This document shows positions 1 through 64,000 of a stretch of DNA of 64,000 nt, one piece after another. The stretch lies in sequence record NZ_CP104306.1; one strand, 5' to 3'. The position numbers and the translations under genes are program-made. Below the pieces are notes generated by a model. That model was not told the DNA's origin, did no database searches, and saw nothing but the letters and a program-made list of their open reading frames with translations. How positions within the stretch are numbered: position 1 is the stretch's first letter; every line of letters starts with the position of its first letter. The stretch comes from a plasmid.

Positions 1-249
1 AACTGGCTCCTTTTTGTTGACAGGATTTTTGCAGGAAACCATTTCAATCCTACCTATTTCTGCTAGTTCTACAGTCCATCATTATGGGGTGATTTTGTCA
101 TGTTTTAAATCACTTTATTTCTAAGTATTATGCTTGACAAGTAAATTAGTTTTTCGATCTTAGACCATTAGGGCATACCCTATTGGCCGTTTTTATTTCT
201 GCGCTATACTAGAAATTACAAATGTTCATTAGATTGTCCGAAAGGATAA

Positions 250-330
250 TTGGAAATGTCTAAAATCGGTTATGCGCGTGTGAGTTCCAAGGAGCAACAT
301 TTAGATCGACAGTTAGCGGCTTTAAGAACC
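250..330 (+). pseudogene. Serine recombinase (resolvase/invertase) N-terminal fragment, truncated by an IS insertion
   Basis: Translation MSKIGYARVSSKEQHLDRQ matches the N-terminal catalytic-serine motif of serine recombinases. About 22 nt are identical to the intact resolvase gene at 48218. The frame degenerates where the IS left inverted repeat begins (about 325), and no resolvase continuation follows the IS. Confidence 0.6.
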
Positions 331-386
331 TGTCTAGTATCTGCTGAATCTGGTAGAATTGTGGAAAACCGACTGAGGAGTTTGTC

Positions 387-707
387 ATGCCAGATTATCC
401 AAGCAATATTTCTCGAGCGCAATTTGCGTTAATACAACCTGATTTAGAAAACTTCCGCAAGCATACAAGACCGCGTCGTTATGATCTTTATGACGTATTC
501 AATGCCATTCTTTACTCGCTTACTACAGGGTGTCAATGGCGTGAATTACCGCACGATTTCCCGGAATGGCACACTGTCTACCGCTATTACGATATGTGGC
601 GAGATAAACCAGACCCGACAGCTGATTCGCTATTAGAAAGGCTTTTAAAAAAACTGTTGCTTCCTATCGCTTTGCATAGGGCCGATCGGCCCGAACGTCG
701 TTTGTGA
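387..707 (+). CDS. IS5-family transposase OrfA (N-terminal part)
   Basis: Motif [26 protein letters not shown] is typical of IS5/IS427-group transposase N-termini. Its stop TGA overlaps the GTG start of OrfB (GTGA). Confidence 0.7.
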
Positions 708-1174
708 TTGTTGATGCTCAAAGTGTTAAAACCACTGATTTAACGAAAAATAGTGGCTACGATGGCGGCAAAAAGATTTCAGGGATTAAGCGTCATATGG
801 CGGTTGATATTAATGGTTTACCACAAGCCATTCTCGTGACACGAGCTAATGTATCAGATCGTTCAGGTGCATTGGCTATGTTTAGTTTGGCTAGCCAAAA
901 TTTAGAGCTGGTTCAGTATGTCATGGTTGATGGTGGCTACACTGGCAATGACTTTGCGGATCAGGTGAAGCTCATTTTGAATGCTAAGACGACGGTAGCT
1001 AAACGCAACGAGTTGCATATGTTCACGGTGTTACCGCAACGATGGATCGTTGAACGTTCATGGAGTTGGCTAGACAAATGTCGGCGACTTTGGAAAAACT
1101 GTGAACGCGCCCTTAACAGCAGTCTTCAAATGGTTGTATTGGCCTTCCTGAAGATAGTTCTTAAAAGATACTAG
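704..1174 (+). CDS. IS5-family transposase OrfB (DDE catalytic part)
   Basis: Contains DGGY...VERSWSWL, the DDE_Tnp_1 C-terminal region of IS5-family transposases. It lies in the -1 frame relative to OrfA with a stop/start overlap. Confidence 0.7.
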
Positions 1175-1280
1175 ACAGGTTCTAAGATGCGGATGATAAA
1201 CGATGGATCATCATTGGTTCTTTAATGTTAAGCCTGATCTTTTTGTGGTTGTGGGCTGTTCTTCCGTGAATATCCTAGTC

Positions 1281-1338
1281 ATTGATCCAGCGAATACAGT
1301 CAGCGTGATGTTCACCGCGAAAGTATACTTTACCAGAA
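1281..1338. repeat. 58-bp direct repeat, copy 1 (about 91% identical to 4223..4280), flanking the R-M cassette
   Basis: Direct alignment of attgatccagcgaatacagtcagcgtgatgttcaccgcgaaagtatactttaccagaagt against 4223..4280. On the minus strand it encodes TSGKVYFRGEHHADCIRWIND, in frame directly after the TAG stop of the restriction endonuclease ORF. Confidence 0.6.
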
Positions 1339-1343
1339 GTCAA

Positions 1344-2558
1344 CTACCACAGCACATATTCGGATTGACGATCACGGACGAGTTCTACAAAGTCGCTAAC
1401 CTTCATGATCTTTGCCTTGTATTCTGGCGGATAACTCGCAAGGTATTCTTTTGGCACAATAAGTTGCACATTTTCTGATTCCATCTCTCGTAGCTGGTTC
1501 TTCGAGATACCCTGTTGCAGCGTTAATAAGTACTTTGGGCTGTTTTTAAGTCGATCGGCTTCTGTGATGACTTGGCGCCACCGGTCCTTACATGTTGTCT
1601 TCACGGCCAGCGAGGTTAAACCTGCCACTGGAAACGAGCTAAGCTTATATTTCTCGATAGATGGAAAGATGAAGTCAGGTTTCTTGTGCTCTTCAGTGAT
1701 AGCCTGTGGTGTGTAGTGTACTTGGTTTCCGTCTAGGATCGCCGCCACATGCGATTCAAATCCTTTGCCGGCACGACTCTTACGGCGGTTTAGAATACTG
1801 TTAGCCACTGCAACAAAGTCCTCGACATTATTAAAACCTTTATTCATCACATCGCAATATCTGATTTGCTCCACGAACTTGAATAGCAAGTACTCCACGT
1901 TGGTCCAACTAACGATCTTACTGTCAGGATCCTTAGTGATGCGTTCTGTATGATCCAGCACGCGTTCTTCAATCTGCCTAGCCGTCTGCGACATCTGAGT
2001 GGTTGTTGGGAAATCACCAACGCTTTGCATCAACTCCAGTGCGGCCTGCTGTAAGGCGTCTTGCAACTGTTCTTCCAGCGATTTGTTCTTGGTGATATGA
2101 TCCGCTCCGATGATGCTGTTTGTCTGAGTTGAATCAATACCGACGCCGGCCAAAAAATCCGTGATGGTGTCATCAGTATCGAAACGATAAACGGTCAGTT
2201 TATATGGTTGGTGCGCTACGAGTACAAAAAGTGAACCAGTATATTCGGGTAATATGAATTGATCGCCACGGCCCCAGCCAGTGATCCGCATCTCAGTCTT
2301 TGAGGGGTAGTAAATCACCGTCAGCTCGCGGACATCCTCTTGGTCTCCTTGTACAACTACTTCGACCTTACGCCGAATTGGCGCACCCGTCTTTGGGCGG
2401 TCGCCTTCAAAAAAAACACCAAACATGACGTTTCCTAGCAGAATGCCACTTTGGTGTGCCTTCGTCTCGCCACTATCATTGGCGGACATAAACTTGGTGT
2501 ATGCGATCGGATGCGACTGTACGTCAACTACAGCTTGATTACAGAGTTCGGTTGCCAT
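1344..2558 (-). CDS. Putative type II restriction endonuclease (partner of the adjacent C5-MTase)
   Basis: A 404-aa ORF whose end is separated by only 3 bp (2559..2561) from the methyltransferase gene on the same strand. It carries a KPDFIF...EKYK PD-(D/E)xK-like segment. No close named family is recognised. Confidence 0.5.
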   Translation of the reverse strand: MATELCNQAVVDVQSHPIAYTKFMSANDSGETKAHQSGILLGNVMFGVFFEGDRPKTGAPIRRKVEVVVQGDQEDVRELTVIYYPSKTEMRITGWGRGDQFILPEYTGSLFVLVAHQPYKLTVYRFDTDDTITDFLAGVGIDSTQTNSIIGADHITKNKSLEEQLQDALQQAALELMQSVGDFPTTTQMSQTARQIEERVLDHTERITKDPDSKIVSWTNVEYLLFKFVEQIRYCDVMNKGFNNVEDFVAVANSILNRRKSRAGKGFESHVAAILDGNQVHYTPQAITEEHKKPDFIFPSIEKYKLSSFPVAGLTSLAVKTTCKDRWRQVITEADRLKNSPKYLLTLQQGISKNQLREMESENVQLIVPKEYLASYPPEYKAKIMKVSDFVELVRDRQSEYVLW

Positions 2559-2561
2559 CGA

Positions 2562-3779
2562 CTACGCCTCTTTCATCAATAACTCAACGTCTTGTTGCTT
2601 ACCCATATCCAGTTCGATTAACTTGCTCTGAACCAACCGAGCTGCCTCAGTCATAATTGGCACTGCCACCGAGTTCCCGAATTGCTTATAGGCCTGCGTG
2701 TTGGAGACAGGAATTTTGAAGCTATCTGGGAAACCCTGCAGCCGGGCGCATTCGCGCGGCGTTAAGCGGCGTGGGTTTTTTCCCGGTTGTGGAATAAGAA
2801 TCTCACTGCCATCCTTGTAGTAGCGGGCAGACAGCGTCCGAGTGTGACTATCTAAGTCTGCCATACCATAGCCAAATCCGTTGCCGGCTTTACGGTGCTT
2901 TTCGGCATAGGCTTGGAGATAATTCCACAGCTTATCACTTAGAGTGTACTTATCATCGACTTTGGGCTCAAGAATCTCGCGCAGCACCGGTTTGTGTACT
3001 GGCTTCTTCAAGTTGAACTCGAAGTCAACATAGCCGTAACGCCGGCGATCAAAGCCGACAATCACAATTCGTTCGCGATGTTGTGGTACGAAATCCTGTG
3101 CATCCAGAATGGCATAGTGCACATCGTAATCTAGTTCGTTGAGGCTTTCCATGATAATTTTGAATGTCCGGCCCTTGTCATGACTCTTAAGGTTTTTTAC
3201 GTTCTCAAGAAAGATCGCTTTAGGCCGTTTTGCCTTGATGACCCGGCAAACATCAAAAAACAATGTGCCCTGCGTCTTATCTTGGAAGCCAGTGGCGCGG
3301 CCCATACTGTTTTTCTTTGATACGCCCGCAATGCTAAACGGCTGGCACGGGAAGCCAGCCACAAGAATATCGTGATCTGGAATCGACTTCTCATCAACTT
3401 TTGTGATATCGTCATCCGGCTGCACACCAAAATTAGCGAGATACGTCTGCTGGCTATACTTGTTCCATTCATTCGAGTAAACAGATTGCGAGCCATTATT
3501 CTCAAATGCTAACCGTAGTCCACCGATCCCGGCGAACAGATCGATAAACGTGTAACCTGATTTGTTCTGTTTCATCGTATCGACCTTCCCGACGTACTTA
3601 CACAACGCCATGGTCATGCTCTGCTGCAGCGTCTGCCCAGAGGCAACGGCTTTATCAACGAGCTTTTCATAGACGTCATCATCGACACGAAAATGCACTT
3701 GTTTAGTCATTCTATACCTCCAGGGATTTCTTGGTACCTTATTATTCCCCATAATACGGCAATGACTAAAGAATGTCAC
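2562..3779 (-). CDS. DNA (cytosine-5)-methyltransferase
   Basis: Motif I FAGIGG, motif IV GFPCQPFS and motif VI ENV are all present. Length is 405 aa. Confidence 0.85.
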   Translation of the reverse strand: MTFFSHCRIMGNNKVPRNPWRYRMTKQVHFRVDDDVYEKLVDKAVASGQTLQQSMTMALCKYVGKVDTMKQNKSGYTFIDLFAGIGGLRLAFENNGSQSVYSNEWNKYSQQTYLANFGVQPDDDITKVDEKSIPDHDILVAGFPCQPFSIAGVSKKNSMGRATGFQDKTQGTLFFDVCRVIKAKRPKAIFLENVKNLKSHDKGRTFKIIMESLNELDYDVHYAILDAQDFVPQHRERIVIVGFDRRRYGYVDFEFNLKKPVHKPVLREILEPKVDDKYTLSDKLWNYLQAYAEKHRKAGNGFGYGMADLDSHTRTLSARYYKDGSEILIPQPGKNPRRLTPRECARLQGFPDSFKIPVSNTQAYKQFGNSVAVPIMTEAARLVQSKLIELDMGKQQDVELLMKEA

Positions 3780-3784
3780 GGTAA

Positions 3785-4093
3785 TTATTTCGCATACTGA
3801 TTGATCTTATTCGGCCGAAAGCCAGACCAATACTCAATCAAACGGCCTTCGTCATCGACGATCTTGACGAGTGGCAGTTGTTGAATGTGATATTTGGCCT
3901 TCAAACGCTCGACTTTATGCTGACTCCACTCACGTTTACGCTGATCTTCTGCGCTTACATCAATGGAATTGCTTTTATCAGCATTGCCATAATAAGTATT
4001 CTGATACGGGTAACCCAGGCGATCAAACCACTTAGTTGTCATTTTACAAGCAGGGCAGTTCGGTTTGGTGTACAAAACAGCATGTGTTTTCAT
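3785..4093 (-). CDS. Glutaredoxin-like protein (NrdH/YruB-like, CPAC redox motif)
   Basis: YTKPNCPAC near the N-terminus in a protein of about 100 aa, a thioredoxin-fold signature. Confidence 0.55.
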   Translation of the reverse strand: MKTHAVLYTKPNCPACKMTTKWFDRLGYPYQNTYYGNADKSNSIDVSAEDQRKREWSQHKVERLKAKYHIQQLPLVKIVDDEGRLIEYWSGFRPNKINQYAK

Positions 4094-4123
4094 TAATTTG
4101 ATCTTCCTTTCCTTTTACCCTTG

Positions 4124-4483
4124 TTATGAGGGGGCAGGTAATCGCTGAATCAACATAGGTTCATCTATATCTAAATAAGTTTTTCGACTTGTGTGTAAGG
4201 TGTCACCAGTGCGTACCTGTGTATTGATCCAGCGAGTACAGTCCGCGTGATGTTCACCACGAAAGTAGACTTTACCAGAATTAAAGCCAACGACGGCGAA
4301 TTTAGGCTGTACACAAGCAGCCGCCAATTTTTTAAGGTTAGAATCCGAAATGCTTTCCTCAGAGTTTAGCAAACGTCGCACAGTACGATCATTTATTTTA
4401 GATTGTCTGGCAAATTCTGGGTTGCTCAGATTGTTCTTATTGATGTAGTTCTGAACCATTTTACGAACAGAATCACGATCCAT
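4124..4483 (-). CDS. Small HTH-type DNA-binding protein
   Basis: N-terminal NLSNPEFARQSKINDRTVRRLL is HTH-like. The C-terminus contains SGKVYFRGEHHADCTRWI, which is encoded by the 58-bp repeat. Confidence 0.45.
   Translation of the reverse strand: MDRDSVRKMVQNYINKNNLSNPEFARQSKINDRTVRRLLNSEESISDSNLKKLAAACVQPKFAVVGFNSGKVYFRGEHHADCTRWINTQVRTGDTLHTSRKTYLDIDEPMLIQRLPAPS
4223..4280. repeat. 58-bp direct repeat, copy 2
   Basis: See copy 1. Confidence 0.6.
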
Positions 4484-4689
4484 TAAATCAGACTCCTTCT
4501 ATTGTAATAAACCATTGTTGCAGTTAATTGTAACCCCGTACTTGCGTATTGATGGATGATGCATGAGACATATATGCCAAAAAGACTGTAGAGCTTAGTC
4601 CCATCAAGATAATCAAAGACAAAACCCAGCGTGTTCTTAATTTTATATGGAAGTCCTTTCTAATACATAGTGGTGGCCTTGCTGAGCAA

Positions 4690-5090
4690 ATAACGCTCAG
4701 TAAGGCTTAGTTTGCGTAGGGACGGCGGGCCCTAGGCCGACCCGCACGCCCCGGCAACGCCTTGTCGTTTCCGGATAGGTAACTGTCAAGTCAAGTCTGT
4801 ACCTAAACCCGATTGGTTGCCAGTTGTCGGCTATCGTGCAGATCATGTAAGACTTGTGCATAAAGCTTGTGGCTACCGCCACGCGGGCAAGCCCGCAGGT
4901 GCCCTTTCTACTGCCAGTTTTTGCCTGGCTTTGATTCCGCATTCAACCAGCAACAAAGCTGCTAAGGAACAAGTTCCTAAGCAGCTCTAGCAGAAAAAAC
5001 AAGGGCCGGGCAAAATTTTGTTCCGCAAAGAACACTCCACAAATTTTTGCCACTTTCGCTACGCTCACCCTTGCGTTTTCTGCCGTAGCT
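4690..5090. other. GC-rich (>60% GC) non-coding block with dense hairpin potential; candidate structured RNA or leader
   Basis: A local GC spike against a roughly 45% GC background, for example gtagggacggcgggccctaggccgacccgcacgccccggcaacgcc. Only short RBS-less ORFs overlap it. It lies immediately upstream of the operon starting at 5149. Confidence 0.3.
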
Positions 5091-5148
5091 GGTGTGCCTG
5101 TTACATCAAAGGCGGCTTCAAAAACCGCCGGTAGAAAGGGTGTCAGCA

Positions 5149-5595
5149 ATGGAGAAATTACCATTTTACCTGCCAATGATTGAAGACGATGAGGAGAGTG
5201 TTTTTGCCAGTTGGCCAAATGGGCAAAGAACCCACAATAAATTGAGTGAAGGGTTATACTCGTACATTCAAGAAATTGCTTTTAAAAGTCAAACGACCAG
5301 TCAAATTGAGAGAGACCGCTACGGTAACCAACGCCTAGCCTTTTATGCCAACGGTTGCGAAACACCTTATTACGTTACCGAAGACTTCCTATTTACGCCT
5401 AATCAAGCTCACGATGCAAAGAAGCTGTTAGTGACAGCACTCATGCTAGGTGATAGCAAGCTGACAGCGGTTGTATCTGACCAGTTACTAGCTCAACTTT
5501 CTCCGAAGACACGAGCATTTGCAAAATATCAGCTCATCAACCAACCAGCGCAACAGTTTATGGATGAACACATCAGCATTCAGGTTATCAAATAG
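5149..5595 (+). CDS. Hypothetical protein (first gene of a five-gene operon)
   Basis: ATG at 5149 follows gaaaggg. It is contiguous on the same strand with the downstream genes. Confidence 0.5.
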   Translation: MEKLPFYLPMIEDDEESVFASWPNGQRTHNKLSEGLYSYIQEIAFKSQTTSQIERDRYGNQRLAFYANGCETPYYVTEDFLFTPNQAHDAKKLLVTALMLGDSKLTAVVSDQLLAQLSPKTRAFAKYQLINQPAQQFMDEHISIQVIK

Positions 5596-5604
5596 GAGGC
5601 TACC

Positions 5605-5895
5605 ATGATTGATATTAGAAATACCTACAAACCTAATGTTCTGGAAGCTTGGATAAAGGAAACGAGAGAAGCCGGTAACTATGTGAGCGCCGAACTTATC
5701 CAGTTGCACGATGACCCACAACTAGGTAATGCCCTTGTGCTTGGCTTTCGCTTTGCTAAAACACCACGAGCACTTGTTGATGAAAACATAGTATTCAGCT
5801 TCACTCACGAAACTAGCGGCCCAGTTTTTTGGCAGTTGGTCGGTGTGGCGGAAGCGTACGCTAATGATTTCAATGAAGAACTAGCATTTGCATAA
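5605..5895 (+). CDS. Hypothetical protein
   Basis: RBS aggagg lies 6 nt upstream. It is operonic with its neighbours. Confidence 0.5.
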   Translation: MIDIRNTYKPNVLEAWIKETREAGNYVSAELIQLHDDPQLGNALVLGFRFAKTPRALVDENIVFSFTHETSGPVFWQLVGVAEAYANDFNEELAFA

Positions 5896-5908
5896 AGGAG
5901 TGTAAACA

Positions 5909-6358
5909 ATGACAAAAGGAAAGCTCTATCAAGTCAGCATTGACGAAATCGAATATCAACCGCACTTTATTATGGTTTACGCCAGTGAAGACGCTAAGGA
6001 CAAAGACCTACAGCGGCTCGCAACAAACTTTATTTTGAGTCAAAATCCAGAATTGCCAGAAAGTGCATTAGTCGATAGCGTCATTGTTGAACCACGTGAC
6101 CCGAACGAGAAACCAGACGTTGTGGCCGAGGGACTGCATGTCCCAACGCCTGCGTGGGGTGTCAAAATGGGCTTACTTTACGCACAGGCGGTTCACCATG
6201 CTACTTGCGATGACGATGAGTTTGATGAGGTGGCTTACGTTCGGGGCGAAACAAAGGCGAAACGATTTGAAACCGAGGCCGCCGCAAAAGAATTTGCTAA
6301 ATGGCTCAACCCGAATTGTGAAGTTGTTCCACTGGAAGAAGGTGACGACCATGATTGA
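5909..6358 (+). CDS. Hypothetical acidic protein
   Basis: RBS aaggag upstream. The protein is Asp/Glu-rich with an EEGDDHD C-terminus. Its stop overlaps the next start (ATGATTGA). Confidence 0.5.
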   Translation: MTKGKLYQVSIDEIEYQPHFIMVYASEDAKDKDLQRLATNFILSQNPELPESALVDSVIVEPRDPNEKPDVVAEGLHVPTPAWGVKMGLLYAQAVHHATCDDDEFDEVAYVRGETKAKRFETEAAAKEFAKWLNPNCEVVPLEEGDDHD

Positions 6359-6494
6359 CCACCAACAAGCACAAGTCGCATGGAGTGAAGTCATTGAGGA
6401 ACTGGACAGCGATACCTTTAATCGCTTGCGTCACGCGTTAGAACTCGTTGATGCTTATATTCGGCAAGGAACAGAAATCGAAAGAGGTCTTTAA
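6351..6494 (+). CDS. Small hypothetical protein (47 aa), translationally coupled
   Basis: The ATG at 6351 overlaps the upstream stop. The ORF runs to 6494, and the next gene starts at 6497. Confidence 0.35.
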   Translation: MIDHQQAQVAWSEVIEELDSDTFNRLRHALELVDAYIRQGTEIERGL

Positions 6495-6496
6495 CC

Positions 6497-6886
6497 GTGA
6501 AAACTGCCTACGACGAAGTTGTGAAACAGCCATGTGACAAACTCGCCCAGACCATGCAGGACATGACTTATTGTTACAACGAGACTGTGGTACCTAAGAA
6601 GCACTACAAGAAACTTCTGACGAAGCAACTTGAAGAGGTCGTGGCTGACAGCGTGGCTGTGAATATGGTCAATGCCTACTACAAAACACTTGCTGAATTC
6701 AACAAAGGTAATCGAGAGTGGTTCGTACTTGCTATCTTGTGCATTGAATTAGGAGTTAAGCCTGACAAAGCCAGTGCGCAAGAATTAAGCGCCCTGCAGA
6801 TGATTTCTAGCAACATTACTGGTAACCAAGCACCGCTACTCAATCCAAACATCAAGAATGCCTTTGAAGGTGCTATCAAGGCTTAA
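6497..6886 (+). CDS. Hypothetical protein (last gene of the operon)
   Basis: A 129-aa ORF separated by 2 nt (6495..6496) from the previous gene. Confidence 0.5.
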   Translation: MKTAYDEVVKQPCDKLAQTMQDMTYCYNETVVPKKHYKKLLTKQLEEVVADSVAVNMVNAYYKTLAEFNKGNREWFVLAILCIELGVKPDKASAQELSALQMISSNITGNQAPLLNPNIKNAFEGAIKA

Positions 6887-7013
6887 AGAGTGCAAGCGCA
6901 ATCTAGTCAGATTGTGCTTTTTCTGTTATAATGAGAATACAAACAGGGAGCACCCCCATAAGAGTGCTCCCCTAGCAGAGCCGTTTAAGACGGCGGTAAC
7001 TATTAGGTTAAAT

Positions 7014-7050
7014 AACCGTCAGCTAGCCAAAGCGAAGACGGTTATTTTTC
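7014..7050 (+). terminator. Rho-independent terminator of the 5149..6886 operon
   Basis: aaccgtc...gacggtt stem followed by TTATTTTTC. An upstream hairpin at 6946..6972 (gggagcac/gtgctccc) precedes it. Confidence 0.55.
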
Positions 7051-7149
7051 TACCATTAGTCAAGTAAAACGTTGATTGCATAGGATTTCATATACAGGCT
7101 AAGCTTGTATATGAGGTCTTTTTTCAGTTGATTTGTGGAAAGCAATGCT

Positions 7150-8800
7150 TTGAAGGTAAACTAAATAAACCTCTTGAAACGTTAATTTTCCAAGATGCTA
7201 TACTGTCTTCATAGGCTGTATGAGTTACTGTCTTGGTTGAGACACAGTTGGCTCATAAACTTCATTGTGCAAAACTAGGTGGAAGATCATTCTATTTAGA
7301 CGACTCATAACCGCGACCGCAATCTTCTTGGTTCCCTTAGACTGAGAGGATTGCTTTTTCATTTGGTAGAAGTCGTTAAAGCGTGTCGGTCGATATGAGG
7401 ACGCACTGATAATATTAATGACTGTACGGTACAAGACCTTTCTTGCCAAAGGGTTCCCACGTTTTCGGATACGCTGTTCGGCCGTATAGTCCCCAGATTG
7501 GTAAGTGGTTAAATCAATACCAATATACGCGTTAATGGCATTGGCACTATGAAATCGCCGAATATCGCCTAATTCCGCGATAATACACAACGCTGATTTA
7601 AGCGCAATCCCAGGAATTGTCGTTAAAATTGCAACCTCAGGCAAGTTTGTACCAATTTTAGCCATCTCCTCAATTAAAGATTTTTTTGAGCGGTCGAGAC
7701 GTTCAACTTCATATGCTAACTCGGTAACTCGCTTAAGCGCGTATGAATCAATATCTACTGCTGGCCCTGAACTTTTGGCCAACTCCAGGAGATGTTCAGC
7801 TAAATGCTGAGCCCGTTTAGGGCCCATATTCTTTGAAGTAGCTTTCAATATAATTGACGTTAATTCGGTGGAACTATGTTGTAACACCAGATATGGGTGT
7901 GGAAATATCTGGACAATGTGCCAGTATAAGGCCCCCTCAGTCCTACTTAGAAAATGTTCTATTTCCGGGAAAGTAAGCTGTAATTCATGATGAAGGCGAT
8001 TCTTATTACGCACGACGTCGTCGTTGTGCTCTTGATAGATTCGATGTAGATCACGTAATTCTGTGTATTCAGGCTTTTCTTGAAACGATGGTGCAAAATT
8101 GTTTCTGGACATCGCTTCTGCCAGACCAACAGCGTCAACCGAATCTGTTTTGACAATTCTAAAACTGTCCATTACTTTCTTAGCTTTTAGGGGATTTATC
8201 TCAGTATACAGCCAACCGTTACGATGAAAAAATGCGCGCCACGGTCGTGAGTAGATTCCTGTTGATTCAAATATAATCTTTGGTTCCCTAAAGCTGTTTA
8301 ACTCATCTTCGAGTCGCTCAAACCCTTCACGATTGCTTGATAGCTTAAATTCTTTGATAACTTGTCTATCAATCAAAACGGCCACATTAGCTGTGTGTTT
8401 ACTGATATCAATACCAAATATGCATTCCATTTGATACACCACCTTTTGAAGTTGTTTCACCGACTCACTCATCTCAATTTTCAATACACGGCGTCAAGCG
8501 CCAACACTCTTCGATCGAGTTCATTGATGAATCTGCGAAGTTGCCAGTTTTTTTTGCGACGTCTTTGCGCCAAAATAACCTCCGACATGTCAACTCCGTT
8601 ACCACTGTACCAAAAAAGCTTAGTGGTGAATCACAACCCCGTCGGATCATGGTTCATCACTAAGCTTAGAATGTTTTTTTGCTGATTTTTAATCAGCTCA
8701 ACAACTAATGCTATCAGGGCTACGACAAACGTGCCGAACCCTAGCATAAGCTGTAAAGCGTCCGAAATGGACACAAGGCTTCTCCTTTCGTTGGTATCGT
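7150..8800 (-). mobile_element. IS110-family insertion sequence (boundaries approximate; the family lacks terminal inverted repeats)
   Basis: Inferred from the transposase gene plus its long non-coding 5' end. The exact ends cannot be defined from the sequence alone. Confidence 0.3.
7225..8484 (-). CDS. IS110-family transposase (DEDD RuvC-like N-domain plus Transposase_20 C-domain)
   Basis: FGIDISKHT at the N-terminus and IPGIALKSALCIIAELGDIRRF...AYIGIDLTTYQSG in the C-domain. The true start is probably M at MECIFGIDISK. Confidence 0.8.
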   Translation of the reverse strand: MKIEMSESVKQLQKVVYQMECIFGIDISKHTANVAVLIDRQVIKEFKLSSNREGFERLEDELNSFREPKIIFESTGIYSRPWRAFFHRNGWLYTEINPLKAKKVMDSFRIVKTDSVDAVGLAEAMSRNNFAPSFQEKPEYTELRDLHRIYQEHNDDVVRNKNRLHHELQLTFPEIEHFLSRTEGALYWHIVQIFPHPYLVLQHSSTELTSIILKATSKNMGPKRAQHLAEHLLELAKSSGPAVDIDSYALKRVTELAYEVERLDRSKKSLIEEMAKIGTNLPEVAILTTIPGIALKSALCIIAELGDIRRFHSANAINAYIGIDLTTYQSGDYTAEQRIRKRGNPLARKVLYRTVINIISASSYRPTRFNDFYQMKKQSSQSKGTKKIAVAVMSRLNRMIFHLVLHNEVYEPTVSQPRQ

Positions 8801-8880
8801 GGTACGTTGGTTTTTACACCATAAGCACCACCTCCAATCTACGGAAGTCGCCACCGTCTTTAACTTTTCTGCCACGTCTA
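8485..8880 (-). ncRNA. Candidate IS110 non-coding (bridge-RNA-like) region in the 5' end of the element
   Basis: About 400 bp of non-coding sequence upstream of the recombinase. It contains a 15-bp stem hairpin at 8616..8667 (aagcttagtggtgaa / ttcatcactaagctt) and further hairpins. IS110-group elements are known to encode a bridge RNA in this position. Confidence 0.2.
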
Positions 8881-9113
8881 GTATAGCATATAATTGGCTT
8901 CGTTCCTAGAGGCGCAAGGCATACAGCAGTCTTGCTACCGAAAAAAAGCCTCTTCGGCCAAGGCCGAGAAGCGTGGGGCGCCTGCCCCGCCCACGCGCTT
9001 CGGGCATCTGCCTGCCGCGAGGATTAGATCCGATCTCGGCAACATGATGCAACGGAACGGCAAAACCCAGCCGTTCTCGTCGCCAGCTCGACTGAAACCC
9101 AGCAGGTAGGGCA

Positions 9114-11699
9114 TTACATACTTTGCTCTAGTCCTGATGCACGTTGTTTTTTCTGCTGATGTTGTGGCTTAACCGGCTGAGTTTGTTGATACTTCTGCTC
9201 ATCTTCCTTGTCAACGGCATTGTACCCGTACTGTTTAATGAGATAGGCGCACTGTTGAGGATCGTTGGCTTCAAAGTAGCCCACAACTTTATCAGGCTGT
9301 TTAGTATCCACTAGCGCAAATTCATCCTGACCCTTATCAACTAGTTGGGCCGTTTTTCCATCCTGACGACGATAGGTTTGTTCTAACTGCTGATCCATTG
9401 TTGCTGGATGTTGGGCCAACTTGGCTAACTCATTCCAGTCTTTAGCAATTTTAGTCACTGGCAGAATGCCATTATCAGCTTGATAGCGCGTGTTGTAGTA
9501 AGAGGACTTAGCCGCTAAGTGTTCTCGGTCATGATCCTCAATACCGGGGTTTAATTTCTTTGTAATGGTATCCCAATCAGGCTGCTGCTCACTAGTGCGG
9601 TTAGCTTTGATGAACTTTGCCGCGGTTAGTAAAGCCTCATCTGAATTAAAGTTAGTTTTTCCTGGGTTGGGATCGATGAGCACGCTGCTTTTGGCAATGG
9701 CTTGTGGCAGCGGAAAAGACTGCTGGAAGTTCGTTGAAAGGTTGGTTGTTGCTTTAACTGCTGCTGCCAACTCACGCCAATCAATGCCCGCCTGATTCGC
9801 TGCTTGTTTTAAGTCTTGGTAAGTCGCCTGGGTGATCGCATTATCCTGTGGGAAAAGCGGCTTAAAGGTAGTTGCCTCGGCTTCGGTATTCGCTAAGATG
9901 GAATCCTGCAGCTTGTCATAAAGCTGATGACCGGCAGGGTCATTGTCGGAGCCAACATAAATAGTGGCTGGCAGTTGCCCTTTTGTTTTATACATATTGA
10001 CCGCCATATTCACGACACTTTCAACTTTGGTACCATCAACTGAGGCAATCATGCAATTCGTTAGCTCTGGGTGTTGTGTCCAGTAACTCAACGCGTCAAT
10101 CGGTGACTCAAAGACATACAAGTCTTGAGGTTTCCCCAAGCTAAAATTGAAACCAAAATCAGATTGTGAGTTTGCCGCGATCTTTTTTTGAGTCCCACGT
10201 TTACCGTATTGTTTAAAATCAATTTCAGTGCCTTGAATACTAGCGCCAACTGCCTTACCGTTGCGTGCCCATTGAAAGATCAGATTGTTTTGTGAGTCCT
10301 GAAAAATGAGTCCCTTTTGGTACAGGCGGTCCACTAGATGAGGATTAATCCCTCTGGCGATGGTGAGGTAATCCCGCGCTCGATCAAAGCTATCAGCTCG
10401 TTTCAAGTAGTTATGATAGGCTGCCTTCGGCGCGGTTTGAATCTTTGTTTCATCGTAGTGACCAGCGTTGAGAAACTTGACAGCCTGATAGAAGCCTTTC
10501 TGATCTAAAAAGGTGGTGGCGAATTCAATCGCACCACCACCTAAATTCTGGGAGTTCCATTTCCATAGGTTCTTTTTAGCATCAATGACTAAAGAGTCGT
10601 GATCGACACCGCGGTAGTAATCGCGAGAATCCTCGGTGAGATCAATGCCGGCGTTGCGCGCAATATCCACTAACGACAATTTCCGTGCCCGATCAATTTC
10701 AGATTGCGTCAAACGCTCACGTTTACCGCTATTGAGATTGGTTGTTTGTTCCGGAGCATCGTTAAGCGTTGCTTCTGCGGTCTGTGCTTGATCAAAGCCC
10801 AAAGTTTGAGCGGCTTGATCAGACATCTCGATGGTATGCACACTGGCCTCATTAATCTCTTTGAGGGCTTGTGCCATCACTTTAGGATCCTTCGCCCAAG
10901 TGGCCACATATCCTAATGAATAGTCACCAGTGTCGATGCCAATGTTTTGCATGGCAATATAAGCGACGGATTCGGCTTGCGCTTCTTTCCAAGCGCGTGG
11001 TCGATCAGCAAATGCCTGACCAATGCCATGTAACTGACTGTGGCCGTACTCATGAAACAGCGTCTTGAGTTTCATAGCCGCATCTGTTTCTTGTGGACTA
11101 ATCACAATTTCTTGGGTAGACGGCCGAAAGAAACCACGAACCCCCGGTTCATCAATAGGCGCTTCACTGACCTTAACGTGACCTTCGGTATTGATGGCAT
11201 CAACGACAGCGTGATATAAACGATCCACGTTTTGGTGATCACCCAACCGTTCCTTAATAAAATCGTTTGCGGATAGTAAAGCTTTGCCCTTGGTTTGACT
11301 GACATCGAATACTGAGCCGTAGCGATAACCAACAATTGCTCGTTCAGCGGTCGTTTTGTATTTGACCTGTTCCTCTGGCGTCAGCTTCTTAACAATTGGC
11401 ATGGTGATCTTGATGGCGTGTTCACCCTTGCGAATGTGACGACCTAATTTGTCCCACTGCTTAAAACCGGCCACCCGGGTCGCATTAGGATGCTGCATAT
11501 TAATCAAGAGCACGTTGCGGACGGAGTAGCCATGGAAGGCAGCGTTTTGCCGAAGGTACTGCTTAAACTTTCGGGTATCGGCAAGTGCGCTCAATTGTTC
11601 TGTGGCTCGCTGCGCCATCTCATGTTCCCAGACTTTGATCTCAGCTTTAGTCCTCGCCATCTTCACCATCCTCCTCCCATGTAACGTTGTTTTCTGCAC
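9114..11699 (-). CDS. LtrC-like multidomain conjugative protein: ArdC-like N-domain, HExxH metallopeptidase and Toprim (DnaG-like primase) domain
   Basis: TLFHEYGHSQLHG gives the HExxH motif. YVGSDNDPAGHQLYDK is a Toprim DxD motif, with an upstream FESPIDALS glutamate. Length is 861 aa. Confidence 0.6.
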   Translation of the reverse strand: MQKTTLHGRRMVKMARTKAEIKVWEHEMAQRATEQLSALADTRKFKQYLRQNAAFHGYSVRNVLLINMQHPNATRVAGFKQWDKLGRHIRKGEHAIKITMPIVKKLTPEEQVKYKTTAERAIVGYRYGSVFDVSQTKGKALLSANDFIKERLGDHQNVDRLYHAVVDAINTEGHVKVSEAPIDEPGVRGFFRPSTQEIVISPQETDAAMKLKTLFHEYGHSQLHGIGQAFADRPRAWKEAQAESVAYIAMQNIGIDTGDYSLGYVATWAKDPKVMAQALKEINEASVHTIEMSDQAAQTLGFDQAQTAEATLNDAPEQTTNLNSGKRERLTQSEIDRARKLSLVDIARNAGIDLTEDSRDYYRGVDHDSLVIDAKKNLWKWNSQNLGGGAIEFATTFLDQKGFYQAVKFLNAGHYDETKIQTAPKAAYHNYLKRADSFDRARDYLTIARGINPHLVDRLYQKGLIFQDSQNNLIFQWARNGKAVGASIQGTEIDFKQYGKRGTQKKIAANSQSDFGFNFSLGKPQDLYVFESPIDALSYWTQHPELTNCMIASVDGTKVESVVNMAVNMYKTKGQLPATIYVGSDNDPAGHQLYDKLQDSILANTEAEATTFKPLFPQDNAITQATYQDLKQAANQAGIDWRELAAAVKATTNLSTNFQQSFPLPQAIAKSSVLIDPNPGKTNFNSDEALLTAAKFIKANRTSEQQPDWDTITKKLNPGIEDHDREHLAAKSSYYNTRYQADNGILPVTKIAKDWNELAKLAQHPATMDQQLEQTYRRQDGKTAQLVDKGQDEFALVDTKQPDKVVGYFEANDPQQCAYLIKQYGYNAVDKEDEQKYQQTQPVKPQHQQKKQRASGLEQSM

Positions 11700-11925
11700 C
11701 AGGAACTGGTTTGATGATCGGCTCCAAAGCGTATAACGGTCGATACTGATTGTCGGTAATCCGCTGCCAAGCGACCTGTCTCATTTTGATGGACGTTGGT
11801 TGCAAGCTAATAGTTGGATACTCATCTAATCTATCAATGACAGGCAGCTCACTACCGAGCACTTGCATTTCATCTGCATAAATAGCTGGCATCATTATTT
11901 TCCTTTCTATATAGAAGGCAAACAA
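11647..11925 (-). CDS. Small hypothetical protein between relaxase and LtrC-like gene
   Basis: A 92-aa ORF in the operon gap with an acidic C-terminus. It overlaps the LtrC-like start. Confidence 0.3.
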   Translation of the reverse strand: MFAFYIERKIMMPAIYADEMQVLGSELPVIDRLDEYPTISLQPTSIKMRQVAWQRITDNQYRPLYALEPIIKPVPGAENNVTWEEDGEDGED

Positions 11926-11933
11926 AAAACGCC

Positions 11934-13178
11934 CTAGTAAAAGCGCGTCTGTTGTTCCTGTTTCTTCTTGTCTTTTTCGCGTTCGCGATCCTGATCAGCC
12001 TGGCGTCTTTGATATTCGCGTTTGGCTAACCGCTGTGCCTTGATATCGGCGCTGAAAATCTTTTGTAGGCCATTCAAGTGATTGGCTACTGATGGTTGAT
12101 GCTGCGTTTTAGAGACTGCCTCCTGCTCAGAACGATAAGCTGATATATCTTTTAAAATGCTGTTACCCATCCGGGCATACAGTTCATGTAATTTGTTATC
12201 GGTGTAGTCTTGCGCACGGTTAGCTTCTTTTGTGCCACTACCATACAAGGCTTCACGGAAACGTGTTTCTTGTGTGAGTAGTTGTTTAAATTCGCCCAAC
12301 TCTTCTGGCTTACAACGCATCAAATAGTTTCGTGACATGGCATCTAACTGCTCACGATATGGCTGCATGGCATTGTTGTTGTACTTCCAAAGGCGGCGAT
12401 CACGCGGCAAGCTTTTGACAAGCTCTTGATACCTAACGGCAAAGTCTAGGCTGCTCTGATGACGCCAAACAGAACGCTGATCGGGTTGCAGTCGTTGACG
12501 AATGAGGTCACTGATCCGTGCAAGTGAACGATCGCGATCAACCATTTCGTTAGCAAAGGCAGCTTTGAAATGGTTCAAGATCTTCTTGGGTACATAACCT
12601 TTGCGCTGCCATTCTTGATAGGTCTCACCGTGCCTACCTTCGACCGTAACTCGTTTCCATTCACGGGTAGGTTGCGGCTCCACAATGGCAACATGGATAT
12701 GAATGTTGTCTGTGTTGCGGTGAATTGCAGCAGACCAAATAGCTGAATGTGCCATACCCATCTTGCTGGTGAAGTCATGCATGGCGACCCGGGTAGCGTC
12801 CCGCAACTTGGCTTCATCTAATTGTTTGGTCTTCGGATTGTAGACATTGTTTTCAACTAGGAAGTCGTTACGGAAACTGAATACGGACTGCCACATGACT
12901 GACTGATGCTTTTGTGCCACGGTGAATTGTTTCTTTAACTGGACGCGTTGTGTTGGTGTCAGACGATCATATTGATCAGTGAAGATGCCGGAAGACTTTT
13001 TCGGATTTTCCATGTAGTGGTTGTAGCCGTCAACTGATAGAATGTTTTGTTGGTCAAAGTGATCAATCCGAATCGCCTCGTCTCGATCAATGTAGTTGAT
13101 GTAGCTGCCAAACTTTTTGGCATGGGCCGCGACAAAATCAGTCACATTGACAATGCCAGGCGATACACGATTAGGCAT
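11934..13178 (-). CDS. MOBP-family conjugative relaxase
   Basis: Motif III SAAIHRNTDNIHIHVAIVE matches the HxDTDNxHxH signature of TraI_RP4-type relaxases. The likely start is MPNRVSPG at 13178. The six-frame ORF extends to 13265. Confidence 0.7.
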   Translation of the reverse strand: MPNRVSPGIVNVTDFVAAHAKKFGSYINYIDRDEAIRIDHFDQQNILSVDGYNHYMENPKKSSGIFTDQYDRLTPTQRVQLKKQFTVAQKHQSVMWQSVFSFRNDFLVENNVYNPKTKQLDEAKLRDATRVAMHDFTSKMGMAHSAIWSAAIHRNTDNIHIHVAIVEPQPTREWKRVTVEGRHGETYQEWQRKGYVPKKILNHFKAAFANEMVDRDRSLARISDLIRQRLQPDQRSVWRHQSSLDFAVRYQELVKSLPRDRRLWKYNNNAMQPYREQLDAMSRNYLMRCKPEELGEFKQLLTQETRFREALYGSGTKEANRAQDYTDNKLHELYARMGNSILKDISAYRSEQEAVSKTQHQPSVANHLNGLQKIFSADIKAQRLAKREYQRRQADQDREREKDKKKQEQQTRFY

Positions 13179-13626
13179 CAGCACCACCACCTCGATGGTG
13201 TACTTGAGTCGTTTGGTGACGAATGTACTCCGTCTTAATTTGGTCACTGACAATCCTACGAGCAACCGTAGTTGGCTTCATTGTGTCATCGGGAATGGGT
13301 AAATTATCCCAGCCGTTTTGAACGACAACACCGTCAAACAGTTTCAACAAGACCAGCAAGTTACGGTCGATAAAGTTAATCTTTTTCTCAAGCGGGGCAA
13401 GTGCGTTCTGAACACTCTCGCTGACGTTAGAGGCACGTTCGTTAGCTTGGTCAAGTTGATTATTAAGCCGGTGCTCATCATCCAACAGTGACTTAATCGC
13501 TGCACTAAGGGTCTCAATTTGATGAGCCGCCATATAAGTTTTTAGCTCTTCATCTGAGGCTAACGCATCATCACTTGAGTCAACAAAAAATGTCTTCCTG
13601 GTTCGCAAAGTAATCCCTCCTAACAA
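13171..13626 (-). CDS. Hypothetical coiled-coil protein (possible relaxosome accessory)
   Basis: Sits immediately upstream of the relaxase with an 8-nt overlap. Confidence 0.35.
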   Translation of the reverse strand: MLGGITLRTRKTFFVDSSDDALASDEELKTYMAAHQIETLSAAIKSLLDDEHRLNNQLDQANERASNVSESVQNALAPLEKKINFIDRNLLVLLKLFDGVVVQNGWDNLPIPDDTMKPTTVARRIVSDQIKTEYIRHQTTQVHHRGGGADA

Positions 13627-13646
13627 AGTTATTGAAGTTAATGAAG

Positions 13647-13904
13647 CTAATGAAGCTGTTCGACCTCTTTACTAAGGTCTCGAAAAGCAGCCGTGTTTTG
13701 TTCAATGATGACTGCCATTTGCTTCGTTAGCTCGCGCAAATCTGACACATCACCGCTGAGTAAGTGGTCGGTTGCGTCATGATGAATGAGCATTCGAAGA
13801 TACTCTTCGCGTGACAAACGGCTGCGCTTTGCTGCATCATCCAAGGCAGCTAAATCTTGTTCAGAAAGATTTCTAATGATGGTTGTATGAGCCAAAAAAA
13901 TCAA
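13647..13904 (-). CDS. Ribbon-helix-helix (CopG/MobC-like) protein
   Basis: LSEQDLAALDDAAKRSRLSREEYLRMLI has an RHH-like pattern. It lies adjacent to oriT and the relaxase. Confidence 0.5.
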   Translation of the reverse strand: MIFLAHTTIIRNLSEQDLAALDDAAKRSRLSREEYLRMLIHHDATDHLLSGDVSDLRELTKQMAVIIEQNTAAFRDLSKEVEQLH

Positions 13905-14152
13905 TCCTTTCTTTTTATTGTTCTATTTATAAACAGCATGGCTTCCAAAATATTTGATTTGTTGACCTTAAGGTTGTACTTAGCAAGCTCCGGATTTTGA
14001 TTTAGTTCCCGTTGCTTTTCAGCTACAAGGTGATCCAACTTTGCGATTGCCTGATCGCTCAAGGTCATCATGACTCGACGTGTTTCGTTTTGTTTATCCA
14101 TCTCAAAGCCTCCTTCATAGTGATGACAAACTGTCGCCTGGCAAACCCACAC
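13901..14152 (-). CDS. Small RHH-like protein
   Basis: RVMMTLSDQAIAKLDHLVAEKQR is RHH-like. It overlaps the next gene by 4 nt. Confidence 0.4.
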   Translation of the reverse strand: MWVCQATVCHHYEGGFEMDKQNETRRVMMTLSDQAIAKLDHLVAEKQRELNQNPELAKYNLKVNKSNILEAMLFINRTIKRKD

Positions 14153-14420
14153 AGCATTAAAATCGCGTCACGTTACCGGACGATTTTTGGTAAACCGTTA
14201 CGACTACTCTGGTCAAAACGTGAACGTTTTTCACCAGGCAAACGATCAGAAAAATCTGAGTTGCGAACCAACCGGCCTCAAAAATGGCCCGATCGAAACA
14301 AGCGCATTTTTAGGGTGATCTGACATGTCCCTAAATAAAGAAAGAGCATAAGGTAAAACTGCTATCAAAATTGATAGAAACCGCAGTGCGGTTTGTTTTA
14401 TAGTGCTAGCAGGTAGATGC

Positions 14421-14570
14421 TTTTACGTGTAGTGATTCCAAACTTACTCCACGTGAAAAAAACTTGAACGTGTAGTAAAACGCGTTTTACTACACGTGGA
14501 TTATGCTTGTTGTGACAAGGGATAGCGCCGTTTACGTGTAGTAAATGACGTTTTACTCCACCTGAGCAAG
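14421..14570. promoter_or_regulatory. Putative oriT/regulatory repeat cluster, including a 30-nt perfect palindrome at 14468..14497
   Basis: acgtgtagtaaaacgcgttttactacacgt is a perfect palindrome. Related copies tacgtgtagtga, tactccacgtg and acgtgtagtaaatgacgttttactccacctg lie within 150 bp, upstream of the RHH/relaxase operon. Confidence 0.45.
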
Positions 14571-14695
14571 AATATTCGCTTTTTGGTCATAAACGAGCAC
14601 TTTTTGGTGTTGCAACGTTCACAACTAACTAGTGACTTGACGACAACATGAAGTGCACACGACAAGTTGCACTAACCGCAATCTCACATGTGCAC

Positions 14696-15529
14696 TCAAT
14701 GATGAGCGTAATGTTGATAGCGCTTCTCGTAACTTTGAAGATTACTTTGCGCCACCTTAATGGCACTTTGCGTGTCGCTGATGTCCTGTTTCTTGTCTTG
14801 TATATTCGTTTCTGTTTGCGTCATGCGTTGTTCAGTTGCTCGTTTTTGTTTGCCGACTTGCAAGTTGGCGGTGTCTTTTTGACGGGCTAAACTAGTCTTC
14901 AAAATTTGCAGATCATGATTGTATTGGACTAGCTTCTTTTCTAAGGAAGCGACTCGGTTGGTCGTGTTGCTGCGCAAAATCTTGAGGTAGTTTTTAAGAT
15001 AAACGCCTTCGGTTAGGGACGTTACCTTGGTAGGATGGCGAAGGTCTAGGAGAACAAAATCAATGGCACTCGTGACCCCTGACAAGTCTTTTTTGGAACC
15101 TAGTTTGACAAACAAGCGGCCATTGCTGATCGCACTTTTCTTAAGCTTGACCACGTAATAGTCATCGGCGATCTGTTTCAATTGGGTATGAAAGTCATTG
15201 CCGCTATGTGTCTTTTTGGTCACGACGACAGTCGTTAAAGGTGCCAGCGGGTCGATGGTGTTCTTGGTTACATAGAAGTACATGGCGGCGTTTTGTTTGT
15301 CTGTATCGACCCCGGCAAATTGAAACTGGTTGTTGCCTTGATCGAAAGTCTGGCCAAGACTGATTTGTTTGTTGTCGGTTTGGCGAGGCCATAAAACGAT
15401 CGCAAAAATGAGCAAAGAAAAAGCTGCTAGGAGAATGCCAAGCAGTTTGACGTAGCGAAGACTGTACTTGTTTTTGTCTTGAAAGTGAATACCTTGATTC
15501 ATCATTTTAATGTTCACCTGCCTTGCCAC
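14696..15529 (-). CDS. Membrane-anchored coiled-coil protein (putative T4SS component)
   Basis: An N-terminal transmembrane segment (LLGILLAAFSLLIFAIVLW) and a Gln-rich C-terminal coiled coil. It is the first gene downstream of the T4SS block. Confidence 0.4.
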   Translation of the reverse strand: MARQVNIKMMNQGIHFQDKNKYSLRYVKLLGILLAAFSLLIFAIVLWPRQTDNKQISLGQTFDQGNNQFQFAGVDTDKQNAAMYFYVTKNTIDPLAPLTTVVVTKKTHSGNDFHTQLKQIADDYYVVKLKKSAISNGRLFVKLGSKKDLSGVTSAIDFVLLDLRHPTKVTSLTEGVYLKNYLKILRSNTTNRVASLEKKLVQYNHDLQILKTSLARQKDTANLQVGKQKRATEQRMTQTETNIQDKKQDISDTQSAIKVAQSNLQSYEKRYQHYAHH

Positions 15530-15914
15530 CAGCCAGCACTTTGTCGATTTGCTGCTCTTGATGACCCGTGTACTGCGTCACCACTTTGCCCTTTTTATAA
15601 TGAACTAGGGTCGGTACCTTCGTGATGCCTAACGCTGCTGCCGCTTCCTTGTTTTGCTCATTAGCAACGCTGGCAAACTTGAGTTGTCCGGTCACTGAAC
15701 GCCAGAAGTAAGTGCGATAAACTTGCTGGCAAACTGAACACGTAGGACTGTAGTAAAGAATATATTGATCCTTCTTTTGTGCATTGATGGTGATCGGTGT
15801 TGCCACATTGATCATTGCTTTCGGTGCGTAAACATAGAGTGCTGATAGAGAAAATGTAGCGATGGCAATGCCTATCACCGTATTGATGAGGAAATGTCTA
15901 AATGGATGCTTCAC
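15507..15914 (-). CDS. Membrane-anchored thioredoxin-like protein (CSVC)
   Basis: An N-terminal transmembrane segment followed by YYSPTCSVCQQ, a thioredoxin-fold CxxC motif. Confidence 0.55.
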   Translation of the reverse strand: MKHPFRHFLINTVIGIAIATFSLSALYVYAPKAMINVATPITINAQKKDQYILYYSPTCSVCQQVYRTYFWRSVTGQLKFASVANEQNKEAAAALGITKVPTLVHYKKGKVVTQYTGHQEQQIDKVLAGGKAGEH

Positions 15915-16555
15915 GGTGTCACCCCCGATAGTGCGCGATTAGAATCAAAGGCGGCTAGCTTATAGTCGTTGCTGACCTTCCTGACCGTCCCTTGAAAAAC
16001 CATCGTGGTTTTCTTATTTGTGTTGGACTTGTTGTTACCAAGTTCGTAACGTGCCATTAACAAGTAGTCATCACCCTGTGGCGTGACAAAAATACGCAGG
16101 TCGTTAATAGTCGATTCTTGGAACCCATTCGCGCTAATGGGTGTGTCACGATCAGGCATGAAAGTCTGGATCGCCTCACCCGTTAGATAAGGTTTCATGG
16201 CTTCATACTGACCCATTGTGGTGGCCGTTTTAGGCGAGTACATGCCTTGCAACAGACCATTCATCATTACTGTGATCTTCTGTGTTGTGTCTGTTAGATT
16301 GTCTGATTGAGATGATGTCGTGTTTGCTTTTTTACTCGCGCTGTCAGAGTTGCTTGACGCATGATTGACTTGATTAGAAATTTTTAGCGCCTCTAATTGC
16401 GTCTCTAATGATTCATTTTTAGACGCCATGATACGGAGTTCTTGTTTCTGCTGACTGATGTTTTTGTTGGCTGTATTGGCTGACGCCCAGTCATAGGCAC
16501 CGGCACCAAGTGCGAGGATCATCATGACACTGACCAGCATTATTTTACGATTCAT
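15911..16555 (-). CDS. T4SS-associated membrane-anchored protein (possibly VirB8-like)
   Basis: An N-terminal transmembrane segment. It overlaps both neighbours by 4 nt within the T4SS operon. Confidence 0.4.
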   Translation of the reverse strand: MNRKIMLVSVMMILALGAGAYDWASANTANKNISQQKQELRIMASKNESLETQLEALKISNQVNHASSNSDSASKKANTTSSQSDNLTDTTQKITVMMNGLLQGMYSPKTATTMGQYEAMKPYLTGEAIQTFMPDRDTPISANGFQESTINDLRIFVTPQGDDYLLMARYELGNNKSNTNKKTTMVFQGTVRKVSNDYKLAAFDSNRALSGVTP

Positions 16556-16570
16556 GTTTACCTCCTTGTT

Positions 16571-17608
16571 CTATGGTCTGACTGCAAAGTCTGGTTCATA
16601 GTCTTTATAGGGACGAATGTGACAGACGTCATTGGGTTCAGGTTCCTCGATCACTTGACCATCACCAGCGTAAAAAGCAATGTGATGTGACGCGCCATGA
16701 TCACCATAAAAGATCATGTCACCTGGTTGTAGTTCACTCATGACAGGTTTGCCACCATTGAATAGCATCGTGCCTTTACTCTCCAAAGACACCGTGTATT
16801 GTGGGTAAGATTTATGCGTGACTTGCATTAAGACGTAACCAACAAAGCCGGAACAGTCCATGCCAGTCGCTGGGGATTTGCCACCCCAAACATAGGGAAC
16901 GCCAAGATATTTCTTCGCTTCGGTAATGATGGCACTACCGTTACCCACACTTCCAGCGCCAGAGTTGCACGTCGTTGCCAATGTGGCACTGGCATCTGCT
17001 CCAAATTCAAGCATTGTTTTTTTGACGGATGGTACCCAGCTGGCATTTAGTCCCGTGGGATCGTTAGCCGCACCCACAGGACAGTAGACCGAACCAAGCT
17101 TCTCAACCGTTGATAACTGTCGCTCGACAACCAGATTATGCAAGGTGGCCGCGGTTGCGTCGATGCCTGCTTCAATAGTCGGATATGAAATGATGGTGCT
17201 ACCTGACATCTGGCCTGACGGATTGTTTTGATTACGCACGGCCGAACTTTTTCCCCACCCACTTTCGTGTCCCATGATGGACGCAAAAAGAGCAGGTGAA
17301 ACGCCTGCCTTGTTTGCTGCTTTGATAGTGTAGTCAGCTTCATCTTTGAGCACGCCACTCGTAAAATATTTGGCCCATGCTTGCTGATAGGTGTCTTTGT
17401 TGAAATTACCCGTGGCCGAAATGCTACCGGTAATATCGCAGTCGCTACCGCCGCCTTTCTTATCGTTCAACCCTGCAAACATGGCTGCGATGAGGACCAT
17501 GAACAAAACAAAAAACAGTACGAAACTGCTTAAGCTGCCAAAGATCAAACGCAACAACCAACGTTTGCTATGAGTTTTCACATTAGGCACCACCCTTAAA
17601 GACGGCAA
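16571..17608 (-). CDS. Bifunctional peptidoglycan hydrolase (glucosaminidase-like plus NlpC/P60), VirB1-like
   Basis: FASIMGHESGWGKS is a glucosaminidase ESGWG motif. GVPYVWGGKSPATGMDCSGFV is an NlpC/P60 catalytic Cys motif. An N-terminal transmembrane segment is present. Confidence 0.7.
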   Translation of the reverse strand: MPSLRVVPNVKTHSKRWLLRLIFGSLSSFVLFFVLFMVLIAAMFAGLNDKKGGGSDCDITGSISATGNFNKDTYQQAWAKYFTSGVLKDEADYTIKAANKAGVSPALFASIMGHESGWGKSSAVRNQNNPSGQMSGSTIISYPTIEAGIDATAATLHNLVVERQLSTVEKLGSVYCPVGAANDPTGLNASWVPSVKKTMLEFGADASATLATTCNSGAGSVGNGSAIITEAKKYLGVPYVWGGKSPATGMDCSGFVGYVLMQVTHKSYPQYTVSLESKGTMLFNGGKPVMSELQPGDMIFYGDHGASHHIAFYAGDGQVIEEPEPNDVCHIRPYKDYEPDFAVRP

Positions 17609-19517
17609 GTTCTTGCTTCGTCACCTGGAAGTGCATATGCAGTTTTTCAGATCCTAGCAGGAACATGGCTTCACCTTTATCAAACTTAGGAATCTGTAAA
17701 AATTCGCTAGGTGACAAAATATCACCTAACAACTGGCGCAAAATACGTGGATTTTTTTCTGTTCCAATGGTTGTCGCATCATGCTTTAAAACAATCTTGT
17801 ATTGGCATAAGGTATAAATTTGTCTGAGCGCATTAATGGCACTGACCGTATCACGATCTTGCGCATTGTCACCACTAGGAAACATCCGCTCCAACCGCTG
17901 TGTTGCTAAACAAATGGCACCAAAGGCTTTACGATCTTCTGACATGATTCGGACAAACAAATCGGCAACATATGCCTTGTTGGTGTTCAACAAGGTGTGA
18001 CATTCATCAACGACCAATAAGAAGTGGTGAATATCCTCAAGCGATCGCTCACCGTCATCAAACGCCTTCTTTTCAATGCGTCCTTGTTTCATACAAACGT
18101 TGTAGCTTGAAATCAACGCATTATAAATCTGTAAGTCCTGTACTTCTTCTGGGTAAGAATCCGCAAGCGCTGAAAGGTCATAGGAAACCACCAACTCACC
18201 GTCATAATCAGGCAAGGTAGAATGCACATCAAACAATTCGCCATAAGTCTTCCGCAAATTGTTAAGGGTGACATAGATCTGATCTAGCAGTTTCTTTTCC
18301 ATATCGTCCGTGCGGTTTTGCCGTTTTTGATCAACGAAGTCAATGAGTTGACTGAGCGTGGGATAATCATTGGCGTCTCGCTCCGTAATAAAAGGCTTCT
18401 GAGTTAAGCCAATGCTGTCCCCTAGAAGCCCTAGTTGACGATACAAGCCGTCGCATTGGGTTGCGAAGTATTGTGCTTCCTGACCGCTGGCATCGTGATT
18501 AAACAAGCGATATTTCACACTCAAGTCCTTGAGATGAGCTTTGTAGCTGCCAACTGGATCAACTTCGTTGCTATCACCCACGGTCACACTTGGATAAACC
18601 TGCAACAGGTTAATTGTACCGTCACGACCATCTAAACTAACGACCTTCCCACCTAGCGCGTGTACCGTGTCTCTAAATTCACCAGACCGATCAAAGATAC
18701 GCACTAGGTCACTCCGAATCGCACGCTCCCAAATAATCTTTTTGAGTTGCGTTGATTTACCTGATCCCAGGTCACCACTCAAAAACAGATTATAGTAAGT
18801 TCGCTGCTTATCGACTAAAAACTGATCCCAATAGACGGTTCCGCCAGTCTGTGTGTAGCCAAAATAAGACCCAAACGGGTCATTCAAAGAGGTTTGATTA
18901 TGCGCAAAACTCAAGCCTAACACTTCACCGCTCAACGGAATTCCTTCGCGCGCATTCTTCAAGTACCGCTGTTCGCCAGCAGGTAGAAACATTGCCTGGT
19001 ACTCTTCCATACCTTCACCGAGGAAGACTGAGGCCTTGAAGCTCATTTTGCGAATCTGCTTCACGACTTCGTTTACTTTACGTTCCAATTGATCACGAGT
19101 TGCTGCATAACAATATACTCGAATGTAGGTTTGTCTGATGACCTCACCGTCTTTACGTAGTGCTAAGCTCAATGATCGCAGCGGGTCAATTTCATTTTGA
19201 ATCTCATCAGAATCGGCAATATTCTTCGCATGATCTAATTGCACCGTCAGTTCTGTAATAGCTTCCGCAATGTTGTCAACGAAGTCCGCCTTGGTATTGT
19301 TGACCGTATCTACCGTTGTTGTCACGCCGGGGATCTCAGTAATACCTGTGAGCCAAAAGTCGCTGAACTCCTCCGGAATATCAAAAATATGGATCGTCGT
19401 CATATAGTGATCACCCATATTCAGATAAAGTTCGTTTCGCGTATCAATACCGCCTGCAGGCTGTGTTTTGAAAACAAAGTGCTGATCTAAATCAAACTTC
19501 TTCAGTTTCACTAACAC
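17583..19517 (-). CDS. VirB4-family conjugal transfer ATPase (TraE/PrgJ-like)
   Basis: Walker A LSGDLGSGKST. Length is 644 aa, within the T4SS operon. Confidence 0.8.
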   Translation of the reverse strand: MLVKLKKFDLDQHFVFKTQPAGGIDTRNELYLNMGDHYMTTIHIFDIPEEFSDFWLTGITEIPGVTTTVDTVNNTKADFVDNIAEAITELTVQLDHAKNIADSDEIQNEIDPLRSLSLALRKDGEVIRQTYIRVYCYAATRDQLERKVNEVVKQIRKMSFKASVFLGEGMEEYQAMFLPAGEQRYLKNAREGIPLSGEVLGLSFAHNQTSLNDPFGSYFGYTQTGGTVYWDQFLVDKQRTYYNLFLSGDLGSGKSTQLKKIIWERAIRSDLVRIFDRSGEFRDTVHALGGKVVSLDGRDGTINLLQVYPSVTVGDSNEVDPVGSYKAHLKDLSVKYRLFNHDASGQEAQYFATQCDGLYRQLGLLGDSIGLTQKPFITERDANDYPTLSQLIDFVDQKRQNRTDDMEKKLLDQIYVTLNNLRKTYGELFDVHSTLPDYDGELVVSYDLSALADSYPEEVQDLQIYNALISSYNVCMKQGRIEKKAFDDGERSLEDIHHFLLVVDECHTLLNTNKAYVADLFVRIMSEDRKAFGAICLATQRLERMFPSGDNAQDRDTVSAINALRQIYTLCQYKIVLKHDATTIGTEKNPRILRQLLGDILSPSEFLQIPKFDKGEAMFLLGSEKLHMHFQVTKQELAVFKGGA

Positions 19518-20139
19518 TCACCTCCGGATTATTCATCATCTGTAACATCTTCTCCTTTTCAGCAAGTCCAGCACGCTCAAAGGTATAAAGCGTTGAAGCA
19601 TGCCTAGCTAATTCGAGATTTCTTTCTAGCTCCGGCACACTGTCGCCAAAGAACCAGATCCAACTGCTTAGCTTGCGATAGGTTTTTTCTAGCTGCTTAA
19701 GAACAGCTAGGTCGTGTTGCAACAGCTCAAGATAAATGGGATTACGTGTTTGCTCAATTTTCCGCCGGAAATAAGTCTGTTGCCGTTGGTTGGTCTCTGG
19801 AAAATTCATGTATAGTTCCTTGATCGAACCAGGGTATTGTTGATGTAACCCCCAAAGCTCACTCTCAATCTGATCGGCGTCATCAACAGACAGTTCAAAC
19901 AAATCAAAGCTTTTGGGCTTGAACACGTCCGCATAGAACAAGAGGCCATTGTGAGCCAGCTTAATGTAGCCAGAATTTGTGATACCGACTACCGGGTAAA
20001 TACGACCAACGCCATCCTTGCGTTCCTTTTTCTTGGCTGCCTCTTTTTGGCGTTTACGTGCTTCAACAGCGTCAAACTTCGTTGCCACGATGCTCACCTC
20101 GCTTGAATAGTAGTTGTCTAATTGGGTCGTCAATTGCAT
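19492..20139 (-). CDS. T4SS protein of unknown function
   Basis: Its position between VirB3-like and VirB4 is conserved in Gram-positive T4SS operons. Confidence 0.35.
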   Translation of the reverse strand: MQLTTQLDNYYSSEVSIVATKFDAVEARKRQKEAAKKKERKDGVGRIYPVVGITNSGYIKLAHNGLLFYADVFKPKSFDLFELSVDDADQIESELWGLHQQYPGSIKELYMNFPETNQRQQTYFRRKIEQTRNPIYLELLQHDLAVLKQLEKTYRKLSSWIWFFGDSVPELERNLELARHASTLYTFERAGLAEKEKMLQMMNNPEVSVSETEEV

Positions 20140-20407
20140 GGTAAATAGCCCGCTTGCGCAGCAACAATTGTTTCATGACCTGCAAGTTGTTCTTTTGTGG
20201 TACACCGGATTGGATTCGTAATGCCGCAGTTAGCACAAACATTAAGATCAATCCAAACAGCGCGACAGCCATGGGCGTTGTGACTATTAGCACAACGAAA
20301 GTGACCCCAGAAACAGCGCCCGCAATGAAGACATCGCGAATGGTCAAGAGCTTGTTGTATTGTCCTTTGACAATGAGACGGCGCGAATAAATCACCTTAT
20401 GAGCCAT
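20072..20407 (-). CDS. Small membrane protein, VirB3-like
   Basis: Two hydrophobic helices (VSGVTFVVLIVTTPMAVALFGLILMFVLTAAL). It sits immediately upstream of VirB4. Confidence 0.4.
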   Translation of the reverse strand: MAHKVIYSRRLIVKGQYNKLLTIRDVFIAGAVSGVTFVVLIVTTPMAVALFGLILMFVLTAALRIQSGVPQKNNLQVMKQLLLRKRAIYHAIDDPIRQLLFKRGEHRGNEV

Positions 20408-20412
20408 TTAAG

Positions 20413-22485
20413 TCACCTCCTAAAGGTAGGCTGTTCATTATGATTTTGATATGAGTTCTTTGCACTTTGGATTACTTTGCGTGTATTGCTTGGAATGGCG
20501 GCCCCACGATTATAAGAGCGCTGTGCCAACCGAACAGTTTGCGAATGTTTGGCAAGTGCTGGGACAATTCTGCCACCCCACATTTGACCAAGCGTTCGTG
20601 TCTCAGCTGGAATTTGTTTTGGTTGTGCGCCATTATCAATGGACTGCGCCCCTGACGCTACTGCTGATCCTGAAACTGCTTGTGTGCTGCCGTCTGATCC
20701 CGCTCCAATAGAGGCGTGTGCACCAGCATGACCACCAATATTACCGGTCTGTGGCTGCTCCTGAGTATGAGTCCCGGTCGCAAAGCTTGCCCCTTTAGGC
20801 GCCGCTTGTCCCATCGTACGTTGAGCTGTTTTAGGTTTTGAAAGCTCGCCTTGTTCTCCTTGCATTGGTTCACTCCCACTAAGTGAGGCCATGTCCGGCC
20901 CAGCTGCTGCTGGTGTTTCACTTGCCGGTTCAGTGCCACTCAACGAAGCCATATCTGGCCCTACTGCTGCCGGCATCTCGCTTGCCGGTTCAGTGCCACT
21001 CAGTGAAGCCATATCTGGTCCATTGACCGCTGGTGCCTCACTGGCTGGCTCTGTACCGCTCAACGAAGCCATATCTGGCCCAGCAACGCTCGATGAGGTT
21101 GGATTAGCGTCTGTGCCACTTTGTTTGCCAAGCTCTGGATCTGTTGTCGCTGGTGTTTCCAGATCAGGAGTCGCTGCGTCTTGCTTGGCTGCTTCTGCGC
21201 CAATGCCATCAATGGATGGTTTGCTACCGCTAGAGCGATTACTCTTATTGCTCCTAAAGGCATTTGCAAAACCAGCACCATATCCCGCCGCACGAGCAGC
21301 GCCATGCGCCGTTGCGTGTGCCGCATTGTTGACACCCCGTGCCATACCACGACCTAGGCCACCAGCGGCACGAAGACCCATCGCACCACCAACAAGGGTT
21401 GCCCCAATACCACGTGCACCGCCATCCATGCCAAACAAACTTGTCACAATGTTTGGACCATTAATCAAAAACATGGCTCCAGCAATAATTCCGAAACACT
21501 GTGCTACTGGGCTTTGTTGATTTGCTGGATTCGCAAGGGCACTTGTCCAGAAGGTGAATAGTTGTAACATGACCGAGGTTAAAAACAACACGATAAAGGT
21601 ATCGCGCAGCTTTTGTATCAAGGCTAAATTACGTTTGCCTGAATCAATATCAGACAAGGCCATTCCTTGCGCCAGCATGGTAATAAAGCCGATTTCCATA
21701 ATGGATACGAAAACCTTGATAATGACCAAGATGATCGCAATGGTAAACGCAAATAACTCGAAAAACGTCAGATACGGATGGAATGAGTAACGGTAGTAAG
21801 CAATATCGTGGAAGAATGCCTTCATATCGCGTAATTGATACTTACCGTCACCGCCCATTGTCAGCTGATGCGACATGATTTCATTCCCAGTCGCATTTAG
21901 TTTGGAGCCAGCATGATTCAATAGCGTATTCCCAGTATCCAGTGTCTCATTAATATCTAGGTTATTGACGTCGTCAATTGTTTTGATGCTCGTGCTTGGA
22001 TTGGGTGATAGGGATTTCCAACCATCATTGTTGACCCGCATTAGATCAGTCATATTGTTGGAGACGATTGAGACCGCCGGACGAGCTTTTTGTAGTGATG
22101 TTCCGACGCCAGCAACGACCAATCCAGACAGGGTTGACGTCAAGGTACCAAGGCCAATGAAGATAAACAACGCCACCATGAGATTGTTGATCTTCTGGTG
22201 AAAGTCAGTCTTGGTACGATGAATCATCATGAAACCGACCCAGGCAATCCCAAGCGTACAAAGAACCCAAAAGATGGGTTGATACGCGGCAACAAAGCCA
22301 CTGACATCTTTTGAGTTCCAAAAGTCGATGAGTTTAAACGCTTGACTGTACATACTGGTCAAACCATCAGCCAAATTCGCTAACATGCGAATGATTTGCC
22401 AGCCAATCCAGCGTAGGCCATCGTTGATCCATGTTGCTTTGTGCAACACTGGCTGAAACTTTTCCAAATATTCAATGGTACTCAA
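20413..22485 (-). CDS. VirB6-like polytopic membrane protein with a C-terminal repetitive, low-complexity domain
   Basis: Multiple transmembrane helices in the N-terminal 400 aa. The C-terminal region carries four 20-aa repeats GPDMASLSGTEPASExPAxx. Confidence 0.6.
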   Translation of the reverse strand: MSTIEYLEKFQPVLHKATWINDGLRWIGWQIIRMLANLADGLTSMYSQAFKLIDFWNSKDVSGFVAAYQPIFWVLCTLGIAWVGFMMIHRTKTDFHQKINNLMVALFIFIGLGTLTSTLSGLVVAGVGTSLQKARPAVSIVSNNMTDLMRVNNDGWKSLSPNPSTSIKTIDDVNNLDINETLDTGNTLLNHAGSKLNATGNEIMSHQLTMGGDGKYQLRDMKAFFHDIAYYRYSFHPYLTFFELFAFTIAIILVIIKVFVSIMEIGFITMLAQGMALSDIDSGKRNLALIQKLRDTFIVLFLTSVMLQLFTFWTSALANPANQQSPVAQCFGIIAGAMFLINGPNIVTSLFGMDGGARGIGATLVGGAMGLRAAGGLGRGMARGVNNAAHATAHGAARAAGYGAGFANAFRSNKSNRSSGSKPSIDGIGAEAAKQDAATPDLETPATTDPELGKQSGTDANPTSSSVAGPDMASLSGTEPASEAPAVNGPDMASLSGTEPASEMPAAVGPDMASLSGTEPASETPAAAGPDMASLSGSEPMQGEQGELSKPKTAQRTMGQAAPKGASFATGTHTQEQPQTGNIGGHAGAHASIGAGSDGSTQAVSGSAVASGAQSIDNGAQPKQIPAETRTLGQMWGGRIVPALAKHSQTVRLAQRSYNRGAAIPSNTRKVIQSAKNSYQNHNEQPTFRR
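20881..21120. repeat. Tandem 60-bp coding repeats (about 4 copies) inside the VirB6-like gene
   Basis: Units start at 20881, 20941, 21001 and 21061 (aagtgaggccatgtccggccc...cagtgccact), giving a period of exactly 60 bp. Confidence 0.7.
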
Positions 22486-24938
22486 GCATTGTCACCTTCT
22501 TTCTTCTTGAATGCGTCTAACTTTTGATAGGCAAAATCCAGTTGCGCAGCAAAGTTTTTCATGGCTCGCCGAGCATTTAGCCAATGAGCCATCGCTTCAA
22601 CAGAATCTAGCGATTGATATTCAGCGTAGTCATCTTGTGTGAGCAGCTCCTGAACGCCCTTTTCAATCATTTGAAGTTGCGATTTACTAAACAAAGTCGA
22701 TAGCGGCGTCGCTTGTTGATCAATCTCTGTAGTGATTTGTTTCTTAGGGTCTTTAGGTTCCGGTTCCTCTGAGCGGTTAATATTGTCCTGATCTGATTTT
22801 GAATCCTCTGTCGATTTTTTTAAGTCCAATGCTGGTGTGTTTTCTGTATTTTGATCTGAATTTTCGTCAGTTGCTGCTTGTTCAGACGCATTTTGCTCTA
22901 CCTGCGGCTCATCGTTTTCGGTATTGAGTGAATGACCATTCACTTTAACTGTGATTTCAGGATCATCATTTTCATTCTGCGGTTCAATCGTTGTCACGGT
23001 AATATCCAGCAACATTTTTTTGAGATCAATATCGTTATGCGCTGGCTTCTTGTCGCCATACAACTCGGCAAAGGTTGCCTGGTGATTAAACCGCGTCAGA
23101 TATTCAAACGAGAATGGTAACTCCGTGCCCTCATCCGGATTAGCATGAATCGGCCAAGCCGTAATTGAACGATTCTCAAGATCAGACCGTTGCTTACTAC
23201 GAATTAGCACCACCTCGCCTTTTCTGAGTCGAAGCAACTCATCGGGCATCATCAGTCTTCTCGTCTCTTGAGACTCACCAAACGACTTGTCCGTGTCCAT
23301 TGGTGCCCCGTGACGCGATGGTGCAATCACTGTTGTTTGCCCAATTTGCTTGGAGAAGTATTCTGCATCATCGTAGTTGTCAGCCAAAATGTCATACTTG
23401 TTGCCACAGGCACCCATGATTTCGGCAGCGCCTTCCTTGCCATAATTGGCCTCCAACTGTGCAATTGACTGCAAAATCAGGTAATAGACCAGACCACGTC
23501 CACGACCAACGTTGAGGTAATGTGGTAGTCCTTCAATACGTGGCAAGTTACCTAGTTCCTCATACAGATTAATCACCCGCCGCTTGAGCTTTGAGTCAGC
23601 TGCGAGCGTCGCCATCTTAGCCAACACGTAGCCCACCTGCGATAGAAAGGTCGCCACTAGTGAGTAGTTCGAGTTGTCGTAATCTGGGTAGATGATAAAG
23701 AAAGCCACTGGTTTGTCACCAGTGGCTAAGTCGGCAATATTAAAGTCATTTGTGGCCGTTAAGCGGCCAATATTACTAAAGGCGTAGTTCTTAATGCCTG
23801 CCATCGTACCAGTAAAGATACCGCTACGGGTAATCCCTTGCGAAAATTGAATTGTGCCATACTGCAATTTGGCTGGATCACCAGAGGGCAACTTGGAGAA
23901 GAACTTGTCCAGTTTGGTCATGCCATTCTCATCTGGATTAGCCCCTAGTTCACTCAACATAGTGGTGACAGTATACATCGTGATTTTCTCAGGTGTGTGT
24001 TGATCAAAGCAGACCTTACATACCGCTAGAATGAGGGCATTCAGTAGTGAAATCGAAGACTGTTCCCACATTGGTTCCTTTGCATTCGGATTGTGGAAAA
24101 TACTGTAGGAAAAGGTATTGCACAACATCTGCGCATTATCAAAGTCTCCAGCAGCGTACGCTTGTTTCACTAGCTCAAGGGGGTTATAGGCAATCGAGTA
24201 AGTCGGATCAACTAGGTTTAAAGCCGCAACTCGATAACCACGTGCCTCAAATTCTGCTTTGGTGCTACGAAGCATTTCACCTTTAACATCGGTGATAATG
24301 ACAGAATCATGGACGGACGCCCGCATAATGAAATCCAGCACTGGCAGAGAGAACAGCGTTGTCTTCCCACCACCTGGCCCAGCCACAGCAACTGTATTGG
24401 TGCCACTAGTATCCACTAGATCAACGCCATGATGCTGGTCGGCACCGCGATACTGCTGCACAACAGTCTTCAATTCATATTTGTCCATTTGATCCTTTTT
24501 AATATGGAGCTGAGGTACCCCTGACTTACCGACATATGGATAGTCATTTAATGGAATGGCGATACTTGCGGCCGCCACCTCTGCCACCCGTGCAAAGCGT
24601 CCGGTGCCTTTTTGTCCAGTATTAATCGACTGAAAGGCTTTGCGCCAGCGATAGGTGCGTATGAGTACATAAATGACCAGCGCAACTAGGCCAACCAAGT
24701 ACAACAGCACTACCAGCAGATAGGTGAAATCAGGCCATAAAAAATTAGCCGGATGTAGTACCGTTGCGACAATTGTTTGTAAACTAGGTGCCTGTTTCAT
24801 CAGTTTTAGGAACATTGATGGAATATGTGTCAACCAATTAAGAATCAGTAGACCACCTATCAACCACAGACCTGCAATTGCGATTAGAAATCGTTTGTTG
24901 CCAAGTGCTTCACGCCACTGCCTTTTTTCGTGGTTCAT
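22482..24938 (-). CDS. Type IV coupling protein (VirD4/TraG family)
   Basis: N-terminal transmembrane segments, Walker A VAVAGPGGGKTT, and a long acidic C-terminal tail. Length is 818 aa. Confidence 0.8.
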   Translation of the reverse strand: MNHEKRQWREALGNKRFLIAIAGLWLIGGLLILNWLTHIPSMFLKLMKQAPSLQTIVATVLHPANFLWPDFTYLLVVLLYLVGLVALVIYVLIRTYRWRKAFQSINTGQKGTGRFARVAEVAAASIAIPLNDYPYVGKSGVPQLHIKKDQMDKYELKTVVQQYRGADQHHGVDLVDTSGTNTVAVAGPGGGKTTLFSLPVLDFIMRASVHDSVIITDVKGEMLRSTKAEFEARGYRVAALNLVDPTYSIAYNPLELVKQAYAAGDFDNAQMLCNTFSYSIFHNPNAKEPMWEQSSISLLNALILAVCKVCFDQHTPEKITMYTVTTMLSELGANPDENGMTKLDKFFSKLPSGDPAKLQYGTIQFSQGITRSGIFTGTMAGIKNYAFSNIGRLTATNDFNIADLATGDKPVAFFIIYPDYDNSNYSLVATFLSQVGYVLAKMATLAADSKLKRRVINLYEELGNLPRIEGLPHYLNVGRGRGLVYYLILQSIAQLEANYGKEGAAEIMGACGNKYDILADNYDDAEYFSKQIGQTTVIAPSRHGAPMDTDKSFGESQETRRLMMPDELLRLRKGEVVLIRSKQRSDLENRSITAWPIHANPDEGTELPFSFEYLTRFNHQATFAELYGDKKPAHNDIDLKKMLLDITVTTIEPQNENDDPEITVKVNGHSLNTENDEPQVEQNASEQAATDENSDQNTENTPALDLKKSTEDSKSDQDNINRSEEPEPKDPKKQITTEIDQQATPLSTLFSKSQLQMIEKGVQELLTQDDYAEYQSLDSVEAMAHWLNARRAMKNFAAQLDFAYQKLDAFKKKEGDNA

Positions 24939-24964
24939 GCTGACCTCCTTTCTGCTGTCACTCG

Positions 24965-25543
24965 TTATTCACGGCGGCTCGCCATCCACTCCACTAATCG
25001 CCAATATACCTTTCTAAACCTTCGATAAGCGATTTTAAGCACGTAGAGTGCTAATGCCACGATGATCGTCATGACAATTAACATCAGTGGATGCTCTTTA
25101 ATCCCATATATGTCTTGTTCGAGAACATGTGCGTAGGCCGCCAAAACGAGCAGTCCAATCATGATGCCCCATCGAGGGAATATGACGCGCAAGCTTTGCA
25201 CAAAAAAGACCGCACATACTAGCGCAGCTGCTGTAAGAACAAATTGATATAACTGGGATTGCGTCAATAAAGCAGCGGGCAGTGCATGATACAGTAACAC
25301 CAGTGCCAACAGGCTTACAATTAGCCCAAGCGCACGCTCACTGTGCTGCCGCAACGTGATTGGCTTCATTTGGTCGACTGAAACACCCGTCTCATAGATA
25401 ATCGTTGCTGTTTTACACCACTCTCCTGCAACCGATATGCCAATCACCTGATAACCGGCCGCGATCAGGTATCGGGTGGTTTCATTAACACGATCATCGA
25501 GGCCATCGCTGGTAAAACTGGAAATTGTTTTTATCGCTCGCAT
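24965..25543 (-). CDS. Integral membrane protein (T4SS-associated)
   Basis: Four predicted transmembrane helices. Confidence 0.35.
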   Translation of the reverse strand: MRAIKTISSFTSDGLDDRVNETTRYLIAAGYQVIGISVAGEWCKTATIIYETGVSVDQMKPITLRQHSERALGLIVSLLALVLLYHALPAALLTQSQLYQFVLTAAALVCAVFFVQSLRVIFPRWGIMIGLLVLAAYAHVLEQDIYGIKEHPLMLIVMTIIVALALYVLKIAYRRFRKVYWRLVEWMASRRE

Positions 25544-25551
25544 TTTTCCTC

Positions 25552-25971
25552 CTAGTTGAAGCCTCCTGGTAATACATTGCTGTAGTTCGATGAATCTATG
25601 GGTGTGTCATTTGCCACCTTTGGTGGGTTAGTTAGTTGATCATCAACCACTGGCGCGGCCTCTTTGACGATTTTGACGAAACTGGCGGCCATAATGAAGT
25701 ATCTGGTCGTTGATTGCCCTGGTGCCTCACTGAACACACTGGCGGCAAAGCGACCAGTGATCAAAACACGATCACCCAGCTTAACGTTCTTAACGAAGTC
25801 TGCGGCAGTTTCGTTATAAAGTTTAACGGGAACATTGACCTTCTTAGTACGATCTTGATGATCTCGAATACATTCCAAATAGGCAGAAGCAGTTAGGAAA
25901 TCCTGATTTTGACGGTGTTTCACATCGGTTATGACGGTTCCTGATAATTGAACACTATTGATGTCTTCCAT
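25552..25971 (-). CDS. Single-stranded DNA-binding protein (OB-fold, SSB-like)
   Basis: NSVQLSGTVITDVKHRQ...VPVKLYNETAADFVKNVKLGDRVLITGRF has an SSB-like OB-fold pattern. Confidence 0.55.
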   Translation of the reverse strand: MEDINSVQLSGTVITDVKHRQNQDFLTASAYLECIRDHQDRTKKVNVPVKLYNETAADFVKNVKLGDRVLITGRFAASVFSEAPGQSTTRYFIMAASFVKIVKEAAPVVDDQLTNPPKVANDTPIDSSNYSNVLPGGFN

Positions 25972-25980
25972 GATGTCCTC

Positions 25981-27540
25981 CTATTCCACTGTGACCACAA
26001 TGGTCTGTTGCGTCTGTTGTCCATTCTGATCAGTTGCCGTGTAAATCAGCGTATAACGACCTGCCTTTTGCGTATTAACCTCACCCTCATAGGAAATTGT
26101 TACTGGGCCGTTAGTTGACGTTGCACTCACACCGGCCATGGGATCAAAGTGATTCCCCAGTTTAATGGTCCGATCTTGTAACCCTTTGAAAACTGGCTTT
26201 TCAGCAATCACATTAATGACACGATCCTGGGTCGTCACATGGCCCCACTTATCAACATACGAGTACGTAACCGACTTTTGTCCTGGTGTTTTGGTATCGC
26301 ATGTTGTCACCGTGAAATCACTAGGAGTCGCACTATATGGATCACTAACGGAGACCCCTTTGCGTAAATCCGGCGTTGATCCTTGTTGAACCGTCAACGC
26401 ATCAAGTCCTGAAAAACTGGCATCTTTGGCATAAACCGTAATGTTAATGGTCTTAGTTGTTTGTCCACCATCATGATCTGACACGCTATAGGTCAGTTGA
26501 GACGTCCCTAACTTAGTTGTATCAACGTTGCCTGTAACCTTAACATCCTTCGTCAAATCACCATCTTGCACATCACTTGCCGTGACATTGGCCATGGGAT
26601 CAAATGAGGTTCCCACTTCGACTGTTTGATCATTCGCACTGATAACTGGCAAATCATTGGCTACCGTGATCACGCGCTTCGCGCTGGTCGTTTGACCGGC
26701 ACTGTCGGTTACCGAATAGGTCAGGGTGTACGTTCCCTCTTTGCTTAGATCAACATTGCCCGTCACCTTAATGGCCTTAGTAAGATCGCCATCCTCTTTA
26801 TCCGAAGCCGTAATGCCATTTAGCACATCAAAAGTACCATTATGTGACAGCGAAACCGTTTGATTCTCCGGAACATTTAAAACAGGGGCAGTGTTTTGAT
26901 CCGGTTGAACAGGATTAACTGGATTTACGGGATTAACCGGGTCAACTGGGTTATCTGGGTTGTCCGGGTTGACTGGTGTAATTGGATTGACAGGTTTGTC
27001 TGGGTCAACCGGCTCTACGGGATTAACTGGTGTCGGCGTTTTGCCATCATCGTTAGTTTTACTTTGATCAGTTTGTGACGTGTCTGTTGTGTCATTGGTC
27101 AGTGGCTTTACGCTAGCCGTATCATCGCTATTGTCATTTAAAGCCTTTGGTGGCTCAACTGCCGCCGTTGCTGCCGCCAGTGATGCTTTTGCTGTTGGCG
27201 TATCTAAGGCTTTCGCAATAGTCGCAATTGGATCACTATCCAAGATATTGTTGGTTGCCGATTTGAAAGCATGATCTTCATTTGAAGTTGAGGTACTACT
27301 CTCTTCTAGGGCCTGGTCAATAATATCGTTGACTGTATTCTTGCCCTTCTCCTTCTTAGCTTGGCTACCTTTGGATGCTTTAGGCTTCTGCATCTTTTTC
27401 TGGTAAGACGAGGTGTGAGTGGCCTGTTGATCACTATGTGCTTGTGTGGCAGCCCAAAGGCCACCAGCTCCTAGTAGCGCAACGGCTGTTGTTGTGATGA
27501 TGATATGACGTTTCTTATTATTCGTTTGTTGATTCTTCAT
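25981..27540 (-). CDS. Secreted surface protein with a Pro-rich linker and repeated Ig-like (DUF5011-like) domains
   Basis: A signal peptide, PVNPVNPV repeats, and three repeats of [13 protein letters not shown]...[11 protein letters not shown]. Confidence 0.5.
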
Positions 27541-28759
27541 AGGGACTCTTCCCTCCTAATGATTTTCTGAGTGCTAACCAGTTGTGCTGATCTTTGAGTG
27601 CTTGTTTCCGATCTGTTTCAGAGAGTTTTGGATTATTTGCGTCCGCTTTAGCCTTCTCATAGGCAGCCTGATAGGTCTTACCAACTTCAAGCACTTTGTC
27701 GGCATCTTTATTGTTCATGGATTTCGCAAGTGTCGCCGCTTGATCCAACTTTCCCTCATGAATCAACGCGAGAAAGATCAGCTGTTGCAGCTGTTGACTC
27801 TTAATTTCTGAATTGATGGTCAAAGCATTCTCTGGTTGATTCTGGTAAATATAGCTGATAGCCAGTTTTACCTTTCTAACTGCCGTTAGATCTGCATCTT
27901 GGCTTACCGAAATGACCGTTGAGAACTTCTTCTGCATATAGGCCAAATCAAAACGGCCATTATTTGATGGGTACTTTTGAACAAACGCAGCTAGCGATTT
28001 TTCATCATTATCCTTGACTAACCTAGCTTCAATATCACGATGCTTACTGGGATAGAGCTTGGCGGCTTGAACGTAAGAAGCATTCTGAATGAGTGTTTGA
28101 TAACTCGGCACAGGTTTTGGCCTCATCAAAAAGAGCATAAAAATAGCAACGACTAGAATCGTTGCTGCTGCTAACAAAGAACGCTTTATGATTTGTGCAG
28201 ATGTCCCTATTTGGGGCCGCTTTAAATGTGGAAGCCGCCACATTGGCTCCTTCCTTACCCGCCGCCTTAACGATCCTTTCCTTGATTCTTGTGGCTTTTG
28301 CTTTGTAGTGGCTGGCGCTGAGCTTCCCGCTTTACGTACTGCTTCTTCCTCTTTGGAGACAATTGGCTTGAGATGATGAGCCTTTTCTTGACGAGCAACT
28401 ACTGGCAAGGTTTCTTGGACTGCTTTTGGCTGTTCCTCAATCGTTAGTTCCTGTCTAACTCGGTCGGAAAATGCTTTAAATGCTTCAGGCGATTGATCAC
28501 TCAAGACGGTTTGGTAGGCATGATCTAGAATCAAGAGAAGGTTATGCAGCCAGCCTTGTCCTGTGCCAATTGGAAGATTATCTTCATACTCAATGCCGTC
28601 CTGACCAACAATTTTGAAGTTCACATCTTCCTTGAAGTGATGTTGAATCGCATAATCGTCAGCCGCACTAATCATCTTTTCGGCTTCGGATAAAGACAGT
28701 TGTCTCTTTTTCTTTAGAAATTGACGCAACTTTCTTGAACATTCAAATTTAGCGTACAC
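27518..28759 (-). CDS. Bitopic membrane protein (T4SS-associated)
   Basis: A cytoplasmic N-domain, one transmembrane segment (LLAAATILVVAIFMLFLM) and an extracellular C-domain. Confidence 0.35.
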   Translation of the reverse strand: MYAKFECSRKLRQFLKKKRQLSLSEAEKMISAADDYAIQHHFKEDVNFKIVGQDGIEYEDNLPIGTGQGWLHNLLLILDHAYQTVLSDQSPEAFKAFSDRVRQELTIEEQPKAVQETLPVVARQEKAHHLKPIVSKEEEAVRKAGSSAPATTKQKPQESRKGSLRRRVRKEPMWRLPHLKRPQIGTSAQIIKRSLLAAATILVVAIFMLFLMRPKPVPSYQTLIQNASYVQAAKLYPSKHRDIEARLVKDNDEKSLAAFVQKYPSNNGRFDLAYMQKKFSTVISVSQDADLTAVRKVKLAISYIYQNQPENALTINSEIKSQQLQQLIFLALIHEGKLDQAATLAKSMNNKDADKVLEVGKTYQAAYEKAKADANNPKLSETDRKQALKDQHNWLALRKSLGGKSPYEESTNE

Positions 28760-28801
28760 TGCCTTCTCCCTTCTTTTAGAGTGAGGCTTGGTCAGACCGG
28801 A

Positions 28802-29029
28802 TTAACCTGCCAAGCCTTGTAACCAAGCAACTGCGGCAGAAGCGAAAATAACTACAATCAGCCCAATAGCAACATTGGTCATACCATCACGCGCCTCGCG
28901 GATTTTCTGTTGATCCTTGGTCATGTGAGCAATACCCATTAAGCCAAACTTGACTGCCGCATAGCCGCCGGCAATGGCAATAATAAAACCTAAAATAGCG
29001 CTCAATAAAGCGATGACTTTTCCTTGCAT
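28802..29029 (-). CDS. Small two-TM membrane protein (VirB2/pilin-like candidate)
   Basis: A 75-aa protein with two hydrophobic helices. It sits at the 5' end of the T4SS operon. Confidence 0.35.
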   Translation of the reverse strand: MQGKVIALLSAILGFIIAIAGGYAAVKFGLMGIAHMTKDQQKIREARDGMTNVAIGLIVVIFASAAVAWLQGLAG

Positions 29030-29030
29030 A

Positions 29031-29207
29031 TTAATGTCCTTCTTTCATATTGAGATTCTTGAGTGCCTGTAGAATCAGTTTTCGATGGCTCTCAATCTCA
29101 TCAGTCATTCTTTGGTAAAGCCAGTCTTCATATGCGAGATTTTGTTGTTTCAAAATCTCCGTTAGCATTTGTTTCTGATTGTTCATTTGTGCCTTACTAA
29201 TTGCCAT
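29031..29207 (-). CDS. Small protein (58 aa) not in the ORF track, MAISKAQMNNQKQMLTEILKQQ...
   Basis: Manual translation of the minus strand. ATG at 29207 and TAA at 29031..29033. Confidence 0.25.
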   Translation of the reverse strand: MAISKAQMNNQKQMLTEILKQQNLAYEDWLYQRMTDEIESHRKLILQALKNLNMKEGH

Positions 29208-29225
29208 AACGACATCTCCTTATTT

Positions 29226-29492
29226 TTAATGCGACTCAACAAATCGCTGAAAACCGTTTTGCGGGCGAACATAAGCCACGATCACGCGCTCTTTGCTTGG
29301 TAACACCCGCACGATCTCACCAATACAAGTTGTATCTGGCAGAATAGGCCAACCAGTCTCGATGCTTAGCACCGCATGACGCAACTTCAACATCAATGCC
29401 TTCTCCTTTGGGGGTGGGAATCTGATTTCAAGAAGATCATTGTGCCGCTTAGCTTCCTTGATGTCTTTTGTTTGAAGAACCAAATTGAACAT
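29226..29492 (-). CDS. Hypothetical protein
   Basis: An 88-aa ORF upstream of the T4SS operon on the same strand. Confidence 0.3.
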   Translation of the reverse strand: MFNLVLQTKDIKEAKRHNDLLEIRFPPPKEKALMLKLRHAVLSIETGWPILPDTTCIGEIVRVLPSKERVIVAYVRPQNGFQRFVESH

Positions 29493-29503
29493 ATGATCAC
29501 CTC

Positions 29504-29902
29504 TTATATCAAGTTTTTTGGGACGGACTTAATGCGTTCTCCGCTAATCACTAGACTGCCGTCTTTTTTTAATTCAGCTGACACCACCTTTAGAACCAAA
29601 ACATTTTTCAGCTGGTTAGGCGGCTTAATATTGCCAATCACCACCGTCATACCAGGCTTAATTGGATAATCAGCATGATCCTTAACCCATGAAGCTCGGA
29701 CTCGATAAGAAAGAGCATCATGATCTTTCGAAATCAACTTCAAATTGCGATCATGTAACCAAATACCTACAGGTTCAGCCATGTTCAGTCTCCTTTCTTT
29801 AACGCAAAAAACACCTGCAATTAGCTGGCATTTGGCGTTCATTATTTTGGCATTAGCCAAGGCCGCTTTGTGGAATCGAACCACGTTTCCCAGTAGCGGC
29901 AT
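29504..29902 (-). CDS. Hypothetical protein (start likely internal, at MAEPVGIW)
   Basis: ORF on the same strand, with a bidirectional terminator about 80 bp upstream. Confidence 0.3.
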   Translation of the reverse strand: MPLLGNVVRFHKAALANAKIMNAKCQLIAGVFCVKERRLNMAEPVGIWLHDRNLKLISKDHDALSYRVRASWVKDHADYPIKPGMTVVIGNIKPPNQLKNVLVLKVVSAELKKDGSLVISGERIKSVPKNLI

Positions 29903-29928
29903 CTGTTGTCCAGCGACACACCACTAAA

Positions 29929-29958
29929 TTGCGCAACAGAGCACAACTTTGGTATAAT
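29929..29958 (+). promoter_or_regulatory. Sigma-70-type promoter (TTGCGC, 18 nt, TATAAT) driving a short antisense RNA
   Basis: -35 at 29929..29934 and -10 at 29953..29958. The terminator lies only about 25 nt downstream. Confidence 0.4.
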
Positions 29959-29964
29959 GGAGTC

Positions 29965-30007
29965 ACGTTAATACCTAAGAAAAGCGCGCCCTAGGGCGCG
30001 CTTTTTG
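29965..30007 (+). ncRNA. Candidate short antisense RNA (RNA II-like antitoxin) overlapping the 3' end of the toxin mRNA
   Basis: Bounded by the promoter above and the bidirectional terminator. It is convergent with the toxin ORF. Confidence 0.35.
29981..30007. terminator. Bidirectional intrinsic terminator (aaaagcgcgccctagggcgcgcttttt)
   Basis: A perfect GC-rich palindrome flanked by A-runs and T-runs on both sides. It contains the toxin stop codon. Confidence 0.6.
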
Positions 30008-30149
30008 CTTGTTGACGATGTTTTTTAAGAGCTTCCTGTCGTTCCTCTTTACGAGAACACAATCCGCTAATCCGAATAGATGCAAGTTCACACAAAAGGA
30101 TGAAGCCTAGTAATACCCAGAAACTGCATTTAAGAATCAACCACAGCAT
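29991..30149 (-). CDS. Fst/Ldr-like type I toxin candidate (52-aa hydrophobic peptide)
   Basis: MLWLILKCSFWVLLGFILLCELASIRISGLCSRKEERQEALKKHRQQAKSAP is one transmembrane helix followed by a charged tail. A strong SD (aaaggag) lies 8 nt upstream. A minus-strand promoter TTGATA-18-TATGAT sits at 30205..30234. Confidence 0.45.
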   Translation of the reverse strand: MLWLILKCSFWVLLGFILLCELASIRISGLCSRKEERQEALKKHRQQAKSAP

Positions 30150-30362
30150 GTCATTCGCTCCTTTATTTTTTGACTTTTGAATTGTAGGACGGTAGAAAAC
30201 CTGAATCATAAAGCCGCTTTTCTGTGCATATCAAGCGCCGTATCAAGGTTGATGGACGTTCTTTGGTAGCCTGGCAAAGTACGCGAAGCTACGCTTTCTC
30301 CTCTGTTGTTATGGTGATTTGGTAACGTTGATTATCTTTGCTGACTGTCATCTTTCCTCCAT

Positions 30363-30415
30363 TCAAAAAGTGCCATCACTTCTCCTGACTAAGTCAAGAA
30401 AGTGATGGCACTTTC
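30363..30415 (-). terminator. Hairpin terminator downstream of the 30426..30680 gene
   Basis: aagtgccatcactt ... aagtgatggcactt inverted repeat. Confidence 0.4.
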
Positions 30416-30425
30416 TGGTTATAGA

Positions 30426-30680
30426 TTAGCGCATTTTAAAACCAAGCAACATACTTATCAGTAGTACGATGCTACAAGTGAATGAGGCTGCTTGCAGCGA
30501 AAGCGAGCGTCTAGTAACCAGCATTCCCGCAATGATCAGAATGATTTGGATCACCGCAACAATGATCATAAAAGCTCGATTATACCGTCCCGCTTGCGTG
30601 GTGATTTTTTCCTTGCGAGTTAACCAAATGATGACCAATATCAAAATGATCGTTAGTAAATTCCAAACTGCTACAAGCAT
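30426..30680 (-). CDS. Small membrane protein (84 aa, 3 TM)
   Basis: Strongly hydrophobic, with RBS aaaggagg upstream. Confidence 0.4.
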   Translation of the reverse strand: MLVAVWNLLTIILILVIIWLTRKEKITTQAGRYNRAFMIIVAVIQIILIIAGMLVTRRSLSLQAASFTCSIVLLISMLLGFKMR

Positions 30681-31124
30681 GGTACACGCCTCCTTTTACT
30701 CATATTAAAGCCGTTTGTGCCTTTACAGCAACATAAAAACCCCGACTAGCAGTAAAGGACTAGTCGAGGAATGAGCCTGAAAAACAAATGATATAAGGAT
30801 GACACAGCGCATAACCTATTTTCCGCTAGGTCTCTGGTGCCCGTTTACAACATTGGAGTCTTAAGAAAGGGAACGTTCGTCACTTGATAGTCGATCGAAA
30901 TCACAATACAGCTCTCCAATATCTGCGCACCCTTAGCATAACAAAAATGACTTTTATAGCCAAGGCGGTTGCGTTATTTCTTGCTGTCTAATGTTCCAGT
31001 CTGCAACAAAGAAGCCAACTCATGAAGTTGTCCTTTGAAGATGAAGCATTCATAGTGTTGAAACACATTTATACTTAGTAGACACTCCCATAACTACCGA
31101 AGAATGGTTTCCCTAGAACTAATG

Positions 31125-31514
31125 CTATTTCTTACCCCTTTTAACACGTTTTTCCGGTTTCTTAGCCTTAACGCTGGTTTTCAGTTTTAAGGCTGGCGTG
31201 AACTTAACATTCTTAGTTGCTTCAATTTGGATTGGTTCCCCTGTTCGGGGATTGCGTCCTATTCTCGCAGCTCGGTCCGTCACTCTAAAACTACCAAACT
31301 CGATAATTTGCACCTTTTCACCAGCAACTAGGGCATCAGTGATGACTTGATTGTAGAGATTAATAAACTTGCGCAGCTCCTCGCCATTGCTGTACATGCC
31401 TTCTTTATCAGCGGCTGTCTGCATTCGTTTAATCAGCATCGCCTTATTCACGGTCAGCGGTGTCGTTGCTGCTTTGGTTACGGCCTTTTTTGGTGTTGTC
31501 TTTTTCTTTGCCAT
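31125..31514 (-). CDS. HU/IHF-family DNA-binding protein with Lys-rich N- and C-terminal extensions
   Basis: FGSFRVTDRAARIGRNPRTGEPIQIEATKNVKFTPALKLK is the HU arm signature. Confidence 0.75.
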   Translation of the reverse strand: MAKKKTTPKKAVTKAATTPLTVNKAMLIKRMQTAADKEGMYSNGEELRKFINLYNQVITDALVAGEKVQIIEFGSFRVTDRAARIGRNPRTGEPIQIEATKNVKFTPALKLKTSVKAKKPEKRVKRGKK

Positions 31515-31654
31515 GTTCTTGACCTCATTTCTTACAGAAGTATTTTCTGCTGACCCCTATATCATAAGATAATGCTAGTCATGATGCCATCTTTAACCTT
31601 TGCATATAGCGCTGCTTGTAGGAATCGAACCTACCTAAAACATTAGCAACATCA

Positions 31655-31680
31655 TAAAAAGCAGTCGATTAGACTGCTTC
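31655..31680 (-). terminator. Rho-independent terminator after the adhesin gene
   Basis: On the minus strand: aagcagtc taat cgactgctt followed by TTTTT. Confidence 0.55.
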
Positions 31681-31688
31681 TAAGAATC

Positions 31689-33929
31689 TTAACGACTTTG
31701 ACGCTTGTGGTAGTAAGCAAACCCACCAAAACCTAAGCCAATGACCAGCAATAGAATACCAAGCCAAAAGGCGACGTGGTTATTGCTATCACCTGTTTGT
31801 GGCATGGTGCCTGTCTTCTGTGCGACCGGTGCTGCTGGTGTTGTAGAAGATGGTATCGTTGGTTTAACTGGTTTAACCACATTTTTTTGGTTCTTGTTGT
31901 TTTTGGCAGAAATCTCAATGACTTGACCGTCATTTGTAAGTGTGATGCCATCTTGCTCAAAGCTGCCTGTATACCCTTCTGGGGTTTTGGTTTCTTTCAA
32001 GCTGTACTTACGGTTAGCAACAATCGCAAATTCAGCATAGCCGTTCTTATCAGTTGTTGCCTTTTGTTGATTGCCAAGATCGTCCGTCAACGTAAATTCC
32101 GCGCCAGCAACAGGGTTTCCGAACTGATCGACTTTGTGGATTTTGATTCTGCCAGTATTGATTTCATTCTTGGACGTGTATTCCAAAACTTGATCATCGT
32201 TGGCAAGCGTAATGCCTGCTTGCTTGTAGGTGCCATGATAGCCATGTGGGTTCTTGGTTTCTTCAAGAGTGTATGAACGGTTAGCAACAATCGCAAATTC
32301 AGCATAGCCGTTCTTATCCGTGGTTGCCTTTTGTTGATTGCCAAGATCGTCCGTCAACGTAAATTCGGCACCAGCTAAAGGTTTGCCATTCTGATCAACT
32401 TTATGGACTTTCACAACGCCCTTATTCAACGTGTTCTTAGCCGTATAACTTAAAACCTGACCGTCATTAGCAAGTGTGATGCCAGCCTGCTTAAAGTTGC
32501 CGGTGTACCCTGCTGGGGTCTTGGTTTCTTCAAGTGTGTACGTGCGGTTAGCAACGATGTTGAATGAAGCAAGACCATCTTTGTCGGTCGTTGCCTTTTG
32601 TTGATTGCCTTGATCGTCAGTCAATGTAAATGCAGCACCTGCTAAAGATTTGTCATTCTGATCGACTTTATGGACTTTCACAACACCCTTATTCAACGTG
32701 TTCTTGGCCGTGTAACTAAAGACCTGACCGTCATTAGCAAGCGTGATACCAGCCTGCTTGAAGCTACCTGTGTACCCTGCTGGGGTCTTGGTTTCTTCCA
32801 GCGAATACGTCGCGCCTTCGGCAATCGTAAAGGTAGCCAGGCCATCTTTACCAGTGACTGCTTTTGTGGCCGTGCCGTTGTTATCTGTCAAAGTAAATTC
32901 AGCACCAGCAAGCGACTTACCGTCCTGATCCACCTTGTGAACCTGCACCTTACCGGTTGCTCGCGTCCAGTTAGCCTGATTATTAGCAAGCAGCGGCTTA
33001 ACGAGTCCGGCAATGAGTACCAGGCTGTCTTGATAGGTTTGCGCAGCGTCTGTATAAACAACCGGCACAATCGCGGACACATTGCCGTTGACATCAAAAG
33101 TGATATTGCCAGTTGGTGTTGATGTTGGCACTAGGATTGAAAATGGTTGACCAACGGTCACCGTATTGTTGGTAATGGCGTTGCCTTTTGCATCGACAAG
33201 TTTCATACCAGGCACTTGGTTCTTGAAGTTCAGTGTCGCTGTGCCCTGCTGGTTACTGTTGACCGTGTAAGTGTACTTGTGATACCCATTTTCCTTTGTT
33301 TGACCATCTGCACTGATGGTAAAGGACGTGTTCGCCGTGTCCTTTTGGTTCATCACATTGTTATAAACCAACGTTGCGGCTGCTTTTACACGATTAACAG
33401 CGTCTTGACCATATGGCGCATAGATACCGTCCTTGAAGGCGCCAGGACGTGATGCCTGCCAAACAAGTTGATCCCACGATAAATTGCCGCTGATAACCCA
33501 CGAAACCAGCTGAGAAGCATACCAGGCTTCCTGGTTCGTCAGTCCAGCAATATTCCAGTACGCTGTATCGCTTGCTGGGTGCGCCGTAAAGCCATATTTG
33601 AACAGCCGATATTGTGCATCAGTTCCGAGCTGTCCCTTCTCGTGTGTTTGACCGATTGGAGATTCTCGTTGTGCTTCCAAACAGTAGGCGTAGTTACCAT
33701 TGCTGTCTTTGTACGACTGGGAAATCAAGTAATTTAGCGACCCCGTTGGGGTTTTCACCATGGCGTAGCCTGCCCCGTCTGTATTCGCGGCATAGTCGCC
33801 TTTACTGAATGTCATGGACGCAGGCACGTCAGTATCTGCCGCCGCAGATACATGGTTGAGTTGACCGCCAATAAGTCCCAGTGCGACTGCACCAGTAAAA
33901 AAGGCGGCCTTTAGCCATTTATGTTGCAT
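31689..33929 (-). CDS. LPxTG-anchored adhesin with an N-terminal thioester (TED-like) domain and four CnaB-type repeats
   Basis: A signal peptide, then Cys in NYAYCLEAQ and Gln in YASQLVSWVI, which form a TQxxxW-like thioester motif. Four repeats of about 88 aa (VHKVDQ.GK.LAGAEFTLTD...YTLEETKTPAGY) follow. C-terminal MPQTG sorting signal, transmembrane segment and KRQSR tail. Confidence 0.7.
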   Translation of the reverse strand: MQHKWLKAAFFTGAVALGLIGGQLNHVSAAADTDVPASMTFSKGDYAANTDGAGYAMVKTPTGSLNYLISQSYKDSNGNYAYCLEAQRESPIGQTHEKGQLGTDAQYRLFKYGFTAHPASDTAYWNIAGLTNQEAWYASQLVSWVISGNLSWDQLVWQASRPGAFKDGIYAPYGQDAVNRVKAAATLVYNNVMNQKDTANTSFTISADGQTKENGYHKYTYTVNSNQQGTATLNFKNQVPGMKLVDAKGNAITNNTVTVGQPFSILVPTSTPTGNITFDVNGNVSAIVPVVYTDAAQTYQDSLVLIAGLVKPLLANNQANWTRATGKVQVHKVDQDGKSLAGAEFTLTDNNGTATKAVTGKDGLATFTIAEGATYSLEETKTPAGYTGSFKQAGITLANDGQVFSYTAKNTLNKGVVKVHKVDQNDKSLAGAAFTLTDDQGNQQKATTDKDGLASFNIVANRTYTLEETKTPAGYTGNFKQAGITLANDGQVLSYTAKNTLNKGVVKVHKVDQNGKPLAGAEFTLTDDLGNQQKATTDKNGYAEFAIVANRSYTLEETKNPHGYHGTYKQAGITLANDDQVLEYTSKNEINTGRIKIHKVDQFGNPVAGAEFTLTDDLGNQQKATTDKNGYAEFAIVANRKYSLKETKTPEGYTGSFEQDGITLTNDGQVIEISAKNNKNQKNVVKPVKPTIPSSTTPAAPVAQKTGTMPQTGDSNNHVAFWLGILLLVIGLGFGGFAYYHKRQSR
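31870..32945. repeat. Four tandem repeats of about 264 bp encoding CnaB-type domains (near-identical stretches of 170 bp or more)
   Basis: For example, 32370..32540 and 32640..32810 are almost identical at the DNA level. Confidence 0.6.
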
Positions 33930-34076
33930 TATTTCTCCTTCTTTCTGTTACTTCTTTGTTTGAATCAGTAACTTCCTTCACTACCAACTCACATCGGCAC
34001 CACCTCCCGAAAGGTACAAAAAAACAGCCAATCTAGTCGATTGACTGTTCTAAAGTCATTTAAATTTAGCGAAACC

Positions 34077-35062
34077 TTACCGGACAGCTACTGCCATACC
34101 AGTCACATTAAAGGCGTTCTCAAAAGTGCCAGCATTGATCCAACGGGCGCCGAAGACTGGATCAACAACGTGATAGGCACCATCTTTGAAGCCATCAACG
34201 CTGACAACATGACCGTTCCAAACAGCACGTCCCCAGGACATTTGCTGGAACTTGGTTGTGCATTACTACTGCCACTATTACTAGAAACACCATTGCCACT
34301 AGTTTGACCCTGAGGTGCGTTTGTCTTGGTAGTGTTGCTAGCTGTCATTGTTGCTGCGGATTGACTACTTGCGGTTTGGCTAGAGGAAGTTGCTGTCTGT
34401 GCCGCAGCTAATTGCGAGTCACCTGCAGCTGCCTGCTTCTTAGCCTGCTCAGCTTGCTGATCTTTAGGCAGATTCTTGATGGCATCGTCTAATTTTGGTA
34501 AGTATTTATCCTTGAATGCTTTGACATTGACCGCATTGATAGCATCACGAGCCTGATTGATTTTCGTCTGATCTGGATCGCCGGTCGTAGCCGCTTTAAC
34601 AAGTGCCACTGCTTTGACTTCACGATCAAGCAATGTTGCCTTGTCCTTAATAGTCGCCGCAAACTTAGCTTTATGTGCTTGTAGATAAGTAAAATCATTG
34701 TTGAAGACTTGAATCTTAAAGTCCTCGTCTTTCAACACCTGATCCTTATCAAGCTCAGTATTCAAAGTATCTTGGACGAAGAAGATTTTCTTGGCCGCCT
34801 GCAACTGTTGTTGATCGACTTTGAACGTCTTCTGTTGTGCTTTCGACAAATCGCCCCGCAGCTTATACACTTTATCCTTTTGCGTGTTGGCCTTAGTCAA
34901 TGCCGCTTCGCTGAGCTGCTTAGCAGGTATCTCATACCTGCTGTCAGCGTAAAGGCTTTTAACCTGCTTGGTTAAGCGCGTCAATTGCGGTTGTCCCGAT
35001 GTTTTGGGCGTTGATGCTTTAGCCTGATTACCACATCCGGCTAAAAGTACCTAGACACTAAA
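34077..35062 (-). pseudogene. Lipoprotein gene with apparent frameshifts (signal peptide, lipobox LLAGC and C-terminal domain in different frames)
   Basis: ATG at 35062 encodes MKMMVKTGGII then a stop. VLLAGCGNQ is in the +1 frame, and the long ORF is 34103..34984. The C-terminal 60 aa (SWGRAVWNGHVVSVDGFKDGAYHVVD...AVR stop at 34077) are in another frame. Confidence 0.3.
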
Positions 35063-35134
35063 TGATCCCACCCGTTTTTACCATCATTTTCATTTGTTTC
35101 AGCCTCCTGTTCAGAATCTTCTTATGCATGATGC

Positions 35135-35410
35135 TTATAGCAAATTGCTATCAATGACGATCGTCCTTGCATCGTCCTCACCCTTCAAGACTAACTTTTC
35201 CTTTTCAACTAATTCATCATGGAAATCAGCCAAGTCATCTGCTTCTAGCAGAATTTCAGCGGCTTGATCAAGTGATACCTCATGTGGCATCAAATCATCT
35301 ATCGCATCATCAATCTCATTTTGATAGATGCGCTTAGCCTCTTCTGAAGTGTCTGCTGCAATCAACGCATAATAATCATGATGATCAGTGTCAAATTCAT
35401 AGAATCGCAT
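35135..35410 (-). CDS. Small acidic hypothetical protein
   Basis: A 91-aa ORF rich in Asp/Glu. Confidence 0.3.
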   Translation of the reverse strand: MRFYEFDTDHHDYYALIAADTSEEAKRIYQNEIDDAIDDLMPHEVSLDQAAEILLEADDLADFHDELVEKEKLVLKGEDDARTIVIDSNLL

Positions 35411-35627
35411 GATGATTGCCTCCTATCCGCCATTCCTTAATTGGATGGTGTCGTCGATATTCCCATTCCTGTTCTGGCAACTCTGGCTTAATCTCCTCAG
35501 TCTCCCCTGGTCTTAAAGCCGTCATGTAATACCCATGATCAACAAAAGTATAACGCACGCCCTTTTCCAAATGTGGTAGAGTCTTCCCCACACCATTAAC
35601 AAAAGGGACTTTTGTCTGTTTAAGCAC
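35397..35627 (-). CDS. Small hypothetical protein
   Basis: Overlaps its neighbours in a tight operon of four small ORFs. Confidence 0.3.
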   Translation of the reverse strand: MLKQTKVPFVNGVGKTLPHLEKGVRYTFVDHGYYMTALRPGETEEIKPELPEQEWEYRRHHPIKEWRIGGNHHAIL

Positions 35628-35838
35628 CCAAACTCACCGCCTTCACACTTGATCCTAATACCCCATGTCGTATGACGATTCGTTGATCCGTCTTGCTTTC
35701 TGCTAAGATCTCAATCCATTCACGTTGTCGTACCGGATCGTGGTCATATAACCGTCGCGCCCGATCATAAGTTGCGTAATCAATACTCGTCAGCCGATGT
35801 TGTTGCATAAACACAAGTAGCTTGTCGATTGCTTTCAT
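35620..35838 (-). CDS. Small hypothetical protein
   Basis: Overlapping operon arrangement. Confidence 0.3.
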   Translation of the reverse strand: MKAIDKLLVFMQQHRLTSIDYATYDRARRLYDHDPVRQREWIEILAESKTDQRIVIRHGVLGSSVKAVSLGA

Positions 35839-35845
35839 CTCTAGA

Positions 35846-36082
35846 TTACCTCATTTCAATTTCTGAATGAATCGTTTCCTTGTGCCGTTTTCCTCTTAGC
35901 CTGACGGCCTCACTACGATTGAGCCAGGCCATTAGTAAGTGTCTCTCTCGCAGACTCAAGTCATGCATATGAGCACGGCGATATTTAAAATAGTCTTCAA
36001 CCGTCGTGATCTTGCCAAGTTTAGTCATGTTGACAAACTCAGTCACAACTTCACGTTGATGTAACCTTTTTTGCTGTTGCAT
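35846..36082 (-). CDS. Small hypothetical protein
   Basis: RBS aaaggagcaggtgcc ATG, and first in the small-ORF operon. Confidence 0.3.
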   Translation of the reverse strand: MQQQKRLHQREVVTEFVNMTKLGKITTVEDYFKYRRAHMHDLSLRERHLLMAWLNRSEAVRLRGKRHKETIHSEIEMR

Positions 36083-36603
36083 GGCACCTGCTCCTTTTGA
36101 TTCAACTCACAAAATGATGCCTACGCATGAAGCATAGGTGAGGTCTGACCTCATGGTTTCTTAAAAAGCTAATAAACGTTTTTTTCGTGAAATTCTCGAG
36201 TTTTCTAGGCATGAAACTCGCTAAACCTTAGCGTCTATGACGCTCGATTGACAGCTCTAGGCATATGCTGACGACCTTTCCAGCCATTCACTACCACCCA
36301 AGCAAAAACTTGCTGACACTCACCGTCGAGTGATTCACGGTCTGGTTCTAAGCCGCAGCAAAGAACGGTCAAACACATTATGTCTCGCCCGCTTTGATGG
36401 TGACACGGACTACTGGTGGCGGCACGGAATACCGAGGCGTTCCTCACCCACTTGATTTCGCGGGCAACCATCTCCCCTTCACATACCGGCTGTGAGGAAC
36501 ACCGTCGAAAAAGGCCGGAGGGAGTTTAAGGCTATTCAGATTTCAAAGAGCTAAAGGTGTGCGTTCACACGCACGCATCATATTGTGAGTTGAACTGGCG
36601 TGA

Positions 36604-36840
36604 TTATGACAGCTTGTATAAAGCCGCCTGTGGGTGTTTGCGCTTAGCAATCATCGTATGGTCACTGTTGTAAACACTACGAATCTTGGGATAAAGCTGT
36701 TCAATCGCCTCAAGCGAAGCAAGATCGCGATCGTAAAAAGTACCGTCAGCGTGATTAATGAGCACCCGTCGATCAAAAGTCCGAACGCAAAATGCCTGTC
36801 TTACAACTCCTGAACGTGCTAGAATAGCCATTGTAACCAC
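36604..36840 (-). CDS. Hypothetical protein
   Basis: A 78-aa ORF with RBS aaggag. Confidence 0.3.
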   Translation of the reverse strand: MVTMAILARSGVVRQAFCVRTFDRRVLINHADGTFYDRDLASLEAIEQLYPKIRSVYNSDHTMIAKRKHPQAALYKLS

Positions 36841-37324
36841 TCCTTTCTTAGGATTAGCAGCACCAAGAGAAACACAAAAATAAGGGGCGCGCTGCCTGCT
36901 GGCAACGCGCCCCTCACTTCGTCTTGTTTGGCTGCTATTTTGACGTCTCTTACTTTCGCTCTAAGACTTCTCTAAGAGAAGTTCCACAGCGGTCACAAGG
37001 TCTGTTAAAATAAACTTGCCGCGCTTAACGCGGTGAAGACGGCAGTTGCTAGGCTAGCGGTGACTAGTTCTAGTAACAGTCACAGTGCGCTTATCCTGGA
37101 TTGGTAGTCTAGGTCAGTGCTGTGATGCTGTCTTATTTTTTTGTGTTCCCCTTGCTACTGTTGATTCTGAATTCAAGATAACACTTGAATTTTTTGAATG
37201 CAAGCATTAGTGTGTAGAGGAACAAATTAAGTAAGGCAAACATGTGTTGAATTGAGCAGGTAGACAAACAAATGTTCGCCTATATTTATTATAGGACCTG
37301 GTTCCTTTTTAGACAAGAATTTTT

Positions 37325-38077
37325 CTAATTCTTGTCTTTCTTTTTGCTCTTCTCTAGGTTGGCTAACTCTTCACGAACCCTATGATGGCGGCGAATCACT
37401 TTACGAACTCGGTTATGTTTTTGTTGTGCAGAATCAAATGGCCCCCGGTAATCTTTCTGTCGTTGTCGCTCAGTTCTTTGTCCTTGTTTGACTTGAACAG
37501 ACGAGGCATATTGGCTTGTGAACTCAATCATAAATTGATCTGGTACAACCCGGCCATCTTGTAATTGCCGCTGCTTTTGTTTGGTAACATAAAGCACCAT
37601 CACATCATGTAGCTGGCCATCTTTGCCACGAACATGCGCAACTCGCCCTAATGGCCGATCCGGAATGACCAAATCATCAGGGACTAGCCAGTAGTATTTA
37701 GTCGGTCGAATGCGCTTTGGCGTCATGAAGTAACCTGCCATCATAGTAACTTTTCCAAGTACCTTGACGTGACGATTACGATGCTGCGTAAAGGCTTTTA
37801 ACTCCGTATCAGTCTCTGTTTTCTCCTGGATCAAGCGTTCTTTGACGGCGGCATAGCTGTGCTTTCTAGCTTCTTCCGCTCGTTGATTAGCAGTTTTTTG
37901 TGCCTCTGCCAGAATATCCTCTCGTTCATCAGGATCACTCGTTTGAATCATGAGTAAGTGCAGACCGGCACGTTCTGCCTCAGTTAGCTCTTTGAGGTTT
38001 TTGAGCGCTACCTCTTCCGGAAAGGCTTCACGTTTCCGTTGATTAAACTCTTTAGAATTCATCAGGGTCGCCTCCAT
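37325..38077 (-). CDS. Replication-associated protein (RepB-like, downstream of and overlapping repA)
   Basis: A 26-nt overlap with the repA stop and a basic C-terminus. Confidence 0.35.
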   Translation of the reverse strand: MEATLMNSKEFNQRKREAFPEEVALKNLKELTEAERAGLHLLMIQTSDPDEREDILAEAQKTANQRAEEARKHSYAAVKERLIQEKTETDTELKAFTQHRNRHVKVLGKVTMMAGYFMTPKRIRPTKYYWLVPDDLVIPDRPLGRVAHVRGKDGQLHDVMVLYVTKQKQRQLQDGRVVPDQFMIEFTSQYASSVQVKQGQRTERQRQKDYRGPFDSAQQKHNRVRKVIRRHHRVREELANLEKSKKKDKN

Positions 38078-39122
38078 TAGCTGTCATGAGTGATTTATTC
38101 CAGTATGCCACCAAGGTCTCTTTCATAGCACCAAACAAGTAATTTTCGACGTTGTTAATTTTTTTACTGTCAGAACGTAAAACGTTAAAAAACCGGCGCA
38201 TAGTCTTGTTTATCATTTCTTGGCATAGCGGATCGTCAAGTACAATCGCCGTTCCTTCATGTTCCCTTTCTACAGCCTTTTTGGCATTTAGGATAATGCC
38301 GAGGAACCGATGCAATTGTTTAGGTGAGCGGCACCAAAGGCCTAGCAGTTCAACGCCTTCTTTGTTGAGAAAGAGGCCACCTGTTGTTGATTCAGGCAGA
38401 TAGTTTCTGGCATTTTTTACGAGATCTTGATTTTGCTTTTTAATGATCTCAGGTGAATATCGATTTGTGGAAAAGTCCAGTTTTTCTGTCTCTTTATTGT
38501 CTCTAGTATTTGTATCTAAAGTCTTATATAGATTGTGACCGATTTTCGGTTTCCCGCTATTTTCAAGGGGTCCGGCTTCACTTGAGTTCTTATGTCGCGG
38601 GCGACCGATTTTCGGTTTCCCGCTGTTTTCGGTGGCTTGGACGGTCTCTTGCGGGCGACCGATTTTCGGTTTCCCGTACTGTGTATGGGTTTTTACGTCT
38701 TCATTAGGTTCAAAAGCCTTGAGATAAACATCAGTTGCACTAACATCCAGTTCGGATAAATATAGCCGATTTGGCTCATTTTTTCCCGTTTTAGGATTAA
38801 ACCCGACTACTTCTTGATAAAGTAAATTTGCATTTATGAGATCTGATTTAACCTTACGAAGTTTATCGTTTGACCAATGCATTAGCGATTTCAGCTCTTG
38901 GTTTGTAAAAATGAAATACACATGATTTGATTCATCAATCCAATTGTTTTTTAACGAGTAGTCGAGCCTGCTTTGAAGAACCATATAGGCAATTTTGGCA
39001 CTATCGCTAAGGGACTTATATTTTTCTCCGTATAGCAAAACTTGTGGAAATTGGAAGTATTTTTTTTGATACGCAGAAGATTTTTCAATAAAAGTGAATT
39101 TGTGCTTTGAATGTGTCATCAT
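38052..39122 (-). CDS. repA: RepA_N-family plasmid replication initiator
   Basis: FQFPQVLLYGEKYKSLSDSAKIAYMVLQSRLDYSLKNNWIDESNHVYFIFTNQELKSLM is the RepA_N N-terminal signature. The iterons lie inside the coding sequence. Confidence 0.65.
   Translation of the reverse strand: MMTHSKHKFTFIEKSSAYQKKYFQFPQVLLYGEKYKSLSDSAKIAYMVLQSRLDYSLKNNWIDESNHVYFIFTNQELKSLMHWSNDKLRKVKSDLINANLLYQEVVGFNPKTGKNEPNRLYLSELDVSATDVYLKAFEPNEDVKTHTQYGKPKIGRPQETVQATENSGKPKIGRPRHKNSSEAGPLENSGKPKIGHNLYKTLDTNTRDNKETEKLDFSTNRYSPEIIKKQNQDLVKNARNYLPESTTGGLFLNKEGVELLGLWCRSPKQLHRFLGIILNAKKAVEREHEGTAIVLDDPLCQEMINKTMRRFFNVLRSDSKKINNVENYLFGAMKETLVAYWNKSLMTANGGDPDEF
38537..38678. repeat. Three 22-bp iterons (gaccgattttcggtttcccgct) inside repA, spaced 66 and 54 bp apart
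   Basis: Copies at 38537..38558, 38603..38624 and 38657..38678. They encode the repeated peptide SGKPKIG(R)P. Confidence 0.6.
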
Positions 39123-39224
39123 GGATTCTCCTTATACAAAAAAAGAACGTGGCTACACGCCAAATTCTAAGTGTTTTTTTCGTCGAAGTAAACAATAAAA
39201 TTATGCTGATGCCTTAATGTGGGC

Positions 39225-39500
39225 AATTGATAGCGACGTCAAAGTGTCTTAGTCCTTTAGTACTTTGAAGTCATAGTATCTAGATAGCAAAGTGGCAAAG
39301 TACTTTGACGCCTGCGGTACTTAAATACTTTGACACTGTGCGTGCGTGTGTACCGTGTGATTAAAGTACCTTAGTGTCTTTTTCTGATGGAGACCGGCTG
39401 ATTAACTGAGTTTAAATCTAAAGGCGAGACAAAAGCATTAAAGTACTTTGCAGTCCTTAGTACCTTGACGTCATAGTACCAAAGTGTCATAATGCCAATA
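39225..39500. promoter_or_regulatory. Centromere-like repeat array (at least 7 copies of AGTACTTTGAC-like motifs, both orientations) upstream of parA
   Basis: aaagtactttgacgcc, gtacttaaatactttgacac, ttaaagtaccttagtgtc, aaagtactttgcagtcc, tagtaccttgacgtcat and agtaccaaagtgtcat. Confidence 0.45.
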
Positions 39501-39536
39501 GTACTTAGGTACTTAGAACGCAAAGGAGGAAATGCA

Positions 39537-40304
39537 ATGCCTTGCTTAACAATTGCAATTGCAAATCAAAAGGGTGGTGTAGCGAAAACTACAACCGTTA
39601 GTGAGTTAGGAGAACTGCTATCGCAGCAATATCATAAAAAGGTATTGATGATTGACATTGATCCTCAGGCAAGTTTGACTTCCATTAAAGGTGATATGAA
39701 TGACATAATTATCAACAATCGAAAAACTATGTCGAACGTTATGCTCAGGCAATCTTCGATTGACGAAATTGTTATTCCCATCAAGACAAACTTGTACTTA
39801 GCTCCTGCAACTTTAGTTCTATCGGATGTAGAGCTTAACATCATTAATGCAACACTTCGGGAATTAATTTTAAAGGCTGCGTTGAATTCGATGTTGGGAA
39901 GTTATGATTTTGTTCTGATTGATTGTCCACCGAGTAGGGGACTACTTACAGTTAATGCACTTAGCGCTAGTGATTATGTTTTAATTCCGATACAAGCCGA
40001 ATACCAAGCATTACTTGGACTTCAATTATTGAAAAATACTGTGGCCAATGTTCAATCGCAAATCAATAAGGAATTGAAGGTATGGGGATACGTGGTTACC
40101 ATGACAACGCGAACCAATCAATCATCAGATACATTGAACGAAATTAAAAAGGATCACTACCCAATTTTAAGTACGATTCCACGATCCACCAAGGTTTCAG
40201 ATGCAGGAGTAGCTAACATGTCTACCTATGAATTTGACACGAATAATCCAGCTGGATCAGCGTATTTAAAACTTTCTGAAAAGTTACTCGGTTTAGAAAT
40301 GTAG
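39537..40304 (+). CDS. parA: ParA-family partition ATPase
   Basis: Deviant Walker A IANQKGGVAKTTT. RBS aaaggagga lies 7 nt upstream of the ATG at 39537. Confidence 0.75.
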   Translation: MPCLTIAIANQKGGVAKTTTVSELGELLSQQYHKKVLMIDIDPQASLTSIKGDMNDIIINNRKTMSNVMLRQSSIDEIVIPIKTNLYLAPATLVLSDVELNIINATLRELILKAALNSMLGSYDFVLIDCPPSRGLLTVNALSASDYVLIPIQAEYQALLGLQLLKNTVANVQSQINKELKVWGYVVTMTTRTNQSSDTLNEIKKDHYPILSTIPRSTKVSDAGVANMSTYEFDTNNPAGSAYLKLSEKLLGLEM

Positions 40305-40314
40305 GTGTAGTTAA

Positions 40315-40698
40315 ATGGCAAATCGCAAACGAGTATCAATATCTGAAAAGAATATCCCGAACCCTGCTACTTACGATTCTTTATTCAAAAATGAGGGCAG
40401 TACGCAAAGAATAGAAAATGCTGATAAGAAAGAAGAACGCGAGAGCAGTAAAGACGTTCAAAAAAAGTTGCACAGATTTGAGGATATAAAAGCTTATTAT
40501 TTAAATTTCGACAGAAAAAAGCAGATTTCAACATATATGCCTAGAGCATTACAAATAAAATTGAAGTCAAAGGCCGCTGCTGAAAATATGACCTTGTCGC
40601 AATTCTTGCTGAATTTAATCTTGAGCCAAGGTTTAACTGACCAAGAAATTAAAGAAGCTTATCAATATGAAATTGACCATCCAGAAATTAATAAGTAA
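40315..40698 (+). CDS. Partition adaptor protein with a C-terminal ribbon-helix-helix (ParG/omega-like)
   Basis: RALQIKLKSKAAAENMTLSQFLLNLI is an RHH motif. It sits immediately downstream of parA. Confidence 0.5.
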   Translation: MANRKRVSISEKNIPNPATYDSLFKNEGSTQRIENADKKEERESSKDVQKKLHRFEDIKAYYLNFDRKKQISTYMPRALQIKLKSKAAAENMTLSQFLLNLILSQGLTDQEIKEAYQYEIDHPEINK

Positions 40699-40772
40699 AG
40701 GGTGAGTTATCAAAATAAACGCTTAATTTCTCAGAATGCCTAAGCAATTAAAAAAGCCAACAAATTGAACTG

Positions 40773-41240
40773 TTAGTGTATCTTGGGAAAAGCCTTTAGA
40801 TTGCTATGTCCATGTATTAAGTCTTGTTGCACCTCTGTGTCTGGAAGAATCAAATGATTGGTATCACGGTATTCAATGCTTAGGTTAGAATGCTGCTTCA
40901 AAGAAGAAAGAAAATGCTCATACTGGTCTTTATTACGTTTGAAGCAGGCGATCTCATAGCTTTTGGTCAACTTTGCTTTGAACCGTTGCATGTAGATGAA
41001 GAATGAGTAGCAGTCTTCAAAGTGGTTATCGACCACCACCAACCAATAACGAGTGTGCGGCGCACGGGTGAAGTAATGATCGTACTGTGACAGCATCAAT
41101 TTAATGCCAAGCCTTAGTTCGGTTTCCTTATCCATGATGCCCACCAACCAATCCGGCGCGATCAATTGCGGTCGCGCCTTTTTCTTTGGAGTAGCCCCGA
41201 ACAATTGCTTTGTAGCCATATAGCTGACGAATCTTGTCAA
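40773..41240 (-). CDS. Hypothetical protein overlapping the 3' end of the polymerase gene
   Basis: A 155-aa ORF. Confidence 0.3.
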   Translation of the reverse strand: MTRFVSYMATKQLFGATPKKKARPQLIAPDWLVGIMDKETELRLGIKLMLSQYDHYFTRAPHTRYWLVVVDNHFEDCYSFFIYMQRFKAKLTKSYEIACFKRNKDQYEHFLSSLKQHSNLSIEYRDTNHLILPDTEVQQDLIHGHSNLKAFPKIH

Positions 41241-42435
41241 TTGTTTGATCTAACAAAACGTTTGCTTCCTCCTTCTCTGCTGATTCAAATAGACTAAGTT
41301 GCATCGAGCTTGCAAGACTGATGCGATTAACACGAACTGAAACATTTCTGACGGCATGGCCGTTCCACTTACTATGGAAGAGATAGCGAGCGGCGCGAAT
41401 CAAATCGTCAGTGCGGTTTGTGGGATCAATCTTCATTTGCGCACCGAAACCGGAGGTGCCCGCTTCTTCTGCATCAGCATAACCAATTCCAACGCTAACC
41501 ACTTCACCTTGTACTTGATGGTGACGAAGTCGGCCCGCCACTTGATCAGCAATCTCGCTAAGCACGACTTCAATCTCCCTTGCCTGCGTGTAATCACGCA
41601 TGAGTACCTGACTATTGCCATAGCCTTTGTTCTCAGCGCGTGGCAAATAGCGACGAGTCAAATCCGAGTAATCAATACCCCACGAATGGAAATACAAGGC
41701 ATCGCCGAGAACGCCGAAGCGTTGATGTAATAAAAGCCGATCGGTGTGTGCAAGATCATAGAGGCTGTGAATGCCTATTGCATTAAGCTTTTTTGCGGTA
41801 CGGCTGCCGATTGACCAGAAATCGGCCAAGTCATGTAGTTGCCATATGGTTTCGGGTACCCGGTCGTAAGTCCAAGTGGCTTGCCACGGAGCGGCTTTCT
41901 TGGCTTCGTTATCGAGAGCCAGTTTTGCCAGTAGAGGATTCTGACTAATACCAACGGTCGTGATAATGCCAAACTGATCGAACACCTTTTTTTGAATTTG
42001 CGTTGCGATTTCTTGATTAGAGCCGAAGAGATTATGTGAGTGGGTGACGTCAATAAAGGATTCATCAATAGAATAAGGGTACCAATGAGCATCGTCAGTA
42101 AACTGGCGATAAATACGATTAATCCCGTAGTTCTTGCGAATATAATCCGCCATCCGTGGTTCGGCCAGTTCAATCTGCATGTCGTCCCGCAATTGAAAGC
42201 GGCGCGTGCTCAAGCCAACATGGTAACGTTTCTTGCAGTTGGGACTAGCAGCTAACACCAGGCCGCCAGGAGAATCGCCTTTGCTAAGCACGGCAATATC
42301 AGCTGCCAGCGGGTGAATGCCGCGTCGAATGGCCTCAACTGATGCGTAAAAGGACTTGCAGTCAATACACATGATGTCGTGTACCGGTAGTCTCGTTGGA
42401 TCATCTAGTGGCGTGGTCATGCTAACGCCCACCAC
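41128..42435 (-). CDS. Y-family translesion DNA polymerase (UmuC/UvrX-like)
   Basis: VHDIMCIDCKSFYASVE at the N-terminus (the catalytic D..FYA motif). Confidence 0.8.
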   Translation of the reverse strand: MVGVSMTTPLDDPTRLPVHDIMCIDCKSFYASVEAIRRGIHPLAADIAVLSKGDSPGGLVLAASPNCKKRYHVGLSTRRFQLRDDMQIELAEPRMADYIRKNYGINRIYRQFTDDAHWYPYSIDESFIDVTHSHNLFGSNQEIATQIQKKVFDQFGIITTVGISQNPLLAKLALDNEAKKAAPWQATWTYDRVPETIWQLHDLADFWSIGSRTAKKLNAIGIHSLYDLAHTDRLLLHQRFGVLGDALYFHSWGIDYSDLTRRYLPRAENKGYGNSQVLMRDYTQAREIEVVLSEIADQVAGRLRHHQVQGEVVSVGIGYADAEEAGTSGFGAQMKIDPTNRTDDLIRAARYLFHSKWNGHAVRNVSVRVNRISLASSMQLSLFESAEKEEANVLLDQTIDKIRQLYGYKAIVRGYSKEKGATAIDRAGLVGGHHG

Positions 42436-42836
42436 CGGTCAGGATTGAGCAAAGCTACGTTACGAATATCAGCGGCATTGACTGATTGGGTGTCGCCGTT
42501 CTTGAGTTGTAAATAAACCTGATCGTCCCAATGACCAATAACGGCGCCCTCAATATCTGGTAGCAACCGATCATCGTAGGGTGTGCCAATTTGAACGGCT
42601 ACGATTTTTGCATTTTGCCAGGCATCTTCAAGGATGTCGCTAATGGTTTCTTGAGACTGTTCTGGCTTTGGTTCGACAGGACGTTCAGAAATGGAAGCTT
42701 TCTCCATATAGGCAGAATGATCACTGAGAATCCAACCGAGCCATTTCTTCATGCCGCGATCAGGATAAAGCCACTGTTCTCTAGGTACATTGTTTTCCAT
42801 CATGAACACCTCCACATCATAATTATACGAACACAT
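42417..42836 (-). CDS. YolD-like protein (UmuD-analog accessory of Gram-positive Y-family polymerases)
   Basis: PDRGMKKWLGWILSDH resembles the YolD RGMIKW.PF motif. It overlaps the polymerase start, matching the yolD-uvrX gene order. Confidence 0.5.
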   Translation of the reverse strand: MCSYNYDVEVFMMENNVPREQWLYPDRGMKKWLGWILSDHSAYMEKASISERPVEPKPEQSQETISDILEDAWQNAKIVAVQIGTPYDDRLLPDIEGAVIGHWDDQVYLQLKNGDTQSVNAADIRNVALLNPDRWWALA

Positions 42837-42904
42837 GTTCGATTAGTCAATGAGAGCTACTTGCTTATATCCCAAATGAGATATATAATTTAGAGGAAGC
42901 AAAA

Positions 42905-43114
42905 TTGTCAAATAGGAGGCAGATATTGAAGCTGAGAGACAAAGTACAAGCGTTGCTTGACAGTGATGCTACGTCCTATGCAATTGCTAAGGAAACCGGG
43001 ATCAGCAATTCAACAATCGTGGAGCTACGGCATGGCAAAAGAAAACTCAGCAACATCACATTGAAGGTTGCTGAGCGATTAGGGGAATATTATGACACGC
43101 ACCAGGCAAAATAG
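42905..43114 (+). CDS. Small XRE-type HTH regulator
   Basis: SYAIAKETGISNSTIVELRHGKR. It is divergent from the yolD operon. Confidence 0.5.
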   Translation: MSNRRQILKLRDKVQALLDSDATSYAIAKETGISNSTIVELRHGKRKLSNITLKVAERLGEYYDTHQAK

Positions 43115-43135
43115 AAGCTGTCGTATTCGTTAAGA

Positions 43136-43558
43136 CTATGGATTCTTCACTAGCGAATGATCTACTTTAACCATCGTGAAAGATGCCTGTGTTGTGCCAC
43201 TCTGAACGGAACCTGAAATTGTATTACCGTCAGACTTTGAAATGGTAAATACTGTGTTTGGGTTATTGGAATCTGAGCTAATAAGCTCGAATTGAGAATT
43301 GCTCAGATATTTGACGGAGCCAAGTTTGTCTTTGGAAACAGTGTATTGTCCATCGTTTTGTTCAACATTGTAGACGTTTGTGTCTGTAAACTTAAGCGGA
43401 GTAACTTGATCGTAATTGCTCATTTTTACATTCCAAACATTGTTTGCCAACGTTTGTTGTATACTTTTTGGCCATAAGAAGACTGCCAATATAATAATGG
43501 CAAACAGAGCAACTAAAATGGTTATAATACCATTGCGTGATTTGATTTTGTTGATCAA
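43136..43558 (-). CDS. Membrane-anchored hypothetical protein
   Basis: An N-terminal transmembrane segment IITILVALFAIIILAVFLW. Confidence 0.3.
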   Translation of the reverse strand: MINKIKSRNGIITILVALFAIIILAVFLWPKSIQQTLANNVWNVKMSNYDQVTPLKFTDTNVYNVEQNDGQYTVSKDKLGSVKYLSNSQFELISSDSNNPNTVFTISKSDGNTISGSVQSGTTQASFTMVKVDHSLVKNP

Positions 43559-43804
43559 ATGACATCACCTATCTTTCATAGTTTTAAAATCATTCATAGA
43601 CTAAGCATAACATTATTCACAAAGAGATAATTTACAACCAGATATCCAGAGGCATTAGACGAGCATCATTAAGGCACACTAAATCAAACTCGGAGAAGAA
43701 TGATGCATTGAGATGTACTGTCAGAACTTCAATAGCGGTGATTTCATTTTCTGGATTTCAAAGAGTAGCTTGCTAACTATAAGTAACGCAAGGAGGAAGG
43801 AAAT

Positions 43805-44365
43805 ATGAAAGCTGTGGAAGGAGTTGCGATTTACTTAAGCGGTGTTTTTTCTCAAGTAATAGTAACCTTGTTTCAAAATTGGATCAAACGTCGACAACAG
43901 CGTAGCGAACGCATAGGGGAAGCATTTGAAAATATTTATGGTGATTGGCAGGAAGTGTTAAGCTTCCTAGGAAAAGTGAACGACAATTTCAAAAACTGGC
44001 AGAAATGGAACGATGAAAACTTGGCAAATCCTAATTATTATGATGACAATCAAATTTATGAACCCAAACCAGTGATGGAGCAGAAAAGTTTTCAAGAAAA
44101 GTTTGAAGATGCTGCAAAATCATTTAACAAAATTAGTAAGGTAATAAATGAGTTTCAACTTTTTCTTACCGACAAACAACGCAGCAAGGTTATATTGGCA
44201 ATGGATACCATTGATAGCATGCTTCGTGATATAGATCAGTTATGTTTTGTATATGGAGAAGAAAACTACGTTGATGATGAAGATCTACCTTACAATGCTG
44301 ACAAAGCCAAGATTTTGAGAGATGCAGATCGTGTGATTAAGAATAAGGCTAAAAGGGGAGTGTAG
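43805..44365 (+). CDS. Hypothetical protein
   Basis: A 186-aa ORF with RBS aaggaggaagg upstream. Confidence 0.35.
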   Translation: MKAVEGVAIYLSGVFSQVIVTLFQNWIKRRQQRSERIGEAFENIYGDWQEVLSFLGKVNDNFKNWQKWNDENLANPNYYDDNQIYEPKPVMEQKSFQEKFEDAAKSFNKISKVINEFQLFLTDKQRSKVILAMDTIDSMLRDIDQLCFVYGEENYVDDEDLPYNADKAKILRDADRVIKNKAKRGV

Positions 44366-44802
44366 AGTATCATCAGTTGAACCTTTAAGCAGTTATATTT
44401 TTAGACGAATGAGGAACAACCTCAAAGTAGCCAAAATTAAAAAAGAAGAGATTGCGTGTTGCACTCTCCAATTATGCTAGTGTGTCCTTTCGGGCAGGTT
44501 TTGTTATCCGAAAAGTCCCTAACTTGCGTGGCTCATTTTTTAGTGTGTCTAGCTCTAAATGCTGTAATTTAATTAGTGGCCGGTGAAAGCTTATGCATTT
44601 CCCGATAGATCAACACTTAAGCAAGCAAACACAGGAGTTTTGATGTATGGCTATTCGCCAGTTTAGTATACTTGTTCGCACTTTATCCCTTTGAACATGA
44701 ATAAGTTCAAACTGGGAACGCAACATCTCAAATTTCACATTTATTTTGTATGATCACAAGTACTGATCCATCAACGATCTCTTGTTGGATCTGCCTTTAC
44801 TT

Positions 44803-45853
44803 CCTAGATTGCAATAATAAAGTTACCACCTAGAAAGAGGCTTGCTCACTGCTTGAACTGGGGTTTGCCAACGGAGACATTTTCTAGGTTTGTTATTGAT
44901 AAGCGCTGTGGCTTGTTGAATATCGGTCTCTGAAACCTGATCAAACTGTGTTCCCTTCGGGAAATAGTAGCGAAGTTCTCGATTGAACCGTTCATTTGTG
45001 CCCCGTTCATTCGGGTGATAGGCGTGGCAAAAGTAAACCGGTATCCGATAGCGCTTTGTAAGCGCCTGATCGCAGGAAAACTCTTTACCGTGATCAACCG
45101 TCACTGATCGAACCGGACCCGGAAAGTCCACCATCAGTCTTGCAAATCCCTTGAGAACAGCATTTTGTGATAAGTTTTCAAGCTTAGTTGTCGCCATTAA
45201 ACGTGTCACCCGATCGACAATGGTCAAAACAGCAGCCTTTGACCCGCGACCACCGCGAACTGTATCCATCTCTAAATGTCCTTTTTCGGTTCGCCGGTTA
45301 GCTGACTCACTGCGAATCTCAATTGAGGTGCCTACTGCTTGGTTATAGCGCGACCGAAGGTCTTGTCTACTTTTATGACGTTTACCGTGATCAAAGAGTT
45401 GGCTTGGCTGAAAATCGACTTGTCTTTGATAAATCCAGTGGTAAATCGTGTGTGGCGCACAGTGAACGGCATAACCGACCATTTCAGGGGACCAACCTAG
45501 GTTTAGCTTCTCAGTTACCATCCGCTTCAACTTAGGCGTTAAAATCGAGTGCCGACCACAACGATGCCGACAAGTATCGGCATGATCCTGAGCTATAATG
45601 GCGCAGTAATCACCTTCAGGGCAACGGTGAAGCTCATGCCTAATAGAAATACGAGAGCGGCCTAAGGTCGCGGCGATGTATTGAATCGTGTGATGTTGCA
45701 TCAGTTCTATCTGAGATCGTTCAATTAAGGTTATAATGGCCATGGGACCTGTCCTTCTCTCTAGATGGTATGTTATGCAAACACCATTTTAGCAAGAACG
45801 GACAGGTCTTTTTTCACATTTTCTGGGTGGTAACTTTAATTATGCAATCTAGG
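44803..45853 (-). mobile_element. IS30-family insertion sequence, copy A (1051 bp), flanked by 4-bp direct repeats ACTT
   Basis: Imperfect terminal inverted repeats cctagattgcaataataaagttaccacc / cctagattgcataattaaagttaccacc. ACTT at 44799..44802 and 45854..45857. Confidence 0.75.
44823..45743 (-). CDS. IS30-family transposase
   Basis: A 306-aa protein with an HTH N-terminus and DDE region (DHGKEF...HPNERGTNERFN). It is nearly identical to the copy at 50970..51890. Confidence 0.85.
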   Translation of the reverse strand: MAIITLIERSQIELMQHHTIQYIAATLGRSRISIRHELHRCPEGDYCAIIAQDHADTCRHRCGRHSILTPKLKRMVTEKLNLGWSPEMVGYAVHCAPHTIYHWIYQRQVDFQPSQLFDHGKRHKSRQDLRSRYNQAVGTSIEIRSESANRRTEKGHLEMDTVRGGRGSKAAVLTIVDRVTRLMATTKLENLSQNAVLKGFARLMVDFPGPVRSVTVDHGKEFSCDQALTKRYRIPVYFCHAYHPNERGTNERFNRELRYYFPKGTQFDQVSETDIQQATALINNKPRKCLRWQTPVQAVSKPLSRW

Positions 45854-46141
45854 ACTTCAACTGTTTATAAGCGTTTTGTATCAATATCCAGAAAAAAATA
45901 TAAAGCTTTCACCAGCCACTAATAAGTTTTGAATCAGGCAAGCCACAGAAGGGATTTATTCGGCCTTGATCAACATTCGTCATTCAGATAGTTTCACGGC
46001 ACATGAAAAACGAGATTGAAATTACAAAGTCATCGTTCCCTTATGAGAAATCGTTGAAAAAGAAATATAAAGCAGGCGCCGTATGCTGAAGTTGCAAAGT
46101 GTCACCGTGCACCGCTGGCAAAGCATTAAAAATTATTAGGG

Positions 46142-48025
46142 GTGATCCTCATGTCAATAGAGAATAAGGAACGTCTTTGGTTGCTATCATTTATGGCTGC
46201 CTTTTTGGTTACGGTTGTTGTTGGTATTGTGATCACTAACTACCAATATGGCGGGAAAGCGTATTACATGACGATTGATAACACGCCGACTATCACACGC
46301 GTCGCCGTCCCTGTCGGAATCACTGTACGAGGCTATACATATCAGGGAACGGCAAGAGACGCACAAGGACAGACAAAGAAGCTTAAGTTCAGCACGAATG
46401 AGCGTGACACTGGCCCATTTAGAAAAAATCAGCAAGTAAAAATCACGGTGAACAAGAACTTTGGCGTTGTGGGTTATCAGAGAGTACAAGGGCAGGGAGA
46501 GCCCGGTGTAGGTGATGTATACAGGTCATTAAATCTAACCGTAGGAAAGGTGCTACCTCTTTCAGCTCTGACTGCAATCACGGCCACCCTTTTGAGCTTG
46601 CTTATTCCTCTCGCCATTTTTCTACAAAAAACGCCAGACTCGGATGCCGTTGAAACAGCAACAATTCAAATTAGAATAATCAACGTTAAAGTCTTGGTAT
46701 ATGCCTTTACTTTTATCTGTTTTGCCTTTCTTTTGTGGGGAATAGACTCAATCAAAATTATACTTTTACTACCATATAGCGTAGGTGTAATTCTCATACT
46801 TTCAACCCTTGTTAAGTCAGTAAGATGGATAACAGACTGGAGCTGGGAACCTGAAACAGGATTTCGCAGCATACAAGAGAACAAAGTAATCAAAGAGTCC
46901 AAGTTAACTACTAACCAACGTAAGTTAGTTTGGGAAAGGATGCTAAATTCTGATAATAGGATTAAAGTAAACCAGGCGGGTAAACTTGTAGAACTATTTG
47001 ACATAAACTATCAGTATTTTGATACTGAAGGGCAAGTTTGGATGATTGAAACAACATTCAGATACATTAACGAAGATTACTCAAAGGGCGGTTGGTGGAA
47101 TTCAGATTTTTTTAAATATTCATTTGAAAAGTTATTGGCATCAGTTCAAAAACAAACTGAAGCTAATACCACAAATAAAAATGTATCGACTACAGCATAT
47201 GAGTATTCCCAAGAAGAAATTGTATGGATAGAATATTTAAACAAAACATGCAAACTGATTGAAGAAAATGGAAGCCAACAGGACCTAATCCCGGAAGCTA
47301 TTAAATCAAATATGAAATATGTTGACAACAATAAAGCAAAAGAATTTATTTCTAATTGTATTTTCGACTATTGTCGAAATTCAATCGGCTTGGTTTACCA
47401 AGACTTTGGAAATGAATGGGAAATTAGTTATCAAGAATTAATTAAGGACGAAAAACAAAATAATACACAGTGGGTATTGCTAGATACCTTCCTAAATCAC
47501 ATGAGAAATGAGATGATGAACGACTATAACACAAATTCACATAGGCAGTATGCAAACAGTAATGATGCAATTTTTGAGAACCTTTTTAAGGATGCGGATT
47601 CTATTTTATTTGGTAGGCTTGAAACACTCTTTTTCACGCTCGATGTAGATGGAGAAAACGGCACAGATTATATTGCATATGTGCGTCAAATCCTCTTAAA
47701 AAGGCAAGCTTTTGGATATTGGCAAAGAATATGGGATCGTGCTGGAATATTGACCGAAGTACAAAAACAGTCAGCCATTGAGGCATCGAGAACTAAAAGG
47801 CAATTGGAAACCTTAAAAATTGGAACATTAATTTATCCTCAACTTACAAGTGAAGAAGCATATAGAAAGTACACGATTAAAATTCAGAGTTGTTTTGATA
47901 TATTAATTCGGGAAGAGAAAAATCAAGAAGACAGAGCAAGTCAGGTCCTTAAGTCAAAAATAGAATCATTAAAATCAACGATTGATAGAATATCAATACT
48001 GCAAAGGCAAATACCAAATTCATAG
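46142..48025 (+). CDS. Novel 627-aa membrane protein: N-terminal YxeA/DUF1093-like domain, multi-TM segment and a large uncharacterised Asn/Lys/Glu-rich C-terminal domain
   Basis: An N-terminal transmembrane segment, then NYQYGGKAYYMTI...KLKFST...VGYQRV, a YxeA-like pattern. Hydrophobic helices at residues 135-225. Low GC (about 32%). RBS aggggtga upstream. Confidence 0.5.
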   Translation: MILMSIENKERLWLLSFMAAFLVTVVVGIVITNYQYGGKAYYMTIDNTPTITRVAVPVGITVRGYTYQGTARDAQGQTKKLKFSTNERDTGPFRKNQQVKITVNKNFGVVGYQRVQGQGEPGVGDVYRSLNLTVGKVLPLSALTAITATLLSLLIPLAIFLQKTPDSDAVETATIQIRIINVKVLVYAFTFICFAFLLWGIDSIKIILLLPYSVGVILILSTLVKSVRWITDWSWEPETGFRSIQENKVIKESKLTTNQRKLVWERMLNSDNRIKVNQAGKLVELFDINYQYFDTEGQVWMIETTFRYINEDYSKGGWWNSDFFKYSFEKLLASVQKQTEANTTNKNVSTTAYEYSQEEIVWIEYLNKTCKLIEENGSQQDLIPEAIKSNMKYVDNNKAKEFISNCIFDYCRNSIGLVYQDFGNEWEISYQELIKDEKQNNTQWVLLDTFLNHMRNEMMNDYNTNSHRQYANSNDAIFENLFKDADSILFGRLETLFFTLDVDGENGTDYIAYVRQILLKRQAFGYWQRIWDRAGILTEVQKQSAIEASRTKRQLETLKIGTLIYPQLTSEEAYRKYTIKIQSCFDILIREEKNQEDRASQVLKSKIESLKSTIDRISILQRQIPNS

Positions 48026-48070
48026 ATTGCAATAATAGAGATACTACTTTGCAAGAGGCTTGTTCACAGT
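48022..48070. repeat. Degenerate IS30-end (inverted repeat) remnant, about 81% identical to the IS30 right end
   Basis: catagattgcaataatagagatactactttgcaagaggcttgttcacag compared with cctagattgcaataataaagttaccacctagaaagaggcttgctcactg. It contains the stop codon of the 627-aa ORF. Confidence 0.4.
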
Positions 48071-48217
48071 TTCTGATGAAGATTTGAGGAAGCTAGAAAA
48101 TGCAATGGATAATGTGAACAAAAAATGAATTGGCAACATTAAGGTGTACCCTATTGTAACTAAAGTGAGAAGGGAGTATTATTAGTTACATATAAGTGAC
48201 CCGGAGGCGACCTAGAA

Positions 48218-48868
48218 TTGGCTAAAATCGGTTATGCGCGTGTTAGTACGCGTGATCAAAATCTTGCACGTCAAATTGAACAGCTACATGATGCCGGTGT
48301 TAATAAAATCTTTCAAGAGAAGCTTTCAGGTAAAAATGCCGATCGTCCTCAACTAAAAGCAATGTTAGACTATATTCGTGATGATGATGAAGTAGTGGTA
48401 TTGAGCCTTGATCGACTTGGTCGCAATTCTCATGATTTGACTGACATCATCGAAACCATTCGCCATCGTGGAGCTCAATTGAATGTTCTAAATCTGCCTA
48501 GCTTTGCAAGTATTGAAGATCCTAACCTTCGTAACTTGATTACGACAATTATTGTCGAACTATATAAGTATATTGCTCAAGAAGAGCGCGAAACTATTAA
48601 GATACGGCAACAACAAGGCATAGAAATTGCCAAACGCCAGGGCAAATATAAGGGCAAAATTCGCGAATATGGTCCTCATTCACCTAATCGTCAAAAACGC
48701 TATATTTATAAAGAAGCCTGTCGCCTTTTAAATAGGAAGAAAGACGGAGATGAAACTCTGACCAAGCGACAAATTGCTCGCATGTTAGGTATTGCACCAG
48801 TAACCTTATATCGCATCGAAAAGTACCAGGCAGAAGATCTAGCAAACGTTCCCCCTAGTGAGAGGTAA
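48218..48868 (+). CDS. Serine recombinase (resolvase/invertase family), intact
   Basis: MAKIGYARVSTRDQNLARQ contains the catalytic Ser. LSLDRLGRN follows, and a C-terminal HTH (TKRQIARMLGIAPVTLYR). Confidence 0.8.
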   Translation: MAKIGYARVSTRDQNLARQIEQLHDAGVNKIFQEKLSGKNADRPQLKAMLDYIRDDDEVVVLSLDRLGRNSHDLTDIIETIRHRGAQLNVLNLPSFASIEDPNLRNLITTIIVELYKYIAQEERETIKIRQQQGIEIAKRQGKYKGKIREYGPHSPNRQKRYIYKEACRLLNRKKDGDETLTKRQIARMLGIAPVTLYRIEKYQAEDLANVPPSER

Positions 48869-48873
48869 ACATC

Positions 48874-49158
48874 ATGATAGATTTAAGGGGCAAACGAATT
48901 CTCTTTACCGGCCGTTTGCGATCTTTTCGTCGTTTCCAGGCACAACAGTTAGCAACTATTCTAGGAGCAAAACCTGTCAACGGGATTGACAAAAATGTCG
49001 ATATCCTTGTGGTTGGTATTATTAGCAAACCCTATGATCAACTACTTACTACTCAAAAGTTAACGTATGCTAGAACCTATGGCATTCCAAAGATTGACGA
49101 ATTAGCCTTTATTTCATGGTGCCAATGGCGATTAGATCAATTGAAAACAACTCTTTAA
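48874..49158 (+). CDS. Stand-alone BRCT-domain protein (94 aa)
   Basis: GKRILFTGRL...A..LGAKPVNGIDKNVDILVVG resembles the LigA-type BRCT consensus. It starts 5 nt after the resolvase stop. Confidence 0.55.
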   Translation: MIDLRGKRILFTGRLRSFRRFQAQQLATILGAKPVNGIDKNVDILVVGIISKPYDQLLTTQKLTYARTYGIPKIDELAFISWCQWRLDQLKTTL

Positions 49159-49187
49159 GTACCTTCTTATCAAACGGGGAGATTAGT

Positions 49188-49520
49188 ATGCAAAAGCGTA
49201 TCGATTTGGCCAATCAAACGTTTGGACGACTCACAGTCATTAGTTTTTTGGGAAGCAGTTCTAATGGAAACGCGCTTTGGCTCTGTCAATGTCAATGTGG
49301 AAATAAATGTATTGTTGACAGTCAACGACTTCAAAAAGGATTCACTCGCAGTTGTGGGTGTTTGCGATCAGAAATAAGCAGATCAAACATAAAAGCTAAT
49401 AACCAGACTAAAAAATACATGGGCAATCCTAAGAATTTTCAACTAATTAATCGAACAAATTTAGTTGCTTCTACACTTAAACGATCCAATAACAAATTCG
49501 GCATGATAGGTATTAGTTAG
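49188..49520 (+). CDS. Zinc-ribbon protein (FGRLTV...WLCQCQCGN...SCGCL), phage-type
   Basis: A four-Cys cluster with a conserved FGRLTVI lead. RBS ggggaga lies before the ATG at 49188. The six-frame ORF starts at 49116, overlapping the BRCT gene. Confidence 0.4.
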   Translation: MQKRIDLANQTFGRLTVISFLGSSSNGNALWLCQCQCGNKCIVDSQRLQKGFTRSCGCLRSEISRSNIKANNQTKKYMGNPKNFQLINRTNLVASTLKRSNNKFGMIGIS

Positions 49521-49838
49521 GCTAAAACGACTCAAAATTAGGTAGCACAACTTCACTTTCAAAGCCATCTTAATAAACCGTGTATATGTTCATGCGGAGG
49601 GTGCAATCGCTGCTCCAAAGACAGCAAAAAAGGATATCATTCCTTTGCAAGAGCAATATAATCAATCACACCAACAAAATTAAACAAATTGATCAGACAA
49701 TCCGAGTAGGCGCAAATCCCATTGCTTATACTGCCGATGAACCTATAGAAAAGGCGCTTCGTCATAAAATGGTTCAGTACTGTAATCCTCCAAATGGCAT
49801 AAATATTAAGACTAGTTTTCAAGAAAGGAAGCCGTAAC

Positions 49839-50210
49839 GTGCGTTTATGGCATCAAGATTTAATTCAGCAACTCCCAAGACAACAATTATTGGGACAGCA
49901 TCGTGAAATCGCGGCGCTTCGCGGTAATGGATGGGGACGGAAACACGCTACCGTTAATTACGTATTTGCACATTCCCCATATAAATTATTTCAATTTCAC
50001 TGTATTGTGTTACGTGAAATGGAAAAACGAGGTTATCATCCAGATCAGAAATGGTATGATCCTCTGTATCGAGGTCAACATTGCCCAGCATACAAACAAC
50101 TCAATCCGGTTGCACTCACAATACCCATCTATCCTGAGCATGACCAACGATATAAACATGTTTGCTTAACCAATTTACAAAACAAGGGAATCTTTTTAAA
50201 CCTTCCGTGA
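49839..50210 (+). CDS. Pyrimidine-dimer DNA glycosylase-like protein (T4 endoV/TIGR02328-like)
   Basis: MRLWHQDLIQQLPRQQLLGQHREIAALRGNGWGRKH resembles the conserved N-terminus of this family. Confidence 0.4.
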   Translation: MRLWHQDLIQQLPRQQLLGQHREIAALRGNGWGRKHATVNYVFAHSPYKLFQFHCIVLREMEKRGYHPDQKWYDPLYRGQHCPAYKQLNPVALTIPIYPEHDQRYKHVCLTNLQNKGIFLNLP

Positions 50211-50304
50211 TCCTAGTCTGCGATGTTCATCTTGGGACATAGGATTGACAAAATAGTATCTCAACAATATATTTACTAAAAGTAAATAAATAGCCAGTAT
50301 TACG

Positions 50305-50721
50305 TTGATAGGAGAAAATCAAATGGTAAACCTTACAGAAGAAATGAAAAATATGTTAAAGAATCAGCTCCCCTTTCTAGCAACAACAGGAAAAGATGGC
50401 AAACCTCAAGTTGGTCCCAAGGGTTCACTACATGTCTTAGATGACTCACATTTAATCTACTTTGAGCATACCTTCAGGCAAGCCTATGATAATCTCTCGA
50501 GCAACCATTTGGCGGCGGTTGCGGTTGCTGATAGAGGCGCTCAAAAGGGATTTCGCTTTGAGGGAACGGCTCATATTCATGAAGCAGATGACTTTGCTAA
50601 TCAGATTCTAGATAAAACTAACATCTTTGATCGTTTCCCACGCGCTGGCGTGGTGGTCATTGATGTTGAACGAATCTATAAATTGGATAATACCTTAGAA
50701 GCTGGTATTCAAATCGCCTAG
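50305..50721 (+). CDS. Pyridoxamine 5'-phosphate oxidase-like FMN-binding protein (general stress protein 26-like)
   Basis: LATTGKDGKPQVGPKG...GFRFEGTAHIHE has the split-barrel pattern. Confidence 0.6.
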   Translation: MIGENQMVNLTEEMKNMLKNQLPFLATTGKDGKPQVGPKGSLHVLDDSHLIYFEHTFRQAYDNLSSNHLAAVAVADRGAQKGFRFEGTAHIHEADDFANQILDKTNIFDRFPRAGVVVIDVERIYKLDNTLEAGIQIA

Positions 50722-50859
50722 GGTTTTTAAAACAAATTCAACCGAGTAAGTCGAAGAACTTTTTAGTGTCCAAACTCATACAGTGTTTATTTCATGTCAT
50801 TAAGTATTCATTAGCAAGCAGTTTTGTTATACTTTGGTTAGAAGTGATAGAAGTACGTC

Positions 50860-51910
50860 CCTAGATTGCATAATTAAAGTTACCACCCAGAAAATGTGAA
50901 AAAAGACCTGTCCGTTCTTGCTAAAATGGTGTTTGCATAACATACCATCTAGAGAGAAGGACAGGTCCCATGGCCATTATAACCTTAATTGAACGATCTC
51001 AGATAGAACTGATGCAACACCACACGATTCAATACATCGCCGCGACCTTAGGCCGCTCTCGTATTTCTATTAGGCATGAGCTTCACCGTTGCCCTGAAGG
51101 TGATTACTGCGCCATTATAGCTCAGGATCATGCCGATACTTGTCGGCATCGTTGTGGTCGGCACTCGATTTTAACGCCTAAGTTGAAGCGGATGGTAACT
51201 GAGAAGCTAAACCTAGGTTGGTCCCCTGAAATGGTCGGTTATGCCGTTCACTGTGCGCCACACACGATTTACCACTGGATTTATCAAAGACAAGTCGATT
51301 TTCAGCCAAGCCAACTCTTTGATCACGGTAAACGTCATAAAAGAAGACAAGACCTTCGATCGCGCTATAACCAAGCAGTAGGCACCTCAATTGAGATTCG
51401 CAGTGAGTCAGCTAATCGGCGAACCGAAAAAGGACATTTAGAGATGGATACAGTTCGCGGTGGTCGCGGGTCAAAGGCTGCTGTTTTGACCATTGTCGAT
51501 CGGGTGACACGTTTAATGGCGACAACTAAGCTTGAAAACTTATCACAAAATGCTGTTCTCAAGGGATTTGCAAGACTGATGGTGGACTTTCCGGGTCCGG
51601 TTCGATCAGTGACGGTTGATCACGGTAAAGAGTTTTCCTGCGATCAGGCGCTTACAAAGCGCTATCGGATACCGGTTTACTTTTGCCATGCCTATCACCC
51701 GAATGAACGGGGCACAAATGAACGGTTCAATCGAGAACTTCGCTACTATTTCCCGAAGGGAACACAGTTTGATCAGGTTTCAGAGACCGATATTCAACAA
51801 GCCACAGCGCTTATCAATAACAAACCTAGAAAATGTCTCCGTTGGCAAACCCCAGTTCAAGCAGTGAGCAAGCCTCTTTCTAGGTGGTAACTTTATTATT
51901 GCAATCTAGG
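50860..51910 (+). mobile_element. IS30-family insertion sequence, copy B (1051 bp, inverted relative to copy A), flanked by 4-bp direct repeats CGTC
   Basis: The same terminal inverted repeats as copy A. CGTC at 50856..50859 and 51911..51914. Confidence 0.75.
50970..51890 (+). CDS. IS30-family transposase
   Basis: Differs by one residue (KRRQDL versus KSRQDL) from the copy at 44823..45743. Confidence 0.85.
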   Translation: MAIITLIERSQIELMQHHTIQYIAATLGRSRISIRHELHRCPEGDYCAIIAQDHADTCRHRCGRHSILTPKLKRMVTEKLNLGWSPEMVGYAVHCAPHTIYHWIYQRQVDFQPSQLFDHGKRHKRRQDLRSRYNQAVGTSIEIRSESANRRTEKGHLEMDTVRGGRGSKAAVLTIVDRVTRLMATTKLENLSQNAVLKGFARLMVDFPGPVRSVTVDHGKEFSCDQALTKRYRIPVYFCHAYHPNERGTNERFNRELRYYFPKGTQFDQVSETDIQQATALINNKPRKCLRWQTPVQAVSKPLSRW

Positions 51911-52249
51911 CGTCTAATTCTTAAGAAACCCGTAGCTTACTGTTAACGCCATTACTTCGAGCGTGTCGATTTTCGATACGCCTTTTTTTGTGTTATTGGA
52001 TAAAAATCATCCAATAAAAATGAAATATCAAAAAAGACGACTTCTACTATGGAAAGTCGTCTCTGATGAACCCGTTTTTCTAATACTCATTCATGTTGCA
52101 TCGTCTTGCTTCAAATGCTTGAAATATACAGACATAGTGTTTAAATAAGTTGGCCGGTTTCAGTTTATTAAACTCAATATCAGTCTTAAAATATTGATTC
52201 TTTCCTAATTTAAAGTAACCCAAAAAGATATTAGACAAATTTTGAGATC

Positions 52250-53329
52250 CTAATGATCTTCTTTTAATTGAAAGCTTTTATCCCGAACTTTTTTGACATA
52301 AGCCTTATACTTAGTCTGGCCAAGTGGCGTGACAATTACGACTCGATAATGATTACCAGGCAGGCTGATGTCAGTCACCCCAGTTTGATCTGATTTAAAA
52401 GAATGTATATGTCGACCTCGTTTCACCACGACCTGTGTGGCTTCAGCCGGTACTTCCAGCAAATAATGCTTTCGGCCAAGCATCAAACTGCGCATTACGA
52501 AACCGATCACGCCTAAAATGATCACCGCGCCTAAAAGTGCGACTATTAGCTTTAATTTGTTCCACCAAACCGCCCAACTTGAGGCCTCGTCATCTGCCTT
52601 AACGTAAGGAATTCGGCGACCCGTTATCAACAATCGATGAGAATTAATCATATAAGGCGTGCAGGTCATTAAGGTCACAAGATCCTGTCCCGGCACAATT
52701 CTTAGCTGACGGGTATCACTTGGCTCAATAACCTGGCGCTTAAAGACTTGGTAAGCCAATTTATGATTGCCTATGCTAATAAAAAACTTGTCGCCTTTTT
52801 TTAACGCTGGTACTCGGGTAAAAAGTTCAGCGTTTGGCACACCACGATGCGCTGAAATGACAGCATGGGTATTTTTACCACCAGTTGGATAACTTGTACC
52901 ATCCAATAAACAGGCGCCAAATTGTAGAAGCCAATCGCTTGTATGATCAAAAACCGGCAGACTAAGGCCAATTTTGGGAATCGTCAACTGAGCAACTGTC
53001 TGACGAGTCAAGATTTGTTGATTGCGTTTGGCCGCTGTTTTTGCGGTTCCTTGATCATTAACGGCATGATTAAAACTGGCAACGCCGGGCACTTGCTGAC
53101 TTGCTGCCAACTGTTTATTTTTTTGCTGATAGTCGTTATATTCCCGCCGCAACACGATCTGATTCTTCCGCGCTTCTTGTTGTCGATACCTGTCGATGAC
53201 TTGCTGATTTTGGTAAGAAACGTAAGCATCACTTGCAAATGGATAGCATAAAACACCAAAACCCGCTAAAAGAAGGCATCCAATCACAATATCAATCAAG
53301 CCTAAAGGTCGACGTGTTCGTTTTGTCAC
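52250..53329 (-). CDS. srtC: Pilus-specific class C sortase
   Basis: TLMTCTP is the TLxTC active site. N- and C-terminal transmembrane segments are present. It sits downstream of the pilin genes. Confidence 0.8.
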   Translation of the reverse strand: MTKRTRRPLGLIDIVIGCLLLAGFGVLCYPFASDAYVSYQNQQVIDRYRQQEARKNQIVLRREYNDYQQKNKQLAASQQVPGVASFNHAVNDQGTAKTAAKRNQQILTRQTVAQLTIPKIGLSLPVFDHTSDWLLQFGACLLDGTSYPTGGKNTHAVISAHRGVPNAELFTRVPALKKGDKFFISIGNHKLAYQVFKRQVIEPSDTRQLRIVPGQDLVTLMTCTPYMINSHRLLITGRRIPYVKADDEASSWAVWWNKLKLIVALLGAVIILGVIGFVMRSLMLGRKHYLLEVPAEATQVVVKRGRHIHSFKSDQTGVTDISLPGNHYRVVIVTPLGQTKYKAYVKKVRDKSFQLKEDH

Positions 53330-53402
53330 TCTGATTACCTCGCCATATCAAAACAAGAGCGCCATCGACGCTCTTGCTTGACTCATTTATCTTATTAACT
53401 TT

Positions 53403-54422
53403 TTAGAAACCATTGCGGCGCTTGCGATAGGCAACTGCTCCAAATGCAATTAAGGCAACGCCCAAAATCGCAAAAATGACTGTGCCAGTACCACCAGTGT
53501 GTGGCAGAATACCGCTTGGTGCATCTAGAATGTCGCTAGACGAATTATCAGCTTTAAAGTCTGTATTGGCAGCAGCATCATAACCATCCGGCACTTTTGT
53601 TTCAACTGCCGTGTAAGTTGTGGTGTTATCAGCAAATCCATTTAAGCCAAACTTACCGCTCTTATCAGACGTGAAAACAGTAGCATCGCTTTCAGCAACC
53701 CACGTCAATCGATAGTTATTGGCCAATACATCGATAAATCCTTCGCCGATGCTGACGCTTTGACCATCTTTATCTGTCAACTTCAAAAACTTGCCATCAC
53801 TATTGCTAATCTTAAAGCCGGCTCCTTCAAGCACTTCTTTAGTCTCAGCATCTTTCTTAACAAAAGTGCGCTCATAGGTGGTCTTTTGAACATTCTTTGG
53901 GTAGACATAGACATTCCCGTCGGCTGCTGCCTTGGCTGGTAAGGTTAACCAGAAATCGGCAGACGTGTTATAACCAGCTCGCGGATTGGTTTCATGGAAA
54001 AGATAGACAGCAGCACGAGTCTTACCACTGGCATCTTTTGATTGGGTAGGTAATGCTTGGGTTAGTTGCCCCTTGTCATTAGTCGTACCGGTTGCGGCAA
54101 CCGGAGCACTATCAAAACTGCCTTTATAATCCTTAGGCGATGCCCAATAATTGGCTGTCACGTTGTAAATGGTGAAATCAACGCCTTGTAAAGGCTTAGC
54201 ACCATCGCCGGTCCAAATTTGATCAGTCGCACGATCAATGGCAGTAACATCTTTGTCAAACCCGTATTTAGTAAGGACAACGTTTTGTGTTGTCGTATCA
54301 TTCGTATCTGCTTGAACCCGAGTGCCATTAAACCCGAGAACCATCAGTAATGTCATTAGGATCGTGCTGGTTAATGTCAGCACTTTCTTGGCAATTGTCT
54401 TTTTCATTCTTATCTCTCCCAC
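53403..54422 (-). CDS. spaA: Major pilin (SpaA-like backbone pilin)
   Basis: A signal peptide, the YPKN pilin motif (VYVYPKNVQK), and the LPHTGGTG sorting signal followed by a transmembrane segment and KRRNGF tail. Confidence 0.75.
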   Translation of the reverse strand: MGEIRMKKTIAKKVLTLTSTILMTLLMVLGFNGTRVQADTNDTTTQNVVLTKYGFDKDVTAIDRATDQIWTGDGAKPLQGVDFTIYNVTANYWASPKDYKGSFDSAPVAATGTTNDKGQLTQALPTQSKDASGKTRAAVYLFHETNPRAGYNTSADFWLTLPAKAAADGNVYVYPKNVQKTTYERTFVKKDAETKEVLEGAGFKISNSDGKFLKLTDKDGQSVSIGEGFIDVLANNYRLTWVAESDATVFTSDKSGKFGLNGFADNTTTYTAVETKVPDGYDAAANTDFKADNSSSDILDAPSGILPHTGGTGTVIFAILGVALIAFGAVAYRKRRNGF

Positions 54423-55135
54423 TTATTAATTTTTTGGTTTTTTATGTTAAAAGCAAGTACTGTCGCGAAGATTATCAACCCGAGCATTGAAAGCCAAGCT
54501 GCAACTGTATCACCCGTTTGTGGCAACAATTGACGTATTTTCTTTGGAACTTTTTTGGGGGCATCGGTGTGACGACTTACCATTTTGTTCTTAGGAAATA
54601 AATCAATGCGTGATTGATTCCCATGTTGAAGGTTGCTTGACATGACAACCACAAGATTCTGACTGGCTTCAATATTTTTAGGTGCTGCCGTTTCTTTAAA
54701 AAGATAAACCGCAGCATGCTGCCCCTGTCGGAGTGGTAAATCGCCAAAGTACGCTTCTCCCTGACCAGCCGTCACAACCTGTGCGATAAGGCTGGAGCTA
54801 GCAGGCTGATAGCTATCTTGACTCAACGTCGTTTGTGCTGCTTCAATCGCACCGCCATTTTTGGAGACAAGCTGCCAAAAGTCAGCGGTCACGTCATAAA
54901 CTGTGAACGTCACACCGTTTAACGGCACATCTGCCTGCGAAAAGTCGGGTTTTGTTGTCCCGTTATTTGCTTGTTGAGTTGGCAAGGTATCTTTAAACAA
55001 CAGCTTATGCAACACAACATCAACAGTGGTCGGCACAGTTGCCGCCTGTGTCTGCTGCAACGTTGTCGTTGCCAAACTGACTAGTAGTGCCAAGCAAAAG
55101 GTCAAAATCACTAACGGACGGAAGGATTTAGTCAT
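54410..55135 (-). CDS. spaB: Minor/basal pilin (SpaB-like)
   Basis: A 241-aa protein with a signal peptide, LPQTGDT sorting signal and a C-terminal transmembrane segment. Confidence 0.65.
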   Translation of the reverse strand: MTKSFRPLVILTFCLALLVSLATTTLQQTQAATVPTTVDVVLHKLLFKDTLPTQQANNGTTKPDFSQADVPLNGVTFTVYDVTADFWQLVSKNGGAIEAAQTTLSQDSYQPASSSLIAQVVTAGQGEAYFGDLPLRQGQHAAVYLFKETAAPKNIEASQNLVVVMSSNLQHGNQSRIDLFPKNKMVSRHTDAPKKVPKKIRQLLPQTGDTVAAWLSMLGLIIFATVLAFNIKNQKINKWER

Positions 55136-57815
55136 GTTGCTTCACCACCCGTCGCTTTATCAAAACAACCAGTAATAAAAGGAACGCTGCGCTGATCAAT
55201 CCCAGTGCGATACCAAGCAATCGCTGATAGCCCTGACCACCTGTATGTGGCAAAATTGCAAGTGGCTGATTAATCGCCTGCAAAGTGATCGTGCTGCCAT
55301 CAATCGCTAATGTGTATCCGTTCTTACTTTCGCCCGGCTTCAATGCCTCACCGTCAATCGTGACGGTTGCCTCTTTACCAGTCGTAGCTACCTGAATGGC
55401 AATCTTGGCAGGATTGCTTTGATAGCCATCTGGTGCTTTTGTTTCTGACATCGTATAGGTACCATCTGCAATTAACTTTGTTGCAAACGCTTGTCCCTCA
55501 GATGTCGCCGATGATGTTATTGTCTCAGCTTCCCCAGCACTTGGTTGCAGGGTGAACGCTGCACCTGCAAGATATTGGCTTTGATTATCCTGTTTGATGA
55601 CCCGCAAAGTCATGGATGGCTTTGGTTCATCGTATTTCGTTAGCGTCAGAATTTGCTGGTGATCCCCGGTCACCGTAAAATCATCTGACTTATCACCAAC
55701 AGGATTCAAAGTCTGCTGGCCATTAATAACACTCCCTGATGTCACATTGTCCTTTGTGCCATGGTATTGCCATTGCCCATCAGACGTTAGCTGAAAAAGA
55801 TACGTTGTCCCATCAAGTTGATAACCTGTAGGTGCTGCAGCTTCCTGAATACCGTAATACCCCGGCGCTAGTGCCTGCAGATCCGTTGACGTGATGGCGT
55901 TGGTTTTGGATACCTGCTGAAAACTGTTATCGCTGTACTGGGTTAAGTTAAACTGCATGGCCTTCAACTGATCTGTTGATAAATCAGTACCATCGGTTGT
56001 TTTTTTCTGAAATTGAAAACCATACTGCTGATTTGTCAAAGTCAACGTTGCTGTTTGCTGATCCATATTTTGAGAACTGATAAACGAACTCAAATCAATT
56101 CCCGAGGCATCTTCACTCTTAACGACATATGAAAAACTTTGACCCTGATTGTTATACGCAGGTGCCGTAAAGCTAGCTTTCCAGTTATCAGCTTTTTTAA
56201 GGACTAAGGTCTGTTGCCAATTTGGATCAAGCGAACCGTCAGCCACTTTTCGCTGCACCGTGACGTTGAGCGTATCCGGTAACGATTGATTGCTTAACTG
56301 GCGCCATTGCTTCTGCACATAAACTGTAGTTGCTGGTGCCCTGCCTGAAGGAATCCCAAAGTCAACAGCGGCAGCGCCCGCTTTTGGTGTCAACAATGTT
56401 TCACCATTCATTTGGTACCAAAAATCAGGCTTGAAGCCACCATCCTCTGTTTTGATCCGGACTTGATAATGGATTTGAACTTCCTGATCCTGACCCAAGT
56501 TCATGTGATTCACCGTCAATTGACCATCTTGGATCGCCGCACTTGGCAACTCACTTGCTGGCACAGTTTGCTTGCCGACACTCGTAACGGTCGCCTGGTT
56601 GTTCGCATATTGAAATTGCGTACCAATCGGGTCTGTGATCGTGCCGTCGGTGACAGTATTAAAGTTTTTGATAATGTCCTTTGCCTGATTGTGCAAATAA
56701 GCCTCAACAGCATCGGCACTATCAGCATCTTCGTATAAATCCGGTGAATTGGTAATAAGCTGCATGTTTTGGCGTATTTTTTCTTTCGTCATGTAGTGGT
56801 CGTCGTCAGCCAGTTGGATGCCTAACGCGTGCACCTCATTACCACTATCCTTTGCTATCTTGGCCTCACCCAATGTTGCTGGCCAAGTATCATATATATA
56901 ATGACCTGAACGATCGGTGTATGGCCATCGAAGTCGTGCGGTGTTCTCTGGTTCATCTCTGCTGGATCCAAAATTAGTGCCATACAATGTGCCATTTATC
57001 CACTCTGAATTCATCACCTCGTTAGAAAAAGTCGGCACGCCATCAGTTAACAAAATCATCATTTTTTTATTGCCACTGGTGTCCGCATTCAGCATGGCTG
57101 ATCCTTGCCGCAAACCAATCTGCGTATACGTAGCCCCTTGAAACCTTGGACTCAATGCACCATTAATCGCTTGTTGCTGGCTGGCATTACCTGCTTTGCC
57201 TAATTTGACACTAATATAACCCGAGTTGCCACCGATATAACCAGGACTAGAAAACCCAATTAAACCAACATTGACGTAATTACCCAGACCGGCGTTTTGA
57301 ATAGAAGTCAAGAAATTCTTAACGCCAGTACGAACAGCACCAGCTCGATTCGTGCCCCATCTGTTTGACTCCATTGACCCAGACATATCAACAACTAAGA
57401 CAATATCTACAGGCTTCACATTTTGCTGTGTATTGCCTTTGACGTTCAAATAAACGTCGTACAATCCGGGGGTATTCGTCTCTTTAGCATATTTTCGAAT
57501 CTGATAATCCGGATTATTGGGGTCACCAAATTTCAGGTAAGAATTCGTGGTATCAGTCGCATCACCATTCCATATTGTATTGTTATCCCACCCTGAAACT
57601 TGATCACCGCCACGTTGATTGATTACATTTTGTTGTCCCGTGACCTGCCACGAATTTGTCGGATAGGTACCATTAGCATCGGTTTGATAGGTTGGGCGAA
57701 TGTTAGCAGTGGCTGTCACAACTGAACTGCCACTTGTCACTAAGCCTGTTAACATACTCATCAAAATCAATAAGACCGCGAACAAATGCCCAGTTCTCGC
57801 CACTTTAGCTGTCAT
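55128..57815 (-). CDS. spaC: Pilus tip adhesin with a von Willebrand factor A domain (SpaC-like)
   Basis: An 895-aa protein with a signal peptide. The MIDAS motif DIVLVVDMSGSM is present, and the LPHTGGQG sorting signal is followed by a transmembrane segment and KRR tail. Confidence 0.8.
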   Translation of the reverse strand: MTAKVARTGHLFAVLLILMSMLTGLVTSGSSVVTATANIRPTYQTDANGTYPTNSWQVTGQQNVINQRGGDQVSGWDNNTIWNGDATDTTNSYLKFGDPNNPDYQIRKYAKETNTPGLYDVYLNVKGNTQQNVKPVDIVLVVDMSGSMESNRWGTNRAGAVRTGVKNFLTSIQNAGLGNYVNVGLIGFSSPGYIGGNSGYISVKLGKAGNASQQQAINGALSPRFQGATYTQIGLRQGSAMLNADTSGNKKMMILLTDGVPTFSNEVMNSEWINGTLYGTNFGSSRDEPENTARLRWPYTDRSGHYIYDTWPATLGEAKIAKDSGNEVHALGIQLADDDHYMTKEKIRQNMQLITNSPDLYEDADSADAVEAYLHNQAKDIIKNFNTVTDGTITDPIGTQFQYANNQATVTSVGKQTVPASELPSAAIQDGQLTVNHMNLGQDQEVQIHYQVRIKTEDGGFKPDFWYQMNGETLLTPKAGAAAVDFGIPSGRAPATTVYVQKQWRQLSNQSLPDTLNVTVQRKVADGSLDPNWQQTLVLKKADNWKASFTAPAYNNQGQSFSYVVKSEDASGIDLSSFISSQNMDQQTATLTLTNQQYGFQFQKKTTDGTDLSTDQLKAMQFNLTQYSDNSFQQVSKTNAITSTDLQALAPGYYGIQEAAAPTGYQLDGTTYLFQLTSDGQWQYHGTKDNVTSGSVINGQQTLNPVGDKSDDFTVTGDHQQILTLTKYDEPKPSMTLRVIKQDNQSQYLAGAAFTLQPSAGEAETITSSATSEGQAFATKLIADGTYTMSETKAPDGYQSNPAKIAIQVATTGKEATVTIDGEALKPGESKNGYTLAIDGSTITLQAINQPLAILPHTGGQGYQRLLGIALGLISAAFLLLLVVLIKRRVVKQHD

Positions 57816-57885
57816 CTTCGTAAATTTTTACCCTCCTCTCAAGTAAAATTTTAAACACTGACAGTGCAATCATTCATGCGCTTAC

Positions 57886-58044
57886 AACTCGAAAGTTTTG
57901 AGCTATAGACTGCACAAACAAAATATACATCAATTAAATTATAATTGATAGTCAATATAACAAATTTTCTTCCATTTTTAGTTTTTGCCTTTGTTATCCA
58001 CATCACTTTAAAAAAAAAGTAAAAGAGCTCAAAACTTTCGAGTT
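57886..58044. repeat. 19-bp perfect inverted repeats (aactcgaaagttttgagct) separated by 121 bp in the AT-rich region upstream of spaC
   Basis: 57886..57904 is the reverse complement of 58026..58044. Confidence 0.5.
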
Positions 58045-58460
58045 ACGATCACTTGTTAATCCACTTTTTACCCAATAATTCTTAAAAATTCAGATTTTAC
58101 GCTACAATTAATTAATTCAATCAACACTGTCTGATTTTTAGTTCCTAACTAGTGGCTGCTTTCACCAGCCACTTCTTAGGCATCTGTGCGCCTCCTTCCA
58201 TTGTTTCCGGCGTCTCTCTTCTTCCAACACCAGCTTAACAAGTTGACCCCGCGCAAAGGAATGATAATGTTCGTTATTTAACAAGATATTTTTAAAAGTG
58301 CATACTTATTGACATTATAGGTATTAATCTGTACATATAATGTAAAAAGCTCTATTTATAGGTAAATAAGGTCTTCAAACCCAAAAGTAGCCTTGAAACA
58401 TCCGGCGTATTGCCAGTAAGCCCCAAGACTACTTATAGGTTATTTATTCAACTAATTAGT

Positions 58461-59027
58461 TTAAGCTTTGATGATTTTCCCAACTGCAATTGGTAAAGTA
58501 ACGTGGGCATCGTAGTTCATGACAGTTCCTTGAACAGTAGCCGGTAGCTTCAAGGTATCCGGCACACCATGAATATAAATGACCCTTTTATCGAGCTGCA
58601 AATCGTCACTGCCAAAAGCGGCTTTAAACGCTGTCTGCAATTCCTTCAGATCAACGAGTTTGTCATAAGCATAGTGACCTTCTGCATCAGCCACTGGGTA
58701 ACTGTCATTTGGCACATGCATCTTGGCCGGTTCAGCGTCAAATGGCACCATCGTTGTACCGGAAACCGGTTCTGTTTCTGGCAGATCCACGAAACCGTCA
58801 CCATTAGCATCTTGTGCCGCTGTGGCGATTTCTGCTGGCTTACCATCCGGGAATCCGTGGAAATGTTCCCAATGCTGCACATTAGAAGGTGTATCAAACA
58901 TATCGATATGAATCTTCATTTGCGTACCATCAATCGTGAACGTCGCGGCACCGTGCGCTGCGCTGCCAATCTTCTCAGCGTTCAATGGCACAATTTCTGC
59001 TTTATACTTTTCAGCCATGCAAAGCAC
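58461..59027 (-). CDS. Hypothetical protein, possibly a CHRD-domain protein
   Basis: EHFHGFPDGKP loosely matches the CHRD AHxHxGxxGxxGP motif. Confidence 0.3.
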   Translation of the reverse strand: MLCMAEKYKAEIVPLNAEKIGSAAHGAATFTIDGTQMKIHIDMFDTPSNVQHWEHFHGFPDGKPAEIATAAQDANGDGFVDLPETEPVSGTTMVPFDAEPAKMHVPNDSYPVADAEGHYAYDKLVDLKELQTAFKAAFGSDDLQLDKRVIYIHGVPDTLKLPATVQGTVMNYDAHVTLPIAVGKIIKA

Positions 59028-59112
59028 TCCTTTTAGATTTAGACTCAGTTTCAGTATAGTGCTAACTGGAACGACTCACAATCTATTGCATTTCAAAAGT
59101 GAGGTTGCAAGA

Positions 59113-59990
59113 TTATTTGGCCAATTGCAATAACCGTTGGCGCAAAGCAGGATCAGCTGCGTAAAGATAAAGCCCGTGCTTCGCCCTCTTCAGCAGAATA
59201 TTAATGGCATTCATGATAATCGCGGCTTTAGCGTCGGTGGTGTCGGCCAAATCCGGGCGCTTTTTGAATGCTTCCTTGTCTTGGTACTGCGCCAGATCAA
59301 CCGTAAGTCGGTCTTTTGAGGGATCATAGCCTAGACTCGGCCCTAGAATCACACCTGCGTAATTCAAGTCAAAGCCTTGAATCGTATAAATGGAACCAAC
59401 TTCATGCAATGTCTCAGGACGTTGTGCCCACGGGCGATCGGTGAAGTTGATCTTGTCCCAAGGCAACCGCAGAGAGCCAGCTTGGACATACCAGGTTTTA
59501 CCATCGAGCACTGTGAATGGATGTCAGCTGTAGCAATCATGCGCGAAAGGCCGGTTTCGGCATTGCGCCGCTGAATGAGGTCATACATCGGCTGACCATC
59601 AGAAAAAACTTGAAAATCAAAATGTTGCGGATGTGGCAAAGGCAACATTTTTCCACGAACAAAATGATCAATCCAATCATTCACCGCCGTATCGCCTCCC
59701 CGCATCTATTCGGTCAGATGATAATGTGTCACTGCGTAATCGCGCGTCACTCTTTTCAATAAAGCAGGTGTCCAAAAACTCTTTAGCTTGACTAGCTGGT
59801 GGAAATCGAACACGAGCACCACCACTCGAGCCAACTGAAGAATATCAGCAAGCTGATTATGCCCACGGAATTTATTATACGGATCAGGCGTCGTCAGTAG
59901 TAAATGGCCTTCATCGATCAGCACGACATCTGCCCGCTTACCGGCTTTGCGGTACGCGTTAATAAATGGTGTTGGTTACAATCTACCATT
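59113..59990 (-). pseudogene. Decayed DUF2075-type (Schlafen-like) ATPase gene, frameshifted into three or more ORF fragments
   Basis: Fragments are 59706..59924 (MLIDEGHLL, Walker B-like), 59364..59705 and 59113..59511 (the TIQGFDLNYAGVILG C-terminal motif). All are collinear on the minus strand. Confidence 0.4.
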
Positions 59991-60008
59991 TACTATGATT
60001 ATTAGTAA

Positions 60009-61796
60009 CTATTTTGCCTCTACCCAACCGTGTGTCAATAAGCTCGTTTTTTTTTCATCAGCAAGATCTTGACTGGGAATTGCAACTGCTAATAAGTACT
60101 TTGGACGACTTAATGCTACATATGCTAGTTTAAGACAATCCCGCTGTAACTGTTCTATTTCTGGATCCGATGAAAAATCTGGTCGGTCTCCTAGTAAATA
60201 AGGAAAGATAGTTTTGAAGAACTTATTGATTTTGTCTTCTTCATTAAATTTCATGTGTACACATGAAGTTAGTAAAAGCAGTGTCGATCGATGTGTTTCA
60301 CCTTTAACTCCGTGAATTGTTGCAAATTCTCGGTGGACTGTCGATAAATTCATTCTTTCAGGTTCACCTTCTAGGTTGCTAACGTCTTGAAGCAGATGCT
60401 TGCATTCTCTTTGCAAATAAGCTTCTGAAATAGTTTCTGAACCAATTAGACTGTACAAATGATATTGTACCTCGTTCAATGAAATATTTTGTTTTGCGAG
60501 TTTCTGGATGACATCTGCTAATTCAAGGTTGCTATCATGATTATTACGGATTAGTACTGATTCTTCCATAAAAGAAACGCCATTCGCATTGGCCAATAAT
60601 TTGATAACCAATGCATAAATTTCACTGACACTTCTTTCATGAGCTCGTTGCTCTGAACCCTCTTTGGAATATTTGGGTTCAACTTTTATAATGTCGCTGT
60701 GCATTATTCCGACAATAGCATCTGGTTTCTGCAATATACGAAAATTTGGATTTGAACTGGCAGCGTCTTCGATCAGCCGAGTATGCTTTTCCTTGAGTTC
60801 GTCTCCAGTTTCATATGTCATAAAATACTTCGGAAAGAAATTTAGTTCTTGATTCGAATGGAATTGTTCATATTCCTGAACACAAACATGTTTAACTACA
60901 GCAGCAATTAAACTGCCAAACCTTGTAGTTTCAGAGATTTCTTTAGTCTGGTAGAATTCGTTATCGGGTCTCGGGTTCCAAGAGTCCTCTGTCTCGGATC
61001 CATAGATAGTATATAATGCTTGATACGGATCTCCAAATCTTTGTACATTCAACTGTTTGCCATTAGCCAGACCATTTATAATGGCAAACTGAATCCAATC
61101 GGTATCTTGAGCTTCATCGATCATTAAGTATGAAAATCGTTTCTCAAATGCCACGCTCAACTCGTCTCTATGTTTACTTAGATACCAATAAGACAATGAT
61201 TTGAGATCAGAATATGAAACATAGCCATCCCTTAACAGCCATTCGCATGCACGATTAATGGCATATTGACAACGCTGATTCTGGTGTCTGTTAGTGTAAT
61301 AAAATGATCCGTCATCTAAAATTACTAGCTTGCACCCATTTTTGGACGGCTTAGGTACGTTCCAATCTGAACGATAGTCCTTAACAATTCTCCTAAAATT
61401 TTTATCATACTTTTCATAGAACTTTTCATCATCTAAAAGCTTAAGCGTCACACCGGGTAGGACCGTGGCAAATGCAGTTTTACCTAAAAATTTATCCATG
61501 AAACTTTGAATAGTTCCTACAAAATTTGGATATTCAATTTCATCCACACCAGCAAGCTTCAACCGTGCTAAAATCTCTTTTACAGCAACATTGGTATGTG
61601 TAATACAGCAGATGCCTTTATCTTCGTAGTTGCGAGTGGTCAATAACCTTAACACCTTCGCTGCTAATACGGTTGTTTTACCTGATCCAGGTCCAGCTAC
61701 GACGTCAATTCGTCCTATTGCTTGAATAACTTCTCGCTGTTCCGCTGTAAAATGCGCACCGTGCAACAATATGCTTTCAATTTGCATCAAGTTCAA
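60009..61796 (-). CDS. UvrD/PcrA-like superfamily 1 helicase (GajB-like)
   Basis: Motif I VVAGPGSGKTT, motif II LMIDEAQDT and motif VI ALSRPKYLL. It overlaps the upstream gene by 4 nt. Confidence 0.6.
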   Translation of the reverse strand: MNLMQIESILLHGAHFTAEQREVIQAIGRIDVVAGPGSGKTTVLAAKVLRLLTTRNYEDKGICCITHTNVAVKEILARLKLAGVDEIEYPNFVGTIQSFMDKFLGKTAFATVLPGVTLKLLDDEKFYEKYDKNFRRIVKDYRSDWNVPKPSKNGCKLVILDDGSFYYTNRHQNQRCQYAINRACEWLLRDGYVSYSDLKSLSYWYLSKHRDELSVAFEKRFSYLMIDEAQDTDWIQFAIINGLANGKQLNVQRFGDPYQALYTIYGSETEDSWNPRPDNEFYQTKEISETTRFGSLIAAVVKHVCVQEYEQFHSNQELNFFPKYFMTYETGDELKEKHTRLIEDAASSNPNFRILQKPDAIVGIMHSDIIKVEPKYSKEGSEQRAHERSVSEIYALVIKLLANANGVSFMEESVLIRNNHDSNLELADVIQKLAKQNISLNEVQYHLYSLIGSETISEAYLQRECKHLLQDVSNLEGEPERMNLSTVHREFATIHGVKGETHRSTLLLLTSCVHMKFNEEDKINKFFKTIFPYLLGDRPDFSSDPEIEQLQRDCLKLAYVALSRPKYLLAVAIPSQDLADEKKTSLLTHGWVEAK

Positions 61797-63883
61797 TCTT
61801 GTTCAACCTCCTGCCCACTTGCAAACTTAATCGCATTAATTAAATACTTGCATTCTTCATTTTGTGAATGTGTTGTATCGCCAATAATTTTATTTTTCAG
61901 CTCTTCCTTTTCATCTTGACTAAGACCCATAATTAGTTTTGCTAATTGTTCACTAACCTGTGTTTTTGAAACCGAGCCTTTGTTCAAGGCTGCATACGCA
62001 TTGTATGCAGCCATATTCGGACTTGTTTTATAATCTTCTTCAAATTTTTTAATAAATTTTTCCCGATGATTTTCTCTAACGAATTGTGTTTCAGCTATCG
62101 CTTGAATCGTAAGATGACGCAAAGAGCTACGCAAAAGACTGTACTCCAAAGTCCATAATGGCGACATGAATATTTTACTATTGGAACTAAATTCTTCGTA
62201 TTTTTGATTGAGACACTCTTGCCTTTCTGCTGTCTTACTGGCCCAGTCAGAATCAGATCGGAATTTTTTTACCTGAATAATTAAATTCTTAATTTTAGTA
62301 TTTTCAAATCTTAGTTTAAAAGCAGCTACTAATTCAGCAAAAGTCGCATACTCCTCTCCGAACAAGTCAACATTCAAATCGCTAGGGCCACTAATCAACT
62401 CCTGGATTTTTTCAGCGCTCTCTGAATCGATACCATACACAGTCGGATTAATATCTGAATCTGTAATTATAGAGATAGGGATACCAATTTTTTCTGATTT
62501 TTCTTTTTGAGAAAACAGTTTAATATATTGATTAAAGCTTGTCCCGCCAACGTTTACAATTGAGATACCAGAACGATGTAACGGTAAATTTATTAAATCT
62601 GCCAGGGCTGGTAATAAAATATTTTCCGCATATCCCTCCACCAAAATAATTCCTTTTGCAAAGAATAGGTTACTCTTTGTTGCATCTAAAAATCGATTCA
62701 AAAAATCATAATCAGCTTCCTCAAGCATGGTGTCCTCAGGTGCCATCGAATAGGCTTTATTAGCGTTCATATATATCAGCGATCTTTGATCTATCGATGC
62801 GGTCAGTGCAACACTATGTGAAGTCAATATAAACTGCTGAGATGAATTATCCTCTGTGCTAAGAATATAGCGCTCGATGTATTTAATTAGTCGTATCTGA
62901 GCCTGCACGTGCAAGTGCGCCTCTAATTCCTCTATAAGCATAATGTTTGGACCATAAACCACTGAACTTGAATGATCCTTTAGCAGCGCTAACTCGGTCG
63001 AAATGTACAACAGGTTCAAGTTCCCCAATCCCAAATTGACGCTTTCTGAACTTAAACTTAGCTGTTTGAATATTTGATCAAGTGTAACTTGTGTTAGTTG
63101 AAAGCGCGTGTCACTTTTATCCTGATCTTGACTATCAAATAACTGCCTCAATACCGAATGAAGTTCTTTATTAATTGATTGTTTTTCCAAATTATTATCA
63201 GAAAGATGATCGTTATCTTTAGGTGGATTCGATTCACTTGGAAAGCCATCTGAGAGATATCCCTCTATTATTGCGTTGGCTTCCTCCAACGCTTGGACAA
63301 GTTTTAATTTATGTTCTGGGTGATTTCGAAACTCCGAGTGTGCTGCAAGTAATTGTGGCAGATGTGAGCGAAAGCCAGGAGTTAATTCATCTGTTGCATT
63401 TCTCAGAGCTTTTAAGTATGTAACACGTAAGTATACTCGTGCCCCACTTGCTAACGAAGATTCTGCACCTTCATCTCCTGCAACTAGATTTCGATCTAAA
63501 TATTGACGTCCAGCTTCACTCGTTTTGCGCTCAACTGTTAGTTTTACATGTAACTCATATTCATTATTATCGTCAAACGACAGCCACTCTAGAAAAGTTC
63601 CAGCCTCGTACTTGTTGAGACTACAAAATACAGCCTCAATCTTAAAATCATTTGAAAACTCGGTCCCGTCAAAATAGAAATCCTCGTCTTGAATACTGGT
63701 TCGATCATCGCTAACTGTTCCAAGCAACATTTTAATTGCATCGATAACTGCAGTTTTCCCTGAATCATTTTCACCGACAATGATATTCAAGCCCGGATGA
63801 AATTTTACTATCAATCCAGGTTCCCCATTCACCTGAGAAACAAATTTTCGAAAATCATACAGTTTAACAGTTTTTAGAAACAC
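61793..63883 (-). CDS. OLD-family ABC-ATPase plus Toprim nuclease (GajA-like)
   Basis: An N-terminal Walker A IIVGENDSGKTAVIDAIKMLLG. A C-terminal Toprim domain with GIILVEGYAE and IITDSDIN (DxD). Length is 696 aa. Confidence 0.6.
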   Translation of the reverse strand: MFLKTVKLYDFRKFVSQVNGEPGLIVKFHPGLNIIVGENDSGKTAVIDAIKMLLGTVSDDRTSIQDEDFYFDGTEFSNDFKIEAVFCSLNKYEAGTFLEWLSFDDNNEYELHVKLTVERKTSEAGRQYLDRNLVAGDEGAESSLASGARVYLRVTYLKALRNATDELTPGFRSHLPQLLAAHSEFRNHPEHKLKLVQALEEANAIIEGYLSDGFPSESNPPKDNDHLSDNNLEKQSINKELHSVLRQLFDSQDQDKSDTRFQLTQVTLDQIFKQLSLSSESVNLGLGNLNLLYISTELALLKDHSSSVVYGPNIMLIEELEAHLHVQAQIRLIKYIERYILSTEDNSSQQFILTSHSVALTASIDQRSLIYMNANKAYSMAPEDTMLEEADYDFLNRFLDATKSNLFFAKGIILVEGYAENILLPALADLINLPLHRSGISIVNVGGTSFNQYIKLFSQKEKSEKIGIPISIITDSDINPTVYGIDSESAEKIQELISGPSDLNVDLFGEEYATFAELVAAFKLRFENTKIKNLIIQVKKFRSDSDWASKTAERQECLNQKYEEFSSNSKIFMSPLWTLEYSLLRSSLRHLTIQAIAETQFVRENHREKFIKKFEEDYKTSPNMAAYNAYAALNKGSVSKTQVSEQLAKLIMGLSQDEKEELKNKIIGDTTHSQNEECKYLINAIKFASGQEVEQD

Positions 63884-64000
63884 TATACATTCCTCCCTAG
63901 GGACATTCTACTATCCCACTCATTATGCAAAAATACGACTAGATGCTCGAAAAATTCGCTTATAACCAGATGACCTACACACTAAGTATACAACTAGCGT

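Follow-up and report, generated by a model that had tools for sequence, protein, structure and literature searches.

An EcoRII-like restriction-modification cassette beside the stump of an HTH-family gene on a plasmid of Lacticaseibacillus paracasei

An EcoRII-like type II restriction-modification (R-M) cassette on the plasmid NZ_CP104306.1 very probably lies beside the remnant of a regulator gene: it splits no gene, its loss would restore none, and the arrangement is ordinary plasmid patchwork. The window, i.e. the whole stretch of 64,000 nucleotides that was analysed, is part of an IS-rich conjugative plasmid of L. paracasei. A sequence-only reading had described a module of endonuclease (REase), methyltransferase (MTase) and glutaredoxin-like genes nested between 58-bp direct repeats in a split HTH gene, and had thought this architecture unusual; we found instead a cassette next to the stump of another copy of the gene. 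The features are collected in Table 1.

Table 1. Features of the cassette region and its left flank
Feature	Position	Strand	Remarks
Serine-recombinase/resolvase 5' fragment, ~23 codons (MSKIGYARVSSKEQHLDRQLAAL)	257..324	+	Cut off by IS5-family element; N-terminus resembles the resolvase of L005
IS5-family insertion sequence	325..1183	+	Perfect 18-nt terminal inverted repeats; transposase in two frames, 387-707 and 704-1174
Pseudogene stump, codons 67-119 and stop of second HTH-family copy	1182..1343	-	In-frame TAG at 1275-1277; natural stop overlaps IS5 end
Repeat copy 1	1281..1343	-	Conserved core (SGKVYFRGEHHADCIRWIN) within the pseudogene stump
EcoRII-like type II REase, 404 aa, full length	1344..2558	-	Pfam EcoRII-N and EcoRII-C; PDB 1NA6 E=2.4e-57; PADLOC REase_II
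C5-cytosine DNA methyltransferase, 382 aa from ATG at 3710	2562..3710	-	Pfam DNA_methylase; NCBIfam dcm; PADLOC MTase_II
Cassette promoter and proximal boundary	3751..3786	-	GTGACA-17 nt-TATTAT, 10/12 matches in promoter scan; directly past the glutaredoxin stop
Glutaredoxin/NrdH-like gene, 102 aa	3785..4093	-	Pfam Glutaredoxin/Thioredoxin_2; NCBIfam NrdH below cut-off
HTH-family gene, lineage A, intact, 119 aa	4124..4483	-	Divergent from conjugation region; weak Pfam HTH_3, E=4e-4
Repeat copy 2	4223..4285	-	Conserved core (SGKVYFRGEHHADCTRWIN) within the intact HTH-family gene

A repeat search of the window confirmed the repeat where it had been reported. The segments 1281-1343 and 4223-4285 form a direct repeat of 63 nt with 57/63 identical positions and a spacing of 2942; over the 58-nt span first proposed the identity is 54/58. 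These values are far beyond the best direct 63-mer match in shuffled bases 1-8000 (34-37/63, n=20). The reading frames are likewise as described: the codons following the TAG stop of the REase (1344-1346, minus strand) read LTSGKVYFRGEHHADCIRWIND-TAG in frame and on the same strand, and the copy inside the HTH gene encodes NSGKVYFRGEHHADCTRWIN. The extent given to the first of these copies holds only in part. The coding stretch up to the TAG is correct, but the copy does not end at 1281: protein homology continues past the TAG at 1275-1277 to a stop at 1182-1184. Between the core of lineage A and that of lineages B/C of the gene family, 8-9 codons differ synonymously and 3-4 non-synonymously. 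As the differences are mostly synonymous, conservation acts on the protein and not on a DNA site. The “58-bp direct repeat” is thus the most conserved protein-coding core of an HTH gene family, present once in a live gene and once in a stump, with no separate function.

The first of the two genes is intact, so the cassette has not split it. It is full length, and its product is 96-99% identical to those of genes on R-M-free plasmids, with 99% to WP_016374046.1 (L001) and 96% to that of the L002 gene, both likewise of 119 aa. By tblastn of the protein, the family was found in 59 PLSDB records, with 56 full-coverage copies of a length like that of the 119-aa gene; in PLSDB and in the protein collection that we searched it is almost wholly confined to Lacticaseibacillus plasmids. 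The assignment to HTH proteins comes from a Pfam HTH_3 match of 20.8 bits, under the 23-bit cut-off. Profile searches of NCBIfam, PADLOC and PDB gave no match for the protein, and its AlphaFold2 model has a mean pLDDT of 47.

XRE-type regulators that are divergently transcribed stand at the start of conjugation operons, e.g. Rco of pLS20. The window gene is also small, putatively HTH and divergent from a transfer region, which in related plasmids is annotated with pLS20_p028-family, VirD4, VirB4 and MobP2 genes. It differs from Rco in that we found no sequence or structural relation for the 119-aa protein (no match in PDB or NCBIfam, and a poor model). The putative regulator may act on the divergent promoter region. 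A role as controller (C) protein of the R-M system was considered and rejected: a conserved promoter belongs to the cassette itself, and in three other contexts the HTH gene does not accompany it.

The HTH and glutaredoxin-like genes also occur as a pair without R-M genes on H1-H6 and L002, among them several Lacticaseibacillus plasmids, and L002 is homologous to the window precisely as far as the glutaredoxin stop, 3785. The glutaredoxin-like gene belongs, by this conserved pairing, to the plasmid backbone as the downstream partner of the HTH gene, outside the R-M cassette of which it had been taken to be a part. What lies between the repeats is therefore not one unit: it is made of the 3' tail of the HTH gene, the backbone glutaredoxin-like gene and the R-M cassette. 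The last of these is foreign, as had been proposed for the REase and MTase genes. It is self-contained and smaller than the proposed module, from about 1344 to 3786, with its own promoter.

These limits follow from comparison with M-R homologues found in three other settings. That of a Levilactobacillus brevis plasmid (L005) aligns only to window positions 1348-3752 (76%), and those of Lacticaseibacillus suibinensis (L008 and L009) only to 1358-3786 (82-83%); the latter two share the promoter sequence ahead of their MTase gene, and 3786 is where they cease to match the window. No HTH-family remnant is present beside the cassette in any of the three. The GC content of the cassette is 0.46-0.52, that of the adjoining sequence 0.40-0.43. 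The distal junction lies within ~3 nt of the REase stop, at codon 67 of an HTH-family copy. Because this junction is inside the gene, the second copy was destroyed at or after the arrival of the cassette.

Within the cassette M precedes R. The REase aligns end to end with its homologues, and the PDB 1NA6 match covers both of its domains. It carries both the N-terminal effector domain (PF09217, E=4.5e-11) and the C-terminal catalytic domain (PF09019, E=1.4e-57) of EcoRII, has the length of the 1NA6 chain, and its partner is, as in the EcoRII system, an adjacent Dcm-like C5 methyltransferase (PF00145, E=4.7e-96; TIGR00675 above cut-off). Apart from the catalytic domain it is nevertheless only distantly similar to E. 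coli EcoRII, against which the N-terminal domain scores only 23 bits. The MTase has an N-terminal extension of ~50 aa, which may be a ribbon-helix-helix domain: its N-terminal 52 aa give a weak NikA-like match (E=0.0034). The predicted specificity of the unit is probably CCWGG, and the unit probably acts as a module for defence and plasmid addiction. A Gabija system lies near the opposite end of the window; it may form, with the R-M cassette, part of a defence cluster on the plasmid.

The second HTH-family copy is a decayed paralogue of the first. In tblastn, residues 59-114 of the intact protein match the stump with E=1e-16, and 53 codons survive. The stump core is 90% identical to lineage A and 73-76% to lineages B/C; its tail is only 47% identical to lineage A, i.e. 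to the intact gene at 4124-4483, against 70-78% to B/C. Such a difference between core and tail indicates that the two repeat copies come from different paralogous lineages. They are thus not the halves of one ancestral gene, and paralogy of the copies is what the sequence-only reading had itself named as evidence against its model. We rejected an apparent continuation of the homology into the last REase codons (EYVLW-stop versus KFAVVG), the motif RQxEY/F being native to REase homologues.

The stop that follows RWIND in the stump is a nonsense mutation in place of a Gln codon of its relatives: in lineage C (RWIN[DE]QAIHG), the TAG at 1275-1277 aligns with CAA (Gln). All full-length members of the family run ~32 residues past RWIN. 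No intact gene of the stump's parent lineage turned up, the best match being 78-80% identical over the tail, and no extant gene combines an A-like core with a C-like tail. One has therefore to assume either that paralogues had recombined at least once before or that a lineage is unsampled.

The switch of lineage in the stump coincides exactly with the invariant TGGATCAAT, where the core has its 3' edge, and this can be read in another way. The core would be a recurrent joint for homologous recombination between co-resident conjugative plasmids, at the edge of the transfer region, where defence genes or other cargo downstream of the regulator are swapped, and the stump would be the fossil of one exchange. 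The cargo at this position does vary (endonuclease, glutaredoxin gene, R-M, sortase, IS elements), and mosaic family members exist, P0131 and P0132, with a B/C-like N-terminus and an A-like remainder. But these two switch elsewhere, so that a switch at the core is seen in the stump alone; the R-M junction at codon 67 is illegitimate, i.e. non-homologous; the synonymous divergence reveals no constraint on the core at the DNA level; and an unsampled lineage accounts for the mosaic equally well. We regard this explanation as unlikely.

Beyond the stump lies the IS5-family element, with inverted repeats 325-342/1166-1183 that are 100% complementary and a transposase matching Pfam DUF4096 and DDE_Tnp_1; copies on other L. 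paracasei plasmids are 95-98% identical. The sequence beyond it does not continue the interrupted resolvase gene. In L003 and L004, lineage-B genes that are intact abut this IS5 at the position where the stump does. Two family copies on one record occur in 5 of the 59 PLSDB records. One plasmid, pWX1 (NZ_CP044237, L018), resembles the window in carrying an intact family copy together with a 3' HTH stump beside an IS5-family element, with no R-M genes involved. In pWX1, however, the stump was cut by the IS itself, whereas in the window its 5' break faces the R-M cassette and the IS5 stands at the natural 3' end of the gene.

The same arrangement, stump and IS5 included, is present in the assembly GCA_003712505.1 (L006, 99.5% identical), and the run SRR28523178 (L007, 99.75%) has the same layout as far as its contig reaches, ending just inside the IS5. 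An apparent 113-bp deletion in L006 with a breakpoint in the core was set aside as an assembly artefact because its junction contains an “N”. That the stump is kept at an identity of at least 99.5% in these two other assemblies, with a TTG immediately past the REase stop, could mean that it is functional, either as a 22-aa peptide starting at this TTG or as an RNA or terminator element of the R-M operon. We give this hardly any credence: a ribosome-binding site is lacking, 1184-1343 has no terminator-like site on the minus strand, and Rfam gives no match; the stump is absent from the homologous cassettes elsewhere; and its reading frame stops earlier than that of every family member.

An insertion into a single HTH gene predicts related plasmids with a single-copy, uninterrupted gene ending in RWIND. 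PLSDB contains neither such an empty site (megablast of 1150-4700, sensitive blastn of the stump and tblastn of the HTH protein) nor an RWIND-ending gene, and both this ending and the chimeric protein are absent from the 24 family clusters of a collection of 5.8 billion proteins. A metagenome scan for AATGACYAGGATATTCACGG returned two unrelated chance matches only. A two-piece match to CAUH35 (H7/H8) looked like an empty site; it is really an IS5 inserted in the glutaredoxin gene at window position 3954, and since the left flank of CAUH35 differs from that of the window it cannot be called a deletion derivative. Our search of the literature on L. paracasei plasmid R-M systems found nothing specific to this locus.

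Furuta, Abe and Kobayashi (2010; PMC2853133) screened for direct repeats >30 bp that flank R and M genes and enclose an insert <20 kb. [quoted passage not shown] The locus is like the target duplications in that REase (1344-2558) and MTase (2562-3710) both lie between the repeats (1343, 4223), in that repeats of 63 nt spaced by 2942 bp are within these sizes, and in that the interval holds no integrase. It differs in that the repeats are 90% identical and not near-identical, and belong to two paralogous genes. No related genome with one repeat and contiguous flanks turned up in PLSDB, the protein clusters or the metagenome scan, and the adjoining sequences are not halves of one locus, each copy having its own gene 3' end. 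The present case is an insertion between pre-existing repeats, i.e. the third class of Furuta et al. (PMC2853133), and not a target duplication.

The sizes and placement of the repeats, which satisfy that screen (PMC2853133), and the second copy standing in frame just past the REase stop are also what a single HTH gene split by a circular R-M element would give, by Campbell-type integration or long target duplication, with ~60 bp duplicated and the gene restored upon excision. This model is largely refuted, and we consider it very improbable. The upstream gene is complete with its own, different tail; the interval holds backbone sequence (the HTH tail and the glutaredoxin gene); the identity of the copies is only 90%; neither the empty site nor the RWIND-ending gene exists in the collections above, where metagenome matches arose by chance only. 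More events are also required than in the stump model: the resident gene must already have been an A/C chimera, and the circle must have carried R joined illegitimately to codon 67. Nor would excision regenerate an HTH gene: a crossover between the copies gives a truncated chimera of 88 aa, with loss of both the glutaredoxin gene and the R-M system. Recombination between the copies is itself unlikely because their longest uninterrupted identity, i.e. the longest perfect match, is only 14 bp.

In the preferred explanation, a cassette beside a gene remnant, the parts fit together as follows. The HTH-family gene at 4124-4483 and the glutaredoxin-like gene form a conserved backbone pair, whose transcription leads away from the transfer region. 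Directly past the glutaredoxin stop stands the R-M cassette (promoter, m5C methyltransferase and endonuclease), with its far end joined to codon 67 of a second HTH-family copy of another lineage. This second copy is reduced to its last 53 codons, carries a nonsense mutation and ends at the IS5 as intact lineage-B copies do elsewhere. Illegitimate recombination or a deletion, on a plasmid with two HTH paralogues, probably created the junction, either when the cassette arrived or later. No R-M-free plasmid with the left flank of the window was found, so that we infer, and do not observe, the order of events (the cassette and then the deletion, or both together).

The locus is best annotated as an EcoRII-like R-M cassette adjoining an HTH-family pseudogene stump and an IS5; to call it an excisable cassette within a split regulator gene would be wrong. 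Beyond annotation this has little import. It calls for caution with direct repeats around R-M genes, which can be the conserved cores of paralogues and not target duplications, and it adds one more context for an R-M cassette that moves as a promoter-M-R unit of ~2.4 kb among plasmids of Lactobacillaceae.

A repeat search of the window gave a direct repeat of 63 nt (1281-1343 and 4223-4285) with an identity of 57/63 and 2942 bp between the copies. Since the best 63-mer match in 20 shuffles of bases 1-8000 was 34-37, this repeat is not due to chance. The 58-bp direct repeat that the sequence-only reading had placed at 1281-1338 and 4223-4280 is present (54/58 over that span), and the in-frame reading on from the TAG of the endonuclease (REase, 1344-1346) is indeed LTSGKVYFRGEHHADCIRWIND-TAG. 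The perfect runs shared by the two copies are of 13, 7, 14, 8 and 12 bp, i.e. 14 bp at most. Between lineage A and lineages B/C of this HTH family the core (the repeat region) differs by 8-9 synonymous vs 3-4 non-synonymous codons; thus the protein is conserved, and not a DNA recombination site.

HTH-family homology runs past 1281, through the TAG at 1275-1277: by tblastn, residues 59-114 of the intact HTH protein match window 1367-1200 (E=1e-16). Beyond this TAG the frame reads DIHGRTAHNHKKIRLNIKEPMMIHRLSSAS-stop, and it aligns end to end with the last third of the family proteins, e.g. lineage C with RWINEQAIHGRTAHSYKKIRLNLKEPMIIKHLPSAS. By this full-length alignment, 1182-1343 is codons 67-119 and the stop of a second HTH-family gene copy. 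The TAG following RWIND occupies the position of a CAA (Gln) codon in lineage C and is thus a nonsense mutation, the gene being no longer functional. Past RWIN, all full-length members extend by ~32 residues, and no RWIND-terminated member was found among the 24 family clusters of a 5.8-billion-protein collection. The core of this stump is 90% identical to lineage A; its tail is 47% identical to lineage A vs 70-78% to B and C. The copies are therefore not duplicates of one gene but belong to two paralogues, and the stump is no duplicate of the neighbouring intact HTH gene. The natural stop of the stump adjoins an IS5-family element, and in plasmids CP041658 (L003) and CP048004 (L004) intact lineage-B genes meet this IS at an identical point.

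The first copy, of the full 119 aa, shares 99% identity with its counterpart on plasmid CP012188 and 96% with the one on CP014987 (L002), each likewise 119 aa long; the idea that the cassette splits it is refuted. The family is present in 59 PLSDB records (58/59 Lacticaseibacillus), 56 of which hold a copy with at least 80% query coverage. The HTH and glutaredoxin-like genes form a pair that occurs without R-M genes on the related plasmids H1-H6, so the latter gene, previously assigned to the inserted module, is not part of it; homology between L002 and the window ends exactly at 3785, the glutaredoxin stop. Transcription of this pair diverges from that of a 20-kb transfer region, which has 93-95% identity with many L. 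paracasei plasmids; these are annotated there with MobP2 relaxase, VirD4, VirB4 and pLS20_p028-family genes. Between the HTH gene and these transfer-side genes, the intergenic stretch 4650-5150 is GC-rich (0.51-0.54), holds a 22-nt inverted repeat (4902-4923/5119-5140) and gave no hit in Rfam; an oriT or a control region could be located here.

The HTH-family gene of lineages B and C, like that of some lineage-A plasmids, shares an operon with a gene for a DNA/RNA non-specific endonuclease (Endonuclea_NS_2), which precedes it by 5 nt (L003 4033-5291, L004, L012 2770-4025, L017 2904-4162). Because of this operon, the small protein may have a nuclease-linked role, such as immunity, rather than that of a plain regulator. 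In NZ_CP012188 (L001) the same IS5 (3176-4034) lies within the glutaredoxin-like gene, at a point equal to window 3954; thus IS5 repeatedly remodels this locus. The same two-piece pattern in NZ_CP017262 and a match starting at the same position in NZ_CP007124 suggest the same breakpoint.

A core-to-core crossover would deprive the intact gene of its own tail and also delete the glutaredoxin gene, the methyltransferase (MTase) and the REase, leaving an 88-aa chimera that terminates at the nonsense codon. Such a form was found neither in PLSDB nor among the 24 family clusters. Cassette loss, proposed to regenerate an RWIND-ended HTH gene, would thus give a truncated product; PLSDB has no related plasmid with this gene intact and without R-M, and the clusters have no such protein. 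For RecA-type recombination, a perfect run of 14 bp is shorter than the minimal processing segment normally needed, and post-segregational killing selects against cells that lose an R-M unit. The same arrangement is found in GCA_003712505.1 (99.5% identical, including the stump and part of IS5) and in run SRR28523178 (99.75% identical, up to a contig end just inside IS5). GCA_003712505.1 also shows an apparent deletion that ends in the core, but its junction holds an 'N', which makes an assembly artefact the probable cause.

Close REase homologues were found in other contexts, with identities of 82% (L005, a Levilactobacillus brevis plasmid), 86% (L008, a Logan contig) and 87% (L009, a Lacticaseibacillus suibinensis contig). 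Nucleotide homology to the window is confined to 1348-3752 (L005) or 1358-3786 (L008, L009): it starts at the conserved promoter that precedes the MTase gene (GTGACA-17 nt-TATTAT, 3779-3751) and stops within the final REase codons, the last 2-7 residues differing in every context. No HTH-family remnant lies beside the cassette in these three contexts. By these limits the unit is a promoter-M-R cassette of ~2.4 kb, glutaredoxin-like gene excluded; its GC (0.46-0.52) is slightly richer than that of its neighbours (0.40-0.43). The proposal of a foreign cassette in or beside an HTH gene is thus only partly supported: the cassette does adjoin a broken HTH-family copy, yet it interrupts no gene, and its loss would restore none.

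The R-M system is an ordinary EcoRII-type one, and NCBI already annotates an identical REase protein (P0001). The MTase has an N-terminal extension of ~50 aa with a weak NikA-like ribbon-helix-helix match (E=0.0034), which hints at autoregulation; the HTH gene, considered as a controller protein, is then not needed as such. A CCTGG (CCWGG) site covers the MTase ribosome-binding region (window 3710-3740, minus strand, CCCTGGAGG), at the same position in L005 and absent in L008 and L009. If the system is CCWGG-specific, this site might tie methylation to the expression of the system itself.

Window 257-1183 contains a serine-recombinase gene that the IS5-family element interrupts near codon 23; beyond the element lies the unrelated HTH stump. 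With unrelated DNA on its two sides, IS5 is a recombination joint of two former contexts. TAA occurs at either end of it, but in this IS family that carries no information. The RatA match implies a putative type I toxin-antitoxin locus; a 'putative holin-like toxin' is annotated near this region on related plasmids. A 419-aa ORF lies in the early transfer-side region. The related plasmid NZ_CP078098 has an IS110-family transposase annotated somewhere in its matching region. A complete Gabija defence system occupies 60009-63883 (minus strand). If the window is about the whole circular plasmid, Gabija, IS5 and the EcoRII-like R-M make up a single defence cluster.

Features of the window around the repeat pair and in its defence and transfer-side regions
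Feature	Coordinates	Strand	Remarks
IS5-family element	325-1183		perfect 18-nt terminal repeats; adjoins natural stop of stump
EcoRII-like endonuclease	1344-2558	minus	
C5-cytosine methyltransferase	2562-3710	minus	
Glutaredoxin/NrdH-like gene	3785-4093	minus	
HTH-family gene	4124-4483	minus	119 aa
RatA antitoxin RNA (RF01776)	6929-7014	plus	Rfam 55.4 bits, gathering score 49
419-aa ORF	7225-8484	minus	early transfer-side region
Gabija GajB	60009-61796	minus	PADLOC E=5.5e-261
Gabija GajA	61793-63883	minus	PADLOC E=1.5e-210

Repeats flanking R-M genes have been sorted into three classes: site-specific recombination, insertion with long target duplication, and chance insertion between repeated sequences (Furuta, Abe, Kobayashi; PMC2853133). 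The locus passes the screen of that study (R and M inside, insert <20 kb, repeat >30 bp) but fails its defining test, a single-copy empty site with both flanks aligned (PMC2853133). As its repeats come from two paralogues, it falls in the third class.

In the simplest account, the starting plasmid would have had the backbone lineage-A HTH and glutaredoxin pair plus a diverged second copy ending against IS5. The R-M cassette would then have come to sit downstream of the glutaredoxin gene, and an illegitimate joint, at insertion or by later deletion, would have linked codon 67 of the second copy to the 3' end of the REase gene. Two family copies occur in 5/59 PLSDB records, and pWX1 holds an intact copy and an IS5-cut 3' stump with no involvement of R-M. 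A Campbell-type integration is less parsimonious: the resident gene would have to be chimeric beforehand, and the circle would have to bear the illegitimate joint already. The stump has an A-like core and a C-like tail, with the switch at the invariant TGGATCAAT; such a mosaic calls for either a lineage not yet sampled or an earlier homologous crossover between paralogues. Further mosaics occur in the family (P0131, P0132). That cargo is exchanged time and again by crossover in the conserved core of the family, which would be mildly novel, seems to us improbable; the locus is ordinary IS-driven plasmid mosaicism.

What the first reader, a model, noticed from the sequence alone, without database searches (positions are those of the whole stretch)
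29929..30234. Fst/par-like type I toxin-antitoxin: 52-aa hydrophobic peptide with convergent antisense RNA sharing a bidirectional terminator
On the minus strand there is a promoter (TTGATA-18-TATGAT, 30205..30234) and a strong SD. These precede an ORF encoding MLWLILKCSFWVLLGFILLCELASIRISGLCSRKEERQEALKKHRQQAKSAP, which is one transmembrane helix followed by a charged tail. Its stop codon lies inside the perfect palindromic terminator 29981..30007. On the plus strand a consensus promoter (TTGCGC-18-TATAAT, 29929..29958) sits only about 25 nt from the same terminator. This would give an antisense RNA of about 45 nt overlapping the toxin 3' end. Convergent RNAs sharing a bidirectional terminator is the arrangement of the enterococcal par (Fst/RNAII) addiction module.
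Basis: partly seen in the sequence, partly recalled or inferred. Interest (0 to 1): 0.6.

Follow-up and report, generated by a model that had tools for sequence, protein, structure and literature searches.

The report
Conjugation-operon small membrane protein, antisense promoter
The 52-residue hydrophobic peptide is not an Fst/par toxin but a member of a widespread, unnamed family of tiny membrane proteins found inside the gene arrays of plasmids, conjugative elements and phage-like elements; the hairpin and the opposing promoter behind it are real and conserved, so a roughly 45-base antisense RNA is probably made there, most likely to regulate the conjugation genes.

Summary
The window is a Lacticaseibacillus paracasei conjugative plasmid.

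The toxin-antitoxin reading fails most tests:
- The "toxin promoter" lies inside a 62-aa ribbon-helix-helix (RHH)-like ORF.
- The peptide is the second cistron of a conserved RHH-peptide pair at the head of the type IV secretion (T4SS) gene cluster.
- It matches no Fst or other toxin model.
- There is no second complementarity between the predicted small RNA and the peptide's translation start, so no DRa/DRb equivalent.

A profile search places the peptide in an unannotated family of at least 107 clusters. Members have one transmembrane helix followed by a CxVSGRCSREEE-type motif. In the seven remote loci inspected, the gene sits co-directionally inside mobile-element gene arrays, usually overlapping its neighbours, with no terminator or antisense promoter behind it.

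Two features hold up. The hairpin shows 5 of 11 compensatory pairs. The convergent extended -10 promoter is kept in all diverged plasmid lineages.

Best reading: a cis-antisense RNA of about 45 nt at a bidirectional terminator that gates entry to the T4SS genes. Whether it is transcribed and what it does are untested.

The parts
29991..30149 (-). 52-aa single-pass membrane peptide ORF (MLWLIL...SGLCSRKEERQ...SAP). It belongs to an unnamed family with a transmembrane helix followed by a CxVSGRCSREEE-type motif.
   Evidence: Searches give the ORF. One search gives dN/dS of 0.14-0.35 between the most diverged close clades. Searches show syntenic orthologues with synonymous changes in the SG-x-x-SR-x-EERQ motif. 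define the wider family.
30158..30163 (-). SD (AAGGAG) of the peptide ORF, overlapping the TAA stop of the upstream RHH-like ORF.
   Evidence: It is conserved as GAGGAG in other clades.
30163..30351 (-). 62-codon RHH (CopG-like) ORF and first cistron. In this window it is a pseudogene, with an in-frame TAG at 30291..30289 and also P16T.
   Evidence: It is intact and annotated as hypothetical (WP_080643567, WP_003592570) in related plasmids. The AlphaFold model is beta-alpha-alpha with pLDDT 74. The top Foldseek hits are all RHH proteins but with E > 1. One UniRef name reads 'CopG family'.
30205..30234 (-). It lies inside the RHH-like ORF and is probably a by-product of coding sequence.
   Evidence: One search shows site frequency at chance level. 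One search shows it is conserved only where the codons are. Searches show it is absent in L009 and L012.
29980..30006 (.). Bidirectional intrinsic terminator hairpin: 7 GC pairs plus 4 AU pairs, loop CUAG, with T-rich tracts on both strands.
   Evidence: The orthologues are flagged. Covariation gives 5 of 11 pairs compensatory, 94.8% of cells paired, and 0 of 500 shuffles reaching the observed value.
29929..29958 (+). Convergent extended -10 promoter: -35 TTGCGC, 18-nt spacer ending in TGg, -10 TATAAT.
   Evidence: One search shows it is unique in the window. Searches show the TTGNNN / TGn / TAnnnT pattern at the same position in 12 of the 13 loci that retain the region. L006 lacks only the TG. 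Flanking sequence diverges.
29965..30010 (+). Predicted cis-antisense RNA of about 45 nt: a conserved 5' tail (A)CGUUAAUACCUAA, then the hairpin, then a U tract. The start site is inferred from the -10 position.
   Evidence: The tail block CGTTA....CTAA is conserved in all lineages. No transcript data exist.
29862..29900 (-). tRNA-like minihelix (acceptor-like stem plus a T-arm with GGTTCGATTCC) in the leader between the hairpin and the next gene.
   Evidence: Searches show compensatory changes in both stems across loci. ARAGORN calls no tRNA. The leader fold has z = -3.55.
29803..29838 (-). Second hairpin followed by U6, directly before the SD of the 92-aa ORF. It looks like a terminator or attenuator.
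   Evidence: One search gives the fold. Searches show single-sided wobble-to-Watson-Crick changes that keep the pairing in L009.
29504..29782 (-). 92-aa ORF, the first gene after the leader. It is followed by the T4SS pilin-like gene (28802..29029), an Ig-like surface protein, PcfB and a VirD4-like coupling protein in relatives.
   Evidence: PF18895 T4SS_pilin, E = 4.6e-7.
30367..30413 (-). Hairpin or inverted repeat with a T run, between the 84-aa membrane ORF (30680..30426) and the RHH-like ORF. It may be the terminator of the upstream gene or an operator.
   Evidence: The arms covary with L009, L012 and L013, where they read GTGACGTCAC twice.

Best explanation
The locus is the regulatory head of the transfer (T4SS) region of a Lacticaseibacillus conjugative plasmid, not a par-type addiction module.

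Two small genes are co-transcribed on the minus strand:
- A CopG-like RHH DNA-binding protein, inactivated here by a nonsense mutation.
- Directly coupled to it, a 52-aa single-pass membrane protein of a widespread unnamed family. Members have a transmembrane helix followed by a cytosolic CxVSGRCSREEE-type motif. The family travels in gene arrays of plasmids, conjugative or mobilisable elements and phage-like elements.

The pair ends at a GC-rich hairpin that can terminate transcription in both directions. Beyond it, a conserved extended -10 promoter fires back toward the hairpin. This should give an RNA of about 45 nt made of a conserved 14-nt tail plus the terminator stem-loop.

That RNA is perfectly complementary to the sense RNA across the hairpin. 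Its tail is complementary to the 14 nt just past the hairpin, which only read-through transcripts contain. I infer that it acts on transcripts crossing the terminator. It could do so by duplex formation and cleavage, by enforcing termination, or by promoter collision. The effect would be to limit expression of the downstream T4SS genes, for which no promoter of their own is evident.

Shown: coding conservation, family context, hairpin covariation, promoter conservation.
Inferred: that the RNA is made, its 5' end, and its regulatory effect.
For: Context:
- The plasmid identity and the conserved synteny are shown. The order is HU, then RHH-like, then peptide, then leader, then the 92-aa ORF, T4SS pilin-like gene, PcfB and VirD4.

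The peptide is translated:
- dN/dS is 0.14-0.35 between the most diverged close clades.
- The SG-x-x-SR-x-EERQ motif is kept through synonymous changes in orthologues that are 37-46% identical.
- In L009 and L012 the ORF overlaps the RHH stop codon by 7 nt.

Family:
- A profile search found 112 proteins at E <= 1e-3. All 107 newly found remote hits have the transmembrane-helix-plus-motif architecture, with a median length of 47 aa.
- Contexts: after a relaxase and before a coupling protein (L014-16); between VirB4/M23 peptidase and a coupling protein (L017-18); near a SpaA-like surface protein and a primase (L020-21); on a plasmid (L022); in phage-like arrays (L023, L026).
- The gene is always co-directional with its neighbours. 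In 5 of 7 loci the next gene overlaps it. None has a downstream terminator or antisense promoter.

Hairpin:
- -20.7 kcal/mol, with 5 of 11 compensatory pairs.
- In L009 the block CAAGCAAAAAGC stays conserved although it is no longer coding. This fits a U-tract role on the plus strand.

Promoter:
- Unique in the window and conserved in 12 of 13 loci despite divergent flanks.

Downstream genes:
- No better-than-chance sense promoter lies between the hairpin and the T4SS genes.
- A structured leader with a second terminator-like hairpin precedes them.
Against: - There are no transcript data, so the small RNA, its start site and any effect are inferred.
- The RNA is complementary to the terminator and to sequence 3' of it, not to sequence 5' of it. 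The textbook countertranscript-attenuation geometry of pCF10 Anti-Q (PMC7117660) therefore does not apply directly.
- The promoter scan is crude, so an internal T4SS promoter may have been missed.
- In the closest relative of a different type (L028) there is no RHH ORF and no GC hairpin. The RNA element is therefore confined to one plasmid lineage.
- Both genes show truncated or frameshifted alleles in nature, so neither is strictly required for plasmid carriage.
- The function of the peptide family is unknown.
Confidence: 0.55

Rival explanations
1. A type I toxin-antitoxin of a new toxin family, with a par-like or TxpA/RatA-like layout. The 52-aa membrane peptide is toxic. The convergent RNA of about 45 nt pairs with the 3' end or terminator of its mRNA and represses or destabilises it, stabilising the plasmid.
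For: - The peptide is small and hydrophobic, with a charged tail.
- The convergent promoter and the shared bidirectional terminator are conserved. These are two of the par hallmarks listed in PMC7472228, which also gives RNA II as about 40 nt.
- The hairpin loops carry CUAG or UUAG, which fit a YUNR pattern.
- The peptide gene stays intact where the RHH gene is broken (window; L010).
Against: - No toxin HMM and no antitoxin covariance model match. In contrast, the plasmid's own Hol_Tox/RatA module is readily detected.
- There is no conserved promoter of its own, and the gene is translationally coupled to the upstream gene.
- There is no DRa/DRb-type complementarity to the translation start, and no mRNA structure that sequesters the SD.
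- In 7 sampled loci, family members are ordinary operon genes with no antisense element.
- The cassette always sits at the same syntenic position rather than moving about as a module.
- Frameshifted tails are tolerated.
Confidence: 0.12
2. There is no functional antisense RNA. The hairpin is simply the terminator of the RHH-peptide operon. The plus-strand promoter-like sequence is conserved for another reason, for example as a protein-binding site or operator, as part of a DNA-level signal of the transfer region, or as a promoter that works by occlusion or collision without a functional RNA product.
For: - The block between the -10 and the hairpin (CGTTAATACCTAA) is as conserved as the promoter hexamers. 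It could be a binding site.
- An RHH regulator is encoded next door.
- The tail has no significant trans target in the locus.
Against: - What is conserved is specifically the -35 TTG, the TGn and the TAnnnT at fixed 17-18 nt spacing. Spacer and flanks drift, as expected for a promoter.
- The plus-strand side of the hairpin keeps a good U tract, even where that sequence is non-coding.
Confidence: 0.2
3. The RHH protein and the membrane peptide form a protein-protein regulatory or addiction pair. Either the peptide sequesters or antagonises the RHH repressor at the membrane, or the RHH acts as an antitoxin to the peptide. The antisense promoter would be secondary.
For: - The two genes are adjacent and translationally coupled in all Lacticaseibacillus lineages.
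- The peptide carries a conserved cytosolic motif that could be a binding epitope.
- The top structural neighbours of the RHH model include RHH antitoxins (CopA_SO, AtaR, TacA), though with E > 1.
Against: - The RHH gene is knocked out in the window and altered in L010 while the peptide gene is intact. That is hard to reconcile with an essential antitoxin.
- Remote family members follow relaxases or unrelated small ORFs, not RHH genes.
- L028 has the peptide without an RHH ORF.
Confidence: 0.08

Closest known systems
par (Fst / RNA I / RNA II) of Enterococcus faecalis pAD1 and the Fst/Ldr type I toxin-antitoxin family (PMC7472228)
   Same: A small hydrophobic ORF. A convergent promoter giving an RNA of about 40-45 nt. 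One bidirectional intrinsic terminator shared by both transcripts. Location on a Gram-positive conjugative plasmid.
   Different: - The peptide is 52 aa and has no PxxxG or Fst signature, and no Fst_toxin hit.
- It has no promoter of its own and is the second cistron after an RHH-like gene.
- There are no DRa/DRb repeats or other complementarity to the translation start.
- There is no 5' stem-loop.
- Its wider family is not linked to antisense RNAs.
Countertranscript control of read-through into conjugation genes: Anti-Q/IRS1 of pCF10 and mD/t1 of pAD1 (PMC7117660; Tomita and Clewell 2000, cited there). The bidirectionality of t1 is from my memory and was not checked.
   Same: A short ORF followed by a factor-independent terminator that must be passed to express the transfer genes. 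A small RNA with a U tract transcribed from a convergent promoter and antisense to the sense leader. Position at the head of the transfer operon.
   Different: - There is no PrgX/TraA-type repressor and no pheromone or inhibitor peptide precursor.
- The RNA here is much shorter (about 45 nt, against about 100-200 nt).
- It is complementary to the terminator and to the 14 nt after it, not to the region before it. The way it could influence termination is therefore unclear.
TxpA/RatA-type (Hol_Tox) type I modules with 3'-overlapping antisense RNA
   Same: Convergent toxin mRNA and antisense RNA overlapping at their 3' ends.
   Different: Those are detected by Pfam PF16935 and Rfam RF01776/RF01492. 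Such a module is in fact present elsewhere in this window (6929..8895). The finding matches none of these models, and its overlap is only the terminator.
CopG/Arc/MetJ ribbon-helix-helix regulators and relaxosome accessory proteins of plasmids
   Same: The upstream 62-aa protein has the pattern RYQITITPEEKAQL...RPS..IRRLI and a predicted beta-alpha-alpha fold. Its nearest solved folds are RHH domains.
   Different: No Pfam or NCBIfam model matches. The Foldseek E-values exceed 1. The family is confined to Lacticaseibacillus plasmids. DNA binding and its target are untested.

Membership tests
par / Fst-Ldr type I toxin-antitoxin | The toxin belongs to the Fst/Ldr peptide family (about 30 aa, PxxxG(C) motif in the transmembrane helix, Pfam Fst_toxin). 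| tested here: not met
   No Pfam hit at E <= 1 and no NCBIfam hit at E <= 10. The transmembrane helix of the 52-aa window peptide has no proline. The motif definition is taken from PMC7472228.
par / Fst-Ldr type I toxin-antitoxin | The toxin mRNA has a promoter of its own, convergent with the antitoxin promoter. | tested here: not met
   The TTGATA-18-TATGAT site lies inside the RHH-like ORF. Such sites occur at chance frequency. It is absent in orthologous L009 and L012. In those loci the ORF overlaps the upstream stop codon.
par / Fst-Ldr type I toxin-antitoxin | A convergent antitoxin promoter giving a short RNA. | tested here: met
   An extended -10 promoter is unique in the window and conserved in 12 of 13 loci. 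This is sequence evidence only. Transcription was not tested.
par / Fst-Ldr type I toxin-antitoxin | A bidirectional intrinsic terminator shared by both RNAs. | tested here: met
   with covariation.
par / Fst-Ldr type I toxin-antitoxin | Direct repeats (DRa/DRb) giving a second complementarity that covers the toxin's translation initiation region. | tested here: not met
   The duplex energy of the small-RNA tail against the translation start, and against the whole upstream mRNA, is no better than for shuffled tails in six lineages (fraction of shuffles at least as good 0.12-0.86). The tail sequence occurs only once in the window.
par / Fst-Ldr type I toxin-antitoxin | An intramolecular 5' stem-loop that sequesters the SD, within a structured toxin mRNA. 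| tested here: inconclusive
   The 227-nt putative mRNA folds no better than shuffles (z = -0.69). Only a 4-bp pairing touches the SD.
par / Fst-Ldr type I toxin-antitoxin | The peptide is toxic and the RNA neutralises it, giving post-segregational killing. | not testable with these tools
   This requires expression and plasmid-stability experiments.
Known antitoxin or toxin RNA families (Rfam) | A match to a curated covariance model such as the par RNA II antitoxin model, RatA or SR4. | tested here: not met
   Only sub-threshold hairpin matches were found in 29700..30500. RatA and rli28 hits occur elsewhere in the window.
Unnamed small membrane protein family (transmembrane helix + CxVSGRCSREEE motif) | An N-terminal transmembrane helix followed by a [AC]C-x-[VI]-S-G-x-C-S-R-x-E-E type juxtamembrane motif, with a length of about 35-60 aa. 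| tested here: met
   The window peptide carries IRISGLCSRKEERQ. Its syntenic orthologues carry AACVVSGRCSREEERQ.
Countertranscript-gated conjugation operons (pCF10 Anti-Q, pAD1 mD) | A terminator upstream of the transfer genes, plus a convergent small RNA antisense to the leader. | tested here: met
   Position relative to the T4SS genes is shown. The terminator and promoter are shown.
Countertranscript-gated conjugation operons (pCF10 Anti-Q, pAD1 mD) | The RNA is complementary to nascent leader sequence upstream of the terminator, so that pairing selects the terminator fold. A PrgX/TraA repressor and a pheromone-precursor ORF are present. | tested here: not met
   The complementarity covers only the hairpin and the 14 nt 3' of it. 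The neighbouring ORFs are an RHH-like protein and a 52-aa membrane protein, with no pheromone-type ORF.
Ribbon-helix-helix (CopG/Arc/MetJ) superfamily (upstream ORF) | A beta-alpha-alpha fold with an N-terminal DNA-reading strand. | tested here: inconclusive
   The model has helices at 16-29 and 33-49 after an extended N-terminus, with pLDDT 74. The top Foldseek hits are RHH domains (TM-score up to 0.81 when normalised to the target) but with E > 1. There is no Pfam or PDB sequence match.

The most novel reading that the evidence does not exclude
A previously unrecognised and widespread family of membrane proteins of about 35-60 aa (one transmembrane helix plus a cytosolic CxVSGRCSREEE motif) is a component of Gram-positive mobile-element gene arrays, often those for conjugation or mobilisation. 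In Lacticaseibacillus plasmids its gene, together with a lineage-specific RHH regulator, is wired to a conserved cis-antisense RNA of about 45 nt at a bidirectional terminator. Together these form a new kind of RNA-controlled gate at the entrance of the T4SS operon. The adjacent tRNA-like minihelices may take part in processing or antitermination.
Probability: 0.3. Interest if true: 0.55.

Novelty: new variant of a known kind. Interest (0 to 1): 0.35.

Why it matters
If the antisense RNA is real, it would be a compact, sequence-defined switch controlling transfer genes of dairy and probiotic Lacticaseibacillus plasmids. Almost nothing is known about how conjugation is regulated in that group.

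Separately, the peptide belongs to an unannotated family of at least 107 clusters of tiny membrane proteins embedded in mobile-element gene arrays. Gene callers and domain databases currently miss or ignore this family. Naming it and finding its partner would fill a gap in Gram-positive mobile-element biology.

As a toxin-antitoxin candidate the locus is weak. It is a useful caution that 'small hydrophobic ORF plus convergent promoter plus shared terminator' is not enough to call a par-like module.

Tried and rejected
- Pfam, NCBIfam and PHROGs scans of the peptide, its orthologues and its remote relatives found no family.
- An Rfam E-value scan of the locus found only generic hairpin noise.
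- A genome-contig scan with the RHH alignment confirmed no locus.
- A PDB sequence search with the RHH profile found nothing meaningful.
- A literature search for the motif string CSREEE returned one irrelevant paper.
- Tomita and Clewell 2000 (PMC94383) is not held. The pAD1 t1/mD details therefore rest on the review PMC7117660 and on memory.
- A GGTATTA match between the 3' flank and the peptide ORF was considered as a possible direct repeat. I rejected it because it is a 7-mer, is not conserved in relatives (GGATATTA), and is not significant in duplex tests.
- Lower synonymous divergence in the peptide ORF (pS 0.17-0.29) than in the RHH-like ORF (pS about 0.55) was considered as evidence for RNA-level constraint. 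I rejected it because the plasmids are mosaic. For example, L004 is nearly identical to the window's clade (L001) in the RHH-like ORF but diverged downstream, so recombination explains the difference.
- The 72-aa extended ORF (start at 30209) called by some gene finders was rejected. A 1-nt indel in other clades removes the extension, while the 52-aa frame and its SD persist.
- The element carrying GGTTCGATTCC was checked as a possible tRNA gene or fragment. ARAGORN finds none.
Full report
**What the window is**

The 801 bases around the finding match 31 plasmids at 83-99% identity. All are from Lacticaseibacillus (30 L. paracasei among those listed, one L. rhamnosus), and most are typed conjugative or mobilisable. 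In the annotated relatives every gene in this region lies on the strand that is the window's minus strand. The conserved order is:
- a SpaA-type surface protein;
- an HU-family protein;
- in some plasmids, a small membrane ORF;
- a 62-66 aa hypothetical protein;
- an unannotated gap;
- a 92-aa ORF, then further small ORFs including a T4SS pilin-like protein;
- an Ig-like surface protein, PcfB and a VirD4-like coupling protein.

The finding therefore sits at the head of the transfer region.

**Checking the observation**

The 52-aa ORF (30149..29991), its SD, the palindromic hairpin (29980..30006, with the TAG stop in the loop) and the plus-strand TTGCGC-18-TATAAT (29929..29958) are all present as described.

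The plus-strand promoter also has an extended -10 (TGgTATAAT). A strict pattern (TTGNNN, 17-19 nt ending in TGN, then TANNNT) occurs 12 times in the 128 kb of both strands. This site is the only TGnTATAAT and the only one followed by a strong hairpin with a T run.

The predicted 48-nt RNA folds into a 12-bp hairpin at -20.7 kcal/mol, z = -2.9. The hairpin is flagged as terminator-like on the minus strand, although the scan did not list it.

The minus-strand 'toxin promoter' (30234..30205) is also present, but promoter-like sites of that quality are no more common than in shuffled sequence (4 found, 6.1 expected).

Aligning the window with eight relatives shows that the stretch upstream of the peptide ORF is a 62-codon ORF (30351..30163). 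It is intact and annotated in every relative. In the window it carries CAG->TAG at codon 21 (30291..30289) and a P16T change.

The peptide's SD overlaps the ORF's stop codon.

The protein (MTVSKDNQRYQITITPEEKAQLRVLCQATKERPSTLIRRLI...) has the sequence pattern of a ribbon-helix-helix (RHH) regulator. The evidence for that fold is qualitative rather than statistical:
- An AlphaFold model gives an extended N-terminus followed by two helices, with pLDDT 74.
- The best Foldseek matches are almost all RHH domains (CopA_SO, PutA, ParG, AtaR, Arc, CopG), but at E > 1.
- No Pfam, NCBIfam or PDB sequence match exists.
- One UniRef entry calls a homologue 'CopG family'.

**Diverged orthologous loci**

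tblastn found plasmids in which the RHH-like protein is 57-61% identical and the peptide 44-46% identical.

In these plasmids (L009, L010, L012) the peptide ORF is annotated and overlaps the RHH stop by 7 nt, which indicates translational coupling. The transmembrane segment has diverged, but the motif SG(R/L)(C/Y)SR(E/K)EERQ is kept through synonymous changes. Among the closer clades, dN/dS is 0.14-0.35 at the largest divergences. The peptide is therefore a real, translated product.

Its C-terminal tail is not conserved:
- The ORF ends before the hairpin in L009, in the hairpin loop in the window, and after the hairpin in L012.
- It is truncated in L002.
- Natural frameshift variants exist.

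No sigma-70-like sense promoter exists inside the RHH-like ORF of L009 or L012.

**The two RNA-level features**

Both the hairpin and the convergent promoter are conserved.

On an alignment of seven distinct versions, the hairpin keeps 94.8% of cells paired. Five of its 11 pairs show compensatory changes, and 0 of 500 shuffles reach the observed values. In L009 the block CAAGCAAAAAGC is conserved although it lies after the stop codon. This fits its role as the U tract (GCUUUUUGCUUG) of a plus-strand terminator.

The convergent promoter is found at the same place in 12 of the 13 loci that retain the region. Its -35 reads TTGCGC, TTGCGT, TTGCAC, TTGTTC or TTGCAA. Its -10 reads TATAAT, TAAAAT, TAAGAT, TAAACT or TAAGCT. 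The spacing is 17-18 nt, the TGn is retained, and L006 lacks only the TG. The spacer and flanks drift.

Between the -10 and the hairpin, a block CGTTA(A/G)(T/C)..(C/T)CTAA is also conserved. This would be the 5' tail of an RNA of about 45 nt.

**Tests of the par/Fst interpretation**

The defining features are taken from the Weaver review (PMC7472228).

| Feature | Result |
|---|---|
| Fst/Ldr toxin with PxxxG motif | Not met |
| Toxin promoter of its own | Not met (see above) |
| Convergent antitoxin promoter | Met, on sequence evidence only |
| Bidirectional terminator | Met |
| DRa/DRb complementarity to the toxin's translation start | Not met |
| 5' stem-loop or structured toxin mRNA | Not supported (z = -0.69) |

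For the DRa/DRb test, the small-RNA tail pairs with the translation start and with the rest of the upstream mRNA no better than shuffled tails in six lineages. The tail sequence is unique in the window.

No Rfam antitoxin or toxin RNA model matches the locus. By contrast, a standard type I module elsewhere in the same window is detected easily. It comprises a Hol_Tox toxin (Pfam E = 1.4e-15) within an rli28-type RNA and a RatA antitoxin RNA, and it has been split by an IS110-family element.

**The peptide's family**

An exhaustive profile search with the peptide alignment returned 112 proteins at E <= 1e-3. All 107 newly found remote ones share the same architecture: an N-terminal transmembrane helix followed by ...[AC]C(V/I)(V/I)SG(R)CSREEE.... 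Their median length is 47 aa. They have no Pfam, NCBIfam or PHROG family, and no informative name.

Their contexts are as follows:
- The ORF overlaps the stop of a MOB relaxase and precedes a TraG/VirD4 coupling protein, with VirB4 and an M23 peptidase upstream (L014-16).
- It lies between VirB4/M23 peptidase and the coupling protein (L017-18).
- It lies between a SpaA-type surface protein and a DnaG/Toprim primase (L020-21).
- It lies on a plasmid with ParA, PriCT_1 and pXO2-34 (L022).
- It lies in phage-like or plasmid-like early gene arrays (L023, L024, L026).

In all seven loci examined the gene is co-directional with its neighbours. In five the next gene overlaps it. None has a strong downstream hairpin or an antisense extended -10 promoter. 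This is the behaviour of an ordinary small operon gene of mobile elements, not of a tightly silenced stand-alone toxin gene.

**Most likely mechanism**

The RHH-peptide pair is transcribed from upstream and ends at a bidirectional terminator. The convergent promoter produces a short cis-antisense RNA consisting of the conserved tail plus the terminator hairpin.

The tail is complementary to the 14 nt just beyond the hairpin on the sense strand, which only read-through transcripts contain. No better-than-chance sense promoter is seen between the hairpin and the T4SS genes. A highly structured leader precedes the 92-aa ORF (z = -3.55). It contains a tRNA-like minihelix and a second hairpin followed by U6.

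From this I infer that the RNA acts on transcripts entering the T4SS operon. In layout this resembles the Anti-Q/mD countertranscripts of enterococcal pheromone plasmids (PMC7117660). The geometry differs, though, because complementarity lies at and after the terminator rather than before it. There is also no PrgX/TraA homologue and no pheromone ORF.

Transcription, the 5' end and any effect are all inferred. I put about 0.55 on this reading, 0.2 on 'conserved promoter-like DNA without a functional RNA product', 0.12 on a novel type I toxin-antitoxin, and 0.08 on an RHH-peptide protein pair. The remainder is unassigned.

**Caveats**

- The RNA element is confined to one plasmid lineage. In L028, the closest relative of another type, the peptide is present without an RHH ORF or a GC hairpin.
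- Both genes decay in some plasmids. The RHH gene has a nonsense mutation here, an altered N-terminus in L010 and 41-aa truncations elsewhere. The peptide gene is frameshifted in some plasmids and cut by an IS in L013.
- The lower synonymous divergence of the peptide ORF relative to the RHH-like ORF is explained by mosaic recombination, not by RNA constraint.

**Verdict**

The Fst/par toxin-antitoxin interpretation is not supported beyond the shared-terminator layout.

What is there is a small conjugation-associated membrane protein of an unnamed family, its RHH partner (broken in this copy), a bidirectional terminator and a conserved antisense promoter. It is of modest interest (0.35), mainly for the putative regulatory RNA and the unannotated protein family.

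Noticed in passing
window 6929..8895: A recognisable type I toxin-antitoxin of the Hol_Tox/TxpA-RatA kind, split by an IS110-family insertion.
- The toxin RNA is the Rfam rli28 hit at 8895..8705 on the minus strand (80.9 bits).
- It contains a 47-aa ORF (8774..8631) that matches Pfam Hol_Tox at E = 1.4e-15 over residues 1-33 only.
- The IS110-family transposase ORF is at 8484..7225.
- The RatA antitoxin RNA (RF01776, 55.4 bits) is at 6929..7014 on the plus strand, on the far side of the IS.
   Followed up: partly
window 29862..29900 (-) and about 31605..31650 (-); also L004, L005, L009, L010, L012, L013, L028: A tRNA-like minihelix occurs twice in the window. It has a 6-7 bp acceptor-like stem enclosing a T-arm with the loop TTCGATT (GGTTCGATTCC). 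Each copy lies a short way downstream of a terminator hairpin.
- Both stems show compensatory changes between copies and between plasmids. The T-arm varies among CGTGG/CCACG, CGCGG/CCGCG and GTAGG/CCTAC. The acceptor-like stem varies among GCCGCT/AGCGGC, GCCGCA/TGCGGC and GTTGCT/AGCAGC.
- ARAGORN and Rfam call nothing.
- It may be an RNA processing, stabilising or antitermination signal.
   Followed up: partly
window 30291..30289 (-): The RHH-like gene of this plasmid copy is a pseudogene. It has CAG->TAG at codon 21 and a P16T change. Every plasmid compared has CAG there. Independent truncations and frameshifts of the same gene occur in other assemblies (41-aa alleles P0056-58; L010).
   Followed up: yes
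window 30963..30740 (-): A second extended -10 promoter (TTGGCT-N17-TATGCT with TGt) lies on the minus strand. It is followed about 190 nt later by a strong terminator (30769..30740, 11 pairs plus T5), with no ORF of 30 aa or more on that strand in between. It sits between the HU gene and the 84-aa membrane ORF. It may be an sRNA gene or a terminated leader.
   Followed up: no
window 30367..30413 (-): A long hairpin or inverted repeat with a T run lies directly before the SD of the RHH-like ORF. Its arms are GTGCCATCAC/GTGATGGCAC here and two copies of the palindrome GTGACGTCAC in L009, L012 and L013. It could be the terminator of the upstream gene, a 5' attenuator, or an operator for the RHH protein.
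   Followed up: no
window 29803..29838 (-): A hairpin followed by U6 lies immediately before the SD of the 92-aa ORF. Pairing is kept in L009 through wobble-to-Watson-Crick changes. It is a second terminator-like element that transcripts must pass to reach the T4SS genes.
   Followed up: partly
L013 2690..4290 and L008 1..1500: In some related plasmids the peptide gene or the downstream leader is cut by insertion sequences: ISLrh3 (IS5-like) directly after the RHH gene in L013, and an ISLre2-family element after the antisense promoter in L008. This spot is therefore a recurrent insertion or decay site.
   Followed up: no
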